From Schizochytrium sp. TIO01 (Eukaryota; Protista; Bigyra: Labyrinthulomycetes), in contig SMSO01000006.1 in assembly GCA_004764695.1 (NCBI GenBank), positions 1,565,859 to 1,629,858 of the forward strand: a DNA stretch of 64,000 nucleotides, in the 5' to 3' direction. Below, one piece after another: positions 1 to 64,000 of this stretch. Under the pieces are notes generated by a model. The model had not been told where the DNA came from, ran no database searches, and was given only the letters and a program-made list of their open reading frames with translations. The position numbers and the translations under genes were made by a program. Every line of letters begins with the position of its first letter. Position 1 is the first letter of the stretch.

Positions 1-88
1 GCACGTTAGATCAAATCCATTTCAAATAAAGTCTTTCCCCATCAAGGCATAGCAAAAGATAGTACAAGGAATATTAACTTGTATTGGT

Positions 89-3000
89 TTACATGTCTTC
101 ATCATCATCATCATCATCAAGGCGATTATTTGTGGTAGACTGAATGTCTGCAGCGTTACGTGCAACGGTGGTCTCGTCCATATCAATCGCGATACAATGC
201 GTTACTGCATACAAGAGTTTTTCTGCGCAGGTCTCCTTGCTCGTATACATCGGTAAATCTAACGAGAAGAAGCACGTGTGAGCAGTCGGAAGCATCTTGT
301 CGGCTGATAAAGAGTTACGCACAGACAGTTTGGAGATTTTGTGTTTGCGATCCCAGTCCTGAGACGAGGAAGGCAAGCGAGATCGACCCCAAACAAAACG
401 AAGGTATCGCTGACGGTCCTCTTGGGAAAAGTCGTGAAGCACCTGCCAAAATAGTTGCACAGATGGCGTTGTCTCCGATACGCCATCTCCATAGATGGTG
501 TTGGCTTTGAGGATATCAATGTCAACTTCAGGAGGACCACACACCATGAGTTCTAGCTCTTGCGAGGTAAAAATACTCAACAAATTCCGAGGAACCTGCG
601 TGGCCAGCCCACGCGCAATTGCAGCGCATGGGCGGTCCAGCTCGTGAATTCGTGCTCGAGCCAGCGCACGCAAGAAATCATCGCGACGCTTCATAGTCAC
701 AGGAGTTGCATTACCACCGGGTAAGAGCTCCACGATCCGTCCATCCGAACCTTTCATTGTAAATTTAAGGTCAAGGCGTCCCATTTCTTCTTCATCTTTA
801 GCTTCACGCACTGCCTTCACAAGCTTAAAGAAACCTAAATCAAACGAGAAAACATCATCCAGGGTCACATTGTCACTGCATAGTTGTTTCCATACAAAAG
901 AGGGCATATCGAGAACAAATGGATTCTTTGTGCGCATGGCAATACCCATCAGTTTACCCACAAATTCAAACATGCGCAATGCAATGTGGCTTGTTGCGGA
1001 AGCTACTGGCAGCCACTTGCCTCTACAATCACCCTCATTCGCAACTTGGTTAGGACAAGGTACAAATAAGGGCAAGGCCGGAGTTAGCAGCTCCTGACAA
1101 GCTTGGTTGAATACATCACGGTATGGGCCGCCGTAATCATCAGCACGTTCTCCCGCAAGGATGGTATACCAGGCCCGGTGGGAATTCCGTAAGAGACTGG
1201 CATCTTGAACCGCCGGAGTTGGCGCAAGCAATGGATTACGCTCTGATTTTTCTTCCGAGCCATTTCCATGTAGCTGGGAAAACAGCTGGCCGAAAACAGT
1301 ACGAGTGCCTTTAAGATCCACCCTGCCTGACTTGAGAAACTGAGCTGCCTTGTTGCGATCCAACGTCACTGTCGGAACCTTGTTTTGCTGCATCCAGTGG
1401 TCATCACCAGAGTGCGAGTCTGTCAAAACACGTTCAAACAATGCCTTTTTGACGGAACTCATTACTACACCGCGAACATTACGCAGAGCAGCTGCCAGCG
1501 CAGACTCATGTGTTGCACAGCTGAGGTCCACCAGGGGAAGAACATGTGCCAAACGCCGATTGAAGTTTCTCAACAAAAGGAATCGGAGCTGCAGAGTGAG
1601 GAGCGGGATATTCTCGAGTAATTTGTACCTCATTAACTCCTCGTCTGTGGGTTCTAAATCATTCGGGGATAGGGTTAACGGATCTTCCCCACGCTTAGAG
1701 CAGACTGCATTCACAAGACGCACAAGCTCACAATCGTGATCTAGGGTCAATGGGGCAAACATTTGGTGAAACAGCTCAAGTCGTGCTGCATTGCGAGGCT
1801 CCAAAGCAATGCGCTTTGTTGTCTCACGAGAGTAAAGCGGAGAAATAGTCATGCGGTAGCCCCATTCCTTCGAGGTTCCACGTTTCCGATCTGCATAAGC
1901 ACGGCGTGCTGAAATTTGTGAAAGTCCATCTTGACTGCCTGGACTGTTTGACTGAATTAAATTCGAAACTTGTGCATCGTCATCGCTCACTCCAGCAGAA
2001 GAAATTGTGTACTCACGTTGAATGATTCTGTTTGAAGCTGCTGTCTGCAGTGCAGCTACTGCGGCTGCAGCTGTTGCTGACGCTCCATCATCATCATCAC
2101 CAAAATCGCCATTGTCTCCCACCTGATCCATGTCGAGGAGTTGATTTACATGATTCAACCAGCCTTCCTCCTCAGCAAGCACTTGTTCTTCAGCTTCTGC
2201 TGCCCGGCGCTCGGCATCTTGCTTGCTTTCCTCGGCCATGCGGTCTGAGTGAGTAATCAGGTATTCCGCTGCGCGGTTCATGTCATGGTTCGTTGCTGCC
2301 AGGGCTTGAACACACCACTCCACAGGGTAGCCTAAAGCAGACAAAATAACTGCATTCTCCTCTACTTGGGAAACCCCAGAGGTAGCACCGTCGTTGCCGC
2401 TTTGATCTTCGGACGATTCATGTCCCCGCAGGCGATCAGCATCCGACTCATTTGTGGATGTGTTTCCAGTAGCAGCACCACTATTAGCCTGATCCGCATC
2501 TGACCATCGACGGCGACGAGAGCTACGCCGAACCATAGAGGGGCGACGAGACGTCAAACTACTAATACCTGAGGCCACGCCGCTCCCCGCAGCGTTTGCT
2601 GAAGCATTTGCACCAGAGGACGATGACGCACCAGTACGTGATCGACCGGACCGGCGTGAACTACGTCGTGAAGAGCTTGAGGAAGAACTATCTCCATGAG
2701 ATGAATTGTTCTGGCGTGACGCAATTCGCGCTGTGGCGTGCTGTTGTTCAAAGCTGCTACGCAGCTGATGCAGTATTGTAGCAGTTTCATGATCCATAGG
2801 ATTTCCTCCAGATAAGAGAGAAATCTGGTCATCCTTGTTGTAAAATGAAAAGGTGGGAACAAGCTCATTTCCAGGCTGCAAAATAGTAGACGGCAAAGGT
2901 AGCCGGTTGAAGGCAACGCCCCAATCCTCACCGTTAACTGCAAGCGACATGCAACGCCGTGGGATATCTAAAGTAACTCTCACAACGTCACCGGCTTTAA

Positions 3001-6000
3001 GACGCTTACCAAAACGGTGTCTGATCTTTCGACCTCCATGCCAGCATGCCATGCAACCGATCCAGCCCCAGCCCTTGTCATCACTACCAAGATAGTTGGA
3101 AACCTTTGCGGATCGCATTGCGACACCAAAGAAAATATTAGCGGATGGGCCAGTACGGTCTACGCGCACTTCCCAGCTATTTACGCCAGAGCTAAAGCCT
3201 GTTGTCGTAAAGATGGTTTGCCACATTTTGTCCTTGCGAAGAGTTGCGGTGCGGCCATTGTTTGTGACGCGGATTTCTGGTGCCTTATAATCAGGGGTTT
3301 TAAAGAAGGACCAATCCATAGATTGAGGAACCGGGAACTCATAATGCATAGTACTTGCAGGTACGTGAACAGAAGTTCCACCGAAGCAACCCTGAAGTGC
3401 CTCAACATGTAAATTATTCCGAATTTGCTTGTTGTGGAGGTGCGCATCACAAGTTAACACCAGGGTTTTTCCAAATGATGTTGAGCATCTTCGGTCAAAT
3501 CGGACAACAAGCGCTTCTGCTCCAGGAAGTGTCACCTCGCCCTTTATACGTTTTGAAGAATATGGATGCGCACTTTCAACTATCGCAGTATTGCTTGACA
3601 TTACAAGTTTCAAGAAAGTATCTTCAGCCATGAGGAATTCACTCGGCATGCGCATACGGTCTCGGTCGACTAGTGCATCCATGATAGCAGCAAGCTCAGA
3701 GAGTTGCTGAAACCAGTTCTCTTTGCTTGTCAGAGGATCGTCAATCTCTTCAGGCTTTTTCTGGACAGCACTAGGCGAAGCAAGAGCTTTCCCAACGCCT
3801 TCTTTGACCCCTGCTGAATCGCCATTTGCATCACGGGCTGCAGCAGACTTTACGCTACAATCACGAAGAAACGTAACTCGAAGAGGCCGGGTCACCTTAA
3901 TCGTTGACCACATCTCATGCCTATCATAGTCAGAGATTCGGCGCCCCTTCAGTTCCCAGAAGATATCACCAGGTTCAACGCCGCTTTCTGCGGCTGCACC
4001 ATTCTCCTTCACATGATGAACAAGCAGAATGTCTTTGTTAGACAAAATCTCAATACCAAGAGGGCCATCAAACTCAACAGTAAAGTACTTTGGCTTAGTC
4101 TTGGCAGAGGGCGAAGGCAAAGTGGCAGAAGCACTGCTGCCATCTTCACCTCCGCTTTTTTCAACACTCGCAGCTAGATTATTCCCATTCTCAATCTGGT
4201 GAGACTTCCTTCCGGTATCATTTGCACCTGACTTGGTAGCCCCAGTTGCTGTAGGAACCATTGCGCCTTGCTCTAGCTTCCGCTGGGTAAGGCTGACTGA
4301 CACAAACACTTCAGCAAGAGCGCAGAGTAGGCTCGAGAAGAGAGGCATTTCGTCCATCAAACCATCCTTCGGTTTCTGTGCCTGCCGCTTGTAAAGAGAC
4401 TCCATTTGCACACGAAGTTCAAGAAGTTCGTGTCCCAGCTTTCCGCGCAACGAGTCTGCAGGTGTGCGACGAATGACCATAGCTAACATACGAATTGCCT
4501 TGATTCGCACACTGGGCGAAGCTGTTCGGCTGAATCGCAAAAGTGCGTGAACAAGTTGGGGGCTAAACACCCGACCTGCCCAGGGGCCCATGCCATTCTT
4601 CTCATTTGAGTCAAACTCAGAAAGAAGTTGCAGGATCCATAAAAGCAATTCAGAGGACCCATGATTTGAGTTTGTAGTCGACGCAAGACCAAGATGGTAG
4701 GGCCGAAGTTCTTCCTCCATTTTGATATTCTGAGGGGGTTTCTGTGCAGGTGGAGAGCCTCCTAAGTGCATAGCCGCTGTCGACATATTTGCAACTGAAA
4801 ACTTTGTAGTAAACTCCAGTCCATGAAGCATATGGGTTTTTGTTTCCTCTTCTGAAGATTTTTTCTTGGATTCAATGCACATTCGAGACTCAATCGTACC
4901 AGCATCAACACGGCTCAATGACATTAGTTTACTCTTTTCACGATTGCGCTCTCGATTGGCTGCGATGGTGGAGCCTTCTGAGGCCAAAGAGTCTGTCGAG
5001 CCAGCCGTTTGCATAGAACCCATGTGACGAAGAAATAAGCCTTGATCCTCCTTTGCAAGCACAGGAACAAATGTGCGAGAGCTGTTGTCAATCTCCCAAA
5101 TAGAAACACCGATGGAACGGCGGGAATTGTTGTTATTGCTATTAGTCGAGGATCCGCGACGGCTTGCGTTAGCTTGTGCTTCCTGGTTCATAGCAGTCGC
5201 ACGACGAGCGCTGCCAACCTGGATCAAGCCTCCTGCAAGACCAATGTTGCCTCCGCCAGTGCTAGCAGAGCTAGAGTTGCTTGTTGCTCCCGGCGCACGA
5301 TAGGTTCTCACACTGCCCCCGCGACGACCAGAATCATCGGTGTCACCTGAATCTCCAGCACGTCCTGAGTCCACAACGGTTTTGACAGGATCAGTGCCCT
5401 GCTTGTTTTTCTCCGGACGGTACGACCAGAGACCATGCTGCAACGTTGATAGCTGAACGCAGCTACGGTGTACACATCGTAGCTGGTGTAAGCCTTCACG
5501 CTTGGGATCAGGTTCGCGACGAGAATGGCCCTTGACTGCAATGCACCCGAGCGCGACATAACCTTCTGGCGCAACTGGTTGCCATAAAGAAACAGGCTCG
5601 TCGTCACCTGTGTCCAGATTTTGCCAAATGAGACGGAAGCGGGCGGGTGCAACAAGCAACGGTAAACCATTCGTCGTGGTTGTCTTGCCACCCATTCCAT
5701 CGTCATCACTGACCACCGTTACAGGAGCAGGCTGGTCGGACTCCTGTGAGGTTGTGCCCGCGGTGGCCACATCTCCAAGAATATAAAAACCTGCGTCAGC
5801 AAAAGGACGCCAGATACGAACACTTGGTCCGCGCTCAACTGTGACCTCTTTCTTACGTTTAGTCAAAGGATCCGTTTGCTCTTCAACACGTGTCTTCTTG
5901 TCGTTCCAAGCCTCTTGAAACTGAACTGAAGGACCGGCTTGAAGTCCACCAGGAAGAAACTGCCAAGGGCCTCGAGCCAGAAGAACAAGCTCGTGCAGAA

Positions 6001-9000
6001 CATCCTCTGCCAAGGATCGAAGAACAGAGGCTCGCCAGAGCTCCTCCTCCGCCCTCAGTCGCAATGCTTTGACGATGCGTTTGTCATTCGCGCTCGTCGG
6101 AGGCGGTGCAATCAGCAAATCACTTGCTTTGTGAAATCGGCGTTTGCGCTCCGGTACCCCTGCTACTTCTTCCTCTAGAACAATAGCTTGATAAAAGGGG
6201 GTTTCTTCAACGGCACCGATGTTTTGTGCTTTCTCATTGGCAGGCGCCTTTGCCTTTGCCTGCTCCTGCTGCTGTTGTAGCTTCTGCAGAGCTGATTCCT
6301 TCGCGCGCTCCTGCTCTTGCTGACGAGCAATAGCTTCTGCATCCTGACCACCAATGGCATCAACATAGTTCAAAGGGATGAGCCCAACAGAGCCTGTCTT
6401 CAGTTCCTTAGCTCTGCCCCATCCGCTCTTCGTAGCACCTAACACAACAACCATGTCCCCCTTCTTGATGGATAAATCACCCGGTCGTTGTGGTTCAAAG
6501 TCATAAAGCACACGCGCGAGTTGCTGGAACTCATCCTGGCGCGCACCAGCCCTACTATCGCCAGGCTGCGTTTCGCTCACTTGTGAAGAAGCATCGGTAC
6601 CGTTGGTTTGGTTAACAACCTTCCCCGCTGCAGAGTCTGTATTCTTCTTGTCATCCATGAGGAGGGATGATGAAGCTGCAATATCGTGCTCATTGCTCAA
6701 TACAACCTCTTGCACAGTACCCTCGTGGATGAGCTGACCATCACCTTCGTCTTCAACCCACCAAACACGCAGACCAGATTTCAGTTCTTTCAAAGTGGAA
6801 ACATGGTGAGGACCGTCTCTGTACAACCCTTGCCCAGAATGCAACCATGCTTCCAGAGCATCAGCCCAATCTACATCACTTGGTAAAGTTGCTGGATGAC
6901 TAGCTCTAGAGACTTCCTCGGCAAAAACTAACAGCAACTTTCGGCGAAGAACCTGGATTGGATCACCATGATCGATTTCTTGGGAAATCGTTCCCGAGCG
7001 AATATCTTTGCGAATCGAATCGGGAAACGCACGAATATAATTGCGCAGAAAGTTGCGACCTGAACCATCCATTGCGAGGAGTTTCTCTTGCATATCTTCG
7101 AAAAGGTTGGACGGACCTTGCTGGAAGTTGTGAGCTGTTGTTACTGCAGCTGCTGCAGCTGGTACGGTGGTCGCAAGGGTAGAGGAAAGTTCGCTTTGAA
7201 CCATCAAGGAGTTTTCCAATATCGATACAGTAGCTTGGCGCGCGTATGATACGAAAATCTGGCGTGCTGTCTCCCAGATCTCGGCATTGACTTGACGAAG
7301 GCCACAACCCAGCGGAGGCATACTAAGACGGTTCGTGTTGCGGCCTTTACGAGGATCCTGGCCGAGCGGTTGGTCTGCAGGAGACCGTTGGTCTGCTATC
7401 TGTGCAGTCTCTGCAGACGAAGAGCCCACACCAGAGGAGGCCTCAGCTGATGCTGAAGTACGAGCATAAATTTCATAAGTACGATTGTGCGCGTCTTGAT
7501 CATCCTCAGCAAGATTAATGGCAAGAATGTCTGTGCTTGCCAGGTTATCAGCATCATCTTTGCAACATTCATTAATAATGCGCGTGGAGCTGAGGTCTTC
7601 CTCGGAGACATCCTCATTTTCTAAAAGCCAATGGATAGCATCTGAAAGAGAGCTAGTTGTACAAATCGCGTGTGCACACATTTTGCGAGAGTATCCCAAC
7701 GCTGTGAGCATACGAGCTTCCGCAACAGTACGCGCAATCAGCGCTTGCTCATTCGCACGCAACCAATTCCTTGCACGGGGAAGCTGGTACTCTGTGGCTT
7801 CGAGAGCACGAACGCACCACGCTTTGGGAAGCTTGAGATCTGTGCTCAGTCTAGCCGCAAGTTTGTACGGATCAGGCATGGGGATGCCGGCATCCTCTGT
7901 ATACCCGCCCAGGCAAGCTACCTCTGACGGAGACATGACGTACGAGCGAAGTTGCAATCGGGCAATATCCGCAGCAGGAGCATCCTTCTTCTGGTTCATG
8001 TCACGAAACATACAAAATGAAGAATCCACAGCCCAACGATCATCCTCTAGAATCAGGATTTGTTGACTCGGACCTTGATGTTGCAAAAGAACTTCTCGAG
8101 AACCATTGACATAAAAGCAAATCTCGCCTTGAGTTAAATCAGCAGTCATTACGAGACGATTCCAAGTGTCCGGTTTGACCATATTCGGACGCGAGTATTC
8201 AATGCAACCAACAGAGCCGTCACTCTTTATGTACCAGTCTGCCAGACTATCATTATTCAGGTTTGTTTGCAACAAAGCGACAAAAGTGGATGAATCCATG
8301 CTTTTTTGAGGAACACGTACATCAAGAATAATAGAGTACTGGTTCAAGTAGACCACACCCTCGGACCCATTGCCCCCAAATGTATGTTCAAACTGCAGAT
8401 AGCATAGGTTAGGGACACGCAAGAAGTCTCCTTCCTCACTATCATCTGTGTCAGATTCTAATGCATGATCATTGCCATCGTCAGGTTCTTCTGGTGTGTT
8501 TTTGACGGGTTCACGAACCATTCTTACACGACCACGCTTCTTCTCCGGAACAATACCTCCCTCAAAAGACCAATTACATGCTAATTTATCAGCCTCGGCA
8601 TTTAACACAGCTTCTGTGCCTCGAATAGAAGCTGTGCTCATGTTGCGAGTAAGCATTAAAGGAGTTGAAGGAACTTCATGTGTTGCAGCAATAATATCGT
8701 TGTCCTCCGGTAGCAGGTCGCCATCATCAGGAGATTTTGGGCTATCATTGGCGGCAGTAAAGTTCGTAGCAACAGAAGGGTGATTTGGCACACGAGCGAA
8801 GCACATACTGCACGTCCGATTCCCTTCTACATTTCTGTAGCTGCAAACTTTGCATATCCACGAAGGCGCAGATGAACCAGAAGGGCCAAAAGTACGAGCT
8901 TCATCATCAACAGTTGAATCAAATTCCAAGCTTAAATCGAGACCGTTATGGGGACTTGACGGCACAGGTGGTGCTTCTCCAATGTCAAGCTTGCGACGGT

Positions 9001-12000
9001 GCAACTCAAGGTGGAGAAAACGCCGCTGTACAACACGCAAGGGCACGTCGTCAAAACGACCCCGCGGGGCTGCCAGTAGCGAGGTGACTGCTTGCAAATG
9101 ACCATTGGAGACAAAAAGTTGCACCATTTTGGGATTGTCGCGCAAGAGAAGGTCAACAACTTGGCTTGCACGTGCCTTGGCAACCTCATGTAGACAAGCA
9201 GCTCGAGCGCTTTCTACACTAGGCGAGCTACTTGATAAATTTACGTGTTGCTGAACGAGGGCAACTAGAAGGGCCATGATGCGTTCTGGGCGAAGAATTG
9301 ATTCAACTGGGACCTCAACAGCCGGGCGAGGCATCAGCTCACTATGCTTCTGGATTATGGCACTGGAGCGAGTGTTGCCCTGAAAAAACGACACCCGGGC
9401 AATTTCGGGTGATCCTCCCATAGGTCTGTACCAGTCCAAGTATCCAGTTTGACCATCAACCTCGCTTGCCATAACACTGACTGGGGCTCCATTGTAAAGG
9501 ACCTCCTCAGATGCACCAAGCACCTGGAGAGCACCCATCATTGCCCATACACGCTCTTTGTTGTCCTCAAAGATACTGAGATCATCGACATCTTCAGGAA
9601 GGCGCGGAATCTGTGCCGCCAGACTATGCAATAACGCCCGGTTGATGCACATATTCCAACCGTTTTGCTTACATTGCATAAGGTTGCGTAGAAGCGCTAC
9701 GAGCTGCGCAGAGATAGCCATATCCTGACTTTGGCCGATGAATAAAAGCAATTGCCGCAATGAGAAAGACGGTGAGACATACTGGATTGGAACACAAGGA
9801 AGCAAGAACGAGAGGATTTCAAATGCTAATCCCGACCGCACTGGGGAGCCAACTGAAAAAGCCACGTCAAACAAAGTATCAACAGCCCAGCGCCGCTTCC
9901 GTGTGATGATTTCCCTAGCAAATGGACGTCGTTTCACAACATCGAGAAGGAGCTGCAGAACGAAGTTGATATATAAGCTCCGTGAAGGAATATTAGTCGC
10001 ACGTAATTTTCGAATCCATCCAGTAATAGCTTCATCACGACGTTCTTCATCACTAGTTTTGGTCAGGTGAGATACAGAGGATCGACGAAAGCGTTTGCCC
10101 ACTACAATTGCGTGGTATGTAGTTCGTAAGAGCCGTAGAAGCCAATCTAGAACATGATCGACAGCATCATCAGGAATCAAATCGTCCAAGCGGAGCATGT
10201 GACGCAAGGTCAAGGCTGATGCACGCGATGCACGGACATACCACAAGGTGTCCAACTGGGGCGTCAGTCCCGTAGAGAGCCGCATGGCAGTAGGCCCAAA
10301 GTCTGCTAAGGCACTCTCGGCAGTTGCAGAGGATACACCAGTAGACTTTTGGCGTGGACCCACAAGAATACATGTGTGGTGAAAACCAGCAGCAAGATGC
10401 AGCGGACGCTGGTCCCGGAGAGACAGTGAGAACTCGCCGCGATTGCAAATCTCAACAGGAAAGGGCAAATCGACAGTTGAGCCATTTCCAAGACCGCCAT
10501 CTTTGTTCCTTCCCCATGCAATGATTCGACCATATGTAGTTGCAGCTAGTGAGTGACCGGTACCACATGTGACGGCAACAAAGCGATCGTCTCCACTGTC
10601 CCAGAGCACCGGGACTGGCGCGTATACTTCATAGTTATGTCCTAGGCCAAGCTGTCCGAAGTCGTTGATTCCAAACGCATGTAAAGTACCGTCTGCAATA
10701 ACAACGGTAAAGTAGTAGCCGCAAGCCACAGCCTCGCAATGAAGACTACGAAGTTTGCTCAGCCCATCCTCTACTCGCACGGGTAGTGCAGAAAGTTGAC
10801 GATTCGGGTCATCGATACCAAGCTGGCCATAATCATTACGACCGAAAGTATATAGAGAACCATTTTCCATCACCACAGCGCTATGCTCAACACCACAAGC
10901 CATACTGCTGGCACGACCAACATCAGCAAGGTGGTTAAGACGCTGAGGAAGGGTCCACATATCTGCGGTGGAGCCAATTCCGAGCTGACCACGCGTGTTC
11001 AGACCAAAGGCATATAAAGTACCATCGGACGTCAATGCTAATGAATGACTGTAACTTGTAGCAGCCAGTGTAACCTGCTTGTCCCGGAGAGCCCCCTCAA
11101 CTCGCGATGGGACATATATTTTTTCGTATTTATGCCCCAATCCAAGCTGGCCATATTGGTTAAAGCCCCAGCCATACAAATGTCCACTTGAAGTGATAGC
11201 TAGCATGTGCTCACTACCATTGTTACAGCATATGCGAGTCACAAAAGCAGGGATTGCAATTCTCCGCGGAACATTGACACGAGGCGACTCGTGGTGTCTC
11301 ATCAAGGCATTTGCCGATACTGACGACGGAGGAGGTGTCGGAGGTGCGTGTTCATTATTGGAGTTTGCCGCGATTGCAGAAACAGCGGTTGCTAATGAGC
11401 TTACGGAGCCACTAACGCTCCGAGTGGACCCACGCCCAGACCATGTGGAGCCTGTGAGCTCAGGTGAAGGAATTCCATATTGAGGAGTTGCTGAGGTTGT
11501 GGAAGGTTTGCTACAAGCCCCATTCTTGTTATAACCCCACACGAACACCTCACCTTGAGCAGTAAGTACACCAGTCACCTCATTACCAGCAACTACCTGT
11601 ACAGGGAAAAGGTGTTTAATGACTTCTGAGGTACGAATGTCCTTATGCGGTTTAGTATCACCAACGCCAAGCTCACCATAGCTGTTTTGGCCACAAACCA
11701 AAAGCTCAGTCTCTTCTGAGAGTAAGGGATTAAGCGGGCCTGTAAATGTCAACCTCGGTTTATCCTGAGCATCATCATCGTCATTGTTCTGCTCAGGGTT
11801 GCTGTTTGTGGGGCCACTGTCCTCTTCATTACTTTGGGCCGTCTGTGCAGTAGAGCCTTGCAGCTGGGAGTTCGAGCGGCGATGTAGAAGCTCAACACGA
11901 GGCATATCTTCAATACGAGTTACCGTAGCTTCTGAGGCCTCGCCAACGCTGTTTGAAGGTCCTGAAAGCGTAGCGCGGACAAGCATAGGCAGTTTTGCTT

Positions 12001-15000
12001 CGCTATCAACAGAAATATGGACCTCACTAGATTCTATAACAACCTGCTTCAAGAGCAAGGTAGCCCCAGGAGATAGTACAGACACCGCCGGGCACAAAGG
12101 ACGGATTTTTGAGCGGATTTTGGCTTTAGAGATCATACTATCTCGTTCCAAGATTAGCTCAGAGGTATCGTAGTTGTAGAAGTGGTCTTCATGACGGAAG
12201 ACCATGCAAACTGATGCATCCATGTCAACGAAAAGACCAACCCGCTGGTTATGAGCAAGGGTGGCACAAAGAATGCTTGAGAACCCGTCCCATTCACAAT
12301 AATCGAGCGTCACAAGCCCAATCGCATAAAGAAGCGCAGATTCCGGGCATGTCTGGCCGGGCGTACATGCAAGCTCAAAATAGTAGCGTCCTGCAAAGAG
12401 GCTATGAGAAAGTCTGATTGTTGCAGCGGTTTGGCAACTGTTTGCAGTAACTTCCATGGGGAGATGGAAGCAGAGACCATTTTTAGAGAGACGTAAACCG
12501 GGGTGTTTGTGCTCTCTGGACCATTGAATCCCAAGAGATTGAGGTAATCCCTCTGGGAACGGGAGTTGCAGTAGGCTTTGTGCATCACGACCCAGCATTG
12601 GTTCCCCAAGAGGCTGCAGGCCTTTCACAATATCTGCTGCAGATTCTAGTGAGACACAATCAAGCAGCCATTGCACCATCTCAAGATGCCCAAGCTCCCC
12701 AGTTGCCACACATGCATCAAGAATTGCCGTAGTGAGCACTGGGTTTCGGTCTTCAATCATGTTTCGTGTGCGAAGCATAGCATTTACTGCTTCCCCAACT
12801 AATGTACGGGTCACGTTGGTCATTTTCGCACGCCGCGTGAAGTCTACGAAAGCAAAAATGACATGACGGCGCAAGTCTACGCTACTGCGTAGGCTTCCAA
12901 GAAGCCTACACAAGACTTGCAGACCAAGTGCCATCTGCTCGAATGAGGCCTTCTGTTGCTCTAAAACTTCATAATATTGAACTAGCTGCTGTGTGTCAAA
13001 TTGCTGGGCAAATTGAAAGAGGGAGTGATCACTAACCAGTTTCATTTGCATGAGGAATAAGACACGTTCTACAACATGGGATCCAAGAATTGAGTAATCA
13101 ATCTCCGGAAGAGCTTGTTTGGTCTGGTTCATCCATCGAAGTACTTTCATGGCCGTTTGCATAGCATCTGTCTTTGCATTTTCTTCATCGAATATCGAAA
13201 TCGCTGCGTATACTGCGCGCAATGCCTCCCATACTTTTTCCGCACCAGGCTTGTTTCGAAATTTCATTTTATTCATCTTGGACACTTTGCCCATAATTTC
13301 ATGTTCAGAATCACTAACTATCGCTTGAAACTGGACTCGGCGAGACTCGAGTTCTTCAGTTTGCACAAACCCACTGTTAAAGATGCTCATGTTGATCTCC
13401 TTAGTAGCACTTGCGTCTTCGTCAGCAGGATCAGTTTCCGTCGACATACCAATTACGCCTGAGCCGTCAGCTGCGGCGATCTCATTCGGAGTCAGACTGG
13501 GGCCATTAGTAAGATCAGCAGCCGATGAACCTCCATTCGCAGAGTCTACTGCATCACCAGGCTCCCCGGAAGAACTTGGAGGTCGATTTCCTGCCCCTCG
13601 GCATTCCTTTTCTAGGATCAATAATAAGATTGCCCAGGCAAGATCCGCAAGCCACGTACGGACATGAAAATCTTGAGGAGTACAAACGCGATCAACAGCT
13701 TGCAAAAGATCTACTAGGTAAGGAACACTTGTCTTCAGTTCAATAGAGGGATAATGGAGAATCGTCATGCATGGCCACGTCAAGGACTTCAGGATGGAAT
13801 CAGCTAGAGCCTCCTCCCTTGCCTTTGGGTCATCGTGCGCAGCGCAAGCATCATTTATTATCTTCACAGAGGCTTTGCACAAGGCTGTTGTGTAACGGTT
13901 GATGACTTCGATTTCTACAGTGCCGCACAACAATAAAGACCTTTGCATAGCCAACAAAAGATTGAGAACCTCAGCTCGTGAATTTTTTTGACAAGCAAGG
14001 TCGACAAGGCGTTCGATAAGAATCATGGCAGTACCTTGCTGATCTTGAGCAAGAAGCTCGGACCAGAATCGAAAAGTGGCGAATTTGGATAAATAGGTCA
14101 TGTTGGTAATGGTCGACATGAAGGTTGCTAGCTCAGTGGCCGAAGGAGATAAGAAGGCAAAACCATTACCGATGGCCCGAATAGCTTCTTCCTTTACATC
14201 GCTATCAGGACCGCGCGCGAGAGTAAATAAGAGCTGTTTCATATCGCGCATGGTGACCTGTTCATCGTCAGCAAGCGAAGAGGTTACAAAGCAATGACGC
14301 TGAAGCACACGAAGAGCAGAAATCATGAGCGTTGGATGGCCTTCAAGACGTTCCAAAAGCGCCAACAGAATTCTTGCAATTTCAAATTTAGTTGTCGATC
14401 CACCAAGAGGAAAGCGCTGCAAGCTCCAAAGTATGATTGCTGCACCAGGCTCCATACCATATGGATATTGACGTAATAAATCAGCTTCATTTTGTAATTT
14501 TGACCTGGGTGAGCTTGGTGTAGCATCTATAGCTGTTGAAGTATCAGCATCATCCACAAGCACCAACACGCGGTCTCCGACGGCGAGAAGCTGGAGGGAA
14601 CTGTGTGCGTGAAATACGGTTGCAGACTTAAGATGGCCTGCTTCTTGTGAAGCTGCTGTTGCTGTTGCTATTGAGCCAGTGGCCGTTGTCGTTGCGGTGT
14701 TTCCTGATGATGAGCCCATGTCGACATTTGTGACTTGCAAGTCATCAGTCAAGACAGTGTTAGCATTCCCAGCTCCGCTGGATTCTGTTTTAGTCACACC
14801 AGTGTCAGATACGGCAGCATCCAAGGCACTGCCCGAAAGAGAGCTTGTTAACGATGGCGTAGGCGACGCACTAGATGATGCGCGTGAGTGGTCAGATCGC
14901 TCTACCAAGCAGGTAAACACACGATATTGACTCCTGCGACGTTTAACACCAATACGAGGTGGGTTAATTCCTCCCGCAGGTTGCATTCGTCGTCGTTTAG

Positions 15001-16846
15001 GATCATACTGATTATAACCATATTGAATTGCTTCTTCAAGTGCAACAGCAAAACCTTGACTGCTTGATGACACATCAACTAGACGTGAGTTGCCATCACA
15101 GCAAAATAATAGTATCATTGACGAACGAGCTTGGCCCTTGACAAGGCCACATCCATGAATCTCATTGTCTCCAAGCACTGCAACGGAGTGTGAACCAGCA
15201 GCTGAAATAGAAGTGATAAGTTGACTGCTTGAAAAATCCATGCGGTGGGGCACTGCACTCGTAGAACGATGACCCAGGCCAAGTTGACCAAATTGATTGC
15301 GTCCACAAGAATAAAGAGAAACACCGTCTTGCATAAGGAACAAGCTATGGTGATCGCCAGCCGCTGCTTGACGAACTGGCTGCCCTAGATCAACTTGTAA
15401 AGGTTTGTCAAGAGCACTCATGGATGCCCGACCGCACTGACCATACGTGTTGTCGCCCATAGCATATGCAAGCCCATCCTGACAAATAAAGAGCACATGA
15501 GATTTGCTACCAATTAACTGAGTTACTCTTGCACCAAGTGACCGAAAGACAATGCTCTCGCGCACAAGAGCAGGTGGAAGGTCGGCCTGGGCAAAATATA
15601 CACCGCGCTCATCGACGCCAAGATCTCGACGCATGGCTTCAGACTCCACAAGCCACATTGATGAGGTGTCAGGCTGGAGCTCAATATCATCAGCTTCTTC
15701 TTCAAGATCGTCAGACTCATCATCAGCTCCAAGCTCGCCTCCTCGTGACTCTCCGTCATCTGTAGATGCATCTGTTGGCTCGTTCCGGATACCTTGCCAG
15801 CGAAAAGAAATAGCCTTACGTTTGAGTTTGTATTCACCATCGTCTAAGAAGGAACGTTCATCGAAAGCGGCCTTCATGGTAGTTTTATCCAGCAGGCTGA
15901 GGAGGAGTGTCCTAAAGTCTGACGTGAGCTGCTCGTTGTCAACTAAACGGTGGGCAGTTTGTAAAAGATGGTAGACGGACCCTCTGCCAATTGCTAGCAT
16001 GCAGAGGGCTTCCAGGGCTTCTGTTTGGGAATTATCTTCGTCATATGTCTCCAGGAGAAAGTCCATGGTTTCATCCAGAGAGCTACTACGTAAAGAGCCA
16101 ATATTAAGACGAGGGAGGTCAATCGCAAGCATTTCCCGCAGCTCACGCACTACGGGAGCGGCCACTTCCTTCCCAAGTGCTTGCAAGGCTACAAGTGCTG
16201 AGGTGCACAATGAGCTGATAATTTTAAGAGAGAGATCCTCAGTTCCAAAGCCGAACTCACTCGTCGATCTATTGACAAGGGTTCGTGCCACAACGGGGAT
16301 TGTTGAATCTGCGCCAAGAGGAGGTGTTGGCTGAATCTTTTGAAGTGGCATTGGGAGAGTATCAGAAGACGAGAAAAACGCGTCCTGGCCAGGTCGAGAT
16401 TTGCGCTCTAGGAGAACAGTCCGGACATGTTCAAGAACAATAAGGCGGCGACGAAAGAGAAGTTGAACGTAAAGATAAGGGATAACAGCTTCTTCTCTTC
16501 CGGAGAGCCGCGCCATAGATTCAGAGAATAGTGCCTCTTGTTCCGCTCGTAGATGTGCGTTCACGGGGTCGTCTACTTCCCCATCTTTCCCTGTTGCAAC
16601 AGCTTCCTCGCCATCAGCAATCTCACCTTCAGCAACCATAGTTCCATCATTGACCTCCCGTGCAGCAAGTGCAAGCTCACTCCCAGGCACATGAAAGCGC
16701 CCAAAGTCCACATCTACCAGCGCTAAGGCATCTTCATTAAGAAGCGCCTGTTCCGGGCTGTCAAGACTCCGAATGAATTCTAGCAAGGGTTCTCTGAGGC
16801 CATGCTCTTCAATATAGGCATCTGCGACTGACGATGCAACACCCAT
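89..16846 (-). CDS. Giant HERC-like HECT E3 ubiquitin ligase (~5,585 aa): RCC1-like repeats, SPRY, second RCC1 domain, RanBP2-type Zn finger, LamG/ConA-like, UBA-like, SH3, Vps62-like, PDZ, SPRY, UBA, HECT
   Basis: Single 16.8-kb ORF. C-terminal HECT motifs GERADDYGGPYRD, FLRFVWG-like YLRFVWGRSRLP, and LPTAHTCFFSLDLP (catalytic Cys). RCC1 repeats (GxNxxGQLG) at ~15050-15520 and ~10365-11705. SPRY domains at ~12050-12525 and ~2810-3290. WICKVCSYRN..CSMC at ~8800-8862. SH3 (ARVLYDFE..DLSIKKGD..GW..GLIPLNYV) at ~6360-6520. Vps62-like (IWRP..GDVA..LWQPVAPEGYVALGC) at ~5420-5820. PDZ at ~3870-4085. The ORF-track start at 16912 is a TTG; the first ATG is at 16846 (MGVASS). Confidence 0.92.
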   Translation of the reverse strand: MGVASSVADAYIEEHGLREPLLEFIRSLDSPEQALLNEDALALVDVDFGRFHVPGSELALAAREVNDGTMVAEGEIADGEEAVATGKDGEVDDPVNAHLRAEQEALFSESMARLSGREEAVIPYLYVQLLFRRRLIVLEHVRTVLLERKSRPGQDAFFSSSDTLPMPLQKIQPTPPLGADSTIPVVARTLVNRSTSEFGFGTEDLSLKIISSLCTSALVALQALGKEVAAPVVRELREMLAIDLPRLNIGSLRSSSLDETMDFLLETYDEDNSQTEALEALCMLAIGRGSVYHLLQTAHRLVDNEQLTSDFRTLLLSLLDKTTMKAAFDERSFLDDGEYKLKRKAISFRWQGIRNEPTDASTDDGESRGGELGADDESDDLEEEADDIELQPDTSSMWLVESEAMRRDLGVDERGVYFAQADLPPALVRESIVFRSLGARVTQLIGSKSHVLFICQDGLAYAMGDNTYGQCGRASMSALDKPLQVDLGQPVRQAAAGDHHSLFLMQDGVSLYSCGRNQFGQLGLGHRSTSAVPHRMDFSSSQLITSISAAGSHSVAVLGDNEIHGCGLVKGQARSSMILLFCCDGNSRLVDVSSSSQGFAVALEEAIQYGYNQYDPKRRRMQPAGGINPPRIGVKRRRSQYRVFTCLVERSDHSRASSSASPTPSLTSSLSGSALDAAVSDTGVTKTESSGAGNANTVLTDDLQVTNVDMGSSSGNTATTTATGSIATATAASQEAGHLKSATVFHAHSSLQLLAVGDRVLVLVDDADTSTAIDATPSSPRSKLQNEADLLRQYPYGMEPGAAIILWSLQRFPLGGSTTKFEIARILLALLERLEGHPTLMISALRVLQRHCFVTSSLADDEQVTMRDMKQLLFTLARGPDSDVKEEAIRAIGNGFAFLSPSATELATFMSTITNMTYLSKFATFRFWSELLAQDQQGTAMILIERLVDLACQKNSRAEVLNLLLAMQRSLLLCGTVEIEVINRYTTALCKASVKIINDACAAHDDPKAREEALADSILKSLTWPCMTILHYPSIELKTSVPYLVDLLQAVDRVCTPQDFHVRTWLADLAWAILLLILEKECRGAGNRPPSSSGEPGDAVDSANGGSSAADLTNGPSLTPNEIAAADGSGVIGMSTETDPADEDASATKEINMSIFNSGFVQTEELESRRVQFQAIVSDSEHEIMGKVSKMNKMKFRNKPGAEKVWEALRAVYAAISIFDEENAKTDAMQTAMKVLRWMNQTKQALPEIDYSILGSHVVERVLFLMQMKLVSDHSLFQFAQQFDTQQLVQYYEVLEQQKASFEQMALGLQVLCRLLGSLRSSVDLRRHVIFAFVDFTRRAKMTNVTRTLVGEAVNAMLRTRNMIEDRNPVLTTAILDACVATGELGHLEMVQWLLDCVSLESAADIVKGLQPLGEPMLGRDAQSLLQLPFPEGLPQSLGIQWSREHKHPGLRLSKNGLCFHLPMEVTANSCQTAATIRLSHSLFAGRYYFELACTPGQTCPESALLYAIGLVTLDYCEWDGFSSILCATLAHNQRVGLFVDMDASVCMVFRHEDHFYNYDTSELILERDSMISKAKIRSKIRPLCPAVSVLSPGATLLLKQVVIESSEVHISVDSEAKLPMLVRATLSGPSNSVGEASEATVTRIEDMPRVELLHRRSNSQLQGSTAQTAQSNEEDSGPTNSNPEQNNDDDDAQDKPRLTFTGPLNPLLSEETELLVCGQNSYGELGVGDTKPHKDIRTSEVIKHLFPVQVVAGNEVTGVLTAQGEVFVWGYNKNGACSKPSTTSATPQYGIPSPELTGSTWSGRGSTRSVSGSVSSLATAVSAIAANSNNEHAPPTPPPSSVSANALMRHHESPRVNVPRRIAIPAFVTRICCNNGSEHMLAITSSGHLYGWGFNQYGQLGLGHKYEKIYVPSRVEGALRDKQVTLAATSYSHSLALTSDGTLYAFGLNTRGQLGIGSTADMWTLPQRLNHLADVGRASSMACGVEHSAVVMENGSLYTFGRNDYGQLGIDDPNRQLSALPVRVEDGLSKLRSLHCEAVACGYYFTVVIADGTLHAFGINDFGQLGLGHNYEVYAPVPVLWDSGDDRFVAVTCGTGHSLAATTYGRIIAWGRNKDGGLGNGSTVDLPFPVEICNRGEFSLSLRDQRPLHLAAGFHHTCILVGPRQKSTGVSSATAESALADFGPTAMRLSTGLTPQLDTLWYVRASRASALTLRHMLRLDDLIPDDAVDHVLDWLLRLLRTTYHAIVVGKRFRRSSVSHLTKTSDEERRDEAITGWIRKLRATNIPSRSLYINFVLQLLLDVVKRRPFAREIITRKRRWAVDTLFDVAFSVGSPVRSGLAFEILSFLLPCVPIQYVSPSFSLRQLLLFIGQSQDMAISAQLVALLRNLMQCKQNGWNMCINRALLHSLAAQIPRLPEDVDDLSIFEDNKERVWAMMGALQVLGASEEVLYNGAPVSVMASEVDGQTGYLDWYRPMGGSPEIARVSFFQGNTRSSAIIQKHSELMPRPAVEVPVESILRPERIMALLVALVQQHVNLSSSSPSVESARAACLHEVAKARASQVVDLLLRDNPKMVQLFVSNGHLQAVTSLLAAPRGRFDDVPLRVVQRRFLHLELHRRKLDIGEAPPVPSSPHNGLDLSLEFDSTVDDEARTFGPSGSSAPSWICKVCSYRNVEGNRTCSMCFARVPNHPSVATNFTAANDSPKSPDDGDLLPEDNDIIAATHEVPSTPLMLTRNMSTASIRGTEAVLNAEADKLACNWSFEGGIVPEKKRGRVRMVREPVKNTPEEPDDGNDHALESDTDDSEEGDFLRVPNLCYLQFEHTFGGNGSEGVVYLNQYSIILDVRVPQKSMDSSTFVALLQTNLNNDSLADWYIKSDGSVGCIEYSRPNMVKPDTWNRLVMTADLTQGEICFYVNGSREVLLQHQGPSQQILILEDDRWAVDSSFCMFRDMNQKKDAPAADIARLQLRSYVMSPSEVACLGGYTEDAGIPMPDPYKLAARLSTDLKLPKAWCVRALEATEYQLPRARNWLRANEQALIARTVAEARMLTALGYSRKMCAHAICTTSSLSDAIHWLLENEDVSEEDLSSTRIINECCKDDADNLASTDILAINLAEDDQDAHNRTYEIYARTSASAEASSGVGSSSAETAQIADQRSPADQPLGQDPRKGRNTNRLSMPPLGCGLRQVNAEIWETARQIFVSYARQATVSILENSLMVQSELSSTLATTVPAAAAAVTTAHNFQQGPSNLFEDMQEKLLAMDGSGRNFLRNYIRAFPDSIRKDIRSGTISQEIDHGDPIQVLRRKLLLVFAEEVSRASHPATLPSDVDWADALEAWLHSGQGLYRDGPHHVSTLKELKSGLRVWWVEDEGDGQLIHEGTVQEVVLSNEHDIAASSSLLMDDKKNTDSAAGKVVNQTNGTDASSQVSETQPGDSRAGARQDEFQQLARVLYDFEPQRPGDLSIKKGDMVVVLGATKSGWGRAKELKTGSVGLIPLNYVDAIGGQDAEAIARQQEQERAKESALQKLQQQQEQAKAKAPANEKAQNIGAVEETPFYQAIVLEEEVAGVPERKRRFHKASDLLIAPPPTSANDKRIVKALRLRAEEELWRASVLRSLAEDVLHELVLLARGPWQFLPGGLQAGPSVQFQEAWNDKKTRVEEQTDPLTKRKKEVTVERGPSVRIWRPFADAGFYILGDVATAGTTSQESDQPAPVTVVSDDDGMGGKTTTTNGLPLLVAPARFRLIWQNLDTGDDEPVSLWQPVAPEGYVALGCIAVKGHSRREPDPKREGLHQLRCVHRSCVQLSTLQHGLWSYRPEKNKQGTDPVKTVVDSGRAGDSGDTDDSGRRGGSVRTYRAPGATSNSSSASTGGGNIGLAGGLIQVGSARRATAMNQEAQANASRRGSSTNSNNNNSRRSIGVSIWEIDNSSRTFVPVLAKEDQGLFLRHMGSMQTAGSTDSLASEGSTIAANRERNREKSKLMSLSRVDAGTIESRMCIESKKKSSEEETKTHMLHGLEFTTKFSVANMSTAAMHLGGSPPAQKPPQNIKMEEELRPYHLGLASTTNSNHGSSELLLWILQLLSEFDSNEKNGMGPWAGRVFSPQLVHALLRFSRTASPSVRIKAIRMLAMVIRRTPADSLRGKLGHELLELRVQMESLYKRQAQKPKDGLMDEMPLFSSLLCALAEVFVSVSLTQRKLEQGAMVPTATGATKSGANDTGRKSHQIENGNNLAASVEKSGGEDGSSASATLPSPSAKTKPKYFTVEFDGPLGIEILSNKDILLVHHVKENGAAAESGVEPGDIFWELKGRRISDYDRHEMWSTIKVTRPLRVTFLRDCSVKSAAARDANGDSAGVKEGVGKALASPSAVQKKPEEIDDPLTSKENWFQQLSELAAIMDALVDRDRMRMPSEFLMAEDTFLKLVMSSNTAIVESAHPYSSKRIKGEVTLPGAEALVVRFDRRCSTSFGKTLVLTCDAHLHNKQIRNNLHVEALQGCFGGTSVHVPASTMHYEFPVPQSMDWSFFKTPDYKAPEIRVTNNGRTATLRKDKMWQTIFTTTGFSSGVNSWEVRVDRTGPSANIFFGVAMRSAKVSNYLGSDDKGWGWIGCMACWHGGRKIRHRFGKRLKAGDVVRVTLDIPRRCMSLAVNGEDWGVAFNRLPLPSTILQPGNELVPTFSFYNKDDQISLLSGGNPMDHETATILHQLRSSFEQQHATARIASRQNNSSHGDSSSSSSSRRSSRRSGRSRTGASSSSGANASANAAGSGVASGISSLTSRRPSMVRRSSRRRRWSDADQANSGAATGNTSTNESDADRLRGHESSEDQSGNDGATSGVSQVEENAVILSALGYPVEWCVQALAATNHDMNRAAEYLITHSDRMAEESKQDAERRAAEAEEQVLAEEEGWLNHVNQLLDMDQVGDNGDFGDDDDGASATAAAAVAALQTAASNRIIQREYTISSAGVSDDDAQVSNLIQSNSPGSQDGLSQISARRAYADRKRGTSKEWGYRMTISPLYSRETTKRIALEPRNAARLELFHQMFAPLTLDHDCELVRLVNAVCSKRGEDPLTLSPNDLEPTDEELMRYKLLENIPLLTLQLRFLLLRNFNRRLAHVLPLVDLSCATHESALAAALRNVRGVVMSSVKKALFERVLTDSHSGDDHWMQQNKVPTVTLDRNKAAQFLKSGRVDLKGTRTVFGQLFSQLHGNGSEEKSERNPLLAPTPAVQDASLLRNSHRAWYTILAGERADDYGGPYRDVFNQACQELLTPALPLFVPCPNQVANEGDCRGKWLPVASATSHIALRMFEFVGKLMGIAMRTKNPFVLDMPSFVWKQLCSDNVTLDDVFSFDLGFFKLVKAVREAKDEEEMGRLDLKFTMKGSDGRIVELLPGGNATPVTMKRRDDFLRALARARIHELDRPCAAIARGLATQVPRNLLSIFTSQELELMVCGPPEVDIDILKANTIYGDGVSETTPSVQLFWQVLHDFSQEDRQRYLRFVWGRSRLPSSSQDWDRKHKISKLSVRNSLSADKMLPTAHTCFFSLDLPMYTSKETCAEKLLYAVTHCIAIDMDETTVARNAADIQSTTNNRLDDDDDDEDM

Positions 16847-18424
16847 TGCGACCAAAGAATACAAAGCTTTCCTGGACACGCCAGTGGAAGATATAAATTC
16901 ACGAAATGTCAAGGTTTGATCTAGATTTCAGAATTCAAGCACTTGCTAGTTGCGTGAATTCAGAAAAAAGCTATTTGTGAATTCTGACGACGAATTGGTG
17001 CCACAGGGCAAGAACTTCACAGAAACAGCTGTTCGTCCAATCCTGGATCGGGGCCCAAGATCAGACACAGAGTAAACGAACGAACTTGCTTGAGCGGTGA
17101 AATGGGTAAGATACTGTATTTTTCCACCTATGTGCAGGCAGTTTGTGCCTCTGAATAAAAACCGGCCGGGCAGCTCTCGATTAGGCCGTCCTTGAGCGTA
17201 AAACCCTCCACCGAGGCAACCCTCCCCACGAGTGAGGCGCCTCGAGCACCAATGTATTGTTTCCAATTGCAGTTTTCGAGTTCCAAACCAATTTGAACGC
17301 CGACGTCTAAACCAGTTGAGTTACTTGAGTGATCGATATATTTAGTTAGTACGACGAGTCGCTGCAAACGTCGCGACGCCTTCCTGGCGGCAAGCTCGTG
17401 TCGAGAACCGGCCGCGTCAAGAAGGACCCGAGCGACCGAGCGACCGACCTGCGACTGCGCTCTGCCGCCTCCTCCGTCGCGCACGGCGGTCGGCTTGAGA
17501 GTCTGCTGGGCTGGCACCGCCGCTCTATCAAACAATAACAAGGAAACAAGGAGCTCGCTTTCCTTTCTCTCTTTCTCTCTTTCTCTTTTCTCTTTTCTCT
17601 TCTTTAGATAGATAGAGAGATAGATAGATTGCTACATGGATATACATACAGAGAGGGAGATACCTAGATACCCTACTAGAGACAGGTAGATATTCCTAGT
17701 TCTATCTCGTCCCCTCTTTTCCTCTATCTTTAGCCACCCAGCTAAGCACTACTAGGGCAGCATATAAATGCAATGTATCTGGCACGGCCCTAAGCCACTA
17801 CTACTGTGCCCTCTTATCCGTAGCTACGAAGCCTCATAGAATAGATAATGGCCATTGCCTGGCTTATTATTGGAGGTACGTATAAGTCACTTGCGGAGAG
17901 AATAGTGCATAGTAGAAGTAAATGTTCTCTACTTTGTGAGAAGATAAGTCAGTGTAGGTTGGGGAAGAATCGCGACCCTCAAGGTAAGTACTTTCTTGTT
18001 GTAAGCGTTAGGTGCATTGTGGTTCTATGTAGGACTTGAGCGGAAATGACGCAATGATTGTGGTCGTGTGGGTGGGACTTGAACATGCAGATTAGAGGGG
18101 ACCCGAATCTGCGCTGAGAACGAGCTTGCATGCCACTGATTGAAATTGGACGGATGAAATGAAATTGCACTTCATATTAAATCCACACAAATATTAAGTA
18201 GACTGTTTGGAGCGTATACGTTGTAGCTTTCGTTTTGTGATTTGCCGCATGTTCGTGTAGGGAAAATACTCTCCTCGCAACCATTTCCTGATGCCTCTTC
18301 CTAAAATGGAATTGAGAACAAGAGAGCAACCTGAGGTCACAAGACTTATACATAGATGTATAAAAGATTGATTTTTGGTTTTGATAACGTAGGTAGTATA
18401 TTATGCAAGGTCTGAAGATGCACA

Positions 18425-19912
18425 CTAACAAAAGGAGTCTTCTAACTTATACTTGCACATGCTGCAAATAGCGACTAGCTGCTTTTTGTCTTCAGCAGCA
18501 AGAATAGCATCACAATCAAGCGAAACGTCCGGACATGAGCAGTTGAGGCATCCAAATATAAGATGATGGTGCAAGTTAGAAAACGCAGGTCTAGGTGGTG
18601 CCATAGGAGGAACTGAGCGTGCAAGAAGCTGGAGAGCGGAGCCTTCTGTAGTTTTCATAACAGCAGCTTGGTACTCTGACTCCTGGAGATCAGGGTGGTA
18701 GAACCGAATAAGCAGCACAACCCGCTCCTCTTTGCAGTTGTTGACAACTTCGTGCTCAAATGAGTCATCAAAGAAAAGAATTTTGCCATATTCCCATGAC
18801 CTCCACTCATTGCCTACACGAATTGCGCAACCGTCGCTTTTGACTGTCATGTTCGGTAGATCAACATCGGTTTCGCTCTTAGGGATAATGAGGCCTAAAT
18901 GTGCTGTGAGCCTGGAATTTGTAGAAGCACAGTGCGGAATAATATGTGAATTTGGAGCAAGGCGGCTGAAAATGATTTCTCCGGCACCTTCTCGAGCAAG
19001 CTCAACGGCTGTTGGAAGCAATTTCTCAAGAAGTGCACATGTTTTAGGAGCGCCCTCGGGTTTTGAGTTTGAACCAAAGAGGACCCATTCTTTCCAGCTA
19101 CCACATCTTAGAGCAGATCCATCTTCGTTACTTAGACTACGTTCAGAGTCACCTACATGTGGCCAGCTTCCGTTAGCCATGAGAGCAGTCAGTTCACCTA
19201 GAATAGTTGCAGAGGCGGCTTCTAATTGCGGAGCCCAAGAGGCAAATTCATCTTCAGGCCAAAACGCCTTGGCGCGGAGATTACCATAACAAGATGAAGG
19301 CCGCTGCCAAGGTGTAGTCCAGCCGAGCTCTGGGACCTGGGCCTTGATAGCGTGCTCGACAAGTTTTCGGGCCTCCGCGTACTCTTGCTTTTGCTCAAGA
19401 TTAAGCATAAGTTCAATATATGCCTGGCGAGCATCTTTGGGAGAAGCCTCAATAGCAATCCTCAGAAAGGACTCAGACATTTCGACATATTTTTTTCTTT
19501 GCAAGTCTTCATCAAAACCTGACGAAGCGTGTGCAAGGTCAGAGTACACGCATCCCAAAAAGACGGCTCGGCGTGCGACCCAGGCGCCCTTCTCATTTAG
19601 CTTTAAGCTACCATTTAAAGCAGCTGTCATGCATTCAATCGCAATGTCTGTACGCTGAGACTCTCTGAAAATGAAGGTACCTGTGTAATACATGCACACA
19701 GCCTCCTTCCATTTTTTCAGCCATAGCTTGCGTTTCTCAGCGTTTTCCATACAGCTCTGCTTGTGCTCCGCATACGCTTTGCGCTGGCACTCTTTAGAGC
19801 AATACTTTTGCGAGCCGCATCGTGAGCATGTGGAAAGTTTGATGTTTCCTTCCTTTCCACACCCAGCACAGACACTCGGCACGGAGCTTGCTGGTAGCAA
19901 AGCAATGCTCAT
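18425..19912 (-). CDS. MYND zinc finger + helical/TPR-like + aspartyl/asparaginyl beta-hydroxylase (2OG-Fe(II)) domain protein with C-terminal CxxC..CxxC
   Basis: N-terminal CAGC..CSRC..YCSKECQRKAYAEHKQSC (MYND). AspH-family motifs FSRLAPNSHIIPHCASTNSRLTAHLGL and FDDSFEHEV..RVVLLIRFYHPDL. Tail CLNC..CSMC. Confidence 0.88.
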   Translation of the reverse strand: MSIALLPASSVPSVCAGCGKEGNIKLSTCSRCGSQKYCSKECQRKAYAEHKQSCMENAEKRKLWLKKWKEAVCMYYTGTFIFRESQRTDIAIECMTAALNGSLKLNEKGAWVARRAVFLGCVYSDLAHASSGFDEDLQRKKYVEMSESFLRIAIEASPKDARQAYIELMLNLEQKQEYAEARKLVEHAIKAQVPELGWTTPWQRPSSCYGNLRAKAFWPEDEFASWAPQLEAASATILGELTALMANGSWPHVGDSERSLSNEDGSALRCGSWKEWVLFGSNSKPEGAPKTCALLEKLLPTAVELAREGAGEIIFSRLAPNSHIIPHCASTNSRLTAHLGLIIPKSETDVDLPNMTVKSDGCAIRVGNEWRSWEYGKILFFDDSFEHEVVNNCKEERVVLLIRFYHPDLQESEYQAAVMKTTEGSALQLLARSVPPMAPPRPAFSNLHHHLIFGCLNCSCPDVSLDCDAILAAEDKKQLVAICSMCKYKLEDSFC

Positions 19913-19980
19913 GGCCTATAATCTACTTGGTAGCGAAATCGTGCAAACTTGTGTCCCGGATGAACTCAACTTTAGTTGTT

Positions 19981-20004
19981 GAGCTTGAGCTTGAGCTTGA
20001 GCTT
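19981..20004. repeat. (GAGCTT)4 hexamer microsatellite
   Basis: Four exact copies just upstream of the MYND-AspH gene start. Confidence 0.8.
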
Positions 20005-21352
20005 GCTGGGATGCTGCGCGGAGACCACACAGCAGGCGATCACCTTTCCCAGTCCGGGAGGCTTTGATACGCAGGCTCGCCAACCTTTGTATAATTGTTG
20101 AAGAGTCTCGACTTTGAGATATGCAAATAAAAATTGCAGATCATGGTTACGTAAGTAGTTAATAGTAGTACTAGTTATATATTGTTTCGTACAGTGTTAT
20201 CAGAGACATCTGCTGCCCTGAATACTTGTCAGGAGTGTTGTTCAACATTTTAGGAGTGGTTTATAGCACAGATGCTACTAAACTCAACGTCGTTGCAAAG
20301 AGTCTAAATGTTTCCATCAATTTCTTCACTTATAGCACCAGTTTTCTGCGTAAATTTGGGAAGAAATCAATCGGATGATTGACGAAAGCAGGGTTCCTTT
20401 ATTTGTCACACAGTGGAAAAGAGTTCGTGAAACTCTCATGCATTAATCTGCTAGAAGATGGCAATCGTCCATTCATACTTTGTGCCGCTGATCTTGGGCA
20501 ATAATTTGATTAAATTTGGCAGCAATTTGTATGAATGGTTGCATGCAAATTAAGAAATCAAGACACAAGTCTACTCGAAGGTGGATGGAGACCTTGGAGA
20601 GCACATCGAGCTGATGATAGTTAAGTAAAGCTTTGTCTTATCTGCTTATACTCCAGTGGTAAAAGAATTTTAAATCCAACTCCGAAAAACTTGCAAGCTA
20701 TCACCTCTACTACGCAGCAAAGAAGGCCTTGAGAGAGAGCCAAATGACCTTTTCGTCAATTGCTCGTCTTTCCTTTGCGCATTTCTCAAGGTGTATATTT
20801 GCAGGTTCATTGAATAAGTTAGACCTCGACGAGTGACGAGCGTGAGGAATCTTCAACATAGAACCTATGTATGCACGGCAGAATTTCGAATGGGTTGAGC
20901 GCTTTCAAAAAGTTGTCCGCAGAATGACGGAGGCCAAAAACACTTGATACACATGAGCTTGAACCACCTTCTTGAGAACGCGGGCCATGGCCTGGTGCAT
21001 CGCTACTTTCTGCGCATCTCTGAACGACGCCGATTAAGCTTGCTGCATCTCTCATGGTCTTCTTCACTCGCGAATGTTCATCGCTCCTTTGACAGGATGC
21101 AAAGTTTCCAGCTCCAAAATTTTTCCACTCTTTATCTTCTACGACCAGACCCCATCGCAACTGCACCCTTTTGTATTTAAGGTTTGCTTTCCACTTTACA
21201 GGAGAAGGTTTGGCGAGATCTTTTACGTGTTCCGATTCTCCGGATTCTGTTCTTTGATAGTTCTAAAACGTTTCCAATCTTTCAAAAGAACAGAGTGAAA
21301 GCAGAACCGGTATCATTCGTTCTTGAAAAGAAAAATATTTATCATGTTATAA

Positions 21353-21904
21353 TCAGCAAATCGTGCAGGAAAAGCTGGGAGTTTCGTCTTGTTGCACCTC
21401 GACAACTTCGATTTCCTGGATCACGTTAGTTCGAATTTTCTTTCGCTGCCTTGGGCCTGCCAAGGGATTTTTGGTGACGACCAGCCTCGCGTTCTGCTTC
21501 AGTGGCATCAGAGATGACTTGGAATTCGAATAATTGCTCGCTTCCTCCATGTTACATTTCTGACACGTCGGAAGGATAAAGCATATTCTGTTGGAATTAG
21601 CCCTGTGGATGTAAACGTGGGCCCCAACCTTGGCATCATTGCTACATCCGTAAATTTGACAGGTTTTCGGGAAAGGACTTCTAGTATGTTTCATCCAAAA
21701 GCTCTTCCAGTTTTGACGATCGCAACTCGAGCCCCGCACATGGCTCACTTCACCAAGATAAAAGCTTGCCTTGATGACCGTTCCAATCTCTAATCCAGCA
21801 AAATTAAACAGACCTGGTGAACAAAACTCATAGCTGCGATCTCCAGGTCTCCGGCACTCCATAAGCACGAGAGTCTCCTCTTCAGTCTCGAATGCTCGTT
21901 TCAT
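21353..21904 (-). CDS. Hypothetical protein with Cys/His-rich HNH-like (His-Me finger-like) motif
   Basis: ATG at 21904 (MKRAFE). Motif GSS..WKSFW...CQIYGCSNDAKVGAHV...FILPTCQKCN fits a C..C..H..CxxCN pattern. Confidence 0.55.
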   Translation of the reverse strand: MKRAFETEEETLVLMECRRPGDRSYEFCSPGLFNFAGLEIGTVIKASFYLGEVSHVRGSSCDRQNWKSFWMKHTRSPFPKTCQIYGCSNDAKVGAHVYIHRANSNRICFILPTCQKCNMEEASNYSNSKSSLMPLKQNARLVVTKNPLAGPRQRKKIRTNVIQEIEVVEVQQDETPSFSCTIC

Positions 21905-23068
21905 CTTTCTCAAGCCGGGCGTCCACACTTGCCACAGACTCCGCTGCTTTCGCACTTTTGCAAAAGGTGTGCAACCAGCCCGGTCCCAAGCAGAACGATC
22001 GACGAGATGTCCGGACGTGAGCGCGTGAGTGCGTGCGCGCGTGGGTACGTGCGTGAGTAAATACCTGCGTCAATGCGTGCTTCTGTACGTGTCTGTCTCC
22101 CTTTGTAGTTTCTGGTTTGTTTGCCGGTCTGCCTGACTTTCTAATAGCCAGACTGACTAATCCTTGGGCCCGTCTCTCGCTCCCAGTTTATAAAAGCGAA
22201 GGAAACAAGTGTTATTACTATGCTAGTAATTACTCAATCTTGGCTAGTAGCTGCTTTCAAAATTAACATTTTGCAAGTAACTAGAACTAATTAGGGTATC
22301 TTGTAAGAATAAATCGTCCGTGTGTTCAAGTTCTGAGTATATCCTTATTCTTCAGTTTGGAGCTAGAGGTGCTGGCTTCCATCTTAATTAAAGAGATCAT
22401 AAGCATTTGGTGTAAGATAGATAGTTCTAGAATATAACTAAAGGAGTGAGTATCTTACAAAAATGTACGGTCCGAGAGCTAAGTACTGAGTATTTCCTTT
22501 CGTTTTTGAGCTTCCTATATTGTTAAGGACACCCACTACTGCCTCAGATTTATAACTATCGTGCACCCCGATTTGTAGACGGTGTGATGACTCTGGGTAG
22601 CTCTTCCCCCTCTGACTATTAGTTACGAGGTTGTATGGTTCTTCAGAAATGAGATAGATGTATTAGAGACATTTGGCGCCCCGGTCGCTCTCCGCGAGTG
22701 CTGTTGGGAAGCTTGAGAAAATTTGCATTGCTTGTGGATACCTTCATAAATGTAACGTCCGGATGAATAAGCCCCAGCAGACCATATCAAAAAACTAATA
22801 TTATAGGCGGAAATGGTGATGGCGACAACTACGATCTCCGGGAAATTTCATGACAAATACGGTACCTTTAGTTGATATGTCTACGCCAAGGCCCATTGAA
22901 TATAGTAATATCCTGTTGATTTATTCCTTTATTATGAAATTTTAATAAGTAGCTGCAAGGCTGCAATAATCCACCCAGACTTTCTGCAACTAATCTTGGA
23001 TGACGAATAGAAAGAACTAGCATCTGAGGGCAAGCCTTTGCATAGATCATCACATATCAATTTGCAGC

Positions 23069-24561
23069 TCAAAACACATACTTAGATAAGGGGGATGAGG
23101 AGCTAGTTTCGCATATCGGACATGTCACAGTCCATGTGAAGGGTGTAGAGCCTTCGTCGATTGACACCTCGAGTCCCCTAGGATAGGTACATGTGGGACA
23201 AATTCGGCCCGCCATCATCTCATGCGTTTCGGAAAAAGGCGATGATGCTGGCGGAGGTACCGGGGGGGGGTAGCGTGCGCATAGTAGCGCCATCTTAGCA
23301 TCAGCCATACCAGTGTCCTGTTTTTCGAGAGGGAGGTCTGGATGCCAGAAGCGGATAAGCAACGTCCAACGTTCGTCCGGTGTGTTGTTGATCTCCTCAT
23401 GCTCGAAAGAGTCGTCAATAATGAGGAAATGACCCTCTTCGAAGGTGCGCCATTCACTGCCGACACGAATAGCGCATGCTTTGTCCATATTAGAAGTAAC
23501 AGGCTCAGCAGAATTCTTAGGAACAGACAATGGAAGAATTGCCGTAAGGCGGGTGTTCGTCACATTGCTCGAAGCTTTCTTGTGAGAGTGCGCTCCAAGA
23601 CGGGTGAAGACAATTTCACCCCCGTTCTTTTCAGCAAACTTAAACATCTTTTGGGGCAAAATTCGCTCGAGAAGTTTCCATGTCTTCGAAGGTCTTCCAA
23701 GAATAGAACTTAGTTCATAAACGTCAACCTCTTTCATGAACCCCTGCACCCGCGCTCTATCTGGGTTTTCACCATTAGCCAAAGCTTGGGCGGTGCTTTC
23801 TTCGATCCACTTATTATGGTTTAAGGCCTCCGCCATTTCGTCACGAATAGTTTTCGTAAAGGCTTCAATATCTGATGTCCAGGACGTAAACATCTCTGAA
23901 GGCCAATAAGGTTGTGCGCGAAGGCCTTTGGCACCGGCAATCGGGAGTTGGAGTGGGTTCGACCAAATCATGCCTACTGGGTTATGCTTGAGCGCATTTT
24001 CAACAACCTTCTGGGCCAACAGGGGCTCGCGGCGGCCTTGGTGAATCATAACAAGCTCTGCGGAAGCCCAGTACGAGTTTTTCTGATCTGCCTTGATTGC
24101 AGTGTAATAGAGTTCAATGGCAGTCTCCACACAACGTTCAAGATTTGGGTCATACGGGATTGTCACCGCGCTATAGAGTGCGCACGCAGCAAAAAAGGCC
24201 TTGCGAGATAGCCATACGCCCTTTTCGTTGAGTTCTTCACTTTCCTTCACACATTGTGCAAGCCGTAAATTCATCATAACGTTGGGCATACACTGGATCG
24301 AGGATGACTCTAGAGCCTTAGAGGCTCCAAACATCCAGTCAAATTCATTGGCCAACCGGTTTTTGCCTATCTTGACACATGTAGCTTTGTGCTCAGGATA
24401 CGCCGCTTGTTGGCACTCTTTTGAGCAATACCTAGCGCCGCCACACCTACCACATGTCATCAAATTTCCCTCCGTTTTCCCACACTTGGCGCAAACCCAT
24501 GGCACCTCATCTGCCGGTAGCCCCAATAGACTTTTGCTTTCTGTGCTTGAAGGTCACTCAT
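23069..24561 (-). CDS. Paralogous MYND + AspH-like domain protein, probably catalytically degenerate; apparent 1-nt frameshift near the start
   Basis: MYND CAKC..CGRC..YCSKECQQAAYPEHKATC, IDDSFEHEE..RWTLLIRFWHPDL, tail CPTC..CPIC. The ORF-track start at 24526 is a TTG. An ATG at 24561 joins the frame if the T4 run at 24532-24535 had one more base (MSDLQAQKAKSLLGLPADEVPWVC). Confidence 0.82.
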
Positions 24562-25132
24562 CGTAAAACTCCTCGATTCCTTCTCCAAAAACTAGATGAT
24601 ATACGTCCCGGTATGGCCAACGAGCGCAACGTAAGATTATCAACACTACCGAATCAAACTGGAAACCGCAAAGCAACCACGCGAGTATGCTTTCGCTGCA
24701 ATGCGCAGATTTGCAGGTTTTCTTTCTTGGCGGTCTCAGGCTTTGGAGAATTCTGCGCCATCCCCTTTCATCTGATTCTTTACTAACTTAATAGATGGTA
24801 GCGCAACCTAGGTGGTTTTGATTGATAGATAGATATAATTTATTTAAACTTTTATTAAAAAATTAAAATGAAAAATTAAAATGAAAGGAACCAGCTCAGA
24901 ACATACGTGGAACGCGGACCTTTGATTCCGCAATAACAACTTTGCAAGAACTGGTATAGAAAGCCTTACGTGGGGCTTTAGAGATGCAGTCGAGGTTGGA
25001 TGGGAGCCAAATTGAAAGAGCAGACGAATCCAAATCTCGAATTGCATATCCGAAGCTCGCGGATTTGACTAGTGGTTGCGTGTTGAGGAATAAGGGCCAA
25101 CTTGAATTTCGTTTGTTTTGGAGGAGGCGAAA

Positions 25133-26065
25133 ATGTTGCGTAACGTGGTTCGTGCGTCGTGGCTGCGCGGAGCGGTACAGGATGTGCAAGTGATTGATGC
25201 GTCTTGGTTCATGCCGGCGGATAATCGCAAACCGCGAGAGGAGTTCGAACAAGCCCGCATTCCTGGCGCAAGGTTCTTCGACCTCGACGAGTGCGTAGAT
25301 CGGAACTCTGACCTTCCGCATATGATGCCGGACCCTAAGACTTTCGCGGACTACATCTCCAGCCTTGGCATGGTGAATGAAAAGCCCTTTGTAGTATACG
25401 ACACCGCAGGACTCTTCTCTGCCGCGCGTGTATGGTACATGCTCAAAGCAGTTGGTGTAGAGCAAGCTGCTATTCTTGATGGAGGCCTTCCTGCTTGGAA
25501 GCAGGAGCAAGGTGAGCTTGAGTCGGGCCCCGTGTCTTCTGTGAGTTCTGATGGCAAGATTATGTTCGAGTGTGCCAAAGCACCGAACTCGGCATTTACG
25601 GATGCAGCTCGTGTACTTGGTCAGTCAGAAGCACTCTCTATGCAGGAGTACAAGACTGAGAACAACACTTCAGGCTACATCATTGACGCACGGGCTAAGG
25701 GGCGCTTTGATGGTTCAGTGCCTGACCCGCGCCCTAAGATGCGCCGGGGACATATCCCTTGCGCGAAGAACATTCCATTCACTGAAGTCCTCGTCGACGG
25801 CAAATTTCGATCCCGTGAAGAGATTGATGCTGTGTTTGGCAAAGCTGGAGTCGACGTGCGGGCTGCCATTGCGGGTGAGATGCCGCTTACATTTAGCTGT
25901 GGCTCTGGAGTCACGGCATGTATCCCACTCCTTGCTGCTGTTGAATTTCTTGGCGTCCCACTTCACCAGTGCGTTGTCTACGATGGTTCTTGGTCTGAGT
26001 GGGGCCGTGAAGCAAACGCTGCAACTCTCCCTGTAGAGATCACCGCGAAGACTGTTCAAGACTAA
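25133..26065 (+). CDS. MPST: 3-mercaptopyruvate/thiosulfate sulfurtransferase (tandem rhodanese)
   Basis: IDASWFMP, RIPGARFFD, LPHMMP, AARVWYML, LDGGLPAW, IDARAKGRF, GHIP, active-site CGSGVTA, YDGSWSEW. First ATG at 25133. Confidence 0.93.
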   Translation: MLRNVVRASWLRGAVQDVQVIDASWFMPADNRKPREEFEQARIPGARFFDLDECVDRNSDLPHMMPDPKTFADYISSLGMVNEKPFVVYDTAGLFSAARVWYMLKAVGVEQAAILDGGLPAWKQEQGELESGPVSSVSSDGKIMFECAKAPNSAFTDAARVLGQSEALSMQEYKTENNTSGYIIDARAKGRFDGSVPDPRPKMRRGHIPCAKNIPFTEVLVDGKFRSREEIDAVFGKAGVDVRAAIAGEMPLTFSCGSGVTACIPLLAAVEFLGVPLHQCVVYDGSWSEWGREANAATLPVEITAKTVQD

Positions 26066-26560
26066 GTATCCTTAAGTTTTCCCCCTTGCGATAAAGTCTT
26101 TAATGATTAAAAAAAATTGTTTAGTGCGGAAAATTCACAAAAGAGAAGAGCTACCCATCGCATATGTGACAAGACAGCAATGATACCTCTATGCACTTCA
26201 AATCCTTTTGTTTTTTTTTGCATTCTTGTTCTGCTCTTTCAGAAGGTTATCGCTAAGAATTATGTTGCTACAAATATAATCAGATTCGAGAGCAAGATTG
26301 GTGAAGCACAATGTTTTTGAAACAATGCAAACATCTTTATTCACTTCCAAAGAGAAAGATTCATTCCTCATGATGTTCTTGCCTGTGGATCGTGTTACCC
26401 TTGAACTGGGTTCTTTATAAAATTACGAGTTGTTAAAAGCAAGATTAGGTTAAATATTGAATTTACCTGTTTGAATCAGCAAGAAAACCATAACCGAATA
26501 ATTTGAAAGGAAATCATTTCTTTATAGCCAGAAGTTAGCAATCTTGAATGTCTGTGTACT

Positions 26561-27388
26561 TTAAAATCGAGACATATTGCCACCCGAGGCAAGCACCGTC
26601 TCGCCGGTCATATAAGCCGCGTCACTGCTGCATAGGAAGGCAGCGATCCCGGCAATATCAACAGGGTCACCAAAGCGTTGCAGAAAGCCATTTGCACGTG
26701 CAGCCTTGCCTTCATCATCACCATTCCAAAGCATGGCGGCCATGCGGGTTCGTACAACTCCTGGGCAAATCGTGTTTATGCGAATTCCGCGCGGGCCAAG
26801 CTCATTCGCAAAAACTTTGGCCAAACTGATTACAGCGGTCTTTGCCATACCATAGAGGCCCAAGGGAGGTTGAGGCATAAAGCCACCTACTGAGGAGATA
26901 AAAATGATGGAGCTACCTCGCTGCAAGTACGGTAGAGCAAGCTTGACTAGAACAAAGTAGGATTTAACGTTGATGTCAATGACCTTGTCAAAGACCTCTT
27001 CAGACATGTCAAGGCTGAGACCGGTTTTGGGGTTGGCGCCAGCGTTAGAGACCAGAGCGTCAATGCGTTCTTCCCCAAAGAAGTCGACTGCTGCCCGAAT
27101 AAAGCTCTCTTGATCCTTTGAATCTCCCACATTGCAAGTGGTGCCGCCTACATTGTACCCCTTAGCACGAAGCTCATCAAGAGTCTCCTGGACATTAGGT
27201 GCCTTGCGCGAGCAAAGAAAAACACGTGCTCCTTCTTCGCAAAATCTTTCCACCATCGCGCGGCCGATTCCAAGAGTGCCTGCTGTGACAACGACATTTT
27301 TACCAGTGTACCGCTTACAGTTGTGGCTCGGGTCTGCCATAACAATCTCACCCCAGCCACGGCCCTGCTTATACTGCTCTGGTGCCAT
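26561..27388 (-). CDS. DHRS4-like short-chain dehydrogenase/reductase, probably peroxisomal
   Basis: TAGTLGIG cofactor motif, LVSNAG, catalytic YGMAK, C-terminal -SRF (PTS1-like). Confidence 0.88.
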   Translation of the reverse strand: MAPEQYKQGRGWGEIVMADPSHNCKRYTGKNVVVTAGTLGIGRAMVERFCEEGARVFLCSRKAPNVQETLDELRAKGYNVGGTTCNVGDSKDQESFIRAAVDFFGEERIDALVSNAGANPKTGLSLDMSEEVFDKVIDINVKSYFVLVKLALPYLQRGSSIIFISSVGGFMPQPPLGLYGMAKTAVISLAKVFANELGPRGIRINTICPGVVRTRMAAMLWNGDDEGKAARANGFLQRFGDPVDIAGIAAFLCSSDAAYMTGETVLASGGNMSRF

Positions 27389-28654
27389 GATGCTTTCCTT
27401 GAACGCACTAATTCACCAAGCTGAGACTTAATTCAACGTAAAATCTGTGTCACTTGGTGCACAAGTAGAAGGTTAGTTTGACTTCACTTCGAGACAAATC
27501 AATGTAGATAGTTTTCGTCAACGTTGGCTGATGCTTGAGCTAGGAAAGCCACTGGCATCGGATACGCGACGAAGCATCAAGGAAAAGAACATTTACATAT
27601 ATACGTACGAGGTAAAAGATATTGACGTAGCAGTACCACTACGAATTGTGTTTAGGTGTATGTATTTAGTATGTATTATCACAAGGTCGCGCCAAGGAGG
27701 TTGCCCAGGTTCGACTGGAACGCGTGTGTCGCCTATCGAATAAGGCAGACCCAGCACGACAACTCAGCAGCAGGACGTCTAACTGCAATCAGGAATTGCT
27801 TAGGCCTTGCTTCCCAATTGCAGGTCTGCTGCGCCATAGAATTAATCGCCATATTCCCACAGCAGTGCATTGATAGATAGAAATAGAAGAAAATCGGGAC
27901 ATGGAAACAACCCAAAACAAGGTGCAACAACCAAACTTTAACTAGCCCATGTCATGCCTACCTTGAAGAGTGTGACCATCACAGCCTCTTTATAATCAGA
28001 CAGTCCACATGGAACTCATGTCCTACACCACAGAGCGAAAGGCAAAACATCCCTCCAAGCTGCTATTGCAGGCAGCAACCAAGATACGCACCGGCGGGTT
28101 TCCATCCTTCTCTAAAGCATATCAACCCCATGGTCTATCTTGGAATAGTGCTATTAGCAACCTACTACGGAGGCCGTGGGGCGGACTCACCAGGATGGCA
28201 CTTGAGCAGGAAGGCCCATAAGAACCGATGCCAAGTAAGCCTAGCTTCAAGGGCGGCCCAATTCCAGTGGGTATGTAGGTACCTAGCTACTCCTTGTGAG
28301 AACTGCTGCTGGTTGCAAGATCAGGATGATTGCATGAGGTGAATGGATCTATCTACCTTGGGGTTATTACGCATAAGAGTTCTGGTAGTAGGAGTCTTAT
28401 GAGTAAAACATAGGTAGAGCCATGCACATGGTGATTGATTGAGTTTGGTGCTGAGTGTTGTCTTGTGGATGATTGGTATCGGCTTGATGGCGATGTCCCG
28501 GTGTCGATAATTCGCTATTCCGTTTCGATCAATGCTAATTTGTTGTGCCTCTGGTGATTTGGAATAGTTCGTGTTTCTTAAGTTTAGTTGCTTGATTTCT
28601 CATTTTAGTAGTATTACTAAGGGTAGGTAGGTACCTATATACCTATTGAAAAAT

Positions 28655-28936
28655 CTACTTGCGCTCGGCCAAGGCCTCGTCCGCAATGCTGGCCTGCACG
28701 AGCGAGAGCTGCACGAAGAGGTTCCCGCTAAGTTGACCTGTAGCTGCAGGTTGAGCTTGCTTGGAGCCGTCAGCTCCGGCCTCAGACTCGCCACCGAGGG
28801 TAGGCTCGCTGCCACCAAGCGTGTACAACATAGAGGCATCCTGGGCCTCGGGCCGCGATGCAAGAAAACGCTCCAACGCAGACGCTGCCTTGTCCAGCGA
28901 CACTGCATGCAGCTCCTTGAAGGTAACTTGCTCCAT
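28655..28936 (-). CDS. Small 93-aa hypothetical protein (possibly RNA polymerase I Rpa14-like)
   Basis: ATG-initiated, GC-rich coding-like ORF with a helix (VSLDKAASALERFL), low-complexity linker and helix (LFVQLSLVQASI). Confidence 0.45.
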   Translation of the reverse strand: MEQVTFKELHAVSLDKAASALERFLASRPEAQDASMLYTLGGSEPTLGGESEAGADGSKQAQPAATGQLSGNLFVQLSLVQASIADEALAERK

Positions 28937-29658
28937 TTTGACCTTGTCTGGGTTATACCCTTACTGTTCCTGCCACAGAACTGCACTCCACGATCGAGGT
29001 TTGGTCCTCGATTCTGTTATCCACCTCCTCCACGCTCAGCCAATCGGTGGCCGAGAGCGACATTGCGGGTGCCCATGGTGTGTACGCGTACCCCCTGTTG
29101 GGGACACCAGGAGATTTTACCTTTAGGGATAATGCTAGGACTGCCTTGCAACGGACCATCACATGGGAGGAGGCATAGTAAGCAGGTAGTAGGTTCCCTA
29201 AGCACTAGGAGATCAGAGAATAATAATATAGAGTGGCTTGAACGGATAGGTGTGTTCTGGAGCTACTTTTATGTAGATTGATTGATGGATTGATAGTAGC
29301 TGCATGCGTGTTTTGGCAAAATTTAGTAGCAGGAATTTGAGAACGGGATCGCCGCCGTTTGGGCAAAATTTTACATGAACAGGGCTGTGGTCAAGTCGGG
29401 CGACTCAGGCTTCTTAAGGTGTAGCAACGGCCGCATATGTTTTTGGACGACAAAAAGAAGACCTGAAGAGACCTTACTGAATTGAGTTTGAAGGAACACG
29501 CAGCAATCTCGCTAACAACTTCGCAAACTTGCGCCTCTCCGCTCGAGGGAGGTGGCAAGCTTGGAGGAGCGGCGAGCAGGCTTGAAGGTGGGAGCGGCGA
29601 GCAAATCAGAATAATGCCTAAATGCACAACGCGACTCCGACGCAGAAACTGGACTTTA

Positions 29659-32600
29659 ATGTCACAAAATCTTTCCCCGGTGCTAGCGGTCGCGTTTCTT
29701 GTGTGTAGCTCGCAATTGCTGGCAGTGTCTGGCATCGAGACGGTGCAAGGAGGAGGCGACCCTTCAGTGCCACGAAATGCAGAGGAGTATGAACGCTGCA
29801 AAGCTACGCATAGATGTCCGCGTGCTTACACACAGTATAACATAACGGATGCCTCAGTAATATTCGAAAGCGCAGCGTTTGGAGATGGAGACCGAGAGCA
29901 CGCGCATTTATTTGCAGATTTTGAAGACTGGCAACAAGGAACACGTTTCTGGGGAGCAGATTCCACAAATGGCGCTCACTTCAGTTCCTTTGATTATGAG
30001 CTGCTTGGGCCTTTGGCAGCCCCAAGACTCGACCCTGATGGTGATCATTCTATATATAATCTGACATTCAACACGAGTTCTCTAAACATGACTATGTATA
30101 ACGAAACATCAGACGAACTCCTTTACTGGCAAACCGGCGAGCTAGTAAGTACCCCAAATGGAACGGAAGTAGCATTATTCAACTTTGACTATATTGATCT
30201 TGGGAACAACGTCTATATTGATACGACGGGGCCGAGAGCATTGTGTTTACTAAGTCGCAGCAGTATAAGGTTTGGATCTCGCATCAATATTGAACCTGAA
30301 ACGCTTGGAGGATTTCCAGGATCTAACTCCGTGTCTGAAAACAATCAACAAGGCCCAGGATCCTCAAGCCAGAGAGTCTACCTTTTCACTGTACAAACAC
30401 AAGCCACCCGTATCAAAGAGGTTCAAACTGTAACAACATTCGCGGATGCTGGGCAAACTCTTCGTGGAGGTTTTCGGGTAAGATACCGTGATGGCACCTC
30501 ACACACGATTCCTTGCAATGCTTCACCTGGACTGTTCAAGGCGCGCTTGGAACGTGCTACACGTACTGTTGGTCAAGTCTCGGTGTCGCGAAGTTTAGCA
30601 GATGATCAAGGTGGTTTCACGTGGACAATTACATACGACACTGCTACAGGCAACCTTCCACAACTCGAAGTGGAGTCTGAACTTGAAGGTATTGGCGCAG
30701 GAATAAATTCCACGACTCTTCAGGATGCGAACGAGCTAGGTGGCGAGTTTGCACTATCTTTTCACAACGATACCACGAAGTTGTTACCATTTAATGTATC
30801 GAGTTATGATATGGTAACTGCTTTGGAGCAGCTTGAAGGGGTCATATTTGCATCTGTACAGCGTAGTGATGCCATAACTGACGGTCGGGCCCTTGTTCTT
30901 CCAGGTTATGGCGCCTGTGATAATGGCCTCTGTCCGCATGACAGCCCGGGGCCTTCTCGGGAGCTTATTTGGACCATCCTGCTTGTCACAAGCACTGGAA
31001 ATGTTGCACCTACATCCCCCACTGTAGCCAACATCGATGAAATTGGCCCAATTCTCAACTTAACCATAGGTATAAATGAGCTTACGGGTTTAGACGCCAG
31101 CATAAATGTCACAATAGGTCATCACACACTTTATCACGCACAAAGTTTCACGGGTCTCGCGAATATATCTTCTCCCTTTTCGTTTGCGTTTGGGGGAATA
31201 GGTGGGTCATATGGTGGTCTTGGAATGCTTTCATCGCCCGTCACACTTACCCAGTCCCGACTTCTCAAAGATGCAAGTCTTAATTTGACGATATCCAAGA
31301 TTCTCTCGGTTGCTTCGAAGATGCAGAATCCTGCTTATGGTACAGCAGATCTTTCCCGGGATCTTCTCGGAGGTAGCGGAGGTGGCGTCGGTGGAATTAA
31401 TCTCCGCCATCTTCTTGCCCACTCACCTCCTGCGGGAATCGGAGGTGCTGGGGGTGGAGCCCTGGAGATTGTTGCAGTAAATGATATAATTTTCGAATCC
31501 ACGAGTGGGCTTGATGTATCTGGAGGTGATGGACAGAGCGCATTTTGGGGTGGCGGGGGAGGTTCTGGTGGAAGTATTCTCATTGTGGCGGGGGGTATCA
31601 TTCAGTTGGACCCTAATTGCACCATTGTGGCCGATGGTGGATCCGGAGGAGCAAGCGCTGCTTTTCCAGATGGGATTCGGGCAAACGGCAGTGGTGGGCG
31701 CATCGCGATGTACGCAAAAGCTATGACTCTTGATCGCAACGAAGTCTCAAATCTAATTCACGCTTCTCCAAATGGTTCTGTAAATATTTATACTCGTTTT
31801 GGTCCACAGCTGAACTTAGATCATACACGTGGAGCAGCGGGTACAACATCGTCATTGCGCCTAGAAGTGGAGGAGTTCACCACCACTCAATCTGGTATCA
31901 AAAAGCGAAGCCCATTTGCTGCAAATGGCCCGCGATTTGATATTCATCCTGACACAAACAGCGGTACACTTCCAAATCGAGTTGCGGCGTATGTCATGAT
32001 GCGGCGTATCGACATGGGTTCAAGCGTGGACATTCGCAGTACTGGAGTTGCACTATATGCCTCGGCATCTATTGAAGACGAACCGGTGATGATTGGAGCA
32101 GCTGTGAAAAATGGCAACTTTGTTCACGGGGCTTCATACAGAAATTCCCCTGAGAATATATTTTATCACAAAGTCATGCAAAATCGTTGGTACAAGCTTG
32201 AATTTCTGATAGACTGGGACACTAGTACCTATACCATTCGTTTGGATGATGTAGAACGTGTAGTTGATGCGCCATTCAATGGAACAGACTTTCAAAGCAT
32301 TGGTCTACACGGATACTCTGGTGCTACATCATGGTTTGACGAGGTATATGCTGGCCATGATGATTCCGCTTACTTTCGTTGTCCTCGAATGATCATGCAT
32401 GAGGCTCCTGATGATGATGCAGAAGTCACAAGGGCAGAGCGCAGGAGCGGGGCTTCCTTGGTTATGAATCGTCCAGACCAGACCGAGTGGGACTCGAGCT
32501 GGCGTGGACCAAATTCTTCCTACACTGCAATGGTTCACCACGAGTCGCATTTATCAGATAGAGCTTTATACCAAGGTCATTCTCATGACCTTGTATATTA

Positions 32601-34512
32601 TAGTGGTGGGCAAAACCTCCGCTATAATTCGGATGTCGGTCCACTTGAACCAGCTTCACGCGCTGGCAAGGTATACCGCGGTGTCCTTTTGGGTACTCCT
32701 TCCTCGCCAGGGTCTGAGGTGAGTGAAGACATCCTTGAAGCAACGGAGACTACTGCCGGTGGTAATGGGCGTGATTGGAGCAATGGGTATGACACTGAGA
32801 ATGCTACTATCAATGACGGGGAGGATGCCACAACTGGGAGATACTATTGGTATGGAGAACACATAAACCCTCGTGCAGCAGAAGAACCCCTTTTACGAGG
32901 AGGAGTAATGTCATGCTCAACCAATGACTTCATGACATGGAGAAACGAGGGGACAATGTTACATTTCGTAAATATCTCCTATGATGGCGGTGTGCCGCGT
33001 ACTAGCATCTATGTTGTTGACAACGTTGAAGAAGGAGACACGAATGACCTTCGGTACTCGGTGGAGATTCCTGTTGAAGAGATTGTTGGAGTTGGGAATT
33101 GGACAAATGCTCCTCTCGTTTTGGAAAGACCTAAGGTCTTGTATAACAAGAACAATAATCAGTATGTAATGTGGGGAAATGTTCATGACGAGGCAAACGA
33201 GCTTGGTGTGGCTCTTGTGGCTACCTCAGACTACCCTGGAGGTCCATATTCAATTTACAACGTCTCATTGCCTAATGGAAACGAAACTCACGATCAAACA
33301 GTGATCCAGCGCGATGATGGTAAGGCGTTACTTATTCGCACGTATTACGCAACGGTTGACTATCTTCTGCCGGAACCCGTCATGCAACCAATGTGGGAAT
33401 CAGTCAAGGATGAATACGGTGATGTAGATTACGGCCTTAACTACCACCGTGCAACTTACTTGGAAGGTTATGATGACGCTAATGACATCTGTATTCAGCG
33501 GGTACGCATGGAAGACAAAGAGGCAAATATTATATATACGCCACTTGACGAGCGAATGCCCGTGGTCGACTGGATTCGAAACGCATATAGTGGCGAAGGT
33601 TATCTTGAACACTATAGCGTAAGTGAACAAGCAGAGCCTTGGATTTATAAAAATATTACTGGACAAGGTGATCCTGTAGTAGAATCTCGGTTTTTGAGAC
33701 CGACATTGGATATTAATAATTATTGGATGCCGAGTTCAGTACCCGCGGTGAAAGCTCAACCGTGGAAATACAACTACAGAGACGACAATATTGCTGATAA
33801 CCCAATACATACTGCTTTGCCAGACAAGCTCATTGGACCACCACAAGTAGTACAGCAACGGCGTACCAAATACATCGCAATCAGTCTACTGAGCGACGAC
33901 TACTTGGAGGCCATTGACGACTTATCTATCATGGAAGGATACATGGAGGAAGGCATAGACCTCGCATCCATTATTTCAAACCCTGACCAGCTTGGTACAA
34001 ACTTGGAGGATCAAGCAGTGCCATACGATCGTCGCAATTTTCCAGAAATATGTATTGGTGGAGATGGTGATGATGAGTGGGAAACCTGTAATGCTGCATT
34101 TGAACTAACCCAGAAATCTACAATGCCAGGCCAGGTATGGGGCCTCAATGCAAGTTTTGACTTCGTTACTGAAAAAGATTGGGCTTGGCGCTACCATCAA
34201 TATCGTACTGTAAAAGGCGATCGCGATGATGCACCGATCAACTTTCGTGATCAGCTTGTTCCATGGTTTACTCCGGGATCTGGAAAGTCCCGTTCGACTC
34301 GTGGCCGCTCCTTCTTCAGGGCGTACGATTACAATTGCTATCGCGGAGAGAACAATTATACTGAGGATGATCCGAACTATGTTGCTGCTGATGATCTGTA
34401 CCTTCATATCCTATCTCAACACTGGCGCAAGACAGAAGGTATTGATAATTCCACTGTCACAGCTCATTTGGTGGAATGGGATGGAATTCCAAAGAACCAA
34501 ACGTTGGATTGA
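29659..34512 (+). CDS. Large secreted glycoprotein: EVQ-type beta repeats, Gly-rich repeat region, beta-sandwich, and C-terminal GH43 (subfamily 24-like) beta-propeller fragments
   Basis: Signal-peptide-like MSQNLSPVLAVAFLVCSSQLLAVSG from the ATG at 29659 (alternative ATG at 29614). Many N-x-S/T sites. EVQTVTT..GGFRV..VSVSRS..FTWTITY repeat. GGSGGG/GGAGGG blocks. GH43-like YYWYGE, WRNEG, LERPKVLYN..YVMW, ATSDYPGGPY, HDQTVIQRDDGKALL, ISLLSDDYL. Confidence 0.75.
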   Translation: MSQNLSPVLAVAFLVCSSQLLAVSGIETVQGGGDPSVPRNAEEYERCKATHRCPRAYTQYNITDASVIFESAAFGDGDREHAHLFADFEDWQQGTRFWGADSTNGAHFSSFDYELLGPLAAPRLDPDGDHSIYNLTFNTSSLNMTMYNETSDELLYWQTGELVSTPNGTEVALFNFDYIDLGNNVYIDTTGPRALCLLSRSSIRFGSRINIEPETLGGFPGSNSVSENNQQGPGSSSQRVYLFTVQTQATRIKEVQTVTTFADAGQTLRGGFRVRYRDGTSHTIPCNASPGLFKARLERATRTVGQVSVSRSLADDQGGFTWTITYDTATGNLPQLEVESELEGIGAGINSTTLQDANELGGEFALSFHNDTTKLLPFNVSSYDMVTALEQLEGVIFASVQRSDAITDGRALVLPGYGACDNGLCPHDSPGPSRELIWTILLVTSTGNVAPTSPTVANIDEIGPILNLTIGINELTGLDASINVTIGHHTLYHAQSFTGLANISSPFSFAFGGIGGSYGGLGMLSSPVTLTQSRLLKDASLNLTISKILSVASKMQNPAYGTADLSRDLLGGSGGGVGGINLRHLLAHSPPAGIGGAGGGALEIVAVNDIIFESTSGLDVSGGDGQSAFWGGGGGSGGSILIVAGGIIQLDPNCTIVADGGSGGASAAFPDGIRANGSGGRIAMYAKAMTLDRNEVSNLIHASPNGSVNIYTRFGPQLNLDHTRGAAGTTSSLRLEVEEFTTTQSGIKKRSPFAANGPRFDIHPDTNSGTLPNRVAAYVMMRRIDMGSSVDIRSTGVALYASASIEDEPVMIGAAVKNGNFVHGASYRNSPENIFYHKVMQNRWYKLEFLIDWDTSTYTIRLDDVERVVDAPFNGTDFQSIGLHGYSGATSWFDEVYAGHDDSAYFRCPRMIMHEAPDDDAEVTRAERRSGASLVMNRPDQTEWDSSWRGPNSSYTAMVHHESHLSDRALYQGHSHDLVYYSGGQNLRYNSDVGPLEPASRAGKVYRGVLLGTPSSPGSEVSEDILEATETTAGGNGRDWSNGYDTENATINDGEDATTGRYYWYGEHINPRAAEEPLLRGGVMSCSTNDFMTWRNEGTMLHFVNISYDGGVPRTSIYVVDNVEEGDTNDLRYSVEIPVEEIVGVGNWTNAPLVLERPKVLYNKNNNQYVMWGNVHDEANELGVALVATSDYPGGPYSIYNVSLPNGNETHDQTVIQRDDGKALLIRTYYATVDYLLPEPVMQPMWESVKDEYGDVDYGLNYHRATYLEGYDDANDICIQRVRMEDKEANIIYTPLDERMPVVDWIRNAYSGEGYLEHYSVSEQAEPWIYKNITGQGDPVVESRFLRPTLDINNYWMPSSVPAVKAQPWKYNYRDDNIADNPIHTALPDKLIGPPQVVQQRRTKYIAISLLSDDYLEAIDDLSIMEGYMEEGIDLASIISNPDQLGTNLEDQAVPYDRRNFPEICIGGDGDDEWETCNAAFELTQKSTMPGQVWGLNASFDFVTEKDWAWRYHQYRTVKGDRDDAPINFRDQLVPWFTPGSGKSRSTRGRSFFRAYDYNCYRGENNYTEDDPNYVAADDLYLHILSQHWRKTEGIDNSTVTAHLVEWDGIPKNQTLD

Positions 34513-35110
34513 ATTTAGAATTCTGTTTTGGCAATCGCATTTAGTGTTGAACGCTCATCTCGAAAGTCTTGATTTATTATTATTATTTTCAATGTTTGCT
34601 TTTTGTTTGTTTGTTTGTTTTCTCATTTTTTACGCAGATGTATCCTTTTAAGAAAAAGATGCTTTAAAAAAAGAAGCGGTACTCCCGTTCAGGATCCCTT
34701 ATATTCCTTGTCCATGTGGTGCCCAAAGCATCATTATGTTTGATACCATCGAGGCAAGTTTTTCCCTTAAAGCCTACATTACTTAATCAGCTACTAGCAG
34801 TTGTTTCTTTCTTTCTTCTTCCCGCATCAGTTCCCGGAAAGTCACATCTGACCTGGAAGCATCTCTATGTAGCCTAATATGCCCACTACTAGATCCCAAC
34901 GGATCTCTTCCGATTTCGAGCGTAGCAGGGTTCTTGAGAGTGTGTACCCCGACGTGTAAGGCATCAACTCTTAAAGCATTTGTTATTTTAATTGCTGGCC
35001 AGGTGCGTGCAAAGCTTCTGCTCCACTTTGCAGGCAAGGTTCTGTGAGCAGTCGTCACAGAGCGTGCATCAACGTACCAGCTTGGGTCGGCTTGGTTTTG
35101 CGCAATTTTC

Positions 35111-36238
35111 ATGATGGATGACAACATTAACCAGGCTAAATCCTGGGGAGAGTTATTGCGCGCGCAGGAGCAAAGCCGAAAAGAGCTTGCATGGAAGCCT
35201 GAACAGCAGGAACCTGTAAAATATGTAACGCGATATGAGGTGTCGCGTAAGGAAAGGGCCTTCGATCCTGTACTTCAAAAGTTTTCGGATCAGACCCATG
35301 AGTCGAACCTACAATCGCAGGAGCATGAAAGCCGTGTCCGCCTCTTGAACCGCCGAAAAGTGCAGGAATTAAATAAGGTTAACCACTATAATGTAATTAA
35401 TCATGAGCCAATCTTGCCTGGAGTTCGTGCTGTTGAGGAGCGCAGAAAGGAGACAATGACAGCAAGCTCAAAGATTAAGAGGCAGCAAAGCCGTACGGGA
35501 TATAACATAATTAGCAATCTGGATCTAGCTGATCATAACTATGTAGCCCCTGAACTTCGTCCTTCCCGTATGCCAGAGAAAACACGTACACAATCTTTTG
35601 CGGACAGGAGGAGCTCGCATCCAGATTTTGATATTATCTCAAACCGGTACAAAACGCATCATGACATTAAAGTGGCCACAGACTTGGAGGCGGAGAAGCG
35701 CCTTGCAGCTCAAAGATTTTGGGAAAAGCGAAACTTTGACCCCATCACATGCAAATTTTATGATCCGAAGAAGGAGGACTTTTTCCATGAGAAGCGCGTA
35801 GAGATTGAACAAGAACATGGCAAGGATTTTTGGAAAAAGCTGCCCAAGACTTTGCGTGAGGCAGAACTACGTAAATATGACATTGTTTCAATGCAGCCTC
35901 GCGGACGTGCAACCTCTAATCAGGGGACATCAAATCAAACAACTGACTCAAATATTCAGGAGTCAAGTGGGTCAGGGTCAAACATTCGGGCGACGATGGA
36001 AAGATCTCAGCAAGAATACGGCGCGATTCGCTCACGACTCGACGATAGAAGGAAAGCTAATCGATGTACTCCAGAACGACACCGACAGATGCATGCTTAT
36101 GAGCACGGTTATGATATTGTGAACACAAAGCCCTTTGTTGGACGACTGGGCATTGCCAAGCCGCTTGTGAGGGGTTCTAGCCGGAAATCACTGTGGAATC
36201 GACTTGAGCAACAGCGCGCAGTAAACCCCAATGTGTAA
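35111..36238 (+). CDS. Hydrophilic hypothetical protein with repeated [YF][ND][IPV][IV] motifs
   Basis: 375-aa ATG ORF containing FDPV, YNVI, YNII, FDII, FDPI, YDIV, YDIV. Confidence 0.75.
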   Translation: MMDDNINQAKSWGELLRAQEQSRKELAWKPEQQEPVKYVTRYEVSRKERAFDPVLQKFSDQTHESNLQSQEHESRVRLLNRRKVQELNKVNHYNVINHEPILPGVRAVEERRKETMTASSKIKRQQSRTGYNIISNLDLADHNYVAPELRPSRMPEKTRTQSFADRRSSHPDFDIISNRYKTHHDIKVATDLEAEKRLAAQRFWEKRNFDPITCKFYDPKKEDFFHEKRVEIEQEHGKDFWKKLPKTLREAELRKYDIVSMQPRGRATSNQGTSNQTTDSNIQESSGSGSNIRATMERSQQEYGAIRSRLDDRRKANRCTPERHRQMHAYEHGYDIVNTKPFVGRLGIAKPLVRGSSRKSLWNRLEQQRAVNPNV

Positions 36239-36935
36239 AGGATTTGGCCATTCACTATTAAATTTGTTGGGCCAGTTGTACTAGTCTTGATAAAGCGAGT
36301 GATGAAAGGTTTATAGAAAGAAACCTATACGGTGCTGTACTCAAACCTAGAGCATGGAACATCAGAACGAGGCTCTACAATGTGGAAATCAGACCACCAT
36401 GCAAATCAACCTTGTTAACTTCACTAGAGGCCTATTTCGTAAAAGACAAACTCAGCACATCAAAACAACCTTTTTAAAGACTGATGGTAGTAAGAGACAA
36501 GAATGTCATAAAAAAACATAGAGTACTGAAGATATACTGAAGCCTGCCGGCCAAGGGTGGCGTGGACTTTGTCGATGTTTTTTTTTTTGTTTGAGTGGAA
36601 GGTATTTGAAAAGAAACAAAGTAGGACTTATAAAGAGAAAAATTAAAAATTAAAAGAAATTCTTTTTTAGGAAAGTTTGCTTTGACTTTTAGGACTTCTT
36701 CGAGGTGGATAGTGCAAATCACCTGCCAAAAGTGGGATTCAGAATGAACCTATACAGCAAGTATCGCACTGCACTTGCTATACGAGTATAATGACTAAGT
36801 ACGAAGATAGAATAACGAGTAAACTCATATTGCGCATAAATTCGAAAGAAACAGAACGGAGGGCAAGAGCAACATTACGGATCTATATTTGGTAATGTAT
36901 TACTTCCAGAATTCTTGCAATTTTTGTATGCTGTT

Positions 36936-39900
36936 CTAAAACTTCACCTGGGTGAGAGCATCGAGCTGCTTTTTAGCAGAATCTTTGCAGTTTGACTGTG
37001 TCTGCGCCAATGCCTCCTTCTTATAAGCTGTGATCTTGTCGACCCACTCCGGAGCCACAGAGATACCTTCAGATGCTGTCCATATTGGGCTATCAGGGCT
37101 TTGTGCCTGAACATACTTCTGAACACCACGAATATATGCCTCCTGGGAGGAGAGAAGCTTTCTAAGTGCTTCTTGACGGCCTTCGGTGGCATCATCAGAC
37201 TTCTTGTTTTTCTTCTTTTTGGGCTTGGGAAACAAATCTCCCAGCAGGCGAATCAGAGTAGTGATCATGACAGCACCATTACAGAGATCCCAAGCACATT
37301 CTCTTGAGGATTGCTTCTCCACCGCTTTTGTGGCTTCCTCAAGCTGAGCGCATGCAATCTCGACTGTGGTTGTGAGGTTCTCGGCAGAGGTATCATTTGA
37401 GAGAGTTGAAAGGGCGAACTTCATTGTTGTCTGTGCGGCTGTCCATGTCAAAGAGGAAGTGAGGTCAAGTCGGCCACAGAGCTCGGTGATGCGTGCTTCC
37501 ATGACTTCAGCGAAGTCCTCCGAGGGCAACGTCCCGCGTGCGACAACGCCAGCCACTTCAGCAAAAGCTGCACGCAGCTCAATCCAGTCACGGGCCCGCT
37601 CCGACCATGCCGTACGGTATGAGCGCGAGGCAGTGCACGCACGAGACTGAGACCATCCGGGCGTGCGTGTAGAGATACTCTTGCGCTCTCGTACAGCAGT
37701 ATGGCCCATAGGGCAGTCCCAGCTGACCTTGGTCGTGAAATCGTAGTTGGGTGCAAGGTTCTCCATGCCCCATGCCTCAACATCAGCCAGGCGTGTGATG
37801 AGAAACGAAAATCGATCGTCTCCTTCCGCGCCCTCTGTCGTCACGGTCTGATGCCTAATGAATTTTCTGGCTTCTTCGGAGGGGAGCTCCATGAATTCAT
37901 TCTCAAGGTTCACCAAAAATCGCTCCGAGACAGCGACTGCTCGTTGATGGGACGTACGCAAGCGACGATCAATAGAGAGGATCTTGTTTACCTCGGGGAA
38001 GTTCTTCTGCGCGAGGGCGTTGACAGCAAAGGCAGCGTTCTCGCGGCGAGATCCAGTCCAAAGATCTTGAATCTGACGGCAGATCTCTATGGCCTCAGAC
38101 ATAAAACCGAAGTGCAACAGAGCGCCTAACAAGAGGTGGCTCAGAGAGTCGTTCTGGATGTACTTAATACTGAGTGTGTTGTATGCCTCGCAAGCGCGAG
38201 GAACAACGCCGAGACGCAGATAAATCTCTAGGAGCACCAGGGTGAGCTGAAATCCATTCGGGCTGTGCTCAAAGGCTGACTCGAGCAGAGCTGCGGCTGT
38301 GAGAAGATGCTGCGTGGCCGCAGCATCGCCACCTTCTGCCCCGCCATCTTCGCGGCGGTTGGCCATGTCAATAAGAGTATGGGCGGCAAGAATTACGAGC
38401 TCGTCTCCAATCTTGACCTCACGTTGTCCACCCTGAGCACCTTCGTCGAGGAACTTGGTCTTTTCATAAACTTCGAGCAGCTCATTGATGAGCTTGAGCG
38501 ACGCAGCTTCGTCTTGGCCTTCCATAGACCCAAGAAATCGTAAGCATTGATAACATGAAAGGCACGTGCGCACAGCAGCCTTGAGCTTAGCCTTGGTCGA
38601 CTCGTCAATGTTTTCGGGATTGCTGACTTGTTCAAGAAGCATCTCTCGCGAGGTCTTAAGACGATCCTGTAAAAAAGATTCAAGCTGAGGCCGAAGTGTG
38701 GCACAGATACCGGTGAAGGTTTCATCATCCCAGCGACGACCCCATGAGGTAGCCTCAATCTCCTCTGGAAGCCGTTGACCGCGTTTCATGTTCATGAACA
38801 CCATGTTCGCAGGTGGAGGAGTCACAACATCAGGCTTGAGGGCGCTAGGTACCATTGGAATAGCGTCGACGAAGGGTAAAAGCGCGTTGCGCAGGTCTCC
38901 AAAGCAGCACGATTTGGAGTCGAAGGCCTCAAAGTATTCCACGATCTTTGCTACAAGCTCCTTTGCGGTGACTTCGTCGCGTTCGCCGCCAAGGTAGGCC
39001 CGGAGATAGACATGAATGGTTGCGAGGAGCGGTCCTCGACGAGGTTTGTTACCGATATCAGGGTTATTAGAGAGTTTGGAAGCTGTTTCCAGGACCTTTC
39101 TGCGGGCATCTTCGCCGGCGCTGAATGCATTTTCAATAGCTCCGCACCAGTTGCGCCAATCTTCGGGATCTTCCTCGGTGACGAGCTGCAAAAAATGATC
39201 GAGTGCTTTCGAGTGTTCTCCTGCAAGTTGACGCAGTTCTGCGAGGAACAGCAAACGATCCCTAGCGGGAGCTCCTCCAAGGTTCTCTTCTTCCACAAAC
39301 TCGGCTGCTTTGGCAGGCTTTCCTTGAAGTGCCACTGCCTGTGCCACGAGTACGCAAAGTCCACGTACAGCTGTTGCTGCCGATGATGGCGATGCTGCTG
39401 CAACGGCATTCGGGTTTGCGTCTTTGTTGATCTTCTCTCGAGCAAGAACCTTTCTCAACATGGCCTCTGCAAAAGCAAACTTTTTGTTAGCTTCCGCGTG
39501 GTTCTCAGCATCGTTTTCCGCAAGCATAAGGCCTTCCCAGAGCATCACTGTGCCGCACCACGCCAGGTAATCCTCAGAGCCCTTTGCTTTAGCCATTCTC
39601 ATTGAAGTTGTTGCTGCTTCTGACAATAGGTTCTCTCGAATGCATGCTTCAAAGTATGCATCCATGTGGTCTACATCGCTGCCGATCGCCTTCGCGAAAA
39701 GTTGTCGCAATTCATTCTCAGCACCAAGTCTTGCAAGTGCCTGCGAGGCGTAATGCACGGTGTCCGACTGCAAATTTTTCTCGTCCGCCATCAAGCTCTG
39801 GACCTCCTCTAATGCCTCCGTTCGCATGCCACGACCCTCCAAAGCGAGAGCTTTAAGCGCACGCGACAGTCCAAATTTCGCAAGGTCCTTTTTATCGAGC

Positions 39901-40007
39901 AGCTTCAAGGCGCTTTTGTAGTCGCGGGTCACGAAGATGGCCTGGTACACGGGCTGCAGTCGCCGCTGCAGCACCTCACGGGCAGCGGCCTCCGCTCGAG
40001 AGCTCAT
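36936..40007 (-). CDS. NAA25: N-terminal acetyltransferase B auxiliary subunit (NAA25/MDM20)
   Basis: N-terminal RRLQPVYQAI..KSALKL..ALKALAL, KSCCFGDL, SPNGFQLTLVLLEIYLRLG, LSIKYIQNDSLSHL; TPR-like helical protein of ~1,020 aa. ATG at 40007. Confidence 0.88.
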   Translation of the reverse strand: MSSRAEAAAREVLQRRLQPVYQAIFVTRDYKSALKLLDKKDLAKFGLSRALKALALEGRGMRTEALEEVQSLMADEKNLQSDTVHYASQALARLGAENELRQLFAKAIGSDVDHMDAYFEACIRENLLSEAATTSMRMAKAKGSEDYLAWCGTVMLWEGLMLAENDAENHAEANKKFAFAEAMLRKVLAREKINKDANPNAVAAASPSSAATAVRGLCVLVAQAVALQGKPAKAAEFVEEENLGGAPARDRLLFLAELRQLAGEHSKALDHFLQLVTEEDPEDWRNWCGAIENAFSAGEDARRKVLETASKLSNNPDIGNKPRRGPLLATIHVYLRAYLGGERDEVTAKELVAKIVEYFEAFDSKSCCFGDLRNALLPFVDAIPMVPSALKPDVVTPPPANMVFMNMKRGQRLPEEIEATSWGRRWDDETFTGICATLRPQLESFLQDRLKTSREMLLEQVSNPENIDESTKAKLKAAVRTCLSCYQCLRFLGSMEGQDEAASLKLINELLEVYEKTKFLDEGAQGGQREVKIGDELVILAAHTLIDMANRREDGGAEGGDAAATQHLLTAAALLESAFEHSPNGFQLTLVLLEIYLRLGVVPRACEAYNTLSIKYIQNDSLSHLLLGALLHFGFMSEAIEICRQIQDLWTGSRRENAAFAVNALAQKNFPEVNKILSIDRRLRTSHQRAVAVSERFLVNLENEFMELPSEEARKFIRHQTVTTEGAEGDDRFSFLITRLADVEAWGMENLAPNYDFTTKVSWDCPMGHTAVRERKSISTRTPGWSQSRACTASRSYRTAWSERARDWIELRAAFAEVAGVVARGTLPSEDFAEVMEARITELCGRLDLTSSLTWTAAQTTMKFALSTLSNDTSAENLTTTVEIACAQLEEATKAVEKQSSRECAWDLCNGAVMITTLIRLLGDLFPKPKKKKNKKSDDATEGRQEALRKLLSSQEAYIRGVQKYVQAQSPDSPIWTASEGISVAPEWVDKITAYKKEALAQTQSNCKDSAKKQLDALTQVKF

Positions 40008-40827
40008 TGTCGGTCGGGGTGAGTGCCTGCCTAGCTGCACGGAGCGGGGCGTGAGGTCGCGTCAGAGTTGGCGCTCGGAGCGATTATGATTTGGCCACGC
40101 AAAGCTCTCTTGACTTCTTCTCTTCTGCTGTATCCGAAGGAGCCTCTGGTGCGTCTACTGCGCTAAGTAAGTGGTAGTAAGTGATCCACGATTATTTTTA
40201 TTTCTATTGTGCAGATTTTGACCTATTGTAAGTACCTCAGGAACAAGTAGAAGTAAAATTGCGCATAAAGTAGACTTTTCTGCATAACTCACTTATGCGG
40301 CTTGGCGGTAGTTGATCTCGCCGGGGCTAAGACGTCTTACTGCTTATTATGAAGGAAATGAACGATTTTCATGGCTTGCATTCGATCATTCATTCCATTG
40401 GAGTCGGAGATGAATTCAAGGCCTCAAAGAACACAGCTTTATTATCTAGGCAATTTGGTGCTTAAAGATGATGTGATATACAACTCACCGAGCTTTTCTA
40501 TATTCGCTTGAGTTGCAAAGATTTGCGATGCCGCTCTTGGAGATTGTATTTCCTCAGCACTAGTACTAACTACTGCTCTACATAATACATAATAGTAAGT
40601 TATGGATGAATAGTAGTACGGATAAGAAATGATGATGCGATTAGTCAGCATCAAAACAAAGATAAACAAGTTCTTAACGGCGGGGCTCATCGCAAGGCGA
40701 GAGATCAGTTGCTGGAACAAAGCACATATCTTAGCGGCAGGACACCAACGTGGTCATCTTACTAAAACTAGGAATATTCTAATTGCAAGAGCACGCAAGG
40801 AGCAACAGACGACTGGACATCTCCAAA

Positions 40828-41628
40828 ATGGCGCCCATGGCTCTTATGAACTTGCTCGTGGTCGCTATGATGTTACATATCTGTGCAAGCCAAAGTCTAG
40901 GTGGCAACACATGTTCAGAAACTTTATCCTTACAGGATGCAAAATGCGGGGCAAACTTTGGGATTACTGAAGAAATAAATCCTGCCCTTCAGCGAAGCTT
41001 ACCAATCGACATGCCAGCACGTTGGAAAGCTCGAGTCCGTATCACACAACATCAGGTTGACCCTGGTCTGGTTTACCCGCCACGGCTCATAGAACTTATG
41101 GTACACATCGATCAAAATCAGCACCAAGCGAGGATTGAGACATTACAAGGTGAGAACCAAGGTCAGGTCTTTTTGAGACACTATGACCCCGAAGAGGGGT
41201 TCGAGTATCGTTTCTACGAGAACCGCTGCGAACGTGCTTTTCTAAACGTGGCATGGCCCAAAGCCCAATGGCCTCAGCAGGTAAAATATTTAGGAAAGAA
41301 TCACTGGGTGGATGCTCAGAAAACCGCTGTGTCACGAGAAGCTGTTGGTGTTGAGCGTGTACACTTCTACAGTGAGCCTGGTGATGGCTTTGTGAGCAAA
41401 TGCGAGGTAGAGTTCGTTCGCGAGGTCCCTGAGATAGGTGAGATTATTGAACCGCTCACCACATATGAACTTCTTGATGTCCGCATTCCCTCCCCAGACA
41501 CGGCACAAGAGTGGGACCTGGGCGTAGATACTCAATTAGCCTCTTTAGGACTCTCTCGGAGTGATTGCTATTTACATGGTTCAGGCTGGCCCTACACCAG
41601 TCTTCTCCATACGTACATTCAAGTTTAA
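40828..41628 (+). CDS. Secreted hypothetical protein (beta-rich)
   Basis: ATG at 40828 followed by the signal-peptide-like MAPMALMNLLVVAMMLHICASQS; 266-codon open frame. Confidence 0.7.
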   Translation: MAPMALMNLLVVAMMLHICASQSLGGNTCSETLSLQDAKCGANFGITEEINPALQRSLPIDMPARWKARVRITQHQVDPGLVYPPRLIELMVHIDQNQHQARIETLQGENQGQVFLRHYDPEEGFEYRFYENRCERAFLNVAWPKAQWPQQVKYLGKNHWVDAQKTAVSREAVGVERVHFYSEPGDGFVSKCEVEFVREVPEIGEIIEPLTTYELLDVRIPSPDTAQEWDLGVDTQLASLGLSRSDCYLHGSGWPYTSLLHTYIQV

Positions 41629-42398
41629 CGTTGCTCATGGTAGGTGAAAGCAAAAAGTACCCAATCTTGCTCTTATTTCATTTCAAGACTATTCACTTCA
41701 AGCTCATTCACACTCTCTCTCATTTTACTCTCATAAATTAAATCCTGTGTATTAAGTTATTATGTGTTGTATCTTTTGTTCCCTGGCATCAAAGGAAGTC
41801 ATCAGCTGTGTTACACATTGGGGGCATGCTGTTGATGTGAAGTTCTATTCTCTGGTTTCTGCAGTATATATAATTTCAGGACGAGCAATCTCTGCAGACT
41901 AAGCAAATCTTTTTTCGAAATCAGAGCACTGATCTCCGTAGTTTAGCTTCTAGACTAGCTTGCTATATCGCTACAAGCTCTTTCTACGTTATCTCATTTC
42001 CTCACAACTTAAAAGGACGATTTCCTGATGCTTCGATTGATAATACTACCATAATTTAACCACCTCTACCCGGACCATAACTGCCCCCTTCGTCTTGATG
42101 CCACCCTCCTTCTACAGCAGTGCAGTATGTTTGTGTGAGGGCGTTTCTCCTCTTCGCTTTGCACTCTTTTCCGCAAATTGAGAGCGCCGCATGCAATTAT
42201 GATAAAGTCCCTTTCAAGTCCTTTTTTCCCCTTGTCATTGGTGCAAACAACTACCTTTGGGCATTATAAGAGTCACATACGCGTGAATAGGACTGAGTAA
42301 ATTGAAAGAAGAGAGAAAGAAAGAAAGATAGCAGAAAGTAGAAAGCAGAAAGCAGAAACCTAACCAACTCCGTCGCGCCGGGGCTGGTTTGGAGTGGG

Positions 42399-45125
42399 AT
42401 GGCGCCAAAGAAGGTACGTTTCTTATTGGGAGTAGGCCTCTGTATATCTGGGTACCTGCTGCTCTGCACTAGACTGCGACATTATGTCCGGAGGTGCCGT
42501 AGACGCTCAGATTGCGGACCTAACCATGACATGCTCGTTCGTTCGTACACATATTAATGTTTTTGGGAGAGACACTAACGAAACACAAGTTGCTTTGGTT
42601 CTTCCTGTGCGGGTCCGTTCTACTCTATCATTTTGAAACAGAGCGCCACGGCGCAGACGAAATCTCCTGCAGAGTTCTTTGCGGAGAACCAAAATATTGC
42701 TGGATTTGACAATGTACGTTTGATTCATTCAGGAGGCTGTGTCTTGTCTTCCTTGTGGCTCGTCATAAGCGAGAGAGCGCTCGCTTCATCCGAATTTGAA
42801 CTCCAACTAACATTTGAAGAGTGTAATGGCTGTGCAGGCAGGAAAATCCCTCTATACTACGATTCGAGAGCTTGTGGAGAACTCTCTTGATGTAAGTCGT
42901 TGGCGTGTGCTGTTGTACAAAGAGGCCAAGAAAGTCAATCGTGTTATGCTCCTGTTTTACTAACTGTCCAGCAATCTTAATGTGTATTTCTTGTGATAAT
43001 CAATAGGCTGCAGAGTCCATTGATGTTCTGCCCAATATTGATTTGACCATGTAAGTGGATATTTGAAGGAGATCAAACCTTGAATAAAATCAAGTCGACT
43101 AACCTCTTTTCCGCCTACCAAACAAATAACTGTTAAAATGCTCATCACGACAGCACGGAGCTTTCGCCCAAATCTTTCGCTCTTCAACGTGGAGTAGACT
43201 ATGGAGATCGTGTTGATGATGGCTTGTACCTTGAAAAGGCGAATAAAAAAAATAACAAGTCCAACAAGAAGAACAATCGAAAAGATGCGGCTGGAGACGG
43301 GGACGACGACATTATACCCTTGGATGACGATCAGGATGGCGCTGGTAACGAAACGAAGGGGGACAAACGTGCTGCTGCGCGTACTGACCAGTATTATCGA
43401 ATCAGTTGCCGTGACAATGGATGTGGAATGGCTCACAATGAAGTCCCAAACATGTTTGGTCGCGTGCTTGCAGGTACAAAGTACAATGTTAAGCAAGCGC
43501 GTGGTAAGTTTGGTCTCGGTGCAAAGATGGCTCTCATTTGGTCTCAAAAATCCACGGCTTTGCCTATTGAAGTCACCACAGGTCATTCCACTGACCCAAA
43601 TGTCCCTCCCAAGTCAATTACATACTGTAAACTTGGTATTGACATTCAGAAAAACGAGCCTAAAACTCAAATACATACCGAGAAGCCAAACACGGAGAGC
43701 TGGCGGGGGTCCATTGTGGAACTAGTCATTCGTGGTAACTGGACGAATTACCGTGGCAAAATCCTTCAATATCTCCAGCAGCTTGCTGTCATTACACCGT
43801 ATGCCGAGTTCAATCTGGACTTTACCAGCGAAATAAATCAGGGCCGCGGATGCAAACGCCAGTATATTCGGCGCTCTAATGAACTGCCGCGGCCGGCTCA
43901 GGAGGTGAACTACCATCCGAAAAGTGTGGACAACATGATTGTGACAAGACTTTTGCACAAGGTGACGGCTAGTATGAAGGTTGAATCTTTTTTGACGAGA
44001 GAGCTTTCAAGCATCAACAAGAAGCTTGCTGGACGCCTTATGGAGGAACTCGTCGGAAGAACAAAGGGGGCTGTAAGCAAGGATATGAATTGTGGACAGC
44101 TAGTAAAGTCAAACCACGTGCAAGATCTTACGCAGCTTCTTCGAGATACGACTCTCTTCAGCCCTCCTGACTCGACCTGTTTAAGTCCTGCCGGTGAATA
44201 CAATCTTTCACTTGGCATCCGTAAGGAGTATGATCCGGAGCTGGTTGCAACAGCCACGTCGAAACCAAGTTCATACAATGGCCACCCATTTATTGTTGAA
44301 GCCGCACTTGCGCTTGGATTGAAGCAGTCAGACAAGGGTGATGCAAAGGCAGGTACGGTAGTATTTCGCTTTGCCAATCGTATTCCCTTGCTTTTCTCTG
44401 GAGGCAGTGATGTGGCTACAATTGTTGCGAACAAGCACATTAAGTGGGCAACTTACCAGATCAACCCTAAGCAGGAACGTGTAGGTGTCTTTGTGAGTAT
44501 TGTGAGTACTAAAATCCCGTTCAAAGGTACCGGCAAAGAATTCATTGGTGTTGATGTAGATGAAATTCGCGAGTCTGTGGTGTCTGCTATTCGTTCATGT
44601 GCCAAGCAGCTCAAGTCCAAGGTTCAAAATCGCAAGGCAGCTGATGAGCGGGCAAACCGGGTCAAACTGCTTGTAAAGCACGTGCCAGATGTGGCGCGAG
44701 CATTGACGAATGTTCTTGATCAGATTCGGAATGGCGCACAGAAACGTGTGGCTGACGCGGGTCCTGAAGGAGAGGCAGCGTTGAAGGTACGCCGTCTAGC
44801 ACTTACTGCAACGGGTATAACTGAGGATCCTTACACGCGAATTTTAGCGTTGGAACGATCTTTGCCACTCGGTCGAAAGCTTGATGATGCTCTTCTTCAG
44901 GAACGGCTGCACCAGGCAATCAAGGATGCTGATCTTGCTCATGCAAACGAAGATGTTAAGCGTCGTGGTCGGGGTGCAGCAAACAACACTAACGTATATC
45001 TCATTCCCGAGCGCCGCCCCGATCATTCTTTTGCGAGTTCTTTGGTTGTGCACCCTCTCATGACTTTGCGACTTTTGGCAAATGCAGAGCGCAAACCTGG
45101 CACGTCAGTAATTACCCTTTCGTAG
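42399..45125 (+). CDS. TOP6B: DNA topoisomerase VI subunit B; 5 exons: 42399-42413, 42642-42713, 42838-42891, 43007-43050, 43154-45125
   Basis: Manual splicing at GT..AG gives MAPKK-SATAQTKSPAEFFAENQNIAGFDN-AGKSLYTTIRELVENSLD-AAESIDVLPNIDLTI-TELSPK..., in frame with the 43224-45125 ORF. That ORF has GHKL motifs DNGCGM and QARGKFGLGAK, and transducer motifs RFANRIPL and PFKGTGKE. Confidence 0.95.
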
Positions 45126-46346
45126 TCACACCTTTGCTACGCGACAAGGGGACCATCAAAGTGGCTATCCAGTAATTAAAATAATAAGAAAATATATTTT
45201 CATTCAATGTAGAGAACTTTGTATGTTTTTCATACTTTGAAACATGTTTAAAGCAAGACCTTCTCAGTGCTCTCAGTATGATGGTTTCAACAGTAGATGA
45301 TACCAAAGTAGATCCAGGGTTTGTCTCCACTTTTTTGTATTCCCAGGGTGCGAGGATATTATAAATCAATATCTTTTATTTAGCTTACTTGATATAGATC
45401 AATATCATTTAACATCTCTTCTGTTTCTTTCCCAGCTTGGCGAACACCTAAGACAGAATAGATGGAGCACCCGAAGCACAGAAACGAATTTTTTGCTAAT
45501 ACTTTCATCTTCATGTGCTTGGCTTCCCAGCACACATTCCGAGAGGCGGTATCCTGAATTGGAGGTCTCCTACTTTCACGTGCTCTCATTTTCCAAAGTC
45601 TCAGAGTTCTCCTATTACCACGTTAATTGGAAGAGTAAAACTTTCGGAGCTTATCGCATCAACGCTGACGAGAGCTGCCTGGCATCCGAATGGTGCATTC
45701 AATTGCTTACATTTCGCAGTCCCTCCATCTCTTCTGCAGTCTACCTCCTGCAAAGGTCCGATTTGTTTTTTTTTGTCCTTCTTCCCATTTCCATCGCAGG
45801 CCACAGCACCACAGCATTCGACTCAAACTCTTCCTATTACCATTTCTCATCAGTGCCTCAAGCTGAATGAGCCTCATAGACAAAAACCCAACCAACAGCA
45901 GCGGGCATCAACAAAAGTTTCTTCGTGCAACTTGAAGGCTCCGGGTACATGCTCATCTCATAAAATAACCTACCTCGTGCTGTACTTAATATGTCCAACC
46001 TGCGAGGGGATCCGTCGGGAGCTCTTCGCACCTGCTTTCGTGGCTCTCGTTTCCTCACGGGACATGGCACTGCTTCGCCAAACTTGCCTCCACCGCTGCC
46101 CAGGATGCCTCTCCGCCGCTTCGTCCCAAGGTAGCCCCGCCGAGACCAACCGTCGTGGAGTTCAACGCCATCAATCCTTGCGAACTTGTGGCACTCAAAG
46201 GTGTCACCTTCTTCGTCTACTACCTAGAAAACGGATACCTGCCACAATCAGCCCTGACAAGTTCTGCTCGCGACCAGGCCTGCCTCTTGGCCGAGCCTCG
46301 CGAGTCTGCAGGTGCACGGCCTCGCCATCGCAGCGCTCGCGAGAAC

Positions 46347-46406
46347 GACTTCGACTTCGACTTCAACTTTGACTTCGACTTTGACTTCGACTTTGACTTC
46401 GACTTT
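46347..46406. repeat. (GACTTY)10 hexamer microsatellite
   Basis: Ten copies of GACTTC/GACTTT, one of them the variant AACTTT. Confidence 0.85.
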
Positions 46407-47816
46407 GCGAAATTGTAATATGCGGGAAACAAGGATTCGGTCTCCCCACCAAAGCCCAAAAAATCAATCAGCGCCGGCTCCTGCAATTCCTCCAATCAAG
46501 GCCTCATCGCAGAACTGCCGCCAAACCGCCACAGCTCCAAACGAGCAGCAGCTCTACGCACTTATGCACCCGCTCCCTCCTGACCTTTCGTTGTCCAAGT
46601 AGAGCAGAAGATCTCAAGTTCTCAACAACGGCGCCAACGACGAATATGTACAACCGCCAAGGAAAGATTTCGCAACCCTAATTTTCCTTTTAAAAATCCC
46701 TATAGGACCCCCCAAGGCCTACAAGCGCCCCCTATTAATGAGGTGTCGCTGATGGGAGGGGGGTATAGATGGATTATATTCCAGTTGGTGTGCAACCGCT
46801 TTGCCTGGGTCCTAGTGCTCGATATGTGGATCCTAGAAGAGATGCAACAGCAGTTTTGGGAGAGCTTTAATGACGTATATATGTGAAACAGTAGTAGTAA
46901 GTACGAAAGTGACTAATTTTTTCTTGGAATATTGAACGAACTATTGAGAATAAGGAAACTCATTACTTTATGGTAAAGTCATTTTTGGTCAGTATACGCT
47001 GTTGTTTAACTGACTTGTGCGTGGCAGCGCAAGTGGAGTATAGCAAATTGCAAGTGTAGAATAGTGGTCTGCAACGAAAAGCTAAAGCTGTCAGTCAATT
47101 AGGAGCGCGACCTCAAATTCTCTTCGCTGGCCATAGGCGTGGTACTTGATAGTTAGAGGTGGCAAAACCCGATCACCTGGAGCTCAGACAGGCCAGTGGA
47201 GCTGTGGACTGCCTTGCGGCTGCATTCTGCTATTAGCTCGCGGCTTTCGACGGTGCGCGGCCGAGGATCAATTAACCTAACTGTCAGGTCAGACGAGAAC
47301 TGGTGAGTCAAAGAAGAAACCACCACTGTGCTCTTGCCTTCTTTGCCACTCTGTACATCGAAAACGCTCATATTACGCCCTCCCTCCGGTGTAGTCTTGA
47401 GCTGCGGAGCTAAGAGCGCCGGCGCATTGAGTGATTGTGCCTCTGTGGAAACTGACGGCATCAAATCAATCGCCTTGTGAAGTTCGGATAAGGCGAAAGC
47501 TATCTATCTCCTCTATAAAGATAGGCTCAGAAAACATTTGCGTAGACTAGGTTGTGCTGCATCACGCTTAATTAATTGCATTGCGTCCGTTATTGTACAT
47601 TCATTTGCGGAGCGTAATACTTTGATCCAGCTGACCCCGGTGATTCCGGGTTTCGGCTCTGAGGTGCGTGAGGCTTGCAGCTGTGCGAGGTATCGCTCTC
47701 TATTCAACATAAGTTCTGTGGTCCCGTGAACATCTTTGGAGGGTTTTAGACCTCTGGAGGCGCTGACATAGACTTGGAACTTTCGAAATATACTAAGATT
47801 GGTGACGGTCTCCATA

Positions 47817-50800
47817 ATGAACGATACTCCTAAAATGAGTCCCAAAAGGACGATCGCGACGCCTGGCTCACATTTGCCTCCTCCGACTCTAAGAAATGGG
47901 GGGGGCTCAATTGAAAGCCCGCTGAAAAATCTTGATGAGAATGCCTCCCCAAATGCAAGAAAGCTTCAGGAAGCTCAGAGACAAAACAGTGGTGAAGGCA
48001 AAGCCTCGCAGGCCCGCAACAAAAATAAGACCTCAAGGAAATCTTTATTGCCGAAACCTGGCACAAAGGAGGCCCAACCTCAGGTGCCCATGTCCGCTGA
48101 CAGCAAAGCTGTTTGTTTGAAGGAGTCTGGAAAAGATTCACGCCGCCGATCCTTTATTCCCACGTACAAAGGCACACCTGAATCTTCAACGAAACGAGAC
48201 CAGACAGCAGCATCGTCGCAACTTCGCGACATTACTTCCGCCAAAGACTCAACTCGTCAACTGTATACTCCGTCGCCTCTACAACACTCGCAACAGCCGC
48301 AACAGCTGTCTGGTCTTCGCCAACCCGGTTCTCACAATTTAGCTCGCAAGAGTCAACTTTTCAACCAAAGCAACTTTTCTTCTGACGGTCTACAAACCCC
48401 TGCAGCCTCGACTAGACGGACACGGGAATCTTCAACTCTTTCGAAAGCTTCGAAGTTCGCAACACCACATCGGAAGAATCCTGCTGTGGACACAAATTCT
48501 ACTACCACGCCGATGGGCAGTCAAGCTACCTCACCAAATGGCGGTGCCTCAGGATTGACACCAGCCCAAAAACATGCGTACAGCAGTCGTCTGGATGAGC
48601 TCACGCGTCCGGGCAGTAGTCGTCTGGGTCAGCTCACGCGTTGGAAACTTGAAAAGGAGCTCGATAAATTATCCCCTCAACTTGGACAGAATCTCGGCGT
48701 TGTTAACACTGTGGACCGCTGCTCAAGGATGGGCATGAGCATTCGACAGGGTCTCCCACAAGCTCGAATGCAGTATGACGAGGAACAGAAACGTGAGAGG
48801 CTGCACAACATTGCAAATTCTATAATCAACGATGTCATCGATCGGGCTGTGACTTTGTCTTTTCGTACTCGACTCGCAGAACGCAAACGCGTTGCAGCTG
48901 ATCAAGCTGACGAACTTATAGAGGCCTACCTTGATGAGGCAGTTGAGGAGGCTGTTCACCAAGCCTACGAGCGACTAATTGCTGAAGAGAAGGCGGAGCT
49001 TGCGCACGCGGAAGCCAAGATTAACGAGGAGCGTCAGCGCAAGTTCTCTGAAGAGATTGGTGTACAAATGGATTCTTCTGAGCTCGAGGAACAGCCTGAA
49101 GTAGATAACGATGACAGCTGTGAAGGGGAGGAAGAAGAAGAGGCCAAAGAAGCACGAGACCTTACTCCAGGACCGTCTACGCCTGTCTCTAAGAGGCCGG
49201 TATCTTCCACATCTCTCGGATCCCCCGCATCTGTGTCTGGGCAAGCTGGGACCCCCTGGCAAGAAAACAGTATGGCAATGGAGACACCTGCTCGCCTACC
49301 TCGAGAGCTGGTAGAGGTCCCAGAAACACCGCATTTAGTCTCACAGGTCTTTGCTGAAAAGTCTGGCGACCGTACAGAGAATTCCTCCCCAATGTCCACT
49401 GCTGCTTTGGCAGGTACGCCTCATCACAAACAAGCATTAGCCATGACTCCGATGCAGCCAGCTCGTGAATTCTTAGAAACCCAAGAGATCCCCGAGACTC
49501 CCCAGTTGGTCTCAGATGTTTTTGCACAGAAAACATCAGACGGAGACGATACTGTTAACAAAACACTTGACTTTGGATCACCTTCGTCTGTGGCTGCGAC
49601 AAAGGGAACCCCCGCCCCCAAGCAAATGAGTTCTGCTTTACCTCAGTCCCCTGACACCTATTCTCCAGCTCTTCAAAGCCGTGATGGTACTGACAGCCCT
49701 GGTTCAACATTGTCAACGTCAACTAATGTTGAAGGCCGCAGCCCGGGCGTAAGCTCCACCACTGTAGCCACACCTTACTCAGATCATGGTTTCGTGGAAT
49801 CTGAACTTGACAACGCGATCAAATTTGCTGAGTCCTTTTTGAAAATGCCCTTCACTGCTCGTCGCACTGGTCTTGTTTCAGCCGGTGCCTTTTCTACTCC
49901 GGCTGGATTCACAGCAGGACCTATTCCTTCCACAACGGGTGGTCTCAACGCAAATCTTCGCACCCGGAGAAATGATGATGTTTTCACTGGATCACCGAAG
50001 AGTAGCATTCGCTTCCTGTCCGCTTATGCTGATGGCACGCCCGGTGTACCATCAACTAATAGTACCTCAAACAAGGATGCCGTTTCTCCTCCTTTGCCGC
50101 CACTTCCTGTGAACCTCGCTGTTCAGAGCAAGGAGGCTGTGCGCACATCTGCTTTCGAAGAGGCTCTCAACAACATCGAACATGATGACGCGCAAACCAC
50201 GCGCACAGCCGAGGCTGCTGCTGAAGCTGCAACATTGAAGCAAACTTCCTCGGAACGTCGGAGCGCTTTATGGATTGTTGCATTTTGCCTTTTTTCTTTG
50301 AGCGTTGTCATCTCTTACTCTGTGCCTGTGCAGAGGCAATATGAGCATGCTCGGCGGCTGTCTGTATTTATGGGCATTTGTACTGACTCGCTAGAGTCCA
50401 TGGAGATGGAAGAGGGTTCTGTAAGCACTTTGCCTATTTCTTGCGATGCCCTCTTTCCGCAATCGGCGGAGTCTCAACTGAATGACGACTTCGGGCATTC
50501 ACAATTTGATGATTCTCTTGAGCAAAAGGCCATGCCCAAGCAGCGCTCTGGAAAAGCAAAAAGCACGAGTCAAGACAGAAAACCTGAGTCTGCTGAGCGT
50601 AAGGCAAAGAAGAAGGCCAGGCGCGAGGCCAAATTGAAAGCTGAACGGGAAGCCTCTGAGCTTGAGGCGAAGTTGAAGGCCGAGCGTGAAGGAGTCGAAC
50701 TTGAGGCAAAATTGAAGGCCGAGCGTGAAGCAGCTGAGTTCGAGGCGAAGATGAAGGCTGAGCGTGAAGCAGCTGAGCTCAAGGCGAAGATGAAGGCTGA

Positions 50801-52334
50801 GCGTGAAGCAGCTGAGCTCGAGGCAAAGATGAAGGCCGAACGTGAAGCAGCTGAGCTTGAGGCTAAGATGAAGGCCGAACGTGAAGCAGCTGAGCTTGAG
50901 GCGAAGATGAAGGCTGAGCGTGAAGCAGCTGAGCGTGAAGCAGCTGAGCTCGAGGCGAAGATGAAGGCTGAGCGTGAAGCAGCTGAGCTCGAGGCGAAGA
51001 TGAAGGCTGAGCGTGAAGCAGCTGAGCTCGAGGCGAAGATGAAGGCTGAGCGTGAAGCAGCTGAGCTCGAGGCAAAGATGAAGGCCGAGCGTGAAGCAGC
51101 TGAGCTTGAGGCGAAGATGAAGGCCGAGCGTGAAGCAGCTGAGCTTGAGGCGAAGATGAAGGCTGAGCGTGAAGCAGCTGAGCTCGAGGCGAAGATGAAG
51201 GCTGAGCGCGAAGCAGCTGAGCTCGAGGCGAAGATGAAGGCTGAGCGTGAAGCAGCTGAGCTCGAGGCAAAGATGAAGACCGAGCGTGAAGCAGCTGAGC
51301 TCGAGGCAAAGATGAAGGCCGAGCGTGAAGCAGCTGAGCTTGAGGCGAAGATGAAGGCTGAGCGTGAAGCAGCTGAGCTTGAGGCGAAGATGAAGGCTGA
51401 GCGTGAAGCAGCTGAGCGTGAGGCGAAGATGAAGGCTGAGCGTGAAGCAGCTGAGCTCGAGGCGAAGATGAAGGCTGAGCGTGAAGCAGCTGAGCTCGAG
51501 GCAAAGATGAAGGCCGAGCGTGAAGCAGCTGAGCTTGAGGCGAAGATGAAGGCCGAGCGTGAAGCAGCTGAGCTCGAGGCGAAGATGAAGGCTGAGCGCG
51601 AAGCATCCGAACTTGATGTTTCTTCAATGGAGCCCCAATACACTGAGTATGTTGACGACGAGTCAGAACTCCTGATTGATATGTTAGACTCAGCGGGGCA
51701 ATTTGCAGCTTGGGTTTTCTATGTTAGTTTTGTCAAGTTCCAGCTTCACATTGTGTTTGCAGTGGGATCTGCTGTTGCTCTTGTTGGGAAGGGTCACTTT
51801 GGCCCAATTTTTGGGCCTTTGGGAAATCTGGTTTCTCAACTGAAATGGCAACTAAAGCACGGTGGTGCCGTCACAAACAGTGATGAAATTATAGTGACGG
51901 ATTATGATGATGACTATGTAGACACCTATGTGGATGAGTATGACAACGAAGAGGTGTATGGGTCTGCTGTTACTTCTGCTGGAAGTGCTCTAGGGGGGCA
52001 GCGATTTGTGAATGGTTACGGTGTGGATAATGAAGACGATGCCATGAGCGCGGACTCCGAGCAAGATCAGGAAGAATACGTGGACCAACAGGAGCTCGCC
52101 GAGGAGCGACGTTACGGTGGTGATGCAACAAGCCCACGGTCAAACTCTTCGTATGGCAAGGGTGGGCTTTATCGTGCGGTTGAATTTGTCCCGGTTCGTG
52201 GGACACCCATGGTGCAGATGCGGCATGTCCGTCGTTCCAGGCGTAATGCTGACAAACAAACCTTGCCTGACACTCCGATGCAGTTCCCAGCTGGATACCT
52301 GAAGCGATCGGGATCTTTTACGAGCCACCGTTGA
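47817..52334 (+). CDS. Large two-TM protein: S/T-P-rich disordered N-terminus, coiled coil, TM, long E/A/K tandem-repeat helix, TM region, acidic tail
   Basis: ATG at 47817. Hydrophobic segments ALWIVAFCLFSLSVVISYSV (~50265) and FAAWVFYVSFVKFQLHIVFAVGSAVALVG (~51700-51790) flank the repeat. Many TP/SP dipeptides. Confidence 0.8.
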   Translation: MNDTPKMSPKRTIATPGSHLPPPTLRNGGGSIESPLKNLDENASPNARKLQEAQRQNSGEGKASQARNKNKTSRKSLLPKPGTKEAQPQVPMSADSKAVCLKESGKDSRRRSFIPTYKGTPESSTKRDQTAASSQLRDITSAKDSTRQLYTPSPLQHSQQPQQLSGLRQPGSHNLARKSQLFNQSNFSSDGLQTPAASTRRTRESSTLSKASKFATPHRKNPAVDTNSTTTPMGSQATSPNGGASGLTPAQKHAYSSRLDELTRPGSSRLGQLTRWKLEKELDKLSPQLGQNLGVVNTVDRCSRMGMSIRQGLPQARMQYDEEQKRERLHNIANSIINDVIDRAVTLSFRTRLAERKRVAADQADELIEAYLDEAVEEAVHQAYERLIAEEKAELAHAEAKINEERQRKFSEEIGVQMDSSELEEQPEVDNDDSCEGEEEEEAKEARDLTPGPSTPVSKRPVSSTSLGSPASVSGQAGTPWQENSMAMETPARLPRELVEVPETPHLVSQVFAEKSGDRTENSSPMSTAALAGTPHHKQALAMTPMQPAREFLETQEIPETPQLVSDVFAQKTSDGDDTVNKTLDFGSPSSVAATKGTPAPKQMSSALPQSPDTYSPALQSRDGTDSPGSTLSTSTNVEGRSPGVSSTTVATPYSDHGFVESELDNAIKFAESFLKMPFTARRTGLVSAGAFSTPAGFTAGPIPSTTGGLNANLRTRRNDDVFTGSPKSSIRFLSAYADGTPGVPSTNSTSNKDAVSPPLPPLPVNLAVQSKEAVRTSAFEEALNNIEHDDAQTTRTAEAAAEAATLKQTSSERRSALWIVAFCLFSLSVVISYSVPVQRQYEHARRLSVFMGICTDSLESMEMEEGSVSTLPISCDALFPQSAESQLNDDFGHSQFDDSLEQKAMPKQRSGKAKSTSQDRKPESAERKAKKKARREAKLKAEREASELEAKLKAEREGVELEAKLKAEREAAEFEAKMKAEREAAELKAKMKAEREAAELEAKMKAEREAAELEAKMKAEREAAELEAKMKAEREAAEREAAELEAKMKAEREAAELEAKMKAEREAAELEAKMKAEREAAELEAKMKAEREAAELEAKMKAEREAAELEAKMKAEREAAELEAKMKAEREAAELEAKMKAEREAAELEAKMKTEREAAELEAKMKAEREAAELEAKMKAEREAAELEAKMKAEREAAEREAKMKAEREAAELEAKMKAEREAAELEAKMKAEREAAELEAKMKAEREAAELEAKMKAEREASELDVSSMEPQYTEYVDDESELLIDMLDSAGQFAAWVFYVSFVKFQLHIVFAVGSAVALVGKGHFGPIFGPLGNLVSQLKWQLKHGGAVTNSDEIIVTDYDDDYVDTYVDEYDNEEVYGSAVTSAGSALGGQRFVNGYGVDNEDDAMSADSEQDQEEYVDQQELAEERRYGGDATSPRSNSSYGKGGLYRAVEFVPVRGTPMVQMRHVRRSRRNADKQTLPDTPMQFPAGYLKRSGSFTSHR
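50625..51615 (+). repeat. Coding minisatellite, 39-nt unit (AAELEAKMKAERE), about 25 copies
   Basis: Near-identical GCAGCTGAGCTCGAGGCGAAGATGAAGGCTGAGCGTGAA units, with one 15-nt partial unit near 50925-50940. Confidence 0.95.
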
Positions 52335-52989
52335 TATATATACTCATATAAAAGCACTGTACTTAGCAAATGTGAAGACTACCAGATAACCGTTGTCTAG
52401 GACATCTTTCGACCTTGATCTGGATTTAGTTTCTTCAATTATTGCGTCGAAGTATTCGTCGAAGTCGCCACCATAAGCTGCGCGGGGGGCATTTTCCAAG
52501 AAATCGTCAAAATGGTAATGCTAACTACTGAACCCGTTTCTACTCAATGAATTGCTTGCAATCTCAATTTGTGTGAATATTATCTGCTAGAACATTCAAT
52601 GGTAATGTGGAAGTACGTTTTGAAAGGGACCCAAAGCAACCATTGCTCGTGCAATATGAATTGGCTGCGAGCTTTAAGTTCAATCTTGTTTCATTAAAAA
52701 TCAAGGAATTATTTAGATTTGGATATCCTAAATTTTCTTGTGTGTAATTTTTTGTATTTGCCCAATAAACAATTACAGCTCTAACGTGTTACAATTCGTT
52801 TTTTACGCATTGGATGTTAATTGTGATTGGTATTCTTCCATCCTTGTCATTGCATTGAAGACTAGAATTAGCATAAAAAACTATATCTAAGATCTCCAAA
52901 ATTTTGCTGCTGTTAGATCCTGCAGAAAAACTTGGGGAATTGTTGTTGGAAGCTAGTGTTTGTATACAAAGCTTCTAAAGCCTTGTGCG

Positions 52990-53825
52990 TACCATTTTTG
53001 GATATTGTTATGTGAACTTGTGGGAGATGATGGTCTCGAATATGATAGAATTGATTATGAATTGAAGGAGGCTACTCCAATTGTTTCAACCACCGAAGAA
53101 GAAGAAGGCGCCCAAGATGGGGAAGATATTGAATTGAGACATTATGTTCATCATCATAATAGAACGAAGAACAACTTAAACAAAAGTATGCAAGCAGGAG
53201 TGAAAGAGACTTTGATCTGGAATCTCTTGATTTCGATAAGAAATATGAGTCGAACAAATAAATCACTCCCAATGAAATGGGTAGTGATAAGCAATAGATT
53301 GAAGAGCTCACTGACAATGCTGGCACGGGAGAGACCCCAATTAATGTGTGTGAGTCCGAATGCGACACGTTTGGGGAACTGTTTGATGATCTCAGTTTGC
53401 CCAGATGTAATGACATGATTGGCGAGGAGAGTAATAAAATTCATACAAAGCAAGAGTTGGATGTTCATAAAAACTTGAAAGAAATGTGGCATGCTGAGTG
53501 AGTAATTGGTCAGTGCTGAGAAGAAACGGAAGATGAATCTCTGGAACGCGACTGAGTAGCAGGCAAAGTTGGAATCTGAAGATCCCAATAAAAAAAAACA
53601 ATCACTACTTCTGATGCCGACGTTGATAAATACTTATACGATGATGAAGAGGCTTGCGAGTAATCTGGTGATGATGACATCGAACACGAAAGAGAAAATG
53701 TGACAGTCATTGATGAGGATCAAGTAGACAAAGCAAATATTTAGTTAGATTCGGACAGGTGAATCTCAAAACAACCACTTGAAGACTTGGACGACATTAG
53801 AGGGCAAATATTTCAGTATGGTTGA
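52990..53825 (+). pseudogene. Decayed acidic-protein coding sequence
   Basis: Asp/Glu-rich codon-like reading (NEEQLKQKYASRSERDFDLESLDFDKKYESNK*ITPNEMGSDKQ*IEELTDN...DKYLYDDEEACE*SGDDDIEHERE) interrupted by stops and frameshifts. Confidence 0.35.
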
Positions 53826-54123
53826 AAATCAAGTCGTTTGAGGCGGTTAAAGCAAAACAGGGTAGTTAAGAAATCTTTGATAGATGGTTACGCTCTTTCA
53901 ATCCATGGAATGGTATGAGATGGGAGGGTATGGGAGGACGCTATTATGTACAAAGAAGGATGAGGAGAGTGCTGCGAGATTATACACGCCTTTTGCTAAT
54001 GAGAATATGGCCACGTCAGTCGCCAATAATATCCAGAGTTTCACGTCACAGAAGAAAGTGAAAAGTCATCCATCCAGGGTTAAGGGGCTGTTTGGAGATT
54101 TGCTGTAAAGTTAGCTATGATGA

Positions 54124-54858
54124 TTAAAGATCCAAAACAAGGTCCTCGTCGTCATCATCATCTCCGTCACTAAGACTACTGAGATCATCATCATCGTCAT
54201 GAGACTGAGCGGCATGCTGCACTGTGGAAGAAGGTGTTTTGTCGTCTTCCTCCATGGAGTTAGAGGTTTGCGATAGCATGGTTGCTGATGATGCTTCAGA
54301 AGCGAACGTGCTAGCAGAGCCATCACTACGAACAGTTGAAATGGTGGCCGATGAAGCCGAGGAATCTGTGCTTGGGTGCCTGTTCTTCTTGATTGTGGGA
54401 ACGGAGGACGCGATTTGAGCAAACTTCCGAACATAATCTTTGACCCTTTGAGAGTACTTTTCGTAGTCTTGCATCATGAGAGCGGCCGCTTCGCTATTGA
54501 GAGGGTCACTTGCATTCGGGTAAGAGAGAAGTTGAGGAAGGAACATGTCAAAGATGTTTACCAGTTCATACATGGGGCTCCACGTCTGGTTGATGACATC
54601 GAGGCAAACTGAGCCAGACATCTCATCAACATTAGGATGGAAGAGACGGTTCTTGAAGCCAATTGACGGAGAATGGTACGGGTAGTCTCTGGGCAGGGTA
54701 ACATGAACTTGCCAGAGTCCGCCTTCGTACAGTGAATCCTTCGGCCCATGAAATTCTACAACGAATTCTGATCCATTGCCTTCCATATCTACAACATAAT
54801 CTGACATCATGAGCTTCATGATGTCCATGTCGCGCCGCTTGTGCGGGTTGGTCGTCAT
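54124..54858 (-). CDS. UBE2H: Ubiquitin-conjugating enzyme E2, UBE2H/Ubc8 family, with Ser/Asp-rich tail
   Basis: [50 protein letters not shown] (HPN motif plus catalytic Cys), [19 protein letters not shown] at 54858. Confidence 0.92.
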
Positions 54859-56267
54859 TCTTCTCTCGAGCACAAGCAGACAAGACGTCTGACTGTCTAC
54901 CTAAGGAACGGAGGTCTCCTCGTAAAGTTCCGCAGGAGGAGGAACACCCAACCAACTATGCCCCAAAACTTAATCACCCAGAGCGTGAGTCGTATACTCT
55001 GCAAGCCCGTAGACTGTAAAGGACCTCAAGCGTCTTGGCGCGAGCCAGGGTGAATCACAATTGCCACACGCTTGTTGAGTGAGTGTTTGCTTTTATTTGA
55101 GAAAAGTAAGGCATATACAGTAAGAAGGTAATAAGGGCCAACCCCGGAAATCCGCTGGAATTCGCTTCCTAAGGCGGATTTCTATCTCCACAAAGCTTCG
55201 CTTCAAGGCTATCACTCAAAGCAGATAGCTAGTTGGCTGCTAGTTCTCTGGATCAAGGGTCGCGCCGCAGTACCTCCAGCGCTAAGAATAACAAGCTCAA
55301 CTCGAGGTTGTTGGTGAGATGGAGAAATCCAGGAAAAGAGAGGTCTTTTCCACAAGTTTTTAGGTCCAAAACTAGAAGAATGCGAGTTCCTCTTTGCTTG
55401 ATGTCCTGCACTGCCAGTCTGAGCAGGCAGTCGGGGGGTTCGGGAAGCTGTTCAAAGCTCAACGAGTGAGAGGAGGTGGCGAGGGTTAGGGCGAAGGCTC
55501 GAGGCAGAGGTGGCGGAGTGCTGCGAAGGGAGCGCTGGAATTGCGGATCTGGCTGGGTCCAGACTCAATCGATTGAATGCCTCTCTTTTTAGCGCCCTTT
55601 GGGGTCCTTTCCACTCACAAAGTAAAACTTTTTATCATCACAATCATGGTCCTTCCTGCTCTATACAACCAGTAGATACTACTACGCAGGCAGCCTACTT
55701 TGAAAAGATAAGAACTTCGAAGAGAAAGTTGTCCTTCGAAATCGATGATTCTTATCATTTCTTATCATCATTCAGTTATTATCGCGGTTATAGTTTTAAG
55801 TTTAATGTTAACAAAAAACAAGGAAAAGAAAAAGAAAAAGAAAAAGAGAAGAAAAAGAAGAAAAGGTTTCTTTCAATCGCCGTATATATTGCGCCTTTCT
55901 AAATTCTTTTAGTTTCCTTTTAGCGTCTGCAGCTTAGCAGCACTACTACCAGTTACGCCTAAGCGCACCATAGAGAACGGCATGGAAACTTTTCTTCATT
56001 GCACAAAAGACTTTTCTCTCTGCCGGTTAGTCGCCGGTAGCCGACTGCTAGAGTAACTTTCCGGGAAGATAGTTGACTAATGATGAGCGATCGATCAGAA
56101 AGAGAAGAAGAACCTCCGGATTCATCTTTTTAATGATTTCCGGTGATTGCTTTCCCAGAATCCCTAAACAGTGCTACTTTAAGCATTGTCTTCGTGGCTT
56201 CAGAGCGACTTTTTCGTCTCTTTTCAAAGTCTTTTCTCTCTTTCCTCGTTCGCTTTGCACATTGAGA

Positions 56268-56286
56268 CTCTCTCTCTCTCTCTCTC
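56268..56286. repeat. (CT)n microsatellite
   Basis: Run of CT dinucleotides in the long intergenic region. Confidence 0.7.
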
Positions 56287-56971
56287 AGACTGCCTCCCAC
56301 ACACTCCCTCACGCAGAACCGCCGCTCTGCGGGAGCAGGCTCCTCTGAGAACCAGCGGAACTCTCCAGTGGTTGCTAGGACGCACGCCACTGACCGCAGC
56401 TGTTGAGAAGATGTATCGAGACAACCCCACAAGAGAGTATCTCTTCAAGATGCTCCTCACAGCTGATCTGCAAAGCCCCTTTCCTTTGTGAGGCTGCACC
56501 ACTGCCTTTTCGCAATGGCAGTTCTAATGTATGGTATGCGCGCCAAAACTTACCTGCACTTGCCTACCTTGCACTTCACTAAAGTGCCTTCTATCTTAAA
56601 ACATAGTTCTTACCCCCAGTGTCACATATAATTTTGAGTCGAGGATATCCTAATTGCCCGCAGTGCCCTCTTCACTCCACTGCACCACATGGCCCCTCTG
56701 TTTGCTGCCCTCCGTGCTTTAAAAGAGCTCAGCAGATAATAATGATGGCGGCCAATTCGAGGAATCGCAGTCGAAGCCGAATCGAAGCTGCCTCAGACGT
56801 GCCTTACGCTGCCTCTTGACACTGCCTGGAGCGCTTCCTTCGGCGCCTCGCCGTCCCTTTTCGCAGACTCTCTCTCCTTTGCCGGGCCGCTGCTTCCCTT
56901 CCGAGCTACAGTAACGCAGTCTTTGGCGATCGGGTTTCGTGCAATTGGCGAACTCGAAGAATCCTTAATTT

Positions 56972-57028
56972 TTTCATTTCATTCATTTTATTCATTTCAT
57001 TCATTTCATTCATTTATTGAATTCATTT
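56972..57028. repeat. Degenerate (TTCA/TTTCA)n low-complexity repeat
   Basis: ttcatttcattcattttattcatttcattcatttcattcatt... Confidence 0.65.
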
Positions 57029-59487
57029 TCTCGTTTTCTTGAAAGTTCTTTGGAAGAGAACAATGTTATTATCGATGTAATTCGTGGATGAGTGAGTTCC
57101 GGGTTCTTAAAAGCGATCTGCGCTCTTCTCCGGCGATCTCAGACGCTTAGGTCGTAGACGGATATTGGGATCCTCGTCGCGCGAGGACCCGTCTTTACGT
57201 CGATAAAGCGGAGACCTGTGCGAGGAAAACGAGCTTTGGCAGCGGCTTTGGCGGCTTAGAGGGAAGCGGCAGCGACGTACTTCTTTTTCTCTATCATATC
57301 ATGTGAAAAAAATCAATTCTTCTTCATATCTATCATAATGACTTTGCATCGATTGAGGATAAAAGTTGTGCACTAAACTTGAACAAGCGAAAGTAAAGCA
57401 ACAAAGTCTCTTTTTGTGCGATTTATTCGAAGGTTTCTCTCGCTCCTTCGATGACGTGGCATTTAGAAGTCAAGGAAACGCTAGTATTGTGTCGGAATGG
57501 GGAAAGAAGAGGCGTAAGGATGGAAAGAGAGGCCAAAGGGCGATGAGGAACTTGGATGACGCAATGCGATGATTTTACAGAAGAATTGTTTTTCGACAAG
57601 ATGAAAGAAAAAAGAGAAGTAATTGGTTGCCTCTAAAACTAGATCAGAAGTAAAGGTGAGGGAGAGGGAGGCCGCAGAGGGGATGTGAGCAGCTGTGGGA
57701 GATTGGGGGAACAAATGGCTAAGAAAAGAGGGATAGCACGACTCAATAAGACTGCGACTGAAGCTGCCGTTACAAAGCAGTGGAAAAGTGTTGTAACTTA
57801 GTTTTATGAGGGTATTGAATGAAGCTATGTGTGACATTACCACTGCGACCAAAATAACTCAGTCGAGGCAGGAGAAGATAAATATTCACAAAAGTCACAT
57901 TCTCAAACAGGTTGGTGTCATGGATGTGCGTACTATGGTATTACGCACCAAAAGAAACTTTCACATTTTGATGAAAAGCATTCATTTTGATGCCAAACCG
58001 TGCTCAGACTTATTACACCAGGTCCTTGAAAATTACTAGTTTGTTAAACGTTGGGGATCAGGAGAGCTTATCAAGCGGTATTTTTTAATCTGGCTTGAAA
58101 GAAAGTGTCCTTCCACATGTATTACATTTATAATGCAGGGGTTGAATGAAGTCTAAGGCGGTGGCCTGCTGTCAATCTAAATCTTTAGCTGATTTGAAGG
58201 GTGTAGGAGCAAAACATTTCGTGGTTATCACAGCAACATCTATTCACTTACCTTGATGAAAAGTCGTTGACAATTTGTAGTCAAAAAACGCGCAGTGAAA
58301 AATTACACGCAAGACATGCATAAAGGCGCTGTAACGCGTTGTGACATGTTCTCTTGGTTATTTATTGGTACTCATGACGAGGAAATGCTGACTCTAAGAA
58401 CTTACACGCCTAAGACACCCGTGAAAATATGCAACACCTAGAGAAATGATTTCTTTGCGTCTGAAAAGGAAAAGTGGAGACGCTCCAGGTTATCCGAGGA
58501 CAAATGCTCGACTTAGACTCTTAAACGGAGGGATGAAAGGTCGGCTTCAGCCCATGGCAGTTCATGCCGAGGAGTTGCCATCTCTAAGGACCTCTAAGCC
58601 TACAATAACTGTAGAAAACATTCAACATCAAGAGAAATATTTTCGTTGTCTTTGAAGGAAATAAGGAAACGTAGAGCTCTCCATATTCCCTGAGGAAGAG
58701 AAGTTTACTCTTTAACAGAAGGTGAAAGGTTGGTTTCGGGGTGTCTTCGTAAATACATAATCAAGGAGGAAACTTTCACGTGTGTAGCAACAAAACAAAA
58801 ACCCAGTCAGGAGTACGTGAGTAGCAGTTCCGGGAACAGAGTTATTAAGTGAAGAAGAAACAGCATTTGGTTGGAAGGCGATGAACTCAGCGCCAAGGAC
58901 GCTGATCTGTTTGAGCAAAGCCTTACTCTAAAGGAAACGTAAGAACTTAATTCAGGAAGTGCTATTCAATGATTACCTATTTATGAGGTAGATTATATCT
59001 TTTTTAAAAGATTAAGCATTAGCTTATGTCAATGGTGCAATGCGGTTCTTATAATTAGGGTTACTCAAAGATAAGAATTTTATTGCAACAGATTAGACAA
59101 CAGGTTACCAAGATTACATTGGAAACTATGTGCAGGCAGTGACTACACCAGCGCACAAAGCTCATTCGCTATTCATAGGCTTTGTATAGCTCGACCTGTT
59201 CTGTAGTATCCCTCGGCCTTGCAAGTAACTTGCAGCAAAGGACAAGAAGAAGATATCTTTGTTTAAATGTCAAATATGGCCCATGGCAAACCAAGAAATT
59301 GTTGTGGTTTTATTGTTCAATTTCTTCAATATCCATTAATTTGACTACATGTATACTTGGTTTGAGAAATAAAAACCTTATTAAAATTCCCCATATTGGC
59401 TGTTTTTGTGAGTTCTCTTATCTCAGGAATATTCATGTATTCATTCATGTCTTCATGTAAATATAGTTATTCCAAAGTACTTTTGAA

Positions 59488-62400
59488 TTATTCTAAAATA
59501 AAGTCAGGACCAACAAGATCCGCTGTTAGCAGAGGTCCAAGCTGCTCTTTTAGAACACTTGAAAGGTCGTGAATATTTACACTCCAGTACTCACGAAGAC
59601 GATCTGCACGCAACAGGCGCCACGCTTTGCGGACCTGCTCAAATGAATCTGGGAAAAACGGATCATTACCTAATTTTCTTGAGCAGGTTCTTACATGGGT
59701 ATGACAAGCATCGCTATCCGGTGAGCTATACTCAAGACACCAAGCGCAAAAGTAGTGACCACATTTATCACTGCCACACTCCACTGCGCAACAGCCATCA
59801 AATTGATCGAAACAAGTATTGCAATGTGGGCAAGATGCATTCAGAATCTTTTCTTGGATATGCTTCAAGTGTCGCTCTGTGTCACGAGTCAGCCCGTCAG
59901 TCTGTAAGAATGTTTCCATATGCCTCCGGATCTCCTGCTCAGCCCATATTGCAGCTTCGTTTTCCGCCTTCATTCGCGCAATAAGCATAAGGTGATTTAG
60001 AGCATTTGGCGCCAAACGAGTGATCTCTTGACCCGAGATTCTTTTATCACACCCAGGCTTCATGCAAGCCATCGTTCCATCACTGTCCACGGATACACAC
60101 GCTTGAGGTTTTGCTGCGGCTTCTACCGAATGCGCGACACAATCCTTGCAAAGGAAGTCTCCATCCTCACAACTTGTTCCTTCGAATAGGGCGTTTTCCT
60201 CCATACACACAATGCACACTTCCACAGAAACCTTTGCAAATCCAAATGCCTCGTGCTGAAGTGCTTCCTGAGCACTCAAACGCGTATCAGGGTCTGTTGC
60301 TTTGAGAGAATCAATTAAGGTCTTCATCGTAATCGTTGGATCAGGATATAGATCCTCTAACACTACTCCCACTGAGTACATATCCATGGATGTTTTAAAT
60401 GCATTTACGTGCCCGCTTCGCAACTCAGGAGCAACATACCGAGGCGTTGCCTGAAGGGAGGTGTAAGTTGCGGTGCAGTCTGCGACTTTAATGCCATCGA
60501 AATCTCCAAGCAAAGGAGTTCCATTGCTTGTAAGAAAGATATTTTCCGGTTTGATGTCACAGTGGACAATTGAGTGAACATGCAAATCTGCAACGCCAAC
60601 GAGTAGACCCATGGCAAGGCGATCACGAACCATTTTGCCTTCACGAGGGTGCTCCGAAATCCACTGTGCTAGATCCCCTTGCTCATAGAAAGGCATCATG
60701 ATGCAGCCTCGTGGCATTCCATGAGACGTGTCCACGAAAGCACCGATGATATGGATCACATGCTGAGACACAATCTTACCCAGGTTTGCAACTTGCTTAT
60801 AGAAAGATGAGGATTGATTTGAGTTTGCAAGTTGAAATTGTTTCAAAACCAAGGTTTCACCAACGTTGTCAAATACCTTTTGCACCGTCTTTCCTCCTCT
60901 TGAGGCGAGAGGAGCCCCGTTGAAACGAAAATCTGAGACTGCAACATTGGCCAACCATAGATCTGAACGTGCCACCTCAAAAAGTCCTTCTGTATTGACA
61001 TGCAGTCTTTCTAGCCAAGTCTTATCTTTCAATAGCTCTGGATAATGATCTTCCGCATGTTGCAATGTCTCAGCAAGCTTATGTCGAAATCTTTTACTCA
61101 GATCAAAAGGAGTACCTTCTGAAAGAATTCGCTCTTGTTTTGCTATCCTCCGCCCAAAAAATTCTGTCGCTCCTTCTGAATCCTCCGCTTCGAGATTATC
61201 TCTGGCCTTTTTTAAGCTTTTCAGGCTTTCCATCGCTTTTCTCGAAGCAACAAGCTTTTCATACATTTTCTCTAAATGTAACAGATCTGGCATCTTGGTG
61301 CCTAAGAGGACGTGATTATACGTCTTGTTGAAGTTCTCCAGTGAAAGCCTGGCTGATATGCTGGAGTCAGAGCCTTCCACTGAAGTTTCCCGCCAGATGG
61401 TGCAATGTTGAATTAATATCAATGAGCATTTCGACAGCCTCTTCGTACAAGTTATCCTCGCTGAGGACGTTGAGTTCTTCTTGAAGAGCATTTCGAAGTT
61501 CTGACATCTCATGTGCTAGCTCAGCGAGCTTTTCGGGTTCTGTGACCGCAAGATAGAAAGTATCACCAAGCCCCAGCTTCGATGCTCGCAATACCACACT
61601 TTCTGCAGCTTTCTTGCTCAGTTCTCTAGTAGCATTGAATTGATTTCCATACTTCATCTTACACGATTCAACGCATTTGCCAGCGCGCTCCACCAGTCCT
61701 TGATAGTGTTTAAGCCCAACTTCATTTGCTTGATGAGCGGCTTTCGCATCATTTCGATTCAAATCATCCAAAAATAATGCAAGTCGTTTTTGGAAATCAC
61801 ATGCAGCAACCTCATCACGTTCGCAGCAATCTACACGAAGCCAAGGGTACACCTCCTGCAAGAGTGAGCGCAAGCCATCCCTGGCAGCATTACGCTCTTC
61901 AATGAGACCTTGCAATGCAGTTTGATGACTCTCTCTGATTTGCTTCTGAGAGGAATCTAAGCGTTCCTTTAAATTTTCAATGGAGTCAAAAGTCTGCCAA
62001 AGCTTCATTTGAGCAAAGTGACTTTGAATTGACGGCGCTATGAATTCCTTAAGCAAGGTAATGCCTTCTTCTTTATCTCTAGCAAGGCTAGTACGCTTGT
62101 TGGAGACCCCCTTAGCCAGTTGCATCACATCGGAAAAGCTTCCCGTGGCAATTTCCAGCAGTTCCCTGAATGAATGATAACACGAAGTATGAGTATTGAG
62201 CGAGTTAGGGCCCTATTGCACGAATGAATTTAAACCCATCGACTAACAAAGGATAATTGGACTAACGCACGCATATCCTACACTATCAACTTACTCCGAT
62301 TCAACCAAAGAAGTCTTTGCCGAGGTATATGGGGCCGTGTCTATAGAATCACTATTCTCTTCAGAAGAGCACACTTCGGTGAACAATTCTTCAGGGGTGA

Positions 62401-64000
62401 GTGTTCCATAGTCGTATCTACATTATATCACTCAAACAACCAGAAAAAAACTGTTAGAGTATTGATCCACGTTACTCCCAATAGAACGAAGAAAAACTGA
62501 AACGTGTTCCCGAGGCTAAGAACAACAGTATAATTAAACAAAACTTACTCGATTTGAACTGACGGGCATGCTTTGTACAGCACCTTCGCAAGGGCCTCCC
62601 AGCCCTCATCGTCAATGGGGTTACAAGCAAGACTGTGTAGTTGCCATTTGATACGTTTTCAGGACAATGTCAGTTGTGTTGTGTCAATCTAAATTCTCAA
62701 TTCTCAGCTGCACGATATCTCTCAGCATGTTGCCTGGCCTACATCTTCAGCATTTGCTCATCACTTTCACGTTTGCATTCTCCAGTGAGTATCCCCATAC
62801 GTTTCGATTGTGAGTCATTGCACTTGCCATGCGCTGTTGCAGTGCTTCATATCGTTGTTCTCAATGCAGTAAGCAGTGTATTCTCATCAATGTAACGTAC
62901 TCCAATGTTGTCAGGTTCTTGCAATGCTCCAGACCTTTGGCCAGTGCCTGACAACCTTCCCCGCTAATGTTGTTACGAGAAAGACTGTGTAGTTGCTTGC
63001 CATTGGATACGTTTTCAGCACAATGTCAGTTGTGTTGTGTCAATCTAAATTCTCAATTCTCAGCTGCACGATATCTCTCAGCATGTTGCCTGGCCTACAT
63101 CTTCAGCATTTGCTCATCACTTTGACGTTTGCATTCTCCAGTGAGTATCCCCATACGTTTCGATTGTGAGTCATTGCACTTGCCATGCGCTGTTGCAGTG
63201 CTTCATATCGTTGTTCTCAATGCAGTAAGCAGTGTATTCTCATCGCTGAAACGTACTGCAATATTGTCAGGTTCTTGCAATGCTCCAGACCTTTGGCAAG
63301 GGCCTTCCAGCCTTCATCGTCAATGCTGTTAGAAGAAAGACTGTGTAGTTGCCATTTGATACGTTTTCAGCATAATGTCAGTTGCGTTGTGTCAATCTAA
63401 ATTATCAATTCTTGACTGAACGATTTCACCTCAGCATGTTGCCGGGCCTGCATCTTCAGGATTTGCTCAACCCTTTGACTTTTGCATTTTCTAGTGACTA
63501 TGCCGATACTTTTGGATTGCGAGTCATTGGGCTTCCCAGGCGCTGTTGCTGTCCTTCATACCGTTGTTGTCTACATAATGAACAGTGTACTCTCCTCGAT
63601 GAAACGTACTCCAATATTGTCAGGTTCTTACAATGCTCTAGACCTTTGGCAAGAGCCTTCCAGCCTCCATCGTCGATGCAGACAATGCAAAGCCTATGTA
63701 GTTGCCATTTGATACGTTTTCAGCACAATGTCAGTTGCGTTGAGTCAACATAAATTCTCAATTCTCAGCTGCATGATATCACCTCAGCATGTTGCCTGGC
63801 CTGCATCTTCAGCATTTGCTCATCACTTTGACGTTTGCATTCTGTAGTGACTATGCCGATACTTTTCGATTGCGAGTCATTGCACTTGCCATGCGCTGTT
63901 GCAATGCTTCATATCGTTGTTCTCCATGTAGTAAGCAGTGTATTCTCATCAATGAAACGTACTCCAGCGTTGTCAGGTTCTGGCAATGCTCCAGACCTTT
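59488..64000 (-). CDS. 5'-partial multi-exon LRR - helical - protein kinase - RING1/RING2(Rcat) protein; exons >64000-63963, 63693-63610, 63340-63257, 62984-62901, 62632-62549, 62417-62295, 62165-59488 (frame break ~61349-61448)
   Basis: All six introns are GT(ACGT/AAGT)..AG and phase 2. Splicing reads ...KGLEHCQNLTTL-E-LCIVCIDDGGWKALAKGLEHCKNLTIL-D-LSSNSIDDEGWKALAKGLEHCKNLTIL-H-LSRNNISGEGCQALAKGLEHCKNLTTL-D-LACNPIDDEGWEALAKVLYKACPSVQI-E-YDYG...LVES-E-ELLEIATGSFSDVMQLAKG, in frame with ORF 61367-62128. ORF 59488-61512 then has kinase motifs (LVLK, HCDIKPEN at 60541-60564, DFD, YVAPE, DMYSVG), RING1 (CIVC..C..LCKDC..CMKPGC) and RING2 (CPHC..FDGCCAVEC..CGHYFCAWC..H..C). Confidence 0.85.
62549..64000 (-). 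repeat. Tandem array of ~353-nt intron+LRR-exon cassettes (4 full periods, continues beyond window)
   Basis: Exon 5' ends at 63693, 63340, 62984 and 62632 (spacings 353, 356, 352). Each unit is an 84-nt exon plus a 268-272-nt intron. Introns: 63694-63962, 63341-63609, 62985-63256, 62633-62900. Confidence 0.95.

Follow-up and report, generated by a model that had tools for sequence, protein, structure and literature searches.

Single-repeat LRR exons joined to a kinase and an RBR-like ligase module in an expanded thraustochytrid gene family

The 353-nt tandem repeat at the end of the window (the whole stretch of DNA analyzed here, 64,000 nt in length) belongs to a minus-strand gene that is transcribed, as judged from contigs assembled from sequencing runs. 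The gene joins an array of leucine-rich repeats (LRRs), each on its own 84-nt exon, to a helical region, a kinase, and a RING1-helix-Rcat module, and it is a member of a large family in the same genome. We hold this architecture and the family with high confidence. The best explanation overall is probably a soluble ~1,633-aa LRR-kinase-RBR-like receptor within a thraustochytrid family. A receptor role, and an immune one, is suggested by analogy with known systems and is put forward tentatively, as a proposal falling a little short of evenly balanced. No description of this architecture was found in the literature examined, in line with an earlier note on the same sequence, which had not recognized it as a described family.

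The period of 353 nt was detected by TRF at 62588-64000. The copies, about 21 in all, continue for 6 kb past the window as far as about 1,636,000 on the contig; this is the sole locus carrying the array. The earlier note had read the repeat as duplicated [intron + 84-nt exon] modules encoding one 28-aa LRR each, and this reading held: we found 22 consecutive open exons of the form AG-(84 nt)-GTACG(T) on the minus strand, all in phase 2, with 5 of them in the window. Each exon encodes one 28-aa RI-type LRR with the pattern L-S-x-N-x-I-x-x-E-G-[CW]-[QK]-A-L-A-K-[GS]-L-E-H-C-[QK]-N-L-T-T-L. Single exons matched Pfam LRR_6 (E 0.002-0.03), and the 28-29-aa unit consists of LxxLxLxxNxI followed by an amphipathic helix, as in RI-type repeats. 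About 25 LRRs are present in the gene model. The exons of the array are as follows.

62549..62632, minus strand: last LRR exon, divergent, capping the array (LRR_6 E 0.03)
62901..62984, minus strand: LRR exon of 84 nt (LRR_6 E 0.002); run records X8 record 26 and X4 record 20 stop exactly at its borders and run on into neighboring exons
63257..63340, minus strand: LRR exon of 84 nt (LRR_6 E 0.006)
63610..63693, minus strand: LRR exon of 84 nt (exon scan)
63963..64000, minus strand: 3' part of the next LRR exon, the full exon reaching 64046 (exon scan)
Beyond the window, minus strand: 17 further 84-nt exons (exon scan)
L003:1231-1335 and L003:1576-1656, beyond the window, minus strand: two degenerate LRR exons

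In X8 record 26, exon 62901-62984 is directly flanked by letters of the neighboring exons. Plus-strand ORFs in the repeat were rejected as an alternative, because joints that read CT..AC on the plus strand are GT..AG on the minus strand. Searches of the introns against Rfam returned a chance-level match only and no RNA family. Intronic small RNAs were accordingly discarded as a cause of intron conservation, given this chance-level match and intron folds that were worse than those of shuffled sequences (z +1.79).

From the array, the gene continues through a linker exon into one large last exon.

62418-62548, minus strand: intron of 131 nt, flanking the linker exon
62295..62417, minus strand: linker exon, 123 nt, phase 2, with AG and GTAAGT borders
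62166-62294, minus strand: intron of 129 nt, flanking the linker exon
59488..62165, minus strand: last exon, 2,678 nt including the stop, encoding the helical region, kinase, and RBR-like module; acceptor ttcag/G at 62166/62165

The run contigs bore out the proposal of the earlier note that the LRR exons splice in frame via the 123-nt linker into the kinase exon. Joints 62164/62294 and 62414/62549 were present in X4 and X8 but absent from X15. Both linker-flanking introns were spliced out in the X4 and X8 contigs, and the 131-nt intron also in X1, whereas X15 retained them. We refer to X1, X4, and X8 as "RNA-like," their RNA nature being a guess, and to X15 as "DNA-like." A single contig joined LRR, linker, kinase, RING, and 3' UTR, and exon-exon junctions were seen in RNA-like runs from three studies, so the 84-nt segments are both spliced and connected to the kinase exon. 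The last exon was spanned unbroken by X4 record 16 and X1 record 2. Read support covers the linker/last-exon joints and a few LRR-LRR junctions, with exons 1-3 and most LRR-LRR junctions predicted, and assembled contigs are blind to transcript ends and rare isoforms. In the spliced protein, we detected neither a signal-like N-terminus nor a TM segment (the highest Kyte-Doolittle 19-residue mean, 1.44, lies inside the kinase). Domain searches covered single exons and pieces of the gene, and the joined reading served for checks of frame and hydrophobicity.

The first two parts of the last exon, a helical region and then a kinase as the earlier note had it, were located as follows.

60943..62164, minus strand: helical region of about 400 aa that separates the LRR array from the kinase; matched to no family
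60217..60942, minus strand: protein kinase domain (Pfam Pkinase E 5e-28)
60841-60843, minus strand: kinase Lys (beta-3)
60793-60795, minus strand: Gln replacing the alpha-C Glu
60541-60564, minus strand: kinase HCD (non-RD)
60493-60504, minus strand: kinase DFDG

The helical region matched no Pfam family and had no neighbor in the Atlas search; long helices were predicted there in the AF2 model of P0001 (97% identical). In the kinase, the beta-3 Lys, the catalytic-loop Asp, and the DFG Asp are all present. The non-RD H-C-D motif was invariant in 21 of 21 aligned family members, Gln stood in place of the alpha-C Glu in all members seen, and the loop in the position of GxGxxG reads ASRGGKTV. Matches to PDB kinases reached E 1e-14 at best and singled out no close subfamily, and the domain is not PINK1-like. 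Judging from the alpha-C Gln and the poor Gly loop, this kinase may be weak or may act as a pseudokinase-like switch.

The remainder of the last exon encodes a Cys-rich module.

60049..60216, minus strand: RING1 of RBR type, CxxC ... C-x6-C-x2-C ... C-x4-C (profile and fold)
59833..60048, minus strand: helical linker, 72 aa, Cys-free, at the IBR/BRcat place (AF2 helices 85-119 and 124-137, pLDDT above 80)
59683..59832, minus strand: Rcat-like zinc domain, CPxC-x9-GC-x4-C-x4-C-x4-C-x2-C ... H-x-H-x3-C (profile and fold)
59791-59793, minus strand: candidate catalytic Cys of the Rcat, invariant in 59 relatives
59488..59682, minus strand: C-terminal helical tail, conserved along with the module (alignments; AF2 helices 205-248)

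No Pfam RBR model was significant on the module. A profile of 37 relatives matched the RING1 of RNF216 (3e-7), parkin (2.5e-6), and ARIH1 (4e-4), and the predicted fold matched 1wim (TMt 0.65, Foldseek). The fourth RING1 ligand is Asp in the window copy, with a His zinc ligand in most relatives. For the second zinc domain, the profile matched the Ariadne Rcat 1wd2 (1e-3) and the parkin Rcat subdomain, the third Cys was invariant in 59 sequences, and Foldseek matched the parkin Rcat-Ub complex 9c5e with a probability of 0.92. The AF2 model of the module had a pLDDT of 91.8. Its best Foldseek matches were RBR ligases only (RNF216, HHARI, parkin, and HOIL-1), and the nearest named Atlas clusters bear IBR and Rcat_RNF216. 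An IBR/BRcat domain, itself a hallmark of RBR ligases, was absent between the two RINGs, where 72 residues contain no Cys; the sole Pfam trace, IBR_2 at E 4.3, fell on the Rcat. By three routes (profiles against PDB, AF2 with Foldseek, and Atlas features), the module resembles an RBR ligase lacking the IBR, and the RING1 plus catalytic RING2 (Rcat) named in the earlier note find their counterparts in profile and predicted fold.

Comparison with known ligases placed RNF216/TRIAD3 closest, followed by parkin and ARIH1. The CPxxxC-type last RING1 ligand pair, the spacing of the Rcat Cys residues, the invariant third Cys, and a helix after the Rcat are shared. Unlike these ligases, the module has a Cys-free helical hairpin instead of the IBR/BRcat and is fused to a kinase in cis. 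In PINK1-parkin, a kinase works together with an RBR ligase that needs phosphorylation for its activity. The window gene makes a similar pairing, but in one chain behind an LRR sensor, where activation by phosphorylation would follow by analogy. TRIM5alpha/TRIM21 restriction factors, like the window gene, join a hypervariable recognition domain to an E3, and XA21/FLS2-type LRR receptor kinases join one to a non-RD kinase; both are expanded, fast-evolving families. The window gene differs from the TRIM proteins in having no B-box, coiled-coil, or SPRY, and from the plant receptor kinases in having no signal peptide or TM segment and in its RI-like rather than plant 24-aa LRRs. Pfam searches found neither the NACHT or NB-ARC NTPase of NLR/STAND proteins in any piece nor the ROC GTPase plus COR of ROCO/LRRK proteins. 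A close parallel in exon structure is with the brown-algal LRR-ROCO (and NB-ARC-TPR) candidate immune receptors, which show exon shuffling, are also of stramenopiles, and likewise have single LRRs on small tandem exons of symmetric phase 2 (Zambounis 2012; Teng 2024, PMC11378527). They too form expanded families of cytosolic proteins with positively selected or variable sites on the concave face, and alternative splicing is reported for them. However, brown-algal exons are 72 bp long, encode 23-aa LRRs, and lead to a ROC-COR GTPase output, in contrast to 84 bp, 28-aa RI-type repeats, and a kinase plus RBR-like ligase in the window family.

The family expands and contracts its LRR arrays through duplication of [exon + intron] cassettes. 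On the receptor reading, the LRR horseshoe would bind protein ligands that vary, either in the cytosol or in the nucleus. Such binding might release or assemble the helical region and so activate the kinase, which could then turn on the adjacent RBR-like ligase, as PINK1 acts on parkin and phosphorylation on RNF216. The invariant Rcat Cys of the ligase would accept ubiquitin from an E2, for transfer to the bound ligand or a signaling partner, and the protein would act as a receptor for immune or non-self recognition. Should this hold, a heterotrophic stramenopile would possess an extensive set of recognition proteins built to a plan unseen elsewhere, in which a variable LRR sensor is coupled directly to both a kinase and a thioester-type ubiquitin ligase and is diversified by cassette exons, as an independent addition to the NLR, RLK, VLR, and brown-algal ROCO systems. 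The gene would also provide a natural kinase-RBR fusion for studying phosphorylation gating of RBR ligases, and the module would define an RBR lineage that lacks the IBR, numbers more than 1,700 representative sequences, and is missed by Pfam. The proposal is testable, as the organism is culturable, transformable, and bears latent virus-like elements.

Searches of the genome for relatives, proposed in the earlier note, detected at least 70 paralogs, whose LRR exons number from 4 to more than 21 per gene, and a conserved single-copy housekeeping gene does not fit this result. Paralog ORFs are mostly intact and about 925 aa long, with about 55 of 72 matches containing no internal stop. Of 20 upstream regions, 17 carried arrays with one LRR per exon, ranging from 4 to more than 21 units, and in this family a single gene holds the 84-nt-exon LRR array together with the helical region, the HCD kinase, and the RING1-helix-Rcat module. 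Independent transcript evidence comes from the MMETSP ORF P0188, a single chain with LRRs (LRR_6 5e-34), the kinase, and the module. Its LRRs match exons of the paralog at C13:1.15 Mb without a difference. The taxon id given with the MMETSP record (87120) points to a fungus and was set aside. Such a family could serve recognition other than defense, whether of self versus non-self between cells in fusion, mating, or kin discrimination, or in the regulated turnover of variable endogenous proteins, with the LRR selecting substrates for an E3 that the kinase gates. The family's expansion, variable binding face, and clustering are evidence that this explanation shares with the immune one, and in fungi and animals patterns of this kind also mark allorecognition genes. 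Other protists carry the module joined to helicases, ankyrin repeats, or CCCH fingers, which marks it as a general output domain. Nevertheless, pathogen receptors are the best-known setting for both non-RD kinases and hypervariable LRR faces. The host also bears mirusvirus-like elements (10.1101/2023.06.15.545109), and we regard a role outside defense as unlikely.

Among the LRR exons, diversity was concentrated on the LxxLxLxxN face, where it exceeded that of the flanking introns about 2- to 25-fold. In the window gene, exon pi was 0.160 versus 0.066 for introns; face codons had a dN of 0.51 and a dN/dS of 1.33, versus a dN/dS of 0.27 for scaffold codons. Across four paralog arrays, pi at variable codons was 0.38-0.49 versus 0.018-0.045 in introns, so that within one array face codons exceeded adjoining introns by 10 to 25 times. 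Entropy was limited to positions 2, 3, 5, 8, 25, and 26 plus the junction codon and was near 0 at 20 of 27 positions. These data show germline cassette duplication and codon-specific diversification. Because the introns are near-identical and the phases symmetric, unequal exchange can proceed without breaking the frame. Part of the face-codon variation may stem from ancient repeat types that conversion has reshuffled, and not from positive selection that is still under way.

The genomic setting raises the alternative that the family has been carried along passively by subtelomeric rDNA-spacer duplication and has little or no protein function, its copy and cassette numbers reflecting concerted evolution of chromosome ends and its few-codon variation relaxed constraint. 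A 5S rRNA gene lies about 1.5 kb before the first LRR exon in 8 of 13 paralog upstream regions, many paralogs are <100 kb from contig ends, and branches in the main paralog clade are very short (FastTree); near-identical introns point the same way. We nonetheless consider this highly improbable. Scaffold codons are strongly constrained, most matches are stop-free, transcripts exist, and relaxed constraint would not limit change to six exposed beta-strand positions. The window gene is not adjacent to rDNA and persists as a divergent single-copy lineage with its own cassette, and the kinase plus ligase module is retained in old paralogs and Hondaea homologs. The same setting recalls the group 5 LORE-TEARS of Aurantiochytrium limacinum, repeats of 408-481 bp (median 430) in 1.8-20.4 copies beside 5S rRNA genes, which were described as spacers without GenBank similarity, possibly involved in chromosome-end maintenance (10.1101/2023.06.15.545109). 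The paralog arrays have units of 400-457 nt in 4 to more than 21 copies, starting about 1.5 kb downstream of the 5S gene. This fit, in size, copy number, and position only since the preprint gives no sequences (10.1101/2023.06.15.545109), is consistent with group 5 repeats being [LRR exon + intron] cassettes of protein-coding genes. If so, "non-coding" subtelomeric repeats of Aurantiochytrium would be reinterpreted as gene exons and introns. The window array (353-357 nt, no 5S gene nearby) does not belong to group 5.

Within the last exon, the domain order given by the earlier note stands, with one correction that concerns the reference.

61389..61389, minus strand: single-base insertion in the reference (GGG versus GG in runs), splitting the ORF

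ORFs 61367-62128 and 59488-61512 are mutually out of frame because of this extra G, which was missing from 4 of 4 runs (X1, X4, X8, and X15), in agreement with the frame arithmetic. A short bridging intron was rejected, as the candidate GT..AG, at 20 nt, falls outside the proper length class and the reads differ from the reference by 1 nt instead. With the G removed, the model comprises 27 exons and 1,633 aa, with no further stop in 1,633 codons. Were the frameshift real, as the GGG and the split ORFs of the reference would have it, the copy in the sequenced strain would be a pseudogene making only a truncated LRR-helical protein. We give this very little credence: the base is absent even from DNA-like X15, it sits in a homopolymer, no other stop interrupts the frame, and lower base accuracy is reported for long-read assemblies of the organism (supplement of 10.1101/2023.06.15.545109). 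A targeted mutational process acting on face codons, in place of selection on ordinary mutations, is hardly credible even though their excess over adjoining introns is above the usual yield of positive selection, since no mutator element, template repeat, or base bias is in evidence, short conversion tracts homogenizing introns together with selection against homogenized faces explain the pattern too, and strains differ elsewhere by ordinary substitutions (runs).

Extension of the contig past 64000, also suggested in the earlier note, yielded a predicted N-terminus in addition to the remaining LRR exons.

L003:1785-1852, minus strand: predicted exon 1, with ATG, GTAAGT donor, and matching phase 2; H3-tail-like start

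This start might be an integrated decoy imitating the histone H3 tail, baiting H3-modifying or -clipping enzymes of pathogens (e.g., resident mirusvirus-like or giant-virus-like elements), such that modification or LRR ligand capture would fire the kinase and RBR-like ligase, and the family would be the main innate immune receptor repertoire of thraustochytrids; we consider this elaboration quite improbable. H3-like starts were found in 0 of 20 upstream loci of other family members. A recent DNA copy of an H3 gene was rejected as the source of exon 1, as there is no DNA paralog and codon usage is unlike that of six canonical H3 starts. In the predicted N-terminus, the resemblance is to the initial 12 residues of histone H3 (9-11 identical, 9 being Arg for Lys).

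The 353-nt tandem repeat running from 62588 to the window end (TRF on the window) is, as the earlier note had proposed, an array of intron-plus-exon cassettes in which each 84-nt exon encodes one 28-residue LRR of the ribonuclease-inhibitor type. We identified 22 consecutive 84-nt segments on the minus strand, all open in one common phase. Each has AG on its 5' side and GTACGT on its 3' side, except for one with GTATGT and one with GTAAGT. Their consensus is L-S-x-N-x-I-x-x-E-G-[CW]-[QK]-A-L-A-K-[GS]-L-E-H-C-[QK]-N-L-T-T-L, with a further codon split across the exon junction, and single exons match Pfam LRR_6 (ribonuclease-inhibitor type, E of 0.002-0.03). Searching the species' own assembly located the window at C5:1565859-1629858, traced the array for another 6 kb past the window (∼21 copies, 80-87% identity), and placed it at one locus in the 64-Mb genome; this cassette, 353-357 nt long, has no DNA relative elsewhere in the genome. 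With the extension past 64000, which the earlier note had called for, the gene has 22 regular LRR exons, two degenerate ones, and a predicted exon 1. The exons outside the regular array are listed below.

Exons flanking the array of the window gene (L003, the stretch beyond the window)
L003:1785-1852, minus strand: predicted exon 1, 68 nt, 6.9 kb past the window end, carrying an ATG and a GTAAGT donor and sharing phase 2 with the array
Upstream of the array, minus strand: two degenerate LRR exons, 81 and 105 nt
62295-62417, minus strand: linker exon, 123 nt, downstream of the array
62165-59488, minus strand: final exon, two long ORFs overlapping out of frame in the reference

The overlap in the final exon traces to a single base. 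The reference reads GGG at 61389, where contigs of all four sequencing runs aligned here (X1, X4, X8, and X15) carry one base fewer (GG). Because of the extra G, the last exon (891 codons) reads as two overlapping ORFs, which become one frame once it is removed; we attribute it either to a homopolymer error in the assembly or to a private allele. After its removal, the full model has 27 exons, 1,633 codons, ∼25 LRRs, and no stops. Overall, reference and runs differ by about 1%, and the variable 5' segment of the last LRR exon (62611-62632) is replaced outright, the runs reading L-S-S-N-Q-I and the reference L-A-C-N-P-I.

These contigs also bear on the proposal that the LRR exons are spliced and linked through the 123-nt exon to the kinase exon. 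Sixteen runs contained half or more of the words sampled from the stretch, with assemblies of either 35-49 Mb (guessed to be RNA) or 63-64 Mb (equal to genome size). Contigs from three RNA-like runs of three studies (X1, X4, and X8) and one genome-size, DNA-like run (X15) were aligned to 59400-62995, an interval outside which the 5' exons lie; such contigs are uninformative on transcript ends, strand, and rare isoforms. Two segments, 62165-62293 and 62415-62548, whose ends read GT..AG on the minus strand, were absent from the X4 and X8 contigs, and the X15 contigs were continuous through both introns, with neither joint present. A single X4 contig of 3,034 nt (record 16) spans the last LRR exon, linker, and complete final exon and continues into the 3' flank. 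In X8 (record 26), the exon at 62901-62984 was directly bordered on its two sides by short pieces of the neighboring exons (14 and 16 letters), and X4 showed the same loose ends. From these joints and records we conclude that splicing of the cassettes follows the prediction and connects them to the kinase exon. An X1 contig lacked 62415-62548 and retained the 129-nt intron at 62166-62294, a possible case of intron retention.

The encoded protein follows the order given in the earlier note, with kinase, RING1, and catalytic RING2 (Rcat) succeeding the LRRs. The kinase is a clear ePK (Pfam Pkinase, 5e-28) without a close subfamily, its best solved relatives reaching only E of 1e-14. It retains the beta-3 Lys, catalytic Asp, and DFG Asp; it is non-RD, with an HCD motif invariant across the family, and its alpha-C Glu is replaced by Gln. 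The C-terminal 255 residues (59491-60255) matched nothing significant in Pfam. Three routes led us to assign this RING1-helix-Rcat module to the RBR ligases, on predicted structure and sequence likeness. A profile of 37 relatives matched RING1 of RNF216 (3e-7), parkin (2.5e-6), and ARIH1 (4e-4), as well as Rcat of Ariadne and parkin; an AlphaFold model built from 59 sequences (pLDDT, 91.8) found only RBR ligases as its best Foldseek matches (RNF216 at 6e-6, then HHARI, parkin, ARIH2, HOIL-1, and HOIP); and an Atlas feature search reached RBR and Rcat_RNF216 clusters. In the second zinc domain, the third Cys (59791-59793) occupies the site of the RBR catalytic Cys and does not vary among relatives. 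No IBR lies between the two zinc domains; 72 residues with no Cys, predicted by AlphaFold to form a helical hairpin, take its place. The ∼400 residues between LRRs and kinase are all-helical in the model of P0001, a 97%-identical protein twin, and have no recognizable relatives in Pfam or Atlas. The absence of a transmembrane segment, noted earlier for the part within the window, extends to the full 1,633-codon model, in which a hydrophobicity scan found no stretch of transmembrane quality.

The gene belongs to an expanded family with variable LRR number, a possibility that the earlier note had proposed to check. The kinase-ligase piece has at least 72 matches in the genome (318 candidates, 70 scored), most of those scored being 64-68% identical to the window gene with open frames of ∼925 residues. 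Scanning the 10 kb upstream of 20 paralogs with an HMM from the window gene's exons, we observed one-LRR-per-exon arrays in 17 of them, with a period of 400-457 nt and 4, 5, 5, 6, 7, 7, 9, 9, 10, 10, 11, up to >21 units within the 10 kb fetched. In the tree, the window gene and its twin form a long branch of their own, next to a main clade with very little depth and a pair of smaller lineages. In two distant paralogs (∼40% identity), the LRR exons are again 84 nt long and the introns are shorter. A complete ORF from an MMETSP transcript (P0188) matches the exons of one of them exactly; it carries LRR_6 repeats, Pkinase, and the module on one chain, which is independent transcript evidence for the architecture. 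We place high confidence in the LRR-kinase-RBR-like architecture. None of the papers searched describes such a family. The closest system described so far is the LRR-ROCO family of brown algae, whose LRR exons are likewise phase 2, although 72 bp long rather than 84 nt (PMC11378527).

Beyond this family, the module is widespread: a library of 1.84 billion proteins contains 1,701 representatives at E ≤ 1e-3. Homologs in Hondaea fermentalgiana carry ankyrin repeats in place of LRRs, and in other protists (e.g., Pythium oligandrum) the module lies C-terminal to UPF1-like or DEAD helicases and CCCH fingers. The module appears to be a general output domain absent from Pfam. Homologs with helicase/CCCH or ankyrin-kinase partners include P0050, P0073, P0085, P0045, and P0007, and one Atlas neighbor cluster of the module comes from Nucleocytoviricota.

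Variation among the LRRs is concentrated in a few codons. Across 21 aligned units of the window gene, pairwise diversity was 0.160 in exons versus 0.066 in introns, where no 84-column window exceeded 0.080. LRR codons 2-5 and 7-9 had dN of 0.51 and dS of 0.38, and the remaining codons had dN/dS of 0.27. In 109 exons from 13 main-clade paralogs, entropy was confined to positions 2, 3, 5, 8, 25, and 26 and the junction codon, that is, the x's of L-x-x-L-x-L-x-x-N-x-I and the start of the next loop; 20 positions were nearly invariant. Four paralog arrays showed diversity of 0.38-0.49 at variable codons versus 0.018-0.045 in introns. In known LRR structures, these variable positions line the concave ligand-binding sheet. 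The cassette introns contained no RNA family and no excess structure, so concerted evolution is the best reading of their uniformity. Given symmetric phase-2 exons and near-identical introns, unequal exchange would be frame-safe and would fit the variation in unit number observed directly among paralogs.

The architecture, splicing, family, variation pattern, and RBR-like fold are directly supported by these data. In the mechanism we propose, the LRR face would bind variable ligands, the helical region would couple binding to the kinase, and the kinase may gate the ligase, by analogy with PINK1-parkin and phospho-RNF216; the ligase would then mark the bound ligand or a signaling partner. An immune or non-self receptor role is a possible reading, which we favor only tentatively. 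Among the rival readings, which we rate as less likely, the same protein might instead perform a recognition task other than defense, or the family might be a passenger. For the window gene itself, the divided frame in the reference could indicate a pseudogene in the sequenced strain, against the single frame in all four runs. Finally, targeted mutation at the variable codons could account for their diversity.

Predicted exon 1 starts M-A-R-T-K-Q-T-A-R-R-S-T-G, matching the first 12 residues of histone H3 with Arg for Lys at residue 9. Only seven instances of the nine-residue H3-like start exist in the genome, and none of its reversed control pattern; six of the seven use the codons of canonical H3 genes, from which those of the window gene differ. 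No DNA paralog of the exon was found in the genome, nor the start in the 20 paralog upstream regions. Its rarity, divergent codons, zero control, and missing DNA paralog mark this predicted exon, at the sequence level, as a genuine H3-tail look-alike rather than a gene fragment of recent origin. It might serve as a mimic of the histone tail or as bait.

The window gene is not adjacent to rDNA, and its neighbors are ordinary genes, including two long intron-free ORFs upstream (translation judged by eye).

L003:3315-4826, plus strand: AsnRS-like (asparaginyl-tRNA synthetase)
L003:5299-9939, minus strand: XRN1-type 5'-3' exonuclease-like

In 8 of 13 paralog upstream regions, the first LRR exon is preceded, at a distance of ∼1.5 kb, by a 5S rRNA gene in the same orientation.

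5S rRNA genes in paralog upstream stretches
L018:4537-4655
L019:5045-5163
L021:4906-5024
L024:2704-2822
L025:4031-4149
L026:2085-2203
L027:5519-5637
L029:6718-6836

A telomere-to-telomere preprint on Aurantiochytrium limacinum described subtelomeric "LORE-TEARS" repeats; in the "non-coding" group 5, unit length is 408-481 bp (median, 430) and copy number 1.8-20.4, and the arrays typically lie beside 5S genes; LRRs, kinases, and ubiquitin go unmentioned (10.1101/2023.06.15.545109). The paralog arrays are alike in unit length, copy number, and position (the L027 array, for example, has a period of 422 and 6.1 copies by TRF). Given this agreement, we think that group 5, at least, consists of LRR cassettes of this family, a match of size, copy, and position statistics because the preprint gives no sequences. 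Three contigs of the assembly (C30, C31, and C13) measure 7.5-9.8 Mb, versus chromosomes of 1-4 Mb reported for A. limacinum. Chromosome ends may have been joined at internal family clusters that have 5S genes (e.g., C34:2.83-3.0 Mb); alternatively, the strain may differ.
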